DNA of 18,947 nt, from positions 1-18,947 of the IMG/VR virus record IMGVR_UViG_3300045988_012574. The stretch is one strand, 5' to 3'. The notes beneath the pieces are model-generated. The model saw nothing but the letters and a program-made list of their open reading frames with translations, did no database searches and was not told the origin of the DNA. The stretch comes from a virus. The position numbers were made by a program, and so were the translations under genes. Every line of letters starts with the position of its first letter. Positions within the stretch are counted from its first letter, which is position 1. Positions 1 to 18,947 of the stretch are shown here, one piece after another.

Positions 1-110
1 TGGGAGGGGTATGGGTTTGTATGAAGATTTTCCCTTGAGGTTTTTTTTATTTGTGTGTTGTTTTTTTTTGTTCTGTGTGTGTTTTGTCTCTTTGTTTTGT
101 TCATGCCTCT

Positions 111-139
111 ATTATATTTTTTTTACGCCTGTCTGTCAA
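111..139 (-). promoter_or_regulatory. Perfect consensus sigma70-type promoter (TTGACA-N17-TATAAT) firing outward toward the left terminus
   Basis: On the minus strand, TTGACA is at 139..134, followed by a 17-nt spacer and TATAAT at 116..111. The predicted +1 is near 104. Transcription would run off the DNA end at position 1. Confidence 0.6.
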
Positions 140-171
140 GTTTTTTTATTTTGGGCGTGTCGTTTTTTTTA

Positions 172-186
172 TTGACACTGTGTCAA
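172..186. promoter_or_regulatory. 15-bp perfect palindrome TTGACAC-T-GTGTCAA, a candidate operator (mirrored at 18762..18776)
   Basis: The 7-bp arms are exact reverse complements around a single central base. The site lies in the ITR between the outward promoter and the inward early promoter. The embedded TTGACA has no good -10 at 15-18 nt spacing. Confidence 0.4.
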
Positions 187-216
187 TGGTTGTATATGCA
201 ACAGTCTGTGTGTGTC

Positions 217-244
217 TAAGTTACGGTAACGTAACCGTAGCTTA
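217..244. repeat. Imperfect 28-bp palindrome TAAGtTACGGT-aacgta-ACCGTAgCTTA in the ITR (mirrored at 18704..18731)
   Basis: The 11-nt arms are complementary except for one t/g position, and the central spacer is 6 nt. Read directly from the sequence. Confidence 0.5.
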
Positions 245-306
245 TTTGTCTGCCTGGTTGGTGGTTGTCTTTTATTTTTTTTGTTTTGGGGTGTGTCGTT
301 TGTTTG

Positions 307-315
307 TGGTATGAT
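307..315 (+). promoter_or_regulatory. Extended -10 promoter TGgTATGAT at the inner edge of ITR-L, reading inward into the left-end gene
   Basis: tggtatgat at 307..315 lies 35 nt upstream of the ATG at 350. There is no good -35, as is typical for extended -10 promoters. Confidence 0.5.
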
Positions 316-349
316 ATAACTATCAACTTCAAGGGAAAGGAAAAATAAA

Positions 350-595
350 ATGATGATTTCAAATATGACTCTCAATGAAAAGAATGAACTGCTGACCACT
401 TTGTGGAATGACCCGTCTGTGACGATTCTTGGTGTCAAGGATGGTGTTACGAGTTCGATTGATCGCGATCAGGCCGTTGATGATTATGAGGTAGCTTTGT
501 ATGATTCGTATCGATTCCTTTTGCCTTATGAAACGGATGACGATTTGCTTCTGTTTTCTGCTGAAGACTTGGAAGCGTTTGCTCGGACGTGGTAA
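350..595 (+). CDS. Small acidic early protein (81 aa), function unknown; the only plus-strand gene
   Basis: The ORF follows the purine-rich RBS aagggaaagga (331-341) and the ITR-edge promoter. A bidirectional terminator follows it. I count 17 D/E against 5 K/R. Confidence 0.7.
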   Translation: MMISNMTLNEKNELLTTLWNDPSVTILGVKDGVTSSIDRDQAVDDYEVALYDSYRFLLPYETDDDLLLFSAEDLEAFARTW

Positions 596-596
596 T

Positions 597-636
597 AGTA
601 AAGCCCCTAGGTTATTAACCTAGGGGCTTTTCTTAT
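597..636. terminator. Bidirectional intrinsic terminator between convergent genes
   Basis: A perfect palindrome aaagcccctaggtta-t-taacctaggggcttt spans 600..630. It is followed by ttttctt on the plus strand and cuuuacuauu on the minus strand. It sits between the stop at 595 (+) and the stop at 646 (-). Confidence 0.8.
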
Positions 637-645
637 GCTGTCAAT

Positions 646-1323
646 TTAGGCGAATACGAGATACCATGCGGACTTGTCGGCTGGGGCGAGTGCGATGTAT
701 CGGGTTTTGCCTGAATAGCTTACGTAGTGTGCCCAAATGTATCCGTCTGCGATCACACCGCCTTCGGATAGGTTGACTGTCTGCCCGTAGTGGTATTGGG
801 CGACTACTTGTGCTGATGTGGACGGTGCGGAGCGTACGTTGAGCGCGTCTACGTTGACTTTGTAGGTTCGTGGCGTGATGGTTACGGTATTGTTTGACGG
901 TGCTGGCGTTGGGGTGCTTGTTGAACGTGGGTGGAAGTATCCGATAATGCCGTTCTTAGTGAGGGTCATGTATCCGGCTTTGTTTGGGTTCTGCGACATG
1001 GTTTCCAGTGTTCCGTTGCCGTTGTCTCGTATTACGATGGCTACGTGGTTCATGCCATTGCCGTTCCAGAATGCCACGTCGCCGTAAGCCGGCGTGTAGT
1101 TGCCTGCTTCGCGGATGAACGTGTTTTGCAATGCTTTGGATCGGTCATATCGTGTAGTGTAGACGCTTGCGGCGTATCCGTCTACGGTGTTGGTGTCGGC
1201 GGCTGGAATGCCGTATACGTTGCGGGCGTAGTTGCTCCATAAGTCCCAGCATTGTCCGCCGTATGCGCCGTCCATGTCGATGATTTTGCCGTTTACGCTG
1301 TTCATCCATTCCTGGATATTCAT
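646..1323 (-). CDS. Endolysin: N-terminal CHAP amidase/peptidase plus C-terminal SH3b-like cell-wall-binding domain
   Basis: The CHAP Cys motif is GGQCWDLW and the His motif is NHVAIV. A T/P/S linker follows, and the C-terminus reads YKVNVDALNVRSAPS...GYIWAHY, which is SH3-like. The gene sits immediately after the holin, with the RBS ggaaggaaaa. Confidence 0.9.
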   Translation of the reverse strand: MNIQEWMNSVNGKIIDMDGAYGGQCWDLWSNYARNVYGIPAADTNTVDGYAASVYTTRYDRSKALQNTFIREAGNYTPAYGDVAFWNGNGMNHVAIVIRDNGNGTLETMSQNPNKAGYMTLTKNGIIGYFHPRSTSTPTPAPSNNTVTITPRTYKVNVDALNVRSAPSTSAQVVAQYHYGQTVNLSEGGVIADGYIWAHYVSYSGKTRYIALAPADKSAWYLVFA

Positions 1324-1324
1324 G

Positions 1325-1696
1325 TTAGTTTTCCTTCCTGTGTTTTGGGGTATTGGTGTTTGCGAACACGCTCATGAATGGGGCGTCCGCCAGTTCGGGG
1401 TTGATGGCGGTGATGTTTTCCAGGATGGAAGTGAGTTCAATGAGGCTGATGCCGCCGACTGTGCATACGAATACGCTGACTGGAAGTCCAAGATCTACAT
1501 GCAGGTTAATCATGTCTATGAAATAGGCTACCAGGGTGAGTATGAGGTAGGCGAACTTATGCCATAAGCCTTGTCGCATTTTCTGGGAGCTGAGCGTGTC
1601 GTTTAAGATGGCTTTTGCGATACCGGTGACGTAGTCCACGATGATGAAGAATACTACTGCGAACACGCACCATACATCGGTTGCCGTCATTGTCAT
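1325..1696 (-). CDS. Holin (phage_holin_4 / LL-H-like family)
   Basis: The protein is 123 aa with predicted TM segments. Family-like motifs are DYVTGIAKA...SSQKMRQGLWHK and LIELTSILEN. It lies directly upstream of the endolysin. Confidence 0.8.
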   Translation of the reverse strand: MTMTATDVWCVFAVVFFIIVDYVTGIAKAILNDTLSSQKMRQGLWHKFAYLILTLVAYFIDMINLHVDLGLPVSVFVCTVGGISLIELTSILENITAINPELADAPFMSVFANTNTPKHRKEN

Positions 1697-1708
1697 ATTG
1701 TTTCCTTT

Positions 1709-2776
1709 CTATTTTCCTAGCAATTCTCCAATGATCAGTCCAAAGTCGGCTTTTACTTGTGAGTCGTCGAACCGTATTTTGCCAAGTCGATAGCCGGTGG
1801 TGAGCCGCCTTATTATATCATCTGATTTTTTGACGTACCATGTTTTTTCGTCTACATGATTCGGGTCTAACGTGTAGACGGGACGTGTGTTGTCTTTGGG
1901 TATGCGTCGTGAAACATATTGTGAAACATGTCCGTCGCGTTCTGACACGCTTACCCATATTCCGAACCGTGCGTAGTCGGTAGTGTCCAGCACGTATGAC
2001 AGTTCGCCATCGCTGGGAATTGGCGCTAGTAACGTGTCCGATTCGTCGCGGAATTTGTTTCTGATCGCATAGTCGGCGTAATCGCTGTCGTACTGCTCAA
2101 GAAATTTGCCGAATTTCGACTGTGCGACTTTCGCACTGAATCCGCCATAGTCGGCCAGTTCGAGACATATGAACCCCCCGCAATATAATTTGTATTGTTG
2201 TTGGTTGGATTGCTGGGAGCCAATGTCGAGTCGGTATTTCGCGAAATACGGATTGGCTTTTTGTACTGCGTTCGAGAGGAATAGTACTTTTGTTCTATCC
2301 TGCCAACGGTCAACTGTATTGTAGAACTCGCTGAACGAGTTCACTTCATTACTTAAAAAGCGCAGATTGTCGGGGAATATTTCATCGAAGATAATCAAGT
2401 GCACTTTAGGATAGGCCACTGACTTCAAGCCGCCCGCTTGCGAGAGGGCGACGAAATAACAGCATGTGCGCCAGTCCTTTTCATCCCATGACGCTTTATG
2501 TATCTGTCCCTTTTCGCCGTTGACTCGAAACTCGTACGAGGGGAAGAACTCTTGAATGTCCTTGAAAAACGTTTCCTTGCGATGCTGTTCCACGTCCGTG
2601 CGGCGTAGGTAAATGAACTCGTGACCGTGTTTCAGATATTCCTTGATGCCGTATCGTTTGGCGGCGAACGTTTTGCCGAGTCCGCGTGCGCCGATTATGA
2701 AATTCCATGGAGCGTTTCGCGTCAACAGATTATGCAGATCGTAATAATCGCCCTCGTCAAGCGTCTGCAATGTCAT
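1709..2776 (-). CDS. DNA packaging (encapsidation) ATPase, phi29 gp16-type
   Basis: Walker A is NFIIGARGLGKTFA, followed by FIYLRRT, and Walker B is HLIIFDEIF. These parallel phi29 gp16 NFVIGARGIGKSYA / FIYVRRY / TIVFDEF as I remember them. The RBS is aggaggg. Confidence 0.9.
   Translation of the reverse strand: MTLQTLDEGDYYDLHNLLTRNAPWNFIIGARGLGKTFAAKRYGIKEYLKHGHEFIYLRRTDVEQHRKETFFKDIQEFFPSYEFRVNGEKGQIHKASWDEKDWRTCCYFVALSQAGGLKSVAYPKVHLIIFDEIFPDNLRFLSNEVNSFSEFYNTVDRWQDRTKVLFLSNAVQKANPYFAKYRLDIGSQQSNQQQYKLYCGGFICLELADYGGFSAKVAQSKFGKFLEQYDSDYADYAIRNKFRDESDTLLAPIPSDGELSYVLDTTDYARFGIWVSVSERDGHVSQYVSRRIPKDNTRPVYTLDPNHVDEKTWYVKKSDDIIRRLTTGYRLGKIRFDDSQVKADFGLIIGELLGK
1812..1820 (-). promoter_or_regulatory. 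Extended -10 box TGaTATAAT embedded in the 3' end of the ATPase gene, a candidate lysis-cassette promoter
   Basis: The minus strand reads tgatataat at 1820..1812, about 115 nt upstream of the holin ATG at 1696. It matches the consensus exactly but lies inside coding sequence. Confidence 0.35.
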
Positions 2777-2788
2777 GATTGCAACCCT

Positions 2789-2834
2789 CCTAAAACTAGT
2801 GGAGGGCGTGCGCCATGACTCGCACGCCCTCCAC
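2789..2834 (-). terminator. 14-bp GC-rich hairpin plus short U-run (partial terminator or attenuator) in the ATPase leader
   Basis: The stem is gtggagggcgtgcg / cgcacgccctccac (2799..2812 / 2821..2834) with an 8-nt loop. On the minus strand it is followed by uaguuuuagg and then the ATPase RBS. Confidence 0.5.
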
Positions 2835-2894
2835 CACCTATCATTGGCAGCCGTTCAAGGGGGAAAGGTCATCACATAACCACTGCCACTATTA

Positions 2895-2903
2895 AGTATA
2901 CCA
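2895..2903 (-). promoter_or_regulatory. Extended -10 box TGgTATACT just after the tail-lysin stop codon
   Basis: The minus strand reads tggtatact at 2903..2895, starting 5 nt downstream of the TAA at 2910..2908. Confidence 0.4.
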
Positions 2904-2907
2904 CACT

Positions 2908-4119
2908 TTAGAACGCTGGCGGATTAGACTTGCCGTCCCACACACTCAGTAACGAATATGCCTGATTGTATCGAGTCGTGTACGGGCCGAACGGGGACGT
3001 GCTAAGAATGTTGCTTTTGAGCTGTGCGAGGTTCGACGCCTTCGGCACCTTCAACGCGTTCGCGGGGGACTGGTGGTATGCCGTCACCCAAAGAATCTGC
3101 ATTTTAACATCATCGTACTGCTTGGGATAGCCCGCGTAGTCTTCCGCGAACTGCTTGCGCTGCCCCTCTTTCGACTCGGTTCGTGCCGCCCACGTTCTGA
3201 ACGCGGCAGCCTCCACTGAGGTGAGCGAACGTTTGAACGTGCCACCGCTTTCCATTAATGCGGCAACTTCCGGCGCGGCGGTTTTGAATGCCTCATATCC
3301 TGTTGGGTCGGCGGTTTTCATCGCGTTGAGCACTTGCAGGCGTCGCTCGAAACTCCATTGCGCAATGCCGATACCCTGCAAATTGGCCGCTTCGACTGCA
3401 TCCCAGCGCAAACCGGACTCAACCGTGCCAATCACATAGAGCGCATACGAGTTTTCCGCACTGACCGAGCTGGACGGGTGCCCCTGTCCTTGCGAGTCTG
3501 ACGGCTGGGGTTGCGACGCTTTTTCCGAAAAATTATTGGCCGTAGTACGGTAAAAAATCCGTGTCCGCGCCCCAGCATTGTCGGTCTCATGCAAGTAGAG
3601 GTTATCGCCCTGCCGATGTATCCACGCGCCACCGCGTGACGTGTCGGGGTTGCCCTGGTTGTTGTTGCCGGTCGGATTGTCCACGTCCGGTTTCGGCATG
3701 GTACGGGGATGCAGGTAGCCTAAGAGTCCGGTGGTGGGGAACCATTTCAACGCGCTGGCGTCGGGGTTTTGGGTGATAACGTAAATGTTCCCATCTTTCA
3801 CGCCATCGCCGGCGACTATGGCAACATGCGTGTATGGCGTGTAGGAATCGTACCCCCATATCGCCACGTCTCCCGCTACGGGCGAGTACCCATTGGCTGG
3901 AATGCGTTCGTACACTTGTTCGCACCGTGCTGACACGGGGTATGCAGTATATAAGCCGCCCGCGTAGCCGGTGGGGGTGATGCAATCCTGTATGCTCATG
4001 CCGTACATATCCATGGAATATTTCGCCCATAAGTCCCAGCATTGCGCCCCGTAGGCCCCGTCCATGTCCCAATACCGATCCTGTGTCTGTTTTACCCAAT
4101 CATCAAAAGTGATAGCCAT
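2908..4119 (-). CDS. Tail-associated peptidoglycan hydrolase: N-terminal CHAP plus C-terminal lysozyme/lytic-transglycosylase-like domain (functional analogue of phi29 gp13)
   Basis: CHAP motifs are GAQCWDLW and THVAIV. A G/N/Q/S-rich linker follows. The C-terminal part contains GTVESG...GIGIAQWS, resembling the ES...GxxQ pattern of lytic transglycosylases. The gene lies in the tail module. Confidence 0.65.
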   Translation of the reverse strand: MAITFDDWVKQTQDRYWDMDGAYGAQCWDLWAKYSMDMYGMSIQDCITPTGYAGGLYTAYPVSARCEQVYERIPANGYSPVAGDVAIWGYDSYTPYTHVAIVAGDGVKDGNIYVITQNPDASALKWFPTTGLLGYLHPRTMPKPDVDNPTGNNNQGNPDTSRGGAWIHRQGDNLYLHETDNAGARTRIFYRTTANNFSEKASQPQPSDSQGQGHPSSSVSAENSYALYVIGTVESGLRWDAVEAANLQGIGIAQWSFERRLQVLNAMKTADPTGYEAFKTAAPEVAALMESGGTFKRSLTSVEAAAFRTWAARTESKEGQRKQFAEDYAGYPKQYDDVKMQILWVTAYHQSPANALKVPKASNLAQLKSNILSTSPFGPYTTRYNQAYSLLSVWDGKSNPPAF

Positions 4120-4143
4120 ACACCAAGTATAGTGTATGGCTAT
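4112..4143 (-). promoter_or_regulatory. 12-bp perfect hairpin that encloses the tail-lysin start codon
   Basis: atagccatacac (4112..4123) is complementary to gtgtatggctat (4132..4143), with an 8-nt loop. In the minus-strand RNA, the ATG at 4119..4117 lies in the 3' arm. There is no obvious SD upstream. Confidence 0.45.
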
Positions 4144-4159
4144 TGATTATCGGCGGAAG

Positions 4160-5620
4160 CTAGGCGGCGTAGGACGCCATGAAGCTCGCATTACCTTGAT
4201 TCGATGCACTCGGATCGAATATGCCCCACTCGCCGTCAGGCTGGATGAAGGACAATGTAGGCTGCGTCTTATTGCCACCGGTGACCATCCATGACCAAAT
4301 GTTATGACGTGGATACGCCCACCCCGCCAACTGACCGCCCTTGCCTTGACCGATTGCCGGTATCTGGCCTTGCCCGTCCGCTGTAATGACGCCGTTTTGG
4401 AGCTTGAACTCGACCCGCATACTACCTAACATGGAGACGGCGTATGCCTGCCGACCTCGATAACTATCACGACATGCCGTGTAGAGGTATTTCGCAATGA
4501 CTTTCGCGCCAGTGTCGTTCGGGTGAATGTCGTTGGATAGGAACCAACCGGTTTCACTCTTGCACCACACGTATGCACTGTCTGCTATCACCACACGATG
4601 ATTGCCTAACGATGCGGCTAATGCGCCATCGAATAGGGCGTTATACTTATCCATACCCCCTTCGTCGAGCGTTGCGTGATCGAACAGCATAGGGGCGATT
4701 ACGATAATGGCGTTCGGGAATGCCGATTCCATAGCCAACACCACTTCACGGGCTTTTGACAGTCCAGCATCATAGTCCAGAATGTCGTTACGGCCACCGG
4801 CACATACGGCAACCTTGACTTTAGCGTTGTCCACACTAGTATCAGCCACGCAATTGGCAACCTGCTGGGCGAACGTTGGAATGCCGGACACGTTAAACCC
4901 TGCACCGCTCTTCGCATAGTTTTTCCACTGCAATTCCGGAAACATGGTGGACAATTGATATGACCATGTATGTTCTTTCTGCGTATTATCCGCATACGAA
5001 TCGCCAAACGTCACGAGATATCCATCCTCATACTGCGCTTGCCCCAGTTTTTCCAGAATCTGCGCAATCTGCGAGGAATTGTTTCCCACGGAGGTGGATA
5101 GTGCGGCAATGTCCGTAGTGTTTTTATCCCACTTGGTCTTGCTCGCGGTTGCGTGCGCGGTGGTGTCGGCTCCTAATGCGGTGAGGATGGTTTTGTTCGT
5201 GTCAGCCTTTTCCATTGCGGTGGTGGCGTCCACTCCTGCTTTATCCCACTTGGCTTTTTCGGTGGTGGCATGTGCGGTGGTGTCCGCGCCGAGCGCGGCG
5301 AGAATGGCGCTGTTGTTGTCGGCCTTGGTTGAGGCGGCGGAAGCTGTGGCAGTGGCGGCGGCGGCGTCGGTACCGGCTTTATTCCACTTAGCCTTATTTG
5401 CGGTGGCGCTGTCCACCGTGTTGTCCCCAATCAGCGCCTTGACCACTTCCTCATCATGTGTTTCACGGGACTCGACGCTTTCGATGCGGTTGAGGTGCTT
5501 TTCGAGCGTATCATCGATGGTGCGCATGGAGCCGTTATACCCGTCGCGCAGGTCGGCGGGGTCGGAATCTCCGTAAAGGTTCAGCCCGTAATTGTCGGTT
5601 TTGTCGTAGATGGTGCTCAT
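4160..5620 (-). CDS. Tail fibre/appendage with an SGNH (GDSL) esterase domain
   Basis: The N-terminal anchor motif is YGLNLYGDSDPADLRDGYNGSMRTID. Internal repeats follow the pattern K-x-KWDK...IL-x-ALGADTTAHAT. SGNH blocks follow: FGDSYADN (block I), CAGGRND (block III) and NDIHPND (block V-like). The start is ATGA-coupled to the upstream ORF. Confidence 0.7.
   Translation of the reverse strand: MSTIYDKTDNYGLNLYGDSDPADLRDGYNGSMRTIDDTLEKHLNRIESVESRETHDEEVVKALIGDNTVDSATANKAKWNKAGTDAAAATATASAASTKADNNSAILAALGADTTAHATTEKAKWDKAGVDATTAMEKADTNKTILTALGADTTAHATASKTKWDKNTTDIAALSTSVGNNSSQIAQILEKLGQAQYEDGYLVTFGDSYADNTQKEHTWSYQLSTMFPELQWKNYAKSGAGFNVSGIPTFAQQVANCVADTSVDNAKVKVAVCAGGRNDILDYDAGLSKAREVVLAMESAFPNAIIVIAPMLFDHATLDEGGMDKYNALFDGALAASLGNHRVVIADSAYVWCKSETGWFLSNDIHPNDTGAKVIAKYLYTACRDSYRGRQAYAVSMLGSMRVEFKLQNGVITADGQGQIPAIGQGKGGQLAGWAYPRHNIWSWMVTGGNKTQPTLSFIQPDGEWGIFDPSASNQGNASFMASYAA
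5087..5395 (-). repeat. In-frame tandem repeats inside the tail-fibre gene (about 46 aa, 39 aa and a partial unit)
   Basis: The three units begin at residue 76 (KAKWNKAGTD...ILAALGADTTAHATTE), residue 122 (KAKWDKAGVD...ILTALGADTTAHATAS) and residue 161 (KTKWDKNTTD...). The repetition is also visible at DNA level, for example around 5160-5198 against 5275-5313. Confidence 0.8.
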
Positions 5621-5799
5621 TGGTTTGTTCCTTTGGTTTCGCGAATGAGGGTTTCCAGTTGGTGCATGAGTCGGTCGATCATCACCATTGCCCGATTATA
5701 TCCGTCGCGCAGATCGGACGGGGTATCGTCGGTGTAGAGAGGCAGCCCGTAGGTTGTAGTGCGCCCGTACATGTCGCGGTTTTCGTCATTTTCATTCAT
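5617..5799 (-). CDS. 60-aa protein paralogous to the N-terminal anchor of the tail fibre
   Basis: YGLPLYTDDTPSDLRDGYNRAMVMID is followed by a short helical tail. The stop overlaps the fibre start (ATGA at 5620..5617). The start overlaps the upstream gene by 8 nt. Confidence 0.6.
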   Translation of the reverse strand: MNENDENRDMYGRTTTYGLPLYTDDTPSDLRDGYNRAMVMIDRLMHQLETLIRETKGTNQ

Positions 5800-6427
5800 G
5801 ATCTTCTCTTTCTCTGATGTAGATGCAGTTCCCGCAAGAGTAAAAATCGGTCACCCCGTCCGTGACTATCGTTCCGGCTGGGGTGCGCCCCAGGCTCATG
5901 GAAAAATAAAACGGCAGAGCAAACCCCTTTAATGTCCCGGTGGCGGCATAGGAGAAATACAATGGTATCAGGATATTCGGCACGTCCCTCCCGACGGTGT
6001 CCTTCATAGCCATGTTGGATAGTGTCGGCTGAAGGCTGCTCGGGGCTAACGGTGTTCCCTGTTTTTTATCGTCCACCACCCACAGCAGCCCGAACGATTC
6101 AAGATAGTTGCGGGGGGTTTCCCCATTTACAAGCGAGTTGAGATATGCGATGTACGCGACTTTGAGTTGTTCACTCCACACGAGAATGACCTGATCCTCC
6201 AACGCGGTTGATGCTGGAGACGGTGAAATGTCGTTTATGGACAACACTGTTCCCCAGGGCAGCGTTGCCGTCACGTTCGTGCCGTCCGGATCCTTTTGCA
6301 CGTCGAAACCCGCTTGAGAGCATACTTCATCGAGCGCGATATTAAGCTGGGTTCTGAAGTCGCGGCCTTCGGAATCTTTCGACCCCCGAACGGTTGTCGA
6401 GCTTATCGTTTTTTTGATATCCATCAT
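5792..6427 (-). CDS. Hypothetical tail-module protein (211 aa)
   Basis: A long ORF on the coding strand with RBS aagaaaggg. It lies between the collar and fibre genes. I recognise no motif. Confidence 0.7.
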   Translation of the reverse strand: MMDIKKTISSTTVRGSKDSEGRDFRTQLNIALDEVCSQAGFDVQKDPDGTNVTATLPWGTVLSINDISPSPASTALEDQVILVWSEQLKVAYIAYLNSLVNGETPRNYLESFGLLWVVDDKKQGTPLAPSSLQPTLSNMAMKDTVGRDVPNILIPLYFSYAATGTLKGFALPFYFSMSLGRTPAGTIVTDGVTDFYSCGNCIYIREREDHE

Positions 6428-6439
6428 TACCCTTTCTTT

Positions 6440-7051
6440 TCATGGACGATGGAATATGTCGCTTGGGTCCCCCGGTGACGTGGCCCCGTCGACTGTGATA
6501 TATCCTTTTTCCGGTGTTTTCGGCGGCGGTGTCGGTCGCTGATTCTGAGGTCGGGGCGTTACCCGCGGTTCTTCGTTGCCGAAAATCTCACGGTTGCCTA
6601 CGACCGCCCATGTGATGCAGTCGTGTTCGGCCGCTTGCGCGGTGGTCATGGCGGCCATCTGGTCCACTCTGGCTCCGAACACGGCCAATTCGCGGTACAT
6701 GTCTCGGTTCGTGTTTTTCGAGTCCTCGTACTTGCCACGCGTCGGATTATAGGTCAAATCGGAGTCTTCATATTGTCCGACCTGCTTTCCCAGGTCATCA
6801 AGGGTTTCATTGATGCGCTCGAACTGTTCGTTGAAACCGGCTATCAGCTGTTTGATGGCTTCAACGTCCGCGTTCTCGTCCTTGGCGAGATTATCAAGCT
6901 GTTCCCTGAGTTGGTCGAGATGTTCGGCCACCTCCTGCACATACCCCAATACGGTCAACGTATCGCGGTATGAGAAGGGTTGTACCGTGGTGAAATACCG
7001 TTGTCGCGGGTCGATATCCAAGGGGGCGGCGCACATGTTGATCCCGTCCAT
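6440..7051 (-). CDS. Hypothetical tail-module protein with a coiled-coil segment and a proline-rich C-terminus (203 aa from the ATG at 7051)
   Basis: The ORF track starts at a TTG (7072). The ATG at 7051 is preceded by ggagg, so I prefer it. The central heptad-like region is LDQLREQLDNLAKDENADVEAIKQLIAGFNEQFERINETLDDL. Confidence 0.7.
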   Translation of the reverse strand: MDGINMCAAPLDIDPRQRYFTTVQPFSYRDTLTVLGYVQEVAEHLDQLREQLDNLAKDENADVEAIKQLIAGFNEQFERINETLDDLGKQVGQYEDSDLTYNPTRGKYEDSKNTNRDMYRELAVFGARVDQMAAMTTAQAAEHDCITWAVVGNREIFGNEEPRVTPRPQNQRPTPPPKTPEKGYITVDGATSPGDPSDIFHRP

Positions 7052-7084
7052 ATATCCTCCAATCTGTCTCAAGTCAAGTATACT

Positions 7085-7897
7085 CTAATGACCGAGATTA
7101 TAGGCGAGTGACGTGCTGTAGAGTTGTGGCACGTTGGTCATGTTGTCGCCACTGCCCCACATGCCCAAAAAGAGGTCTTCGAGCGAGTTGATGACCATCA
7201 TGTCGATATTAAGCATGGTGTTACGCCAGTCCTGCAAGAGCTGGGACTGTGAACCGCTGGTGCCGAGCGTATGCGACGTGCTGTTGCCTTTATCGGAGGA
7301 ATGCGAAAAGTCGGTGTTGCTGGTGCTGGATGCGGTGGCGGTACTGTCCTGCTGGGTTGCCGTATGCGTGTTGCCGGTTGAATCCGTCTGACTTGCGGTG
7401 GTGGCGTACTTGCGAAAATCGTCAATGCGAGTCTGCGGGAACTCGCTGTTGAACGTCATGCTGGAATTGTCGGCGGTGGTGTCGGACGTGCTGTTGGCAG
7501 TGGACGTATTGGACTGTTCCCCCGTGGATTTGCCGCTCGACTCGTTCGTACTGGTCGAATCCATTTCCTGCCGAACATCGGACGTGATGAACGGGTCGAA
7601 CTTGCGTTGCGCGGACAGATAGAGTTGGTTGAAATAGTCCATCTGCTCCCGCATGGTACGCCCCAAATAAAAGACGAACATTTGCGGCGTTTCGCTGCCG
7701 ATTTCACGCAGTGCGTAGTGTGCCACGATTTTCTCGTTCAATTTCGCCCTATAGTTTTCGTCGAAAATCGGATAATATTGAGCGCTCAAATGCAGTTTTT
7801 CGTCCGTGTCAAAACCGCGTGCGATCAGATTTCCAAGCGTCAAGGTATAATCCGCCATACTGTCTTTGATGGCATACATGCTCAAGTCCTGCACCAT
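7085..7897 (-). CDS. Lower collar protein (phi29 gp11-like)
   Basis: It sits immediately after the connector. The motif block YYPIFDENYRAKLNEKIVAHYALREIGSETPQMF...MDYFNQLY resembles what I remember of lower-collar proteins in small podoviruses. The C-terminal half is S/T-rich. Confidence 0.6.
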   Translation of the reverse strand: MVQDLSMYAIKDSMADYTLTLGNLIARGFDTDEKLHLSAQYYPIFDENYRAKLNEKIVAHYALREIGSETPQMFVFYLGRTMREQMDYFNQLYLSAQRKFDPFITSDVRQEMDSTSTNESSGKSTGEQSNTSTANSTSDTTADNSSMTFNSEFPQTRIDDFRKYATTASQTDSTGNTHTATQQDSTATASSTSNTDFSHSSDKGNSTSHTLGTSGSQSQLLQDWRNTMLNIDMMVINSLEDLFLGMWGSGDNMTNVPQLYSTSLAYNLGH

Positions 7898-7899
7898 AT

Positions 7900-8844
7900 T
7901 TATTCCTCTTCCTTGTTTCCGTCAACGTCCAGGAGTCCTCCCGAAGTGGTGTCGTTCCATTCGATACCGATCGGCTTCCCGGAGTCCGCCATTTGCGGCC
8001 ACAGTCGGTTGATCGTATCGCACGCCTGCTGACGTGCCTTCAAGTAGCTTAGGCGGAACACGTTCGTACGACTGTTGCCAGCCGTCACTTCCGACTCAAG
8101 CAGTCGTTCCTTTTTCTCGGTGGTCGAGTTGTCGATTCCCAGGTAGTTTACGAGTTCGTTCCACACTTGCGTTTTCGTGGTGATGATCTTGTCAGCAAGA
8201 AAAGGGGTGACGTTCGGGAAGGTTTGGAACATGCCGGTAATATCCGCACTGTCATATGTATAAATATACGGGTCGCCGTCTTCTCTCGCCTTCATCAGGT
8301 TTTGTGCGGTGAGTTTGTTGGTTTCGGACGTGGCGATGATCAACGGCACACTGATATTGTCAAGGTTCACGTCGAGCGCGCGGTCTGCGATAGCGAGTCG
8401 TGTGGCGTAATTCCACATGACGTCAATCATGGTGCAACGCAACTGGTTATCCCAGATGGGCACGCATTCCTTCGATCCTATTTGCGGGTGCGAGTAGTTC
8501 GTGGCTACGGGCTGAAAAAGCGTAGGATTGTTATAGTTGTTGACTCCGCCGATATTACCCGACGTGACCATAAAACGATGTACCCCCTTACGTTTGTCGG
8601 GGAAAAAGAGGGCCAAACCGTTCTCGAATAGAGTCAGTTCCAAATATCGTCCATCAATGTACGGGGGGAGGTTGATCCATTTGAACCGGCTCACTGCCAG
8701 CATTTCGATCAGTTTCATGTACTGGTTGATGCGCAATGATTGCCGCATTTCAGGCAGATTCAAGTTGCCCCACATTGAGCCGAGCACGCTCTGATTGTCC
8801 CAGTGCGCGGCCTTACGCGCATTATTGCGTTTGCTCATGGTCAC
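7900..8844 (-). CDS. Head-tail connector / portal (upper collar) protein, phi29 gp10-like
   Basis: The protein is 314 aa (gp10 is about 309 aa). [16 protein letters not shown] parallels [43 protein letters not shown] parallels [40 protein letters not shown] parallels SREEACEKINELY. The phi29 sequence is from memory. Confidence 0.88.
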   Translation of the reverse strand: [314 protein letters not shown]

Positions 8845-8850
8845 TGTCCT

Positions 8851-8890
8851 TAATATAAATAATGGAGAGAGGTTTTATGCTCTCCCCATT
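8851..8890 (-). terminator. Hairpin plus A/U-rich tail after the tail-knob gene (candidate attenuating terminator)
   Basis: An 11-bp stem spans 8861..8871 / 8880..8890. One position is G-U in the minus-strand RNA but A-C in the plus sense, so the structure favours the minus transcript. It is followed by auuuauauua. Confidence 0.45.
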
Positions 8891-8894
8891 ATAT

Positions 8895-11135
8895 CTAGTA
8901 TGCGATACCGCTGAGCGGCACGTTGTCCGCATAATCGGTGACGCCGATCTTATCGGGATCAGTCCACACCGTCACGCCCGATTCAAAAATTCCCTTCACC
9001 GTAAGCCGGTACTCTTCCGGGCACGTGCTCGAACGCACGTACAATTCGTGCAGTTTCCAATAGGTGAAATTGCTCATTGCCATGAGATTCCCCGGCAGCT
9101 TCATGAACCTTTGCACATAGTATCCGTACCTTAGCCACACTTCGCCAATGGAACGCATGGCTGCCGGTGGTATCTGCCGGAAGCGTACCATGACGCCGAC
9201 CAGTCCGTTCGCGAGATTGAACGCGTCACCGCCCAGTGCGCCGGACGTGGTGGGTGGTACGGTTTGCGTCTGCTGCACTTGCGCATTGATGCCGGCGATG
9301 GTGTTCTCGTAATCGCCTTGCGCCGTGGCCTGGGCGAGTTGCCGGTTCATGTCGGCAAACTGCATTGTCTGTTGATTGCTCAAGTTGGTTTGCGCGAGCG
9401 AGTAGGCGTTAGCCTGCGACGTTGAAGCGTTGTTGGTGGTTTGCGTGTTCGCCAATTGTTGGTTCGCCGTCGAAACATTGTTGTCGTAAGTCATCTGGTT
9501 TGTCCACGCGCCGATCGCGGTTCCTGCGACGGCTCCGACCACACCACCAACATTGCCGGTGGCAGCGGAACCGACTGCGTTGGCCACACCCGATCCGATG
9601 GTGTTGATCTGCGCCATCTGATTATTGAATCCAAGATTCTTCAACGTCAGATCGGTGCCCATCTGCGCGGCCTGGTTGCTGATCGCGTTCATGGCGTTGC
9701 GGTTCGACGTGCCGAGCCGGTTTTGGGCGCTTGCGTATTGCGTGCCGAGCTGGGCCTGAACGTAGGCGTTGTTAATGCCCATTTGCGTTTTCTGAAAACT
9801 CCAGTCCGCGCTTTGTTGGGCGTATTGGCGCGTGTACGCGCTGTTCGCAAGCGCCAAAGCCGAGCCGTCGTTGACCGTCATGAAGGTGGGGAAATTCGTG
9901 ATACCGAAGGATGCGTTGAGCATTTCGCCCGTATCGATGGGCAAACCGTGTCCGTTCGGCAATGGCTGACGTTCTCCCAGGTTTTCCGCATGATATCCGC
10001 GCGCGTAGAAATTCAGGCGCGGGGACGGTGGCGCGTAATTCCATGACTCACGGATAGTCAGATCAGCGCTTGGAATCTGTTCCGGCTCATATGTGATCAC
10101 GGTACCATTCAGGCACGAGCATTCGATATAGGCATATGGCGCAGTAAGGAACTTTTTCAGATACTTGTAGCGTTCGGGAAGATTAAAGGCGTCTCGGAAA
10201 TTCTTCAAGTTGACAATGTCCGCGTAGCGGGCGTTGCTATTGTCGTTCCTCTTGCGTAGTTCCCAACAATTGCCAATAAAACCGACAGAATGCCCGAAAA
10301 GTTCCGTCTTTTTCGGCTGACCATCCAACAACGTTTGCGGCAGATGCGGTACGGCGTAGATGCCGCAAATGCCTTGCGTGACCCATGGCGCGTTCGTGCC
10401 TTCGGTGAAGAATGTGACAATATCGGCGGGCGTATCCAAATAATACATGGATGTGCCATTAAGCTGACTTTCAAACGCGCTACCCGTGGCGGTGTTGACC
10501 ACCGGGTTCTCCTTGGTGCCCGTATCGGCTTCCAGATCGGTGGTGCTTACAATGATCAGCCCGTAGGATGTATGTTCCACGCCATCATGAGTGCCAATAT
10601 CCATGAGTGGCTTCCAAGCTTCGTTGGTGAGTACGGTGCATTTGCCGGTATCGAGTCCTTCGGGGAGGTCAAGATAGGTTTTACCCCAGTCCTTCCAGGC
10701 GTTCTCGTTCGCAATCCCCACATGGCCGCGTTCAACGTAGGCGTTACCCAATTTAATATCATGCTGGAATGACTGCCACACATCCAATTGGATGTTTAGC
10801 TGCGTGGTGTTGGCGTTGATATAGTCGCATGTCTGGATGAAATAATACCACGAACGCGGAGTGTCAAAGTCGTAATCGTTCGTCGCGATCAGATAATTGT
10901 ATTGGCACGCTTGGGCGAACGGCACCGGCAGTCGTACCGGCAACCCATATTTCGACATGGTGCAGTTTGTGAACTCGATGCCGTCCAGCCTGTTGAAATA
11001 CTCTTGCTGAGCCGGTCTGTCCCATTTGACTATATCCCTGTAGCCCATGTCCCACGGGACGTTGCAGAGTTTGAATCGTGTGTTTGGCGTCCATTTCGCA
11101 TAGCTGAAGTTTATAGGCAGATCGTTTGCGCTCAT
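8895..11135 (-). CDS. Tail knob / distal tube protein, phi29 gp9-like
   Basis: WYYFIQTCDYINANTTQLNIQLDVWQSFQHDIKLGNAYVERGHV parallels gp9 [45 protein letters not shown]. The C-terminal RYGYYVQR...GIFESGVTVWTD parallels KYGYKINR...IFDNGITLWHTD. A Gly/Ala/Val-rich loop is flanked by Q/N-rich segments. Confidence 0.85.
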   Translation of the reverse strand: MSANDLPINFSYAKWTPNTRFKLCNVPWDMGYRDIVKWDRPAQQEYFNRLDGIEFTNCTMSKYGLPVRLPVPFAQACQYNYLIATNDYDFDTPRSWYYFIQTCDYINANTTQLNIQLDVWQSFQHDIKLGNAYVERGHVGIANENAWKDWGKTYLDLPEGLDTGKCTVLTNEAWKPLMDIGTHDGVEHTSYGLIIVSTTDLEADTGTKENPVVNTATGSAFESQLNGTSMYYLDTPADIVTFFTEGTNAPWVTQGICGIYAVPHLPQTLLDGQPKKTELFGHSVGFIGNCWELRKRNDNSNARYADIVNLKNFRDAFNLPERYKYLKKFLTAPYAYIECSCLNGTVITYEPEQIPSADLTIRESWNYAPPSPRLNFYARGYHAENLGERQPLPNGHGLPIDTGEMLNASFGITNFPTFMTVNDGSALALANSAYTRQYAQQSADWSFQKTQMGINNAYVQAQLGTQYASAQNRLGTSNRNAMNAISNQAAQMGTDLTLKNLGFNNQMAQINTIGSGVANAVGSAATGNVGGVVGAVAGTAIGAWTNQMTYDNNVSTANQQLANTQTTNNASTSQANAYSLAQTNLSNQQTMQFADMNRQLAQATAQGDYENTIAGINAQVQQTQTVPPTTSGALGGDAFNLANGLVGVMVRFRQIPPAAMRSIGEVWLRYGYYVQRFMKLPGNLMAMSNFTYWKLHELYVRSSTCPEEYRLTVKGIFESGVTVWTDPDKIGVTDYADNVPLSGIAY

Positions 11136-11144
11136 AAAACCCTC

Positions 11145-11186
11145 CTAAAAATAATAGGTGTGGATAAAAGCCTATCCACACCTATT
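11145..11186 (-). terminator. Strong intrinsic terminator after the major capsid gene
   Basis: A 14-bp perfect stem aataggtgtggata / tatccacacctatt (11153..11186) has a 6-nt loop. On the minus strand auuuuuag follows, then the RBS aggaggg of the next gene. Confidence 0.8.
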
Positions 11187-11206
11187 TTAGCGGCTAGTCA
11201 TCATCG

Positions 11207-12922
11207 CTATGCGGTGACGGTGACCTTTGCCGTTCCGACAGCTCCCGCAAACTTGACAGTGACGTTGGCGTTGCCCTCTGCGGTTCCGGTCAGCACTCCG
11301 TTGGGGGTGATGGTCGCGTGGGCGTCCCCCGTCCACATGGCGAGATTGGTGACGTCTGCGGTGTTGCCGTCCGTCTTGGTGGCGATCGCCTTAAGAGCCA
11401 CATTGCCGTTCACTTTGACCGACTTTTCGCCCTGAATCTCAACGGACTCGATGGCACCGGCCTTCCAGCCACCGAGCCAAGTGCCGACAACAGGCACGGA
11501 CAGTGCGGCGGAAACGGTTTGGTCGATTTCAGGCGTTGCCGGATTGATGTAGGTTGCCTGGGCGGTGACCTTCAGCGTTTCGGCGGTTTCATCCAAACCA
11601 CAACGAAGGATACCGTCATTATCGATCGAGGTGAACTGGGAGGTGGCGCCCTCGACAGTATACTTGATGCCGGTTGGCTGGAATGTCGCCGTTTCCTTGT
11701 TGGCGCTCGTAATGGTGGACACCACCTGTACGAGATCGCCACGGGACACGTTCTGCGGAGTGATGGCGGGCTGACCGTATTTCTGCACGCGCAACTCGAA
11801 TACCGGCGTGGACGTGGTGAGCGTATCCGGCAGAGTCACGGACTCGTTGGAGCCTTTGCCCGTCCAGAACAGGATCGCGTTCGCGAAAGGGTTAGGGGTA
11901 ATGGAACCGCGATGCTTGTAGAAGATGTTGCGCGTGCCGTCAATCGGGTTCACGGGGCTATTGGTGGTTTCCAGCATTTCATCCCAGCAGAAGAAAAAGT
12001 CCTCCGTGGTGAGCACGGCCTGAACCTTGCCGCCCTGTCCGCCGATGCCGAACATATCCTCCGGGATCGGGATAATACGGTACGGAACGTTAACCTTGTC
12101 GATGTTGAACGCGGCGGCGAGTGCTTCGACGTTGAGCGCGGCAATCACCTGCGGAGTGGCGAACAGGATCGCCTCACTATCGCGCCATGGCGTAACCCAC
12201 GACATGGCGTTATATCGTGGCATGGCCGACATTGGAGACGCCTTAAGTTCGTTCGCCATCTGTTGAATGAGGCGCAACAGTCCCTTCGCGTCCGCTTCGG
12301 TCGAGTCGGCCTTGCCAACGTCGGGGGTGTGGACTCGGTAGAAACCGCCCTTGCGCGCGTATTCCGCGAAGGTCTGCGTCTTCATGAGATACATGTCGTT
12401 GCGGTCGGACAAGATCGGCGCGTTCATGATCTCGGAAATGTAGTCCGACATGCCGGACTCGCCGTCGAACGCGGTCAACAAGGCGTCTTCCGGGATGGTG
12501 ACCGGATAATAATGATCGAACGTGAGCGGGTGGAATACGGACGCGGTCGGGAGACTGTAGCGTCCGTAAACGTCGTCGCCCAAATATTCCTTGTTGAAAT
12601 TACGGGTGCGTGCCTTGACCAGGCCAACGGCGGCCTGTTCGTAGGTGGAGCCGTAGCGCTTCAAGGTGCGGGGGGAGCCGACAAGCTTGAGCGGGTCATC
12701 CCAGTCCGCGTGCTGGATATAGAGGCCGATGAGACGCTGAATGAGCACGCCGGTGAACTCGTCACGCAAGTACGGGAAATTACGCATGGTGTCCACCGCG
12801 TTGCGGATATTTCCCTGCGTTGCCGATGGAATACGGGTCTGGAACTGTGGTGAGGCGGCGTTGCGGACGGCATTGAAGATCTCAACGTCGCCTTTACCGG
12901 CCAATGGTCGAACATTAGACAT
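11207..12922 (-). CDS. Major capsid protein (phi29 gp8-like) with C-terminal Ig-like (BIG2-type) domains
   Basis: IFNAVRNAASPQFQTRIPSATQGN parallels gp8 [31 protein letters not shown]...YISEIMNA parallels DSLKTAF...FVSSIINA. ALAAAFNIDK parallels VLAKAFNMNR, and PFANAILF parallels RFANAVAF. The C-terminal VTNLAMWTGDAHATITPNGVLTGTAEGNANVTVKF is BIG2-like. Confidence 0.88.
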   Translation of the reverse strand: MSNVRPLAGKGDVEIFNAVRNAASPQFQTRIPSATQGNIRNAVDTMRNFPYLRDEFTGVLIQRLIGLYIQHADWDDPLKLVGSPRTLKRYGSTYEQAAVGLVKARTRNFNKEYLGDDVYGRYSLPTASVFHPLTFDHYYPVTIPEDALLTAFDGESGMSDYISEIMNAPILSDRNDMYLMKTQTFAEYARKGGFYRVHTPDVGKADSTEADAKGLLRLIQQMANELKASPMSAMPRYNAMSWVTPWRDSEAILFATPQVIAALNVEALAAAFNIDKVNVPYRIIPIPEDMFGIGGQGGKVQAVLTTEDFFFCWDEMLETTNSPVNPIDGTRNIFYKHRGSITPNPFANAILFWTGKGSNESVTLPDTLTTSTPVFELRVQKYGQPAITPQNVSRGDLVQVVSTITSANKETATFQPTGIKYTVEGATSQFTSIDNDGILRCGLDETAETLKVTAQATYINPATPEIDQTVSAALSVPVVGTWLGGWKAGAIESVEIQGEKSVKVNGNVALKAIATKTDGNTADVTNLAMWTGDAHATITPNGVLTGTAEGNANVTVKFAGAVGTAKVTVTA

Positions 12923-12943
12923 TATATATATCTCCTAACTATT

Positions 12944-13231
12944 TTAGTCGAACAAATCTTCGATGGACTCGGTGCCGTCATCGTCTCCGTCGCCGTCATT
13001 GTCGGACGGTGCGGGGTCATTGTAGCCGAGCGTGTCCATCATGGCCTTCAGTCCGGCCAATTCCTTTTCAATCGCGTCAAGGCGTGCGGAAACGTCCGGC
13101 TCCTGCTTCAGATCCGGTTCCGGCTCGGGTTCTTTCGGCTTTACTTCATCGTCCACGGTTTCAGTCTGCTGTTCCTCTTCAGTCGGCGGGGGAGTAGTGG
13201 TTTTCTCGCCGTCATTATCTGGGTCTGCCAT
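12944..13231 (-). CDS. Scaffolding protein candidate (95 aa, very acidic)
   Basis: It lies directly upstream of the capsid gene and is similar in size to phi29 gp7. The central helix is ARLDAIEKELAGLKAMMD. The C-terminal SIEDLFD resembles the gp7 C-terminal TIEDLEAK. The RBS is ggag. Confidence 0.6.
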   Translation of the reverse strand: MADPDNDGEKTTTPPPTEEEQQTETVDDEVKPKEPEPEPDLKQEPDVSARLDAIEKELAGLKAMMDTLGYNDPAPSDNDGDGDDDGTESIEDLFD

Positions 13232-13266
13232 ACAAACTCCTAACGATTGGCAATAGTTTCATAGAA

Positions 13267-13275
13267 ATTATATCA
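13267..13275 (-). promoter_or_regulatory. Extended -10 promoter TGaTATAAT for the structural (late) module
   Basis: The minus strand reads tgatataat at 13275..13267. It is intergenic, just downstream of the terminator at 13316..13283 and 36 nt upstream of the scaffold ATG at 13231. Confidence 0.6.
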
Positions 13276-13282
13276 TGTCGTA

Positions 13283-13316
13283 AGAAAATAAAATGACCCC
13301 GCAATCACGCGGGGTC
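13283..13316 (-). terminator. Intrinsic terminator ending the replication module / small-RNA interval
   Basis: The stem is gaccccgc / gcggggtc (13295..13302 / 13309..13316) with a 6-nt loop. On the minus strand it is followed by auuuuauuuucu. Confidence 0.8.
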
Positions 13317-13452
13317 GAAACGTCCTATGTGAGCGCGAGTTGAAGATCGTAGGGCACTACCGCCACGGTAGTGATGTTCATGATCGGCGGCATTCTCAGC
13401 CGTGGCAGTCCGACCCATGTTGCTCCCAGTCGAAAATCGACGCTCAGAAGAC
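13285..13452 (-). ncRNA. Candidate ~165-nt structured small RNA with its own promoter and terminator (possible pRNA analogue). The alternative reading is a 37-aa micro-ORF at 13305..13418.
   Basis: The interval is bounded by TGcTATAAT (13467..13459) and the terminator (13316..13283). Several helices can be drawn by hand (see finding). No convincing long ORF is present. The 113-aa track ORF here overlaps the polymerase out of frame. Confidence 0.4.
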
Positions 13453-13458
13453 ACAAGT

Positions 13459-13467
13459 ATTATAGCA
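13459..13467 (-). promoter_or_regulatory. Extended -10 box TGcTATAAT overlapping the polymerase stop codon
   Basis: The minus strand reads tgctataat at 13467..13459. The polymerase TAA stop (13462..13460) lies inside the -10 hexamer. Confidence 0.5.
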
Positions 13468-14911
13468 TGACCATTGTTCCGTAATCGTCCATGACCTGCA
13501 CCCCATGTTGAAACTCTTCGTAGGCGATGGGCTGCGAGAACATGTTTCCGGCCATGCATACGTCCACCTCCCCGTCTTCCCTCCATCCCTGATACCGATT
13601 CATACCCAGGATAGTCAGTTTTTCGTATCGTGCGGCGATCTTCCACTTACCCAGTTCAGTCGGGTGAATGTCACATGATCGCACGGGCTCCCAGCCGGAT
13701 AGGATGCAACCGTCCGTGTTCGCATACAATAGCCGATCGGCGTTCGCGTGGCACACGTCCATGAGTTTGCGGCGTGCGTAGGCGTTGACCCAAATAGGCA
13801 CGGGCAGATAGTCGGTTTTCAAATTCGACTCCTCACGCTGCGTAATATCCCAATCCAATGTTATGCCGTCTTTGGAAGTGGGGAGCATGACAGAACCCTT
13901 GGGCAGACTCGCCATTTTCCCTACGAGCGCGTTCATGATCAGCTTTGCCATTTGTCTTTTTTCGCCCGTCGCCTTCTGTTTCAAGTCCCCCCAATCATCA
14001 ACGAACGAACGGAAGAAACCCTTGGAGCGGCGGAACTTCCACCCCCTGACATGCTTGTAGACGCTCACCTCATAATTCTCATAAAGCAATTGTTGGTCAA
14101 TGTCGGTCAATACTCTTGTGATATAGCCACGGGTGGAAATGAGACGGTTAAGCCCGTAGGTACTGCGATTATCGAGTAGAAAAGGGTATCCATCCGGCTT
14201 TAATCCCGCGCGAAACGTGAGTTCGTCGCAATGCAATGGCATGTCGTCGTCTTCCTCATAGTTGCCTTCGTATGGTTCGGGTTCGCCCCACGGGAGCCAT
14301 TCATCGCGCAAAATGCTTGGATACATGCTATTGCAGTCGACGTCGATAGCCTCACCGTACGCCCCTTCCCTGGCTAGCATGAAGCCGCCGATATATGCGT
14401 CATGCAATGACTTTTTATCTTCGGGTTCGAGCTGGGGGAATTTGTCGTAATACCATTTCCACTCGCCGGACGCGAACGCCTCCATGCTTGCCCCGCCCGC
14501 CGTGATCTTGCACAAGTTGCGATTATCGTATTCGCGCAGAATATTGAGTAGTTGCGTGTCAGGCATGGTGAACCGGCAATTCTCGCGCAACAGGTTGGAA
14601 ATGTCGAAGAATCGTGCCGAGTTCTCGCGGTCGATACGCACGGTGAAGCTGAAAAATTTGCCCTTTTTTGAGATGATGGCGTCCCAGCTCAGATTAGAGT
14701 TGTGTTCGTTGTGGGGCAATGCGTGTACGACGTGCGCTATAAATGGGTCAAGCAGTTCGGGATTAGTCACGTAGACGGTGAGTTTGCCGCCCGTCATTAT
14801 GGACGCCAAAAGGCGGTTAGGCGCGGTGACGTCACGCAGGACGGTGCCGTCCGTGAATCGTATGACGTTATCCGCGCACCACAGTCCCACTCTTTTATCT
14901 TGCCTGGTCAT
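13460..14911 (-). CDS. Protein-primed family-B DNA polymerase (phi29 gp2-like), compact at 483 aa
   Basis: Motif A is IDVDCNSMYPS and motif B is KLIMNALVGKMA. Motif C is LYANTDG. The TPR1-like region WLPWGEPEPYEGNY...PLHC parallels LLPYGEPIVFEGKY...PLHI. ITAGGASMEAF parallels MTAGSDSLKGF. Exo II-like is YVTNPELLDPFI. The phi29 sequence is from memory. Confidence 0.95.
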   Translation of the reverse strand: MTRQDKRVGLWCADNVIRFTDGTVLRDVTAPNRLLASIMTGGKLTVYVTNPELLDPFIAHVVHALPHNEHNSNLSWDAIISKKGKFFSFTVRIDRENSARFFDISNLLRENCRFTMPDTQLLNILREYDNRNLCKITAGGASMEAFASGEWKWYYDKFPQLEPEDKKSLHDAYIGGFMLAREGAYGEAIDVDCNSMYPSILRDEWLPWGEPEPYEGNYEEDDDMPLHCDELTFRAGLKPDGYPFLLDNRSTYGLNRLISTRGYITRVLTDIDQQLLYENYEVSVYKHVRGWKFRRSKGFFRSFVDDWGDLKQKATGEKRQMAKLIMNALVGKMASLPKGSVMLPTSKDGITLDWDITQREESNLKTDYLPVPIWVNAYARRKLMDVCHANADRLLYANTDGCILSGWEPVRSCDIHPTELGKWKIAARYEKLTILGMNRYQGWREDGEVDVCMAGNMFSQPIAYEEFQHGVQVMDDYGTMVML

Positions 14912-14938
14912 GGTACAACTTTCTTTGATTGACTGCCG

Positions 14939-15904
14939 CTACTTTTCCAACGCGCCAGCTTCCGTCATCCATCGGTCGAACTGCCGTCGGGAACGCTGAT
15001 AGCCCTCGCTGTTGTCACGGAACACTGAAGTAAAACCGTGCCGAACTGGGTCGTATACCGTCCAGTCGAATACGATGCGCGGTGCGTCCGTCTGCTCGAT
15101 GAACGCGCGTTTTTGTGCGGCTGAGAGTTGGCGGAATCGTTTCAACCGTTTCGAACCGAGAGTGGTAGCCAAGATTTTCTCGAACACCTCATAACGCCCC
15201 CGACTCATATAGGACGGCCAATCATCATCGTCATACAAGTCGAATTGATCGGGTTTCTTCCGCTTCCTGGACGGTTTGCGCTTGCGTTTCCGTTCGGTGC
15301 GCAGTCCCAATATTTCGGCGGCGTCATGCATTTGCTCAAGCAGTTCGTTGCGATGGCCGCTTTCCAGTTGGGAGCGCACGAACGCTTCGTCTGACAGCAC
15401 GTTCGTCATTTGCAGAAAGTCCGTGAGTTTCGATGGAATGATCTGATTGCGGCCGAAACCTTCACCGGTGGTTCCGGTGATTTCGGCAACGCGCTGATCA
15501 TACACGCTTCGCTGGGACATGGCTTGCACCTTGTTCCATTCATTGATCTTGCGCCGTGCCGCATTGATCTTGCGTTGCTGTTGCCGTAAGAGTTTGCGCC
15601 GTTTCGCCACGGGTTCCGCGTCAATCTGCGCGTTAGTGATGGGCGTGCGCCCCGCGAACATGTAGTCTTTCTTCGTGGGCTTTTCCACGGCACTGGCATG
15701 GTAGGGGGTTGCTTTCGCCTCCGCTATGGCCTGTCCCTTCTGCCGCTCCCACTCCTTGCCCAAGGTTTTCGCAATGTTGACTAGTTGTTTATCCGCGGTT
15801 TTGGCGAGATTCGAATAGGAGTAACTGCCAAGCTGTTTGATATTACGGGCGGCGCGGGCTTGCGCGGCCTGACGTGCCTTGACATGCTTCTGCTTTCGAG
15901 ACAT
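14939..15904 (-). CDS. Putative terminal protein (321 aa, basic)
   Basis: It lies immediately upstream of the protein-primed polymerase, as gene 3 precedes gene 2 in phi29. The N-terminus is K/R-rich, and there is an internal KRKRKPSRKRKK tract and a DDDDW acidic patch. I recognise no sequence motif, so the call rests on synteny only. Confidence 0.5.
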   Translation of the reverse strand: MSRKQKHVKARQAAQARAARNIKQLGSYSYSNLAKTADKQLVNIAKTLGKEWERQKGQAIAEAKATPYHASAVEKPTKKDYMFAGRTPITNAQIDAEPVAKRRKLLRQQQRKINAARRKINEWNKVQAMSQRSVYDQRVAEITGTTGEGFGRNQIIPSKLTDFLQMTNVLSDEAFVRSQLESGHRNELLEQMHDAAEILGLRTERKRKRKPSRKRKKPDQFDLYDDDDWPSYMSRGRYEVFEKILATTLGSKRLKRFRQLSAAQKRAFIEQTDAPRIVFDWTVYDPVRHGFTSVFRDNSEGYQRSRRQFDRWMTEAGALEK

Positions 15905-15928
15905 ATGGCACAGTCCTTAAGATGGCGA

Positions 15929-15950
15929 GAGCACCCAAGATTGGGTGCTC
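15929..15950 (-). promoter_or_regulatory. 9-bp hairpin in the leader of the putative terminal-protein gene
   Basis: gagcaccca / tgggtgctc with a 4-nt loop. It lies between the -10 box at 15984..15976 and the RBS aagga. No U-run follows it. Confidence 0.4.
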
Positions 15951-15975
15951 CCCTATGGATGAACGTTACTCAGTT

Positions 15976-15984
15976 ATTATAGCA
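15976..15984 (-). promoter_or_regulatory. Extended -10 box TGcTATAAT upstream of the terminal protein - polymerase pair
   Basis: The minus strand reads tgctataat at 15984..15976. It is intergenic, starting 4 nt after the SSB stop (15990..15988) and 72 nt upstream of the ATG at 15904. Confidence 0.55.
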
Positions 15985-15987
15985 AGC

Positions 15988-16422
15988 TCACTTGGTTTCC
16001 TCGTCCACCGGCTCGATGCTGAAAAACTTGAAGCCACGGCGGGAGCGACGTTCGACCACCTTGATGCACAGCGGTTCCGTCCAGGTGTTCGGCGTGCCGA
16101 AGATGCCGAACATGGTGTTCAGTCCCGCCGCGAGAGTGGGGGAGGTGGCCGCGTACGCCTTGTTATCGTCGGTCACGATGATGACGCGCACGGTGCTGGA
16201 GATTTCGCCCGTCTGATCGTCGGTCACCTGTACCGCCTGGGCGACGGCGTTCGTCATGTTCAACGGCTCGTTGAGGTGTTCGTCAAGCTTTTCGGCGTTC
16301 TGCAATGCACTGTAGAGCTTGATCTTGCCTTCACGGGTCGAGGTATCGATGAAGTGCTGGACGGTGCCAAGTTCGGTGTTCTCGGTGTTGAAAGCGACGA
16401 GTGCGGTATTGTTGTTTTCCAT
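15988..16422 (-). CDS. Single-stranded DNA-binding protein, phi29 p5-like
   Basis: MENNNTALVAFNTENTELG parallels p5 MENTNIVKATFDTETLEG. AVAQAVQVTDDQTGE...TVRVIIVTDDNKAYAATSPTLAAGL parallels AIAQYKQVSDTYGD...TVTTIFAADGSLYSAISKTVAEAA. IKVVERRSRRGFKFFSIE parallels VKVVQGTSSKGNVFFSLQ. The phi29 sequence is from memory. Confidence 0.7.
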   Translation of the reverse strand: MENNNTALVAFNTENTELGTVQHFIDTSTREGKIKLYSALQNAEKLDEHLNEPLNMTNAVAQAVQVTDDQTGEISSTVRVIIVTDDNKAYAATSPTLAAGLNTMFGIFGTPNTWTEPLCIKVVERRSRRGFKFFSIEPVDEETK

Positions 16423-16485
16423 TGTTTAACCTTTCCTAGATTATTGTTATTTTATTTTTCAGGCTTATGCCTAAAATCTTTCATA

Positions 16486-16800
16486 TCACATACCGTCATT
16501 ATTTTCAATGTCGGCATGTCGTTTTGTGTGCTCTTCAGGGTTCCACTCTTGCGGTTCCTCAAAAGTCGCATACTTGTAAAAAGTCTCCTCATTCATTGAG
16601 ACCTTCTGCGAAAAAATGTTGATAGAACGTGGAATGAAATTAGGAAACAATTTCTTCGCACGAATCGAATACGCGCCAGCGTCCTTCAAACGTCCGTCAA
16701 TAACATGCTCCGCTTCCATGAAATCACCGTCCACCAATTCCATGCCCTTCAGCACGGCATAGACGCGCGTGCGGAAAATTTCGGTTTTCGTTCTAGCCAA
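16486..16800 (-). CDS. Candidate p6-like double-stranded DNA-binding protein (104 aa, TTG start)
   Basis: The position upstream of the SSB matches gene 6 then gene 5 in phi29, and the size is similar. TEIFRTRVYAVLKGMELVDGDF loosely parallels p6 REITKTTVNVAKMVMVDGEV. The C-terminal tail is acidic. The start is TTG at 16800, preceded by aaggggaag. Confidence 0.35.
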   Translation of the reverse strand: MARTKTEIFRTRVYAVLKGMELVDGDFMEAEHVIDGRLKDAGAYSIRAKKLFPNFIPRSINIFSQKVSMNEETFYKYATFEEPQEWNPEEHTKRHADIENNDGM

Positions 16801-17323
16801 TTTTCACTTCCCCTTGCAGTAAGATTTTTTGCAATTCACTGTCATTATATCGTTTCGTGTCCAGTCTGTCAAAATTTTTAAACACGACAATAATCAGTTC
16901 TTCCGCCTGAGGACTATCAAAAACCGTGCAACAATCATACGACGTACCGCCCTTGACCGCGCAGACCGCGCACCATGCAATCAGGTTAGGCGGATCGATG
17001 GAACCGTCCAAATATTCCACGTCATACGTGCGAGACAGTGCGGCGGTAAGTCCGTCCCCCACGGTCAGACCGCCCGCAATCTGAGACACAGTAATCACCG
17101 CTTGCGTAAACCACTCACTAGGAGCTTCACACCACAACTCACACAACATGTTGACAGCACGACAACATGTCTCAAAATCACCATACCCCAGGTCAAAACG
17201 TTTCAAGTTCAGTTCACGCTTATGGCCTTCTGTGGCGCGGACAATACGCTTGCTTTCCATGATCGCATCATCAAAGTCACGCATACAGTAAATAGGACGC
17301 CTATCATCACCACGCCTAAACAT
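16793..17323 (-). CDS. Hypothetical early protein (176 aa from the ATG at 17323), Cys-rich
   Basis: The ATG at 17323 is preceded by gaggag and overlaps the upstream stop (ATGTTTAG). I recognise no motif. Confidence 0.65.
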   Translation of the reverse strand: MFRRGDDRRPIYCMRDFDDAIMESKRIVRATEGHKRELNLKRFDLGYGDFETCCRAVNMLCELWCEAPSEWFTQAVITVSQIAGGLTVGDGLTAALSRTYDVEYLDGSIDPPNLIAWCAVCAVKGGTSYDCCTVFDSPQAEELIIVVFKNFDRLDTKRYNDSELQKILLQGEVKIG

Positions 17324-17492
17324 AATACCGCTCCTCAACGCGAAAATAACTGATATTCTCCGTATGAGACCGGATAGCCGCCCACCGTTTAATCAAATCT
17401 GCCGCATCCTTATACGAGGACTCATAACCGACTTCGATAGGAGGCTTGCGCGCATCCCTCAAGTATGCGAGAGCAACGAAAACACTATACAT
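17316..17492 (-). CDS. Hypothetical early protein (58 aa), below the ORF-track cutoff
   Basis: Translated by hand as MYSVFVALAYLRDARKPPIEVGYESSYKDAADLIKRWAAIRSHTENISYFRVEERYYV. The ATG is 2 nt after the upstream stop, and its own stop overlaps the next start. It fills an otherwise empty gap. Confidence 0.5.
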   Translation of the reverse strand: MYSVFVALAYLRDARKPPIEVGYESSYKDAADLIKRWAAIRSHTENISYFRVEERYYV

Positions 17493-17494
17493 GC

Positions 17495-17698
17495 CTAAAA
17501 CCCCAATTCATCAACAGAATCACCATCACCATACAGCCACATGACCGCCCACAACCGCCGATCAGGACAACGTTTCGGCGGATTAGTGGCGCTCCGCCTA
17601 TGCTGTCTCCCAGCCCAAAAAGCGCGCAAACGCCAATAACTATCAACGTCCGGACACGTGCCGCATATCCACGAATGCAACCAACCACGAAAATACAT
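17495..17698 (-). CDS. Hypothetical early protein (67 aa), Trp/Arg-rich with a CxxC
   Basis: The internal ATG of the 115-aa track ORF lies 1 nt after the upstream TGA (tgatatg). The longer form would overlap the previous gene by about 140 nt. Confidence 0.5.
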   Translation of the reverse strand: MYFRGWLHSWICGTCPDVDSYWRLRAFWAGRQHRRSATNPPKRCPDRRLWAVMWLYGDGDSVDELGF

Positions 17699-17699
17699 A

Positions 17700-17945
17700 T
17701 CAATCCCTATCCAGTAGTGGGGTATTGGCAATATCGATAGCGTCAACAAGCACGTCCGCCACCTGGATATAGTCGGTAGCACTATACGACGCCATCTCCA
17801 CAGCTGAATGCAATCCATCCGGCGAGCAAAACGCCACATCATACTTCAACCTATACGACTGACTATGAGAGCAATACCACAATTCCACATCACCGCCCCA
17901 ATACTGAGACGGAAACACAGCAACCTTCATATCACAATAACGCAT
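17700..17945 (-). CDS. Hypothetical early protein (81 aa)
   Basis: The ATG at 17945 lies 2 nt after the stop of the 2-TM ORF. The C-terminus is acidic. I recognise no motif. Confidence 0.5.
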   Translation of the reverse strand: MRYCDMKVAVFPSQYWGGDVELWYCSHSQSYRLKYDVAFCSPDGLHSAVEMASYSATDYIQVADVLVDAIDIANTPLLDRD

Positions 17946-17947
17946 GA

Positions 17948-18115
17948 TCAGAGATCTTTCACTACAAAAACCAATACGATAGCCACGCCCACAGCGAGCA
18001 TGACCAAAAAACAAAAAACGTCACGCGCATTACGCGGCAGTTCGCAAAACACCATAGCCGCCACCGTAAGAAACAGCACAGAAATGATACATACAGCAAT
18101 AATCATACCACCCAT
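17948..18115 (-). CDS. Small early membrane protein (55 aa, two predicted TM helices), below the ORF-track cutoff
   Basis: Translated by hand as MGGMIIAVCIISVLFLTVAAMVFCELPRNARDVFCFLVMLAVGVAIVLVFVVKDL. The start overlaps the upstream stop (TAATG at 18117..18113). Confidence 0.5.
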   Translation of the reverse strand: MGGMIIAVCIISVLFLTVAAMVFCELPRNARDVFCFLVMLAVGVAIVLVFVVKDL

Positions 18116-18345
18116 TACAGCAACACCACCTTTACCACACCAACCATCGTGCCGTCAAGATCAAACGTGGCATTATCAATATCCACGCTCACATTACGCC
18201 CAACATAAGCACTACGAACATGAGACAACACACCATCCAACGACGCTTTCAACGACGCTGTATGAAACATGCCACTAGGCTTCACACAATCAGGCAAAAC
18301 CTCAAAAACCTGAAAACCATCACTGGAAATAATGAAATGCCACAT
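18115..18345 (-). CDS. Hypothetical early protein (76 aa)
   Basis: The RBS ggagg lies 6 nt upstream of the ATG at 18345. I recognise no motif. Confidence 0.65.
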   Translation of the reverse strand: MWHFIISSDGFQVFEVLPDCVKPSGMFHTASLKASLDGVLSHVRSAYVGRNVSVDIDNATFDLDGTMVGVVKVVLL

Positions 18346-18358
18346 GATAGACCTCCAA

Positions 18359-18601
18359 TCAGTGAGTCAAGGCGTCAGCTACCGCTTCCGCGATAGTGTC
18401 CCCAGTTCCCAAGACGACAACAGGACGACAGTGCCTAGCGCAAACGGTATAAAACACCTCAACCGCGTCCACCTTACGCCCATCTTCGGTAGTGCGATAG
18501 TATGGAGTCTCAACCCTCTTGACGCAAGCGCGTGCCATCAATTCACGCACTTCCTCGACACTGACGCCCGCTTCCTCTGCGATTTGCTTATAACTTTCCA
18601 T
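18359..18601 (-). CDS. First early gene: small HTH-like protein (80 aa from the ATG at 18601)
   Basis: The ATG at 18601 is preceded by gggaggtaaataag. The N-terminal YKQIAEEAGVSVEEVRELMAR looks like a helix-turn-helix. The 102-aa track ORF extends back into the promoter region, so I prefer the shorter form. Confidence 0.6.
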   Translation of the reverse strand: MESYKQIAEEAGVSVEEVRELMARACVKRVETPYYRTTEDGRKVDAVEVFYTVCARHCRPVVVLGTGDTIAEAVADALTH

Positions 18602-18632
18602 CTTATTTACCTCCCTTGTGGCCGATATTTTT

Positions 18633-18641
18633 ATCATACCA
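18633..18641 (-). promoter_or_regulatory. Extended -10 promoter TGgTATGAT at the inner edge of ITR-R, driving the right-end early operon
   Basis: It is the mirror copy of 307..315 and lies about 32 nt upstream of the ATG at 18601. Confidence 0.5.
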
Positions 18642-18808
18642 CAAACAAACGACACACCCCAAAACAAAAAAAATAAAAGACAACCACCAACCAGGCAGAC
18701 AAATAAGCTACGGTTACGTTACCGTAACTTAGACACACACAGACTGTTGCATATACAACCATTGACACAGTGTCAATAAAAAAAACGACACGCCCAAAAT
18801 AAAAAAAC

Positions 18809-18837
18809 TTGACAGACAGGCGTAAAAAAAATATAAT
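18809..18837 (+). promoter_or_regulatory. Perfect consensus sigma70-type promoter (TTGACA-N17-TATAAT) firing outward toward the right terminus
   Basis: On the plus strand, TTGACA is at 18809..18814, the spacer gacaggcgtaaaaaaaa is 17 nt, and TATAAT is at 18832..18837. The predicted +1 at 18844 is the A of an ATG. Confidence 0.6.
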
Positions 18838-18947
18838 AGAGGCATGAACAAAACAAAGAGACAAAACACACACAGAACAAAAAAAAACAACACACAAATA
18901 AAAAAAACCTCAAGGGAAAATCTTCATACAAACCCATACCCCTCCCA

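What the first reader, a model, noticed from the sequence alone, without database searches (positions are those of the whole stretch)
13285..13467. Promoter- and terminator-bounded ~165-nt non-coding interval downstream of the polymerase: candidate packaging RNA (pRNA)
Seen in the sequence:
- The polymerase stop codon lies inside an exact extended -10 box (TGcTATAAT, 13467..13459).
- About 165 nt downstream is a clean intrinsic terminator (13316..13283).
- The late promoter (13275..13267) follows immediately.
- The interval is therefore a self-contained transcription unit with a predicted +1 near 13452 and no convincing gene.

Hand-drawn pairings in the minus-strand RNA:
- A 5'/3' closing helix UGAGCG (13446..13441) with CGCUCA (13335..13330).
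- Hairpin GUCGA-UUU-UCGAC (13441..13429).
- An interrupted helix CAUG..UCGG (13419..13410) with CCGA.CAUG (13387..13379).
- An 8-bp hairpin CACUACCG-UGG-CGGUAGUG (13373..13355).
- GCCACGG (13406..13400), in a bulge of the first domain, is complementary to CCGUGGC (13368..13362) at the tip of the second hairpin. This could be a pseudoknot or an intermolecular loop-loop contact.

Established knowledge: phi29-type motors (gp10 connector plus gp16 ATPase, both present here) need a ~120-174-nt pRNA. That pRNA has its own promoter, lies downstream of the early operon containing the polymerase, and oligomerises through complementary loops at roughly nt 45-48 and 82-85. The complementary segments here are at about nt 47-53 and 85-91 of the predicted RNA.

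Inference: this is the pRNA analogue. pRNAs have little sequence conservation, so similarity searches would miss it.
Basis: partly seen in the sequence, partly recalled or inferred. Interest (0 to 1): 0.8.

Follow-up and report, generated by a model that had tools for sequence, protein, structure and literature searches.

The report
Packaging-RNA-like gene in a Bifidobacterium phage
Just after the DNA polymerase gene, this small phi29-like Bifidobacterium phage encodes a conserved, folded ~168-nt non-coding RNA whose core matches the "prohead/packaging RNA" of Bacillus phage phi29, an RNA so far established only in Bacillus phages.

Summary
Window 13285-13452 (minus strand) is a stand-alone unit. 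It has an extended -10 box (TGCTATAAT) over the polymerase stop, a ~131-nt structured domain, an intrinsic terminator, and then a second extended -10 box for the late genes.

- **Conservation.** The element sits directly after the polymerase gene in every fetched locus of this phage family that was searched (4 GenBank phages, 1 fecal contig, IMG/VR contigs).
- **Structure.** On 79 distinct sequences, 96.8% of cells in my structure are paired, against 34-49% for slid controls. 23 of 49 pairs show double-sided changes, against 3-8.
- **The ORF.** The 37-aa ORF is not conserved: its start is lost in 38 of 79 sequences and indels shift the frame.
- **Database search.** Rfam's pRNA model finds phi29 pRNA (145 bits) but nothing here.
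- **Architecture.** The core matches the phi29 prohead-binding domain in helix order, element sizes and the position of the complementary loop bases. The bulge's last four bases (GCCA) pair with the D-loop's last four (UGGC). That pairing covaries (GC 73, GU 5, AU 6, none broken).

The phage has a gp10-type connector and a full-length gp16-type ATPase. Best reading: a diverged pRNA-type packaging RNA (confidence ~0.58). Function is inferred, not shown.

The parts
13459..13467 (-). Extended -10 promoter TGCTATAAT of the RNA; the polymerase stop codon TAA (13460-13462) lies inside it
   Evidence: 4 TGNTATAAT boxes, all on the minus strand, 0.41 expected; a TGnTAnnnT box is present in 85 of 86 family members, 6-7 nt upstream of the first paired G.
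13285..13452 (-). Predicted ~168-nt non-coding RNA (5' end predicted at G13452 +/-2; 3' end in the U-tract)
   Evidence: the covariance model finds a single copy in the window, 199 bits; present directly after the polymerase gene in all fetched loci of this family.
13448..13452 (-). Outer closing helix A1, 5' strand GUCUU; pairs with AGGAC at 13322-13326
   Evidence: helix 1: 97.7% of cells paired, 2 pairs with double-sided changes.
13322..13326 (-). Outer closing helix A1, 3' strand AGGAC
   Evidence: helix 1.
13441..13446 (-). Closing helix A2, 5' strand UGAGCG; pairs with CGCUCA at 13330-13335
   Evidence: helix 2: the G-C to A-U compensatory change is seen in 7 sequences; the four inner pairs are invariant.
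13330..13335 (-). Closing helix A2, 3' strand CGCUCA
   Evidence: helix 2.
13430..13440 (-). Small extra hairpin P1 (UCGA-UUU-UCGA); has no counterpart in phi29 pRNA
   Evidence: helix 3 (99.4% paired). The loop bases vary while the stem is kept. Compensatory changes occur in L085 and L146. RNAalifold proposed a competing long-range pairing, which is not excluded.
13425..13427 (-). GGG; pairs with CCC at 13352-13354 and closes the three-way junction that carries the C/E arm and the D hairpin
   Evidence: helix 4: 100% paired but nearly invariant, so covariation neither supports nor contradicts it.
13410..13419 (-). C helix, 5' strand (CAUG-GG-UCGG); pairs with 13379-13387
   Evidence: helices 5 and 6: 6 of 8 pairs show double-sided changes.
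13403..13409 (-). 7-nt 5'-side bulge ACUGCCA (equivalent to the phi29 CE loop); its last four bases GCCA (13403-13406) are complementary to the D loop
13388..13402 (-). E hairpin CGGC-UGAGAAU-GCCG; its 3' strand runs straight into the C helix 3' strand
   Evidence: helix 8 (99.7% paired). Loop variants are listed.
13379..13387 (-). C helix, 3' strand (CCGA-U-CAUG)
   Evidence: helices 5 and 6.
13355..13373 (-). D hairpin: 7-bp stem and 5-nt loop GUGGC; the loop's last four bases UGGC (13362-13365) are complementary to the bulge
   Evidence: helix 9: 99.8% paired, 5 of 7 pairs with double-sided changes. One search covers the loop-bulge pairing.
13336..13351 (-). Conserved 16-nt junction strand UACGAUCUUCAACUCG (UACGAU nearly invariant); no partner established
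13285..13316 (-). 3' hairpin plus U-tract (intrinsic terminator). The stem covaries while the loop GUGAUU is conserved; possible counterpart of pRNA domain II
   Evidence: helices 10-11.
13267..13275 (-). Second extended -10 box TGATATAAT for the late (scaffold-like/capsid) genes; it uncouples the RNA from the downstream operon
   Evidence: TGRTATAAT is present in 83 of 86 family members.
13305..13418 (-).
   Evidence: ATG kept in 41 of 79 sequences; replaced by ATA, ACG, ACA or other non-start codons in 37 and by GTG in one. Indels give at least four different downstream frames.

Best explanation
The interval encodes a diverged prohead/packaging RNA (pRNA-type) of a phi29-like Bifidobacterium podophage.

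**Shown**
- An independent small transcription unit whose RNA fold is under selection.
- The fold consists of two closing helices formed by the 5' and 3' ends, and a junction carrying a C/E arm and a D hairpin.
- The C/E arm is a C helix, a 7-nt 5' bulge and an E hairpin.
- The last four bulge bases (GCCA) are complementary to the last four D-loop bases (UGGC).

**Inferred, by analogy with phi29**
- Copies of the RNA pair bulge-to-loop between molecules and form a ring on the connector (gp10 homologue, 7900-8844) of the empty prohead.
- The paired 5'/3' region projects outward and docks the gp16-type ATPase (1709-2776).
- The motor then packages the protein-primed genome, and the RNA leaves before tail attachment.
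For: **1. Independent unit**
- The promoter, terminator and second promoter are conserved across the family.
- The RNA's 5' end coincides with the first paired base.
- Because a terminator and a new promoter separate it from the late genes, a purely cis-acting role is unlikely in this family.

**2. Selection on RNA structure**
- 96.8% of cells are paired, against 34-49% for slid controls.
- 23 of 49 pairs (134 cells) have double-sided changes, against 3-8 pairs (6-23 cells) for slid controls.
- 0 of 500 shuffles reach the observed values.
- Frequent G-U pairs fix the folding strand as the minus-strand transcript.
- The region is as conserved as the flanking coding DNA (81.7% against 80.1% and 78.7%).

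**3. Bulge-loop pairing**
- 97.6% of cells are paired, against 27-74% for slid controls.
- The pair G13406-C13362 appears as GC 73, GU 5, AU 6, never broken. All 6 A-bearing sequences have U opposite.
- L146 turns the A-U pair into G-U.

**4. Match to phi29 pRNA**

| Element | phi29 (Rfam consensus) | This RNA |
|---|---|---|
| C helix | 9 bp with an interruption | 8 bp with an interruption |
| 5' bulge | 9 nt | 7 nt |
| E stem | 4 bp | 4 bp |
| E loop | 6 nt | 7 nt |
| 3' strand, E into C | contiguous | contiguous |
| C-to-D linker | 3 nt | 5 nt |
| D stem | 6 bp | 7 bp |
| D loop | 5 nt | 5 nt |
| After the D hairpin | abuts the closing helix | abuts the closing helix |
| Complementary bases | last 4 of bulge, last 4 of loop | last 4 of bulge, last 4 of loop |

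- Tree-edit distance to the phi29 core is 15. Folds of 3000 random windows of this genome give 55.3 +/- 8.6, minimum 29.
- A descriptor of this motif with a D stem of at least 7 bp is expected 0.08 times per shuffled genome.

**5. Context**
- Phi29-type major capsid protein, tail knob, connector and gp16 ATPase are present.
- The ATPase aligns to phi29 gp16 (7jqq_A) over residues 2-318 of 332, so it includes the C-terminal domain.
- The gene order, polymerase then own promoter then RNA on one strand, is the same as in phi29.

**6. Other lineages**
- More distant lineages carry an analogous element at the same place. Their bulge and loop sequences differ but remain complementary at the 3' end of the bulge: ACC/GGU, CAU/AUG, AUCA/UGAU.
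Against: - There is no match to Rfam RF00044, even at E <= 10 in a 600-nt search.
- The 5'/3' region differs from phi29's long A helix. It has an extra hairpin and a 16-nt conserved single strand, and no CCA-bulge counterpart was identified.
- One of the four kissing pairs (A13403-U13365) is broken in 8 of 84 distinct sequences.
- Composition-preserving shuffles of bulge and loop give a complementary run of the same length fairly often: P = 0.08 for the window and 0.05-0.7 for other lineages. Complementarity alone is therefore weak evidence; the covariation and shared register carry it.
- Sequence cannot tell whether the pairing is between molecules or within one molecule.
- In the other lineages the 3' hairpin lacks a U-tract and no second promoter is evident. 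There the element could simply be the 5' leader of the late mRNA.
- There is no expression, prohead-binding or packaging data.
Confidence: 0.58

Rival explanations
1. It is a structured non-coding RNA with a function other than packaging. Examples are a leader or attenuator that tunes read-through from the early operon into the late genes, or a trans-acting RNA that binds a phage or host protein. Under this reading, the bulge-loop pairing is an intramolecular tertiary contact between two side-by-side helices, as in three-way-junction riboswitches.
For: - In the BadAztec, L091/L092, L093-L110 and L109/L111 lineages the element lies between a promoter at the polymerase stop and the scaffold-like gene. 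No U-tract or second promoter is evident there.
- The distance from the junction to the bulge (about 8-9 bp) is similar to the distance to the D loop (7 bp). That is compatible with an intramolecular contact (inference).
- The conserved loop of the 3' hairpin and the conserved 16-nt single strand suggest additional binding sites with no known pRNA counterpart.
- There is no Rfam pRNA hit.
Against: - In the window's family a strong terminator and a second promoter separate the RNA from the late genes in 83 of 86 members. The RNA is nevertheless conserved with covariation. That argues for a trans-acting product.
- The element-by-element match to the phi29 prohead-binding domain would have to be coincidence.
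- No known riboswitch or leader family matches.
Confidence: 0.3
2. The interval is only plumbing: the terminator of the polymerase operon plus two promoters. Conservation would then reflect those signals and the polymerase C-terminus, not a functional RNA.
For: - The promoter boxes and the terminator are real and conserved.
- The single-sequence folding z-score is only -2.89.
Against: - Eleven helices (49 pairs) lie between the signals; 23 pairs show compensatory changes and 96.8% of cells are paired.
- Indels are tolerated only in loops and linkers.
- Conservation equals that of the coding flanks.
Confidence: 0.04
3. The interval encodes the 37-aa peptide (13305-13418) noted by the reader.
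For: An ATG with GGGAG 4 nt upstream exists in the window.
Against: - The ATG is kept in only 41 of 79 sequences. It is replaced by non-start codons (ATA, ACG, ACA and others) in 37 and by GTG in one.
- Indels of +1, -1 and -2 nt give at least four different frames and lengths after residue ~12.
Confidence: 0.01

Closest known systems
phi29-family prohead/packaging RNA (pRNA; Rfam RF00044; phi29, PZA, M2/Nf, B103, SF5, GA-1)
   Same: - Encoded by a protein-primed podophage that has a gp10 connector and a gp16 ATPase.
- Own promoter at the downstream end of the polymerase-containing early operon.
- Similar size: ~168 nt here, 174 nt in phi29.
- 5' and 3' ends paired.
- A junction carries a C helix, 5' bulge, E hairpin arm and a D hairpin.
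- The 4-nt Watson-Crick complementarity uses the last four bulge bases and the last four D-loop bases (phi29 45-AACC-48 / 82-GGUU-85, PMC2241910; here GCCA/UGGC).
- A 3' hairpin domain follows domain I.
   Different: - No detectable sequence similarity, and no hit with the Rfam model.
- The host is an actinobacterium with a ~53% G+C genome.
- The gene sits mid-genome, co-oriented with the late genes, not at the genome end.
- The A region is split into short helices with an extra hairpin and a conserved 16-nt single strand, instead of one long helix with a CCA bulge.
- The loop of the 3' hairpin is conserved.
- The function is untested.
Predicted 'packaging RNA' annotated in Actinomyces phage Av-1 (NC_009643, misc_RNA 16295-16402), and the pRNA proposed for Streptococcus phage Cp-1
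   Same: These are earlier suggestions that non-Bacillus phi29-like phages encode a pRNA (PMC6266182 mentions the Cp-1 pRNA).
   Different: - They are single-sequence predictions at the genome end, without comparative support.
- The Av-1 feature overlaps annotated ORFs. Neither RF00044 nor my model hits it.
- PMC6266182 reports that a pRNA covariance model could not reliably find the Cp-1 RNA.
- The element here is at a different locus and is backed by covariation in 84 distinct sequences.
Three-way-junction RNAs with intramolecular loop-loop contacts (for example purine riboswitch aptamers; from my own knowledge)
   Same: Two helical arms of similar length emerge from a junction, with complementary loop bases.
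   Different: - Those are cis-acting leaders with ligand pockets. No Rfam riboswitch model matches here.
- In this family the RNA is transcriptionally uncoupled from the downstream genes.

Membership tests
phi29-type pRNA (Rfam RF00044) | Scores at or above the RF00044 covariance-model gathering threshold (100 bits) | tested here: not met
   No hit in the window at gathering, and none at E <= 10 in 13100-13700. Positive control: phi29 pRNA scores 145.4 bits. The model is built from closely related Bacillus phage sequences.
phi29-type pRNA | Encoded by a phage with a phi29-type connector (gp10) and a pRNA-dependent gp16-type ATPase | tested here: met
   Pfam Phage_connector 1.6e-39 and Podovirus_Gp16 3.7e-45. 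PDB 7jqq_A gp16 aligns over residues 2-318 of 332. Phi29-type connector structures match at E of 1e-26 to 1e-29.
phi29-type pRNA | Separate small transcript (120-174 nt) with its own promoter, downstream of the early operon that holds the polymerase | tested here: inconclusive
   The sequence signals are present and conserved, and the gene order is the same as in phi29. No transcript data are available.
phi29-type pRNA | 5' and 3' ends pair to form the A helix (ATPase-binding arm, with a functionally required bulge) | tested here: inconclusive
   The 5'/3' pairing is confirmed with covariation (helices 1, 2, 4). However, the arm is interrupted by an extra hairpin and a 16-nt single strand, and no CCA-bulge counterpart could be assigned.
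phi29-type pRNA | Junction carrying a C helix, 5'-side CE bulge and E hairpin (3' strand contiguous), plus a D hairpin | tested here: met
   helices 5, 6, 8 and 9 (92-99.8% paired, 12 pairs with double-sided changes). Element sizes are compared with phi29. Tree-edit distance is 15, against 55.3 +/- 8.6 for random windows.
phi29-type pRNA | CE-loop and D-loop bases are Watson-Crick complementary (2-5 bp in known members) and are kept complementary in evolution | tested here: met
   GCCA/UGGC: 97.6% of cells paired. One pair covaries (GC 73, GU 5, AU 6, none broken), one is invariant, one tolerates U-G, and one is broken in 8 of 84. The register is the same as in phi29.
phi29-type pRNA | The loop-loop pairing is intermolecular and builds a ring on the prohead | not testable with these tools
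   Requires native gels, analytical ultracentrifugation, trans-complementation of loop mutants, or cryo-EM.
phi29-type pRNA | Binds the connector/prohead, is required for DNA packaging (RNase-sensitive), and is absent from mature virions | not testable with these tools
   No experimental data. The only hint is the basic connector N-terminus MSKRNNARKAAH.
cis-regulatory leader / attenuator of the late operon | Lies between the only promoter and the regulated genes, so that its fold controls downstream expression | tested here: not met
   In the window and in 83 of 86 family members, a terminator with a U-tract and a second extended -10 box lie between the RNA and the late genes. In other lineages this feature may be met.
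small protein-coding gene | Start codon and reading frame conserved among relatives | tested here: not met

The most novel reading that the evidence does not exclude
Packaging RNAs are not a peculiarity of Bacillus phi29-like phages. They would be an ancestral part of the phi29-type motor that has drifted beyond sequence recognition. In Bifidobacterium phages the RNA sits at the polymerase/late-gene boundary. In several lineages it is made from the same promoter as the late mRNA, which would couple motor assembly to late transcription. The extra hairpin, the conserved single strand and the conserved 3' hairpin loop would then be lineage-specific contacts with the ATPase or prohead.
Probability: 0.45. 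Interest if true: 0.8.

Novelty: new variant of a known kind. Interest (0 to 1): 0.68.

Why it matters
pRNA is described as the only natural RNA known to build a functional multimeric ring (PMC4201828). A 2024 review calls it unique to phi29 and related Bacillus phages (PMC11476376).

- **Origin of the RNA.** A second, sequence-unrelated family with the same core in actinobacterial phages would show that the RNA component of this motor is old and widespread. That bears on whether pRNA is a relic or a late replacement of a protein domain.
- **Natural variation.** It would give an independent data set on which parts of the RNA are essential: the junction, the kissing loops and the ATPase-binding arm.
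- **RNA nanotechnology.** It would add new G+C-rich three-way-junction and kissing-loop modules.
- **Testability.** Four relatives are cultured (BP1 and BD811P1-3), so the prediction can be tested directly.
- **Annotation.** The covariance model built here would let the element be annotated in gut viromes. At least 86 loci have already been found.

Tried and rejected
- **Rfam.** A gathering search of the whole window gave nothing. A permissive search of 13100-13700 gave only sub-threshold chance hits. HgcG scored 21.6 bits against a gathering score of 77, on the opposite strand, driven by the terminator hairpin. Cis8, CRISPR-DR10 and sR55 had E > 1.
- **The 37-aa ORF and the 113-aa ORF overlapping the polymerase.** Rejected, because the start and frame are not conserved.
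- **RNAalifold's alternative.** It pairs the P1 region with the 3' single strand to give a longer A helix. I did not adopt it. The three P1 loop positions are the ones that vary, and L085 and L146 carry compensatory changes within P1. It is not excluded as an alternative conformation.
- **My covariance model R1 on other phages.** It gave no match on phi29, BadAztec2 or Av-1. It reaches only L109/L111 weakly (19.5 and 16.1 bits).
- **BadAztec relatives.** Only two sequences are available, too few for covariation. The fold there is tentative.
- **Exact-pattern scan of 185,579 bacterial and archaeal genomes.** The most conserved 20-mer gave 20 hits in unrelated taxa. All are local matches with no full-length element and no Rfam family, so they are chance. 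No Bifidobacterium genome carries the RNA.
- **Motif descriptor.** It recovers phi29 pRNA and this RNA, but it is not very specific. Shuffled genomes give 0.85 hits with a D stem of at least 5 bp, and 0.08 with at least 7 bp. I use it only as a rough probability.
- **Shuffling bulge and loop bases.** Complementary runs of the observed length are not rare given the composition. I therefore do not count cross-lineage complementarity as strong evidence.
- **Arthrobacter (Mendel), Curtobacterium (Thatch) and Av-1.** The gaps between the polymerase and scaffold genes fold into structured regions with strong terminators. I could not assign a pRNA-like core from single sequences.
Full report
**1. What the window is**

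The 18.9-kb window is essentially a whole genome of a phi29-like podophage. On the minus strand it encodes:
- a type-B DNA polymerase (13460-14911);
- a Phi29-type major capsid protein (11207-12922);
- a tail knob protein (8895-11135);
- a gp10-type connector (7900-8844);
- a gp16-type encapsidation ATPase (1709-2776).

The nearest annotated relatives are Bifidobacterium phages BP1 (about 81% nucleotide identity over the region) and BD811P1-3 (about 74%), plus a human fecal contig. The ATPase aligns with phi29 gp16 in the cryo-EM motor structure 7jqq over residues 2-318 of 332, so its C-terminal domain is retained. The connector matches solved phi29-type connectors.

**2. The observation**

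- TGCTATAAT lies at 13459-13467 and contains the polymerase stop codon.
- A 9-bp, G+C-rich hairpin with a U-tract lies at 13285-13316.
- TGATATAAT follows at 13267-13275.
- TGNTATAAT occurs four times in the window, always on the coding strand, against 0.41 expected. The other two copies are at 15976-15984, ahead of the ORF-plus-polymerase operon, and at 1812-1820.
- The single-sequence fold is modestly better than shuffles: -63.4 kcal/mol, z = -2.89.

**3. Conservation and structure**

A polymerase-based scan of IMG/VR returned 80 loci with 74-93% amino-acid identity. A profile search found the element directly after the polymerase stop in all 85 loci then in hand, giving 78 distinct sequences.

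I then built a covariance model and realigned the sequences to it.

| Measure | This structure | Slid controls |
|---|---|---|
| Cells paired | 96.8% | 34-49% |
| Pairs with double-sided changes | 23 of 49 | 3-8 |
| Cells with double-sided changes | 134 | 6-23 |

None of 500 column shuffles reaches the observed values. The uncorrected MAFFT alignment gives the same picture: 94.8% paired and 20 pairs with double-sided changes.

- The D hairpin (5 of 7 pairs), the C helix (6 of 8), the inner closing helix and the terminator stem all show clear compensatory changes.
- G-U pairs are common, so the structure belongs to the minus-strand transcript.
- The RNA region is as conserved as the neighbouring coding DNA: mean pairwise identity is 81.7%, against 80.1% for the polymerase 3' end and 78.7% for the next gene.
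- The model finds exactly one copy in the window.

**4. The ORF rival**

The ATG of the 37-aa ORF is kept in only 41 of 79 sequences. It is replaced by non-start codons (ATA, ACG, ACA and others) in 37, and by GTG in one. Indels in linker regions put the downstream part into at least four different frames. It is not a gene.

**5. Transcription unit**

- An extended -10 box of the form TGnTAnnnT precedes the RNA in 85 of 86 members. It ends 6-7 nt before the G that starts the outer closing helix.
- TGRTATAAT follows the terminator in 83 of 86 members.

In this family the RNA is therefore separated from the late genes by a terminator and a fresh promoter. That argues for a trans-acting product rather than a leader.

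**6. Comparison with phi29 pRNA**

Rfam's RF00044 finds phi29 pRNA in the phi29 left end (145.4 bits; gathering score 100). It finds nothing in this window, in BadAztec2 or in Av-1. Membership by that model therefore fails.

The Rfam consensus structure printed can still be compared element by element with the structure supported here.

| Element | phi29 pRNA | This RNA |
|---|---|---|
| C helix | 5+4 bp with a 1-nt bulge | 4+4 bp with a small internal loop |
| 5'-side bulge | 9 nt | 7 nt |
| E hairpin stem | 4 bp | 4 bp |
| E hairpin loop | 6 nt | 7 nt |
| E 3' strand into C 3' strand | contiguous | contiguous |
| C-to-D linker | 3 nt | 5 nt (3-7 in the family) |
| D hairpin stem | 6 bp | 7 bp |
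| D hairpin loop | 5 nt | 5 nt |
| After the D hairpin | directly abuts the closing helix | directly abuts the closing helix |

- In phi29 the intermolecular pairing uses 45-AACC-48 and 82-GGUU-85 (PMC2241910). These are the last four bases of the bulge and the last four of the D loop.
- Here the last four bulge bases are GCCA and the last four D-loop bases are UGGC.
- The tree-edit distance between the two cores is 15. MFE folds of 3000 random 76-nt windows of this genome give 55.3 +/- 8.6, minimum 29. The unconstrained MFE of the core gives the same distance of 15.
- A simple descriptor of the motif finds the true phi29 pRNA and this RNA. It is expected 0.85 times per shuffled genome with a D stem of at least 5 bp, and 0.08 times with at least 7 bp.

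Gene order is also shared. Polymerase, own promoter and RNA lie on one strand; in phi29 a few small ORFs sit between the polymerase and the promoter.

**7. The bulge-loop pairing**

In 84 distinct family sequences the four proposed pairs are formed in 97.6% of cells, against 27-74% when slid.

| Pair | Pair types observed |
|---|---|
| G13406-C13362 | GC 73, GU 5, AU 6, never broken |
| C13405-G13363 | invariant |
| C13404-G13364 | CG 80, UG 4 |
| A13403-U13365 | AU 75, GU 1, broken in 8 |

- All six sequences with A at the first position have U opposite. They come from about five separate lineages (L003; L073/L076; L085; L122; L155).
- The contact is therefore 3-4 bp. That is within the range reported for known pRNAs: 2-5 potential pairs (PMC4201828), with only two G-C pairs seen by NMR in phi29 (PMC2241910).

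**8. Differences from phi29**

- The 5'/3' region is not one long helix. It consists of GUCUU/AGGAC, an internal loop, UGAGCG/CGCUCA, a small extra hairpin (P1), and a nearly invariant GGG/CCC that closes the junction.
- Opposite these lies a 16-nt single strand whose UACGAU is almost invariant.
- RNAalifold offers an alternative in which P1 opens and pairs with that strand. The variation favours P1 but does not exclude a switch.
- The loop of the 3' hairpin (GUGAUU) is conserved although its stem covaries. The hairpin is therefore probably more than a terminator.

**9. Wider distribution**

A profile of polymerases recovered further lineages from IMG/VR. These are three divergent members of the same family (111-125 bits), L109/L111 (19.5 and 16.1 bits, full-length, same locus), the BadAztec group, L091/L092 and L093-L110.

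Each of these lineages has the following:
- a -10-like box overlapping the polymerase stop;
- a ~120-130-nt domain closed by its 5' and 3' ends;
- a G+C-rich hairpin;
- then the scaffold-like gene.

In each I can draw a C helix, 5' bulge, 4-bp E hairpin with a contiguous 3' strand, and a D hairpin. The bulge's 3' end is complementary to the D loop in every case.

| Lineage | Bulge / D-loop complementarity |
|---|---|
| L109 and BadAztec | ACC/GGU |
| L091/L092 | CAU/AUG, with compensatory changes in the C and D stems |
| L093-L110 | AUCA/UGAU, with an AUCG variant giving G-U |

I treat this as suggestive only. I chose the element boundaries myself, and the D stems are short in two lineages. 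Shuffling the bulge and loop bases also gives equal runs with P = 0.05-0.7.

These lineages lack a U-tract and an obvious second promoter. There the RNA may be made as the 5' part of the late transcript.

**10. Where it is not found**

The most conserved 20-mer has only chance local matches in 185,579 bacterial and archaeal genomes. None is in Bifidobacterium.

**11. Literature**

- Reviews state that pRNA is known only for phi29 and related Bacillus phages (PMC11476376, PMC5066667).
- Covariance models extend it within Bacillus phages, but not reliably to Cp-1 (PMC6266182).
- The Av-1 GenBank record carries a predicted "packaging RNA" at its right end. Neither model supports that feature.
- I found no paper describing an RNA at this locus in Bifidobacterium phages.

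**12. Verdict**

The interval is a real, conserved, structured small RNA gene. Its core is a close architectural match to the prohead-binding domain of phi29 pRNA, and it sits in a phage with the matching motor proteins. I give:
- about 0.58 to a packaging-RNA function;
- about 0.30 to another RNA function in which the contact is intramolecular;
- a few percent to the remaining rivals.

It fails the only sequence-based membership test (RF00044) and differs in the ATPase-arm region and in genome position. I therefore class it as a new variant of a known kind. The function is inferred and directly testable in the cultured relatives.

Noticed in passing
window 1812-1820, 13267-13275, 13459-13467, 15976-15984 (all minus strand): There are four exact TGNTATAAT extended -10 boxes, all on the coding strand (0.41 expected). 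The two TGCTATAAT copies precede the RNA and the operon ending in the polymerase gene. The two TGATATAAT copies precede the late genes and sit inside the 3' part of the ATPase gene. This may be an early/late promoter distinction.
   Followed up: partly
window 13392-13398 (E-hairpin loop), alignment A6 columns 64-70: The loop occurs as UGAGAAU in 56 sequences and as UGAAAAC in 26, with only 3 other variants. Two loop positions, three bases apart, change together. They are too close to pair directly, so the cause is unexplained. It could be a tertiary motif, a protein contact or simple linkage.
   Followed up: partly
window 13295-13316; also L109 3038-3062 and L093-L110: The stem of the 3' hairpin covaries (CCCCGC/GCGGGG to CCCUCC/GGAGGG). 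Its loop GUGAUU is kept in more than 80 of 86 sequences. It recurs as GCGUGAUUGU in L109/L111 and as GCGAUUG in the L093-L110 lineage. The hairpin seems to have a sequence-specific role beyond termination.
   Followed up: partly
window 13336-13351: A 16-nt segment after the D hairpin (CCC-UACGAU...) is nearly invariant at UACGAU and has no established partner. L109 has the related GCCUACGGUU. This could be a protein- or RNA-binding site, or the partner in an alternative conformation with the P1 hairpin.
   Followed up: partly
L087/L089 12706-12883 (BadAztec2), L090, L091, L092, L093-L110, L109, L111: the ~180 nt after the polymerase stop: Distant Bifidobacterium-type phi29-like phage lineages all carry a -10-like box over the polymerase stop. 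A structured ~120-130-nt domain and a G+C hairpin follow, but no U-tract or second promoter precedes the scaffold-like gene. The RNA may be the 5' part of the late mRNA there.
   Followed up: partly
L088 (Actinomyces phage Av-1) 16295-16402 and 4471-4611; L190 (Arthrobacter phage Mendel) 4934-5105; L189 (Curtobacterium phage Thatch) 4397-4606 and 1-728: The annotated 'packaging RNA' of Av-1 is not supported by RF00044 or by my model. Av-1, Mendel and Thatch each have a small gene after the polymerase (annotated as ribbon-helix-helix in Mendel). A structured non-coding gap follows, ending in a very strong terminator just before the scaffold-like gene. Thatch also has 728 nt without annotated genes at its left end.
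   Followed up: no
window 7900-8844 (connector), N-terminus: The connector begins MSKRNNARKAAH, a cluster of basic residues at the extreme N-terminus. From memory, an N-terminal RKR in phi29 gp10 contacts pRNA. This is suggestive only.
   Followed up: no
window 413-470 (+) and 6303-6371 (+): Two further matches to my loose pRNA-core descriptor lie on the non-coding strand. Their number is in line with chance expectation (0.85 per shuffled genome).
   Followed up: partly
L169-L188 (bacterial genomes and MAGs): The 20-mer CCACGGCTGARAAYGCCGCC occurs once each in 20 unrelated, mostly G+C-rich bacterial genomes. There is no flanking similarity and no Rfam family, so these are chance matches.
   Followed up: yes

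What the first reader, a model, noticed from the sequence alone, without database searches (positions are those of the whole stretch)
18809..18947. Perfect consensus promoter in each ITR fires outward at the genome terminus; the predicted +1 is the A of a stop-less AUG frame
Seen in the sequence:
- TTGACA-17 nt-TATAAT with no mismatch is present at 18809..18837 (+) and mirrored at 139..111 (-).
- It is the best promoter match in the genome, and it points away from all genes, toward the DNA end about 104 nt away.
- The canonical +1, 7 nt after the -10, falls on A18844 of an ATG.
- That frame (MNKTKRQNTHRTKKNNTQIKKTSRENLHTNPYPS..) stays open to the last base with no stop codon.
- The run-off RNA would be almost pure A/C and essentially unstructured.

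Established knowledge: a 12/12 consensus match is very improbable by chance. In phi29, promoter A1 also fires toward the left end, but it makes the structured pRNA, which this A/C-rich RNA does not resemble.

Inference, as candidate roles:
- Transcriptional opening or activation of the protein-primed origin.
- Clearing or remodelling nucleoprotein at the ends.
- A leaderless non-stop mRNA giving a very basic peptide (or engaging ribosome-rescue pathways).
- An RNA polymerase sink.

I know of no described equivalent for small protein-primed phages.
Basis: partly seen in the sequence, partly recalled or inferred. Interest (0 to 1): 0.72.

Follow-up and report, generated by a model that had tools for sequence, protein, structure and literature searches.

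The report
Outward consensus promoter in phage ITRs
Each inverted terminal repeat of this small Bifidobacterium phage carries a perfect, evolutionarily conserved host-type promoter that fires the last ~104 bases toward the protein-capped DNA end, making a non-coding RNA; the same layout is already annotated but unexplained in two other phage lineages, Cp-1 and asccphi28.

Summary
The sequence observation holds. TTGACA-17-TATAAT lies at 18809-18837 (+) and 139-111 (-), pointing at ends 104 nt from the predicted start. It is not uniquely the best promoter: a third 12/12 site at 16872-16844 (-) drives the replication operon.

The window is a phi29-like, protein-primed Bifidobacterium podophage, about 80% identical to phage BP1. 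Across roughly 26-30 distinct related ITRs, both hexamers and the 17-nt spacing are almost invariant. The 5' spacer and the start region vary freely. That pattern fits selection for a sigma-A promoter.

The ATG at +1 occurs in only 10 of 26 genomes and shows no codon periodicity, so the non-stop peptide is a by-product of composition. The RNA is unstructured and has no Rfam match.

The promoter is dispensable in places. Two genomes have it disrupted at both ends, one carries a weakened -10, and sister clades with similar A/C-rich ITRs lack it.

"No described equivalent" is wrong. GenBank records of Streptococcus phage Cp-1 (also Cp-7, and unannotated Cp-5) and Lactococcus phage asccphi28 hold outward 12/12 promoters inside their ITRs. 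phi29 promoter A1 is also 12/12.

Best reading: a real promoter whose end-directed transcription, not its RNA, is the selected function. That function is untested.

The parts
18809..18814 (+). -35 hexamer TTGACA of the outward promoter (P_out), right ITR
   Evidence: Mean pairwise identity is 0.974 across 26 related ITRs.
18815..18831 (+). 17-nt spacer: a variable 9-nt 5' part (GACAGGCGT) followed by a conserved A8 run
   Evidence: The spacer is 17 nt in all relatives that keep the promoter. The 5' part has identity 0.525 and the A-run 0.957.
18832..18837 (+). -10 hexamer TATAAT of P_out, right ITR
   Evidence: Identity is 0.938. Natural variants are TACAAT, TATAAC and TCTAAC.
18797..18807 (+). 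A-rich tract directly upstream of the -35, resembling an UP element
   Evidence: The AAAATAAAAAAA columns are nearly invariant. UP-element function is inferred, not tested.
18844..18947 (+). Predicted 104-nt run-off RNA (A/C-rich, unstructured). It overlaps the conserved terminal ~75 nt, presumed to be the protein-primed origin
   Evidence: Fold: -3.5 kcal/mol, z -0.48. No Rfam match. Positions +29 to the end have identity 0.92-0.94, and +13..+28 only 0.65. The ATG at 18844 is not conserved.
111..139 (-). Mirror copy of P_out in the left ITR (-35 at 139..134, -10 at 116..111), with predicted RNA 104..1
18785..18794 (+). Nearly invariant motif ACGACACGCC upstream of P_out. A second copy, ACGACACACC, is at 18649-18658; mirror copies are at 154-163 and 290-299 (-)
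   Evidence: Identity 0.992. The only four exact matches in the window are these ITR copies; allowing one mismatch gives 10 sites against 3.67 expected. The motif core CGACACGCC also occurs in the BadAztec1 ITR. Likely a regulator site shared with the inward promoter (inference).
18704..18776 (+). Optional palindrome module of the 'long' ITR type. It holds a hairpin or near-palindrome at 18704-18731, GTTGCATATACAAC at 18746-18759 and TTGACACAGTGTCAA at 18762-18776
   Evidence: The module is absent from 'short' ITRs (BP1, L038, L062, L093, L105, L037, L053), where P_out lies back-to-back with the inward promoter.
18633..18641 (-). Inward early promoter with extended -10 (TGGTATGAT) at the inner ITR edge. 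It drives the first right-end gene (ATG at 18601). The left-end copy is at 307-315 (+) and drives gene 350-595
   Evidence: Read from the sequence. It lies inside the ITR and is conserved as TGnTATGAT or TGnTATAGT in relatives.
16844..16872 (-). Third 12/12 promoter (P_main), in front of the SSB / putative terminal protein / DNA polymerase operon. Included for comparison
   Evidence: It is 12/12 in BP1 and in many IMG/VR relatives.

Best explanation
P_out is a genuine promoter for the host housekeeping sigma factor, kept by selection in both ITRs of one clade of phi29-like, protein-primed Bifidobacterium podophages. It sends host RNA polymerase over the last ~104 bp to the protein-capped end and yields a short, unstructured, non-coding A/C-rich run-off RNA. 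The ATG and open frame are by-products of T-poor composition.

It is the counterpart of outward, perfect-consensus promoters near the termini of phi29 (A1), Cp-1/Cp-5/Cp-7 and asccphi28. The RNAs made from these promoters have nothing in common, and sister clades without the promoter have equally A/C-rich ITRs. I therefore infer that the act of end-directed transcription, or polymerase occupancy, is the selected function rather than the RNA.

The most likely mechanism is transient opening or remodelling of the terminal origin. The template for P_out is the strand whose 5' end carries the terminal protein. Transcription therefore unpairs the 3'-ending strand, which is the template for protein-primed initiation.

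Shown: the sequence, its conservation pattern, the geometry, and the non-coding, unstructured RNA. Inferred: promoter activity in vivo and any effect on replication.
For: - The match is exact and not a chance event.
- The Bifidobacterium vegetative promoter consensus is TTGACA/TATAAT with an optimal 17-bp spacer, and closeness to consensus tracks expression (PMC5746004).
- In 26 aligned ITRs the identities are: -35 0.974, -10 0.938, adjacent 5' spacer 0.525, start region 0.60. At least 12 different spacers flank unchanged hexamers, and the spacer is always 17 nt. Six further metagenome contigs are 12/12 or 11/12.
- The RNA is unstructured, has no Rfam family, and has no antisense target in the phage beyond 9-10 nt.
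- The ORF is not conserved.
- Sister clades keep A/C-rich ITRs without the promoter.
- Outward 12/12 promoters recur independently: in the ITRs of Cp-1/5/7 and asccphi28, and as phi29 A1.
- Unpaired ends raise use of the phi29 origin up to 30-fold, and phi29 needs protein p6 to unwind its ends (PMC4974454). No p6-like Pfam or PHROG hit was found among the 10 small, early-region and unannotated proteins scanned.
Against: - There is no expression data. The start site is predicted only.
- Two relatives have the promoter disrupted at both ends: L005 has the -35 deleted and L041 has -10 TCTAAC. L093 carries TATAAC, an 11/12 match that has lost the critical last T of the -10. Sister clades replicate without the promoter. 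It is therefore not essential.
- Outward transcription would meet incoming replication forks head-on.
- GC skew on the non-template strand is negative, which disfavours stable R-loops.
- phi29's outward promoter has a known RNA-product function (pRNA), so the comparative argument for a cis role is not clean.
- Seven lineages sampled outside the close relatives show no outward promoter: 44AHJD, Mycoplasma P1, PRD1, BadAztec1, Av-1, Ayka and Mendel. The first 600 nt of GA-1, an Enterococcus phage and a Microbacterium phage also showed none.
Confidence: 0.45

Rival explanations
1. The RNA product is the function. It would be an abundant small RNA acting in trans, for example as a packaging-RNA analogue like phi29 pRNA, or as a decoy or sponge for a host RNA-binding factor.
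For: - phi29 A1, the positional counterpart, makes pRNA.
- The packaging ATPase and the connector are of the phi29 type: PF05894 at 3.7e-45 and PF05352 at 1.6e-39.
- Positions +4..+12 and the last ~75 nt of the RNA are conserved.
Against: - The RNA has essentially no structure: -3.5 kcal/mol, z -0.48.
- There is no RF00044 hit, although the phi29 control scores 145 bits.
- Terminal conservation is explained equally well by origin function, and it persists in genomes with a dead promoter.
- A/C-rich termini exist without the promoter.
- A much better structured-RNA candidate lies elsewhere, at 13287-13453 (-), with 13 covarying pairs.
Confidence: 0.2
2. The promoter acts as a regulatory partner of the divergent inward early promoter, or as a polymerase sink. 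Strong outward initiation would set local negative supercoiling or compete for polymerase or a shared regulator (the ACGACACGCC sites). That would tune early gene expression at a free DNA end, or titrate host polymerase as genome copy number rises.
For: - In 'short' ITRs P_out sits about 70 bp back-to-back with the inward extended -10 promoter, with two nearly invariant ACGACACGCC motifs between them.
- The inward promoter lacks a -35, so it is a candidate for activation.
- Cp-1 and asccphi28 show the same divergent layout.
Against: - The distance to the inward promoter varies from about 70 to about 200 bp, and more in L064 with its tandem duplications. The distance to the end is fixed.
- A 104-nt run-off recycles polymerase quickly, so it makes a poor sink.
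- No regulator has been identified.
Confidence: 0.2
3. The RNA is a leaderless non-stop mRNA that yields a very basic peptide or engages ribosome rescue.
For: - In the window the predicted +1 is the A of an ATG, and the frame is open to the end.
- One distant relative (L077) has AAGGAGG, 7 nt, then ATG, with a frame open to its end.
Against: - The ATG is present in only 10 of 26 ITRs.
- Nine of the 26 have no ATG, GTG or TTG anywhere in the run-off RNA (three of those contigs stop short of the terminus).
- There is no codon-position pattern: 0.138, 0.102 and 0.145.
- T-poor sequence lacks stop codons by composition.
Confidence: 0.03
4. The site is a neutral or accidental promoter-like sequence, for example a relic copy of the main early promoter or an A-tract bending element, with no selected transcriptional role.
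For: - It is 72% similar over 36 nt to the region around 16844-16879.
- It has been lost or damaged in a few genomes and is absent from sister clades.
Against: - The hexamers and spacing are held constant while the flanking spacer and start region diverge across about 26-30 ITRs.
- The same architecture recurs independently in three other lineages.
Confidence: 0.07

Closest known systems
Outward -35/-10 signals in the 236-bp ITRs of Streptococcus phage Cp-1 (GenBank NC_001825/Z47794), conserved in Cp-5 and Cp-7
   Same: - A protein-primed podophage with long ITRs.
- A 12/12 TTGACA/TATAAT promoter inside each ITR, pointing at the terminus about 150 nt away.
- It lies divergent from the inward early promoters.
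- The hexamers are kept while the spacer changes in Cp-7.
- The record annotates no terminator and no start site for it.
   Different: - No sequence similarity to the window's ITR.
- 16-nt spacer with a TGn extended -10.
- The run-off RNA is G/A/U-rich rather than A/C-rich.
- The host is a Firmicute.
- Its function is, to my knowledge, also unestablished. The original paper could not be read here.
Putative promoters P1/P8 with terminators T1/T4 in the 577-bp ITRs of Lactococcus phage asccphi28 (NC_010363)
   Same: An outward 12/12 promoter (TTGACA-17-TATAAT) in each ITR of a phi29-like phage.
   Different: - It lies about 370 nt from the end.
- Its ~340-366-nt RNA is significantly structured (z -3.27) and ends at an annotated terminator near the terminus.
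- It carries an extended -10 (TGg).
phi29 early promoter A1 and prohead RNA (Rfam RF00044)
   Same: A perfect-consensus early promoter close to a genome end, firing toward that end, in a protein-primed podophage with the same type of packaging ATPase and connector.
   Different: - A1 is at the left end only and outside the 6-bp ITR.
- Its product is a 174-nt structured RNA that ends 147 nt before the terminus and is needed for packaging (PMC11476376).
- The window RNA is unstructured, runs off the end and has no RF00044 match.
Transcription elements as auxiliary origin components: NFI/Oct-1 sites in adenovirus ITRs, and transcriptional activation of ori-lambda, T7 and T4 origins (recalled from memory, not tested here)
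   Same: Recognition sites for the transcription machinery sit next to an origin. In adenovirus they sit inside the ITR of a protein-primed genome and stimulate initiation.
   Different: - No homology.
- Adenovirus needs factor binding, not transcription.
- The phage and plasmid examples are not protein-primed.
- Any effect on this origin is hypothetical.
phi29 protein p6 nucleoprotein complex at the genome ends
   Same: It is the known solution to the same problem, unwinding the duplex end so that the terminal protein-polymerase complex can reach the 3' template (PMC4974454).
   Different: It is a protein-based mechanism. No p6-like protein was recognised among the 10 proteins scanned here.

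Membership tests
Housekeeping sigma-70/sigma-A promoter | -35 TTGACA and -10 TATAAT hexamers | tested here: met
   12/12 at both ITR copies.
Housekeeping sigma-70/sigma-A promoter | Spacer of 17 +/- 1 bp that matches the host optimum | tested here: met
   17 nt in the window and in every relative that keeps the promoter. The B. breve optimum is 17 bp (PMC5746004).
Housekeeping sigma-70/sigma-A promoter | Conservation concentrated on the hexamers | tested here: met
   Identity 0.974 and 0.938 for the hexamers, against 0.525 for the 5' spacer and 0.60 for the start region.
Housekeeping sigma-70/sigma-A promoter | Experimentally mapped transcription start and activity | not testable with these tools
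   No transcript data were available.
phi29 prohead RNA (RF00044) | Match to the covariance model | tested here: not met
   No hit at E<=1 in the window. The phi29 control scores 145 bits.
phi29 prohead RNA (RF00044) | Stable three-way-junction fold | tested here: not met
   MFE -3.5 kcal/mol, z -0.48.
phi29 prohead RNA (RF00044) | Strong early promoter near a genome end, firing toward it | tested here: met
ITR-borne outward promoter of the Cp-1 / asccphi28 type | Lies inside both ITR copies and points at the terminus | tested here: met
   compared.
ITR-borne outward promoter of the Cp-1 / asccphi28 type | Full consensus hexamers conserved among close relatives | tested here: met
   Window clade. 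Cp-1/5/7.
ITR-borne outward promoter of the Cp-1 / asccphi28 type | Sequence homology of the ITRs (common descent) | tested here: not met
   BLAST searches of the phage collection with the whole window and with the Cp-1 ITR did not retrieve each other's lineage. The ITRs also differ in strand composition and in -10 type. The resemblance is architectural.
Leaderless non-stop mRNA | Start codon at the 5' end conserved among relatives | tested here: not met
   10 of 26 have it, and 9 of 26 have no start codon at all, three of those on contigs that stop short of the terminus.
Leaderless non-stop mRNA | Codon-periodic substitution pattern | tested here: not met
   0.138, 0.102 and 0.145 at codon positions 1, 2 and 3.
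Auxiliary origin element of a protein-primed replicon (adenovirus-ITR type) | Stimulates protein-primed initiation in cis | not testable with these tools
   Only the geometry is shown: the non-template strand of P_out is the 3' replication template.

The most novel reading that the evidence does not exclude
End-directed transcription from a maximal-strength promoter inside the ITR is a general, overlooked auxiliary element of protein-primed origins in phi29-like phages with long ITRs (the Bifidobacterium clade, Cp-1-like phages, asccphi28). Host RNA polymerase running into the capped end would unpair the 3' template strand and so do the job that protein p6 does in phi29. phi29 A1 may be a specialised descendant of such an element.
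Probability: 0.2. Interest if true: 0.75.

Novelty: new member of a known kind. Interest (0 to 1): 0.5.

Why it matters
How protein-primed origins are opened and timed is understood mainly for phi29 (protein p6) and adenovirus (NFI/Oct-1). A perfect host promoter aimed at the genome end now appears in four separate lineages of small protein-primed phages. For three of them no function has ever been shown. This suggests that transcription toward the terminus is itself under selection.

The idea is directly testable. Host-phage pairs exist in culture: BP1 with B. pseudocatenulatum, and Cp-1 with S. pneumoniae. Natural knock-out alleles are already in hand. These phages are also among the few lytic phages of bifidobacteria and are common in gut metagenomes.

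Practically, the result warns that the 'non-stop ORF' is an artefact of composition.

Tried and rejected
- Rfam scan of the whole window at E<=1: only three weak chance-level hits and no pRNA.
- Pfam and PHROG scans of 10 small, early-region and unannotated proteins: no p6-like or regulator family. The only hit was a sub-threshold Sigma70_r4 helix-turn-helix in the first right-end gene.
- Search for an antisense target of the run-off RNA in the rest of the genome: at most 9-10 nt of complementarity, which is chance level.
- Outward-promoter scan in Av-1, BadAztec1, Ayka, Mendel, 44AHJD, Mycoplasma P1, PRD1, GA-1, an Enterococcus phage and a Microbacterium phage: none found at 10/12 or better near the ends. 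For GA-1 and the last two only the first 600 nt were examined.
- The original Cp-1, asccphi28 and Streptomyces 'telomere promoter' papers are not held in the library. What their authors concluded is not cited.
- The BD811P1-3 GenBank records lack the ITR ends, so they could not be used for this question.
- I considered a link between P_out and the sigma-region-4-like gene and rejected it. BP1 keeps P_out but has a different gene at that position.
- I considered transcription-driven genome internalisation and rejected it. An outward promoter moves polymerase toward DNA that has already entered the cell.

Full report
**What the window is.** The 18,947-bp window is a complete linear genome with 336-nt inverted terminal repeats. 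Its closest GenBank relative is Bifidobacterium phage BP1, about 80% identical over 83% of the length, followed by BD811P1-3.

It encodes four hallmark phi29-type proteins:
- a packaging ATPase (PF05894);
- a connector (PF05352);
- a phi29-type SSB (PF17427);
- a protein-priming family-B DNA polymerase (PF03175).

Almost all genes lie on the minus strand. One small gene at each end is read inward from an extended -10 promoter at the inner ITR edge. These are TGGTATGAT at 307-315 (+) and 18641-18633 (-).

The ends are real physical termini. In the BP1 record an Illumina adapter follows the homologous ...CACCTCCCAC directly, and several independent contigs stop at ...CCCCTCCCAC.

**Checking the observation.** Every stated coordinate is right.
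- TTGACA is at 18809-18814, followed by 17 nt, and TATAAT is at 18832-18837 (+). The mirror copy is at 139..111 (-).
- Allowing one mismatch, shuffles give 0.06 sites on average. Three perfect sites were found.
- The rule-of-thumb +1 (18844) is the A of an ATG. Its frame gives the stated 34-residue basic peptide with no stop.
- The 104-nt RNA has an MFE of -3.5 kcal/mol and z -0.48.

One correction is needed. A third 12/12 promoter at 16872..16844 (-) precedes the SSB / putative terminal protein / polymerase operon, and it is equally conserved in relatives. The ITR promoter ties for best rather than being unique.

**Is it a promoter under selection?** I collected relatives in three ways:
- via the packaging ATPase: 219 IMG/VR contigs, of which 80 were fetched;
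- via a conserved terminal motif in IMG/VR;
- via the same motif in metagenomes.

About 26-30 distinct ITR ends cover the region. In the 26-sequence alignment the mean pairwise identities are as follows:

| Segment | Identity |
|---|---|
| -35 hexamer | 0.974 |
| first 9 nt of the spacer | 0.525 |
| A-run of the spacer | 0.957 |
| -10 hexamer | 0.938 |
| discriminator and start | 0.60 |
| +13..+28 | 0.65 |
| last ~75 nt | 0.92-0.94 |

The spacer is always 17 nt. At least a dozen different spacer sequences flank unchanged hexamers. The published Bifidobacterium vegetative consensus is exactly TTGACA/TATAAT with a 17-bp optimum, and closeness to consensus tracks expression (PMC5746004). This is the signature expected of a functional sigma-A promoter.

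**Exceptions.** Single-mismatch alleles occur: TACAAT in three lineages, TTAACA in two, and TATAAC in one. Two genomes carry a disrupted promoter at both ends, with otherwise conserved ITRs:
- L005 has a deletion of the -35 and spacer between two A-runs;
- L041 has -10 TCTAAC.

Sister clades whose ATPase is 86-90% identical have equally A/C-rich ITRs and similar terminal architecture, but no outward promoter. The element is therefore beneficial but not essential. The A/C-rich composition of the RNA is a property of the ITR, not something created for the RNA.

**The ORF.** The ATG at +1 is present in 10 of 26 ITRs. The others read ATA, GTA, TTA, AGA, CAA or ACA at that position, and 9 of the 26 have no ATG, GTG or TTG anywhere in the run-off RNA (three of those contigs stop short of the terminus). 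Substitutions are spread evenly over the three codon positions: 0.138, 0.102 and 0.145. An open frame is what T-poor sequence gives by default. The leaderless non-stop peptide reading is rejected for the clade.

**The RNA.** It is unstructured, matches no Rfam family, and has no complementary target in the phage beyond 9-10 nt.

A far better structured-RNA candidate lies elsewhere, on the minus strand between the polymerase stop and the late genes.
- A conserved extended -10, TGCTATAAT, sits at 13467..13459.
- It is followed by an RNA of about 165 nt that ends at the terminator 13316..13295.
- The fold is -63.2 kcal/mol with z -2.8.
- On 20 distinct relatives, 97.7% of cells are paired and 13 pairs show compensatory changes. 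Slid controls give 0-3.

If these phages have a packaging-RNA analogue, this is the more plausible one. That weakens any pRNA-like role for the ITR transcript.

**Known equivalents.**
- The Cp-1 GenBank record annotates a -35 (172-177) and a -10 (150-155) on the minus strand of the left ITR, with mirror copies in the right ITR.
- The Cp-1 sequence is TTGACA-16-TATAAT with a TGn extension, about 150 nt from the end.
- It is 12/12 in Cp-5 and Cp-7 as well, although the Cp-7 ITR is only 83% identical and its spacer differs.
- The asccphi28 record annotates outward promoters P1 and P8 and terminators T1 and T4 in its 577-bp ITRs. That promoter is also 12/12 with a 17-nt spacer, and its RNA is structured, z -3.27.
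- phi29 A1, which makes pRNA, is likewise TTGACA-17-TATAAT.

No outward promoter was found in Av-1, BadAztec1, Ayka, Mendel, 44AHJD, Mycoplasma P1 or PRD1, nor in the first 600 nt of GA-1, an Enterococcus phage and a Microbacterium phage. The window's feature is therefore a new member of an annotated but functionally unexplained kind.

**Mechanism.** What the four lineages share is the promoter: maximal strength, early type, pointing at the end. Their RNAs are A/C-rich and unstructured, G/A/U-rich, structured with a terminator, or pRNA. Together with the promoter-less A/C-rich sister ITRs, this points to the act of transcription, or polymerase occupancy, as the selected function.

The geometry fits origin opening. 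The template strand of P_out carries the terminal protein at its 5' end. The strand that transcription unpairs is the 3'-ending strand copied in protein-primed initiation. In phi29, unpaired ends raise origin use up to 30-fold, and protein p6 normally provides the unwinding (PMC4974454). No p6-like protein was recognised among the 10 proteins scanned here.

This step is inference. Four points count against it:
- the natural knock-outs and the promoter-less sister clades;
- the expected head-on conflict with replication forks;
- the negative GC skew of the non-template strand, which disfavours stable R-loops;
- the fact that phi29's own outward promoter does have an RNA-product function.

A regulatory or topological partnership with the divergent inward promoter is the main rival. 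In 'short' ITRs the two promoters sit about 70 bp back-to-back, separated by two nearly invariant ACGACACGCC motifs.

**Verdict.** The promoter is very likely real and selected. The non-stop ORF is a composition artefact. The architecture is already annotated in Cp-1 and asccphi28. The function is unknown; end-directed transcription acting in cis is the best-supported hypothesis, with moderate confidence. The recurrence across lineages makes it a worthwhile and readily testable question.

Noticed in passing
window 13287-13467 (-): A conserved structured non-coding RNA gene lies between the DNA polymerase stop and the late genes.
- Extended -10 TGCTATAAT at 13467..13459, overlapping the polymerase stop codon.
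- An RNA of about 165 nt with a closing helix and a three-way junction.
- Intrinsic terminator at 13316..13295.
- MFE -63.2 kcal/mol, z -2.8.
- On 20 relatives, 97.7% of cells are paired and 13 pairs show compensatory changes.
- A possible GCCAC/GUGGC loop-loop contact has one compensatory change and two breaks.
- No Rfam family matches.
It is a candidate packaging-RNA analogue.
   Followed up: partly
L303 (Cp-1) 150-177 (-) and 19166-19193 (+); L304 (Cp-7); L305 (Cp-5); L306/L310 (asccphi28) 373-401 (-) and 18362-18390 (+): Outward 12/12 consensus promoters sit inside the ITRs of pneumococcal Cp-1-like phages and of Lactococcus phage asccphi28. They are annotated in GenBank (Cp-1, Cp-7, asccphi28) but carry no start site or function. 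This is the same architecture as the finding.
   Followed up: partly
window 16844-16872 (-): A third perfect-consensus promoter sits in front of the replication-gene operon, which starts at TTG 16800. It is 12/12 in BP1 and many relatives. In relatives its spacer contains ACGACACG, the core of the ITR motif.
   Followed up: partly
window 18785-18794, 18649-18658 (+); 154-163, 290-299 (-); L122 (BadAztec1) ITR: The motif ACGACAC(G/A)CC is the most conserved element of the ITR (identity 0.992). It occurs twice per ITR, between the outward and inward promoters, and overlaps the -35 position of the inward promoter. Its core CGACACGCC recurs in the ITR of the distant BadAztec1. It is probably a regulator site.
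   Followed up: partly
window 18704-18776 (+) and mirror 172-244; L064: ITRs come in two forms. The 'long' form carries an inserted module with three palindromes: ACGGTTACGT(A/T)ACCGT, GTTGCATATACAAC and TTGACACAGTGTCAA. The 'short' form (BP1 and others) lacks it. Contig L064 shows tandem duplications of the module.
   Followed up: no
L001 (BP1, PQ571273) 1-292 and 19463: The BP1 GenBank record appears chimeric at its left end. About 292 nt of unrelated sequence plus an Illumina adapter precede the true terminus. Its right ITR is truncated 23 nt after the -10.
   Followed up: partly
window 18947 and 1; L005, L070, L105, L046, L246: Relatives end in ...CCCCTCCCAC, so the window probably lacks at least the last base at each end. 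Two contigs extend further, with ...CCCACCTCCCTCC and ...CCCACTCCTG. A 3'-CAC... terminus would allow a 2-nt jump-back during protein-primed initiation, which is speculative.
   Followed up: no
L077, last ~115 nt: A more distant relative lacks the outward promoter. Instead it has a strong ribosome-binding site (AAGGAGG), 7 nt, then an ATG whose frame stays open to the genome end (MQNNKKTTNKKTKTKK...). No convincing promoter lies upstream. Only one example was seen.
   Followed up: no
window 18359-18601 (-): The first gene at the right end (80 aa) has a sub-threshold match to the Sigma-70 region 4 helix-turn-helix, E 2.5e-4. It is a possible small DNA-binding early regulator. BP1 has a different gene at this position.
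   Followed up: partly
window 13267-13275 (-): A likely late promoter, extended -10 TGATATAAT, lies directly after the early-operon terminator and before the RBS and ATG at 13231. ATGATAT is conserved in all 20 relatives.
   Followed up: no
L123 (Av-1, NC_009643) 16295-16402 (+): The Av-1 record annotates a 'packaging RNA' pointing toward its right end. It has no RF00044 match at E<=1.
   Followed up: no
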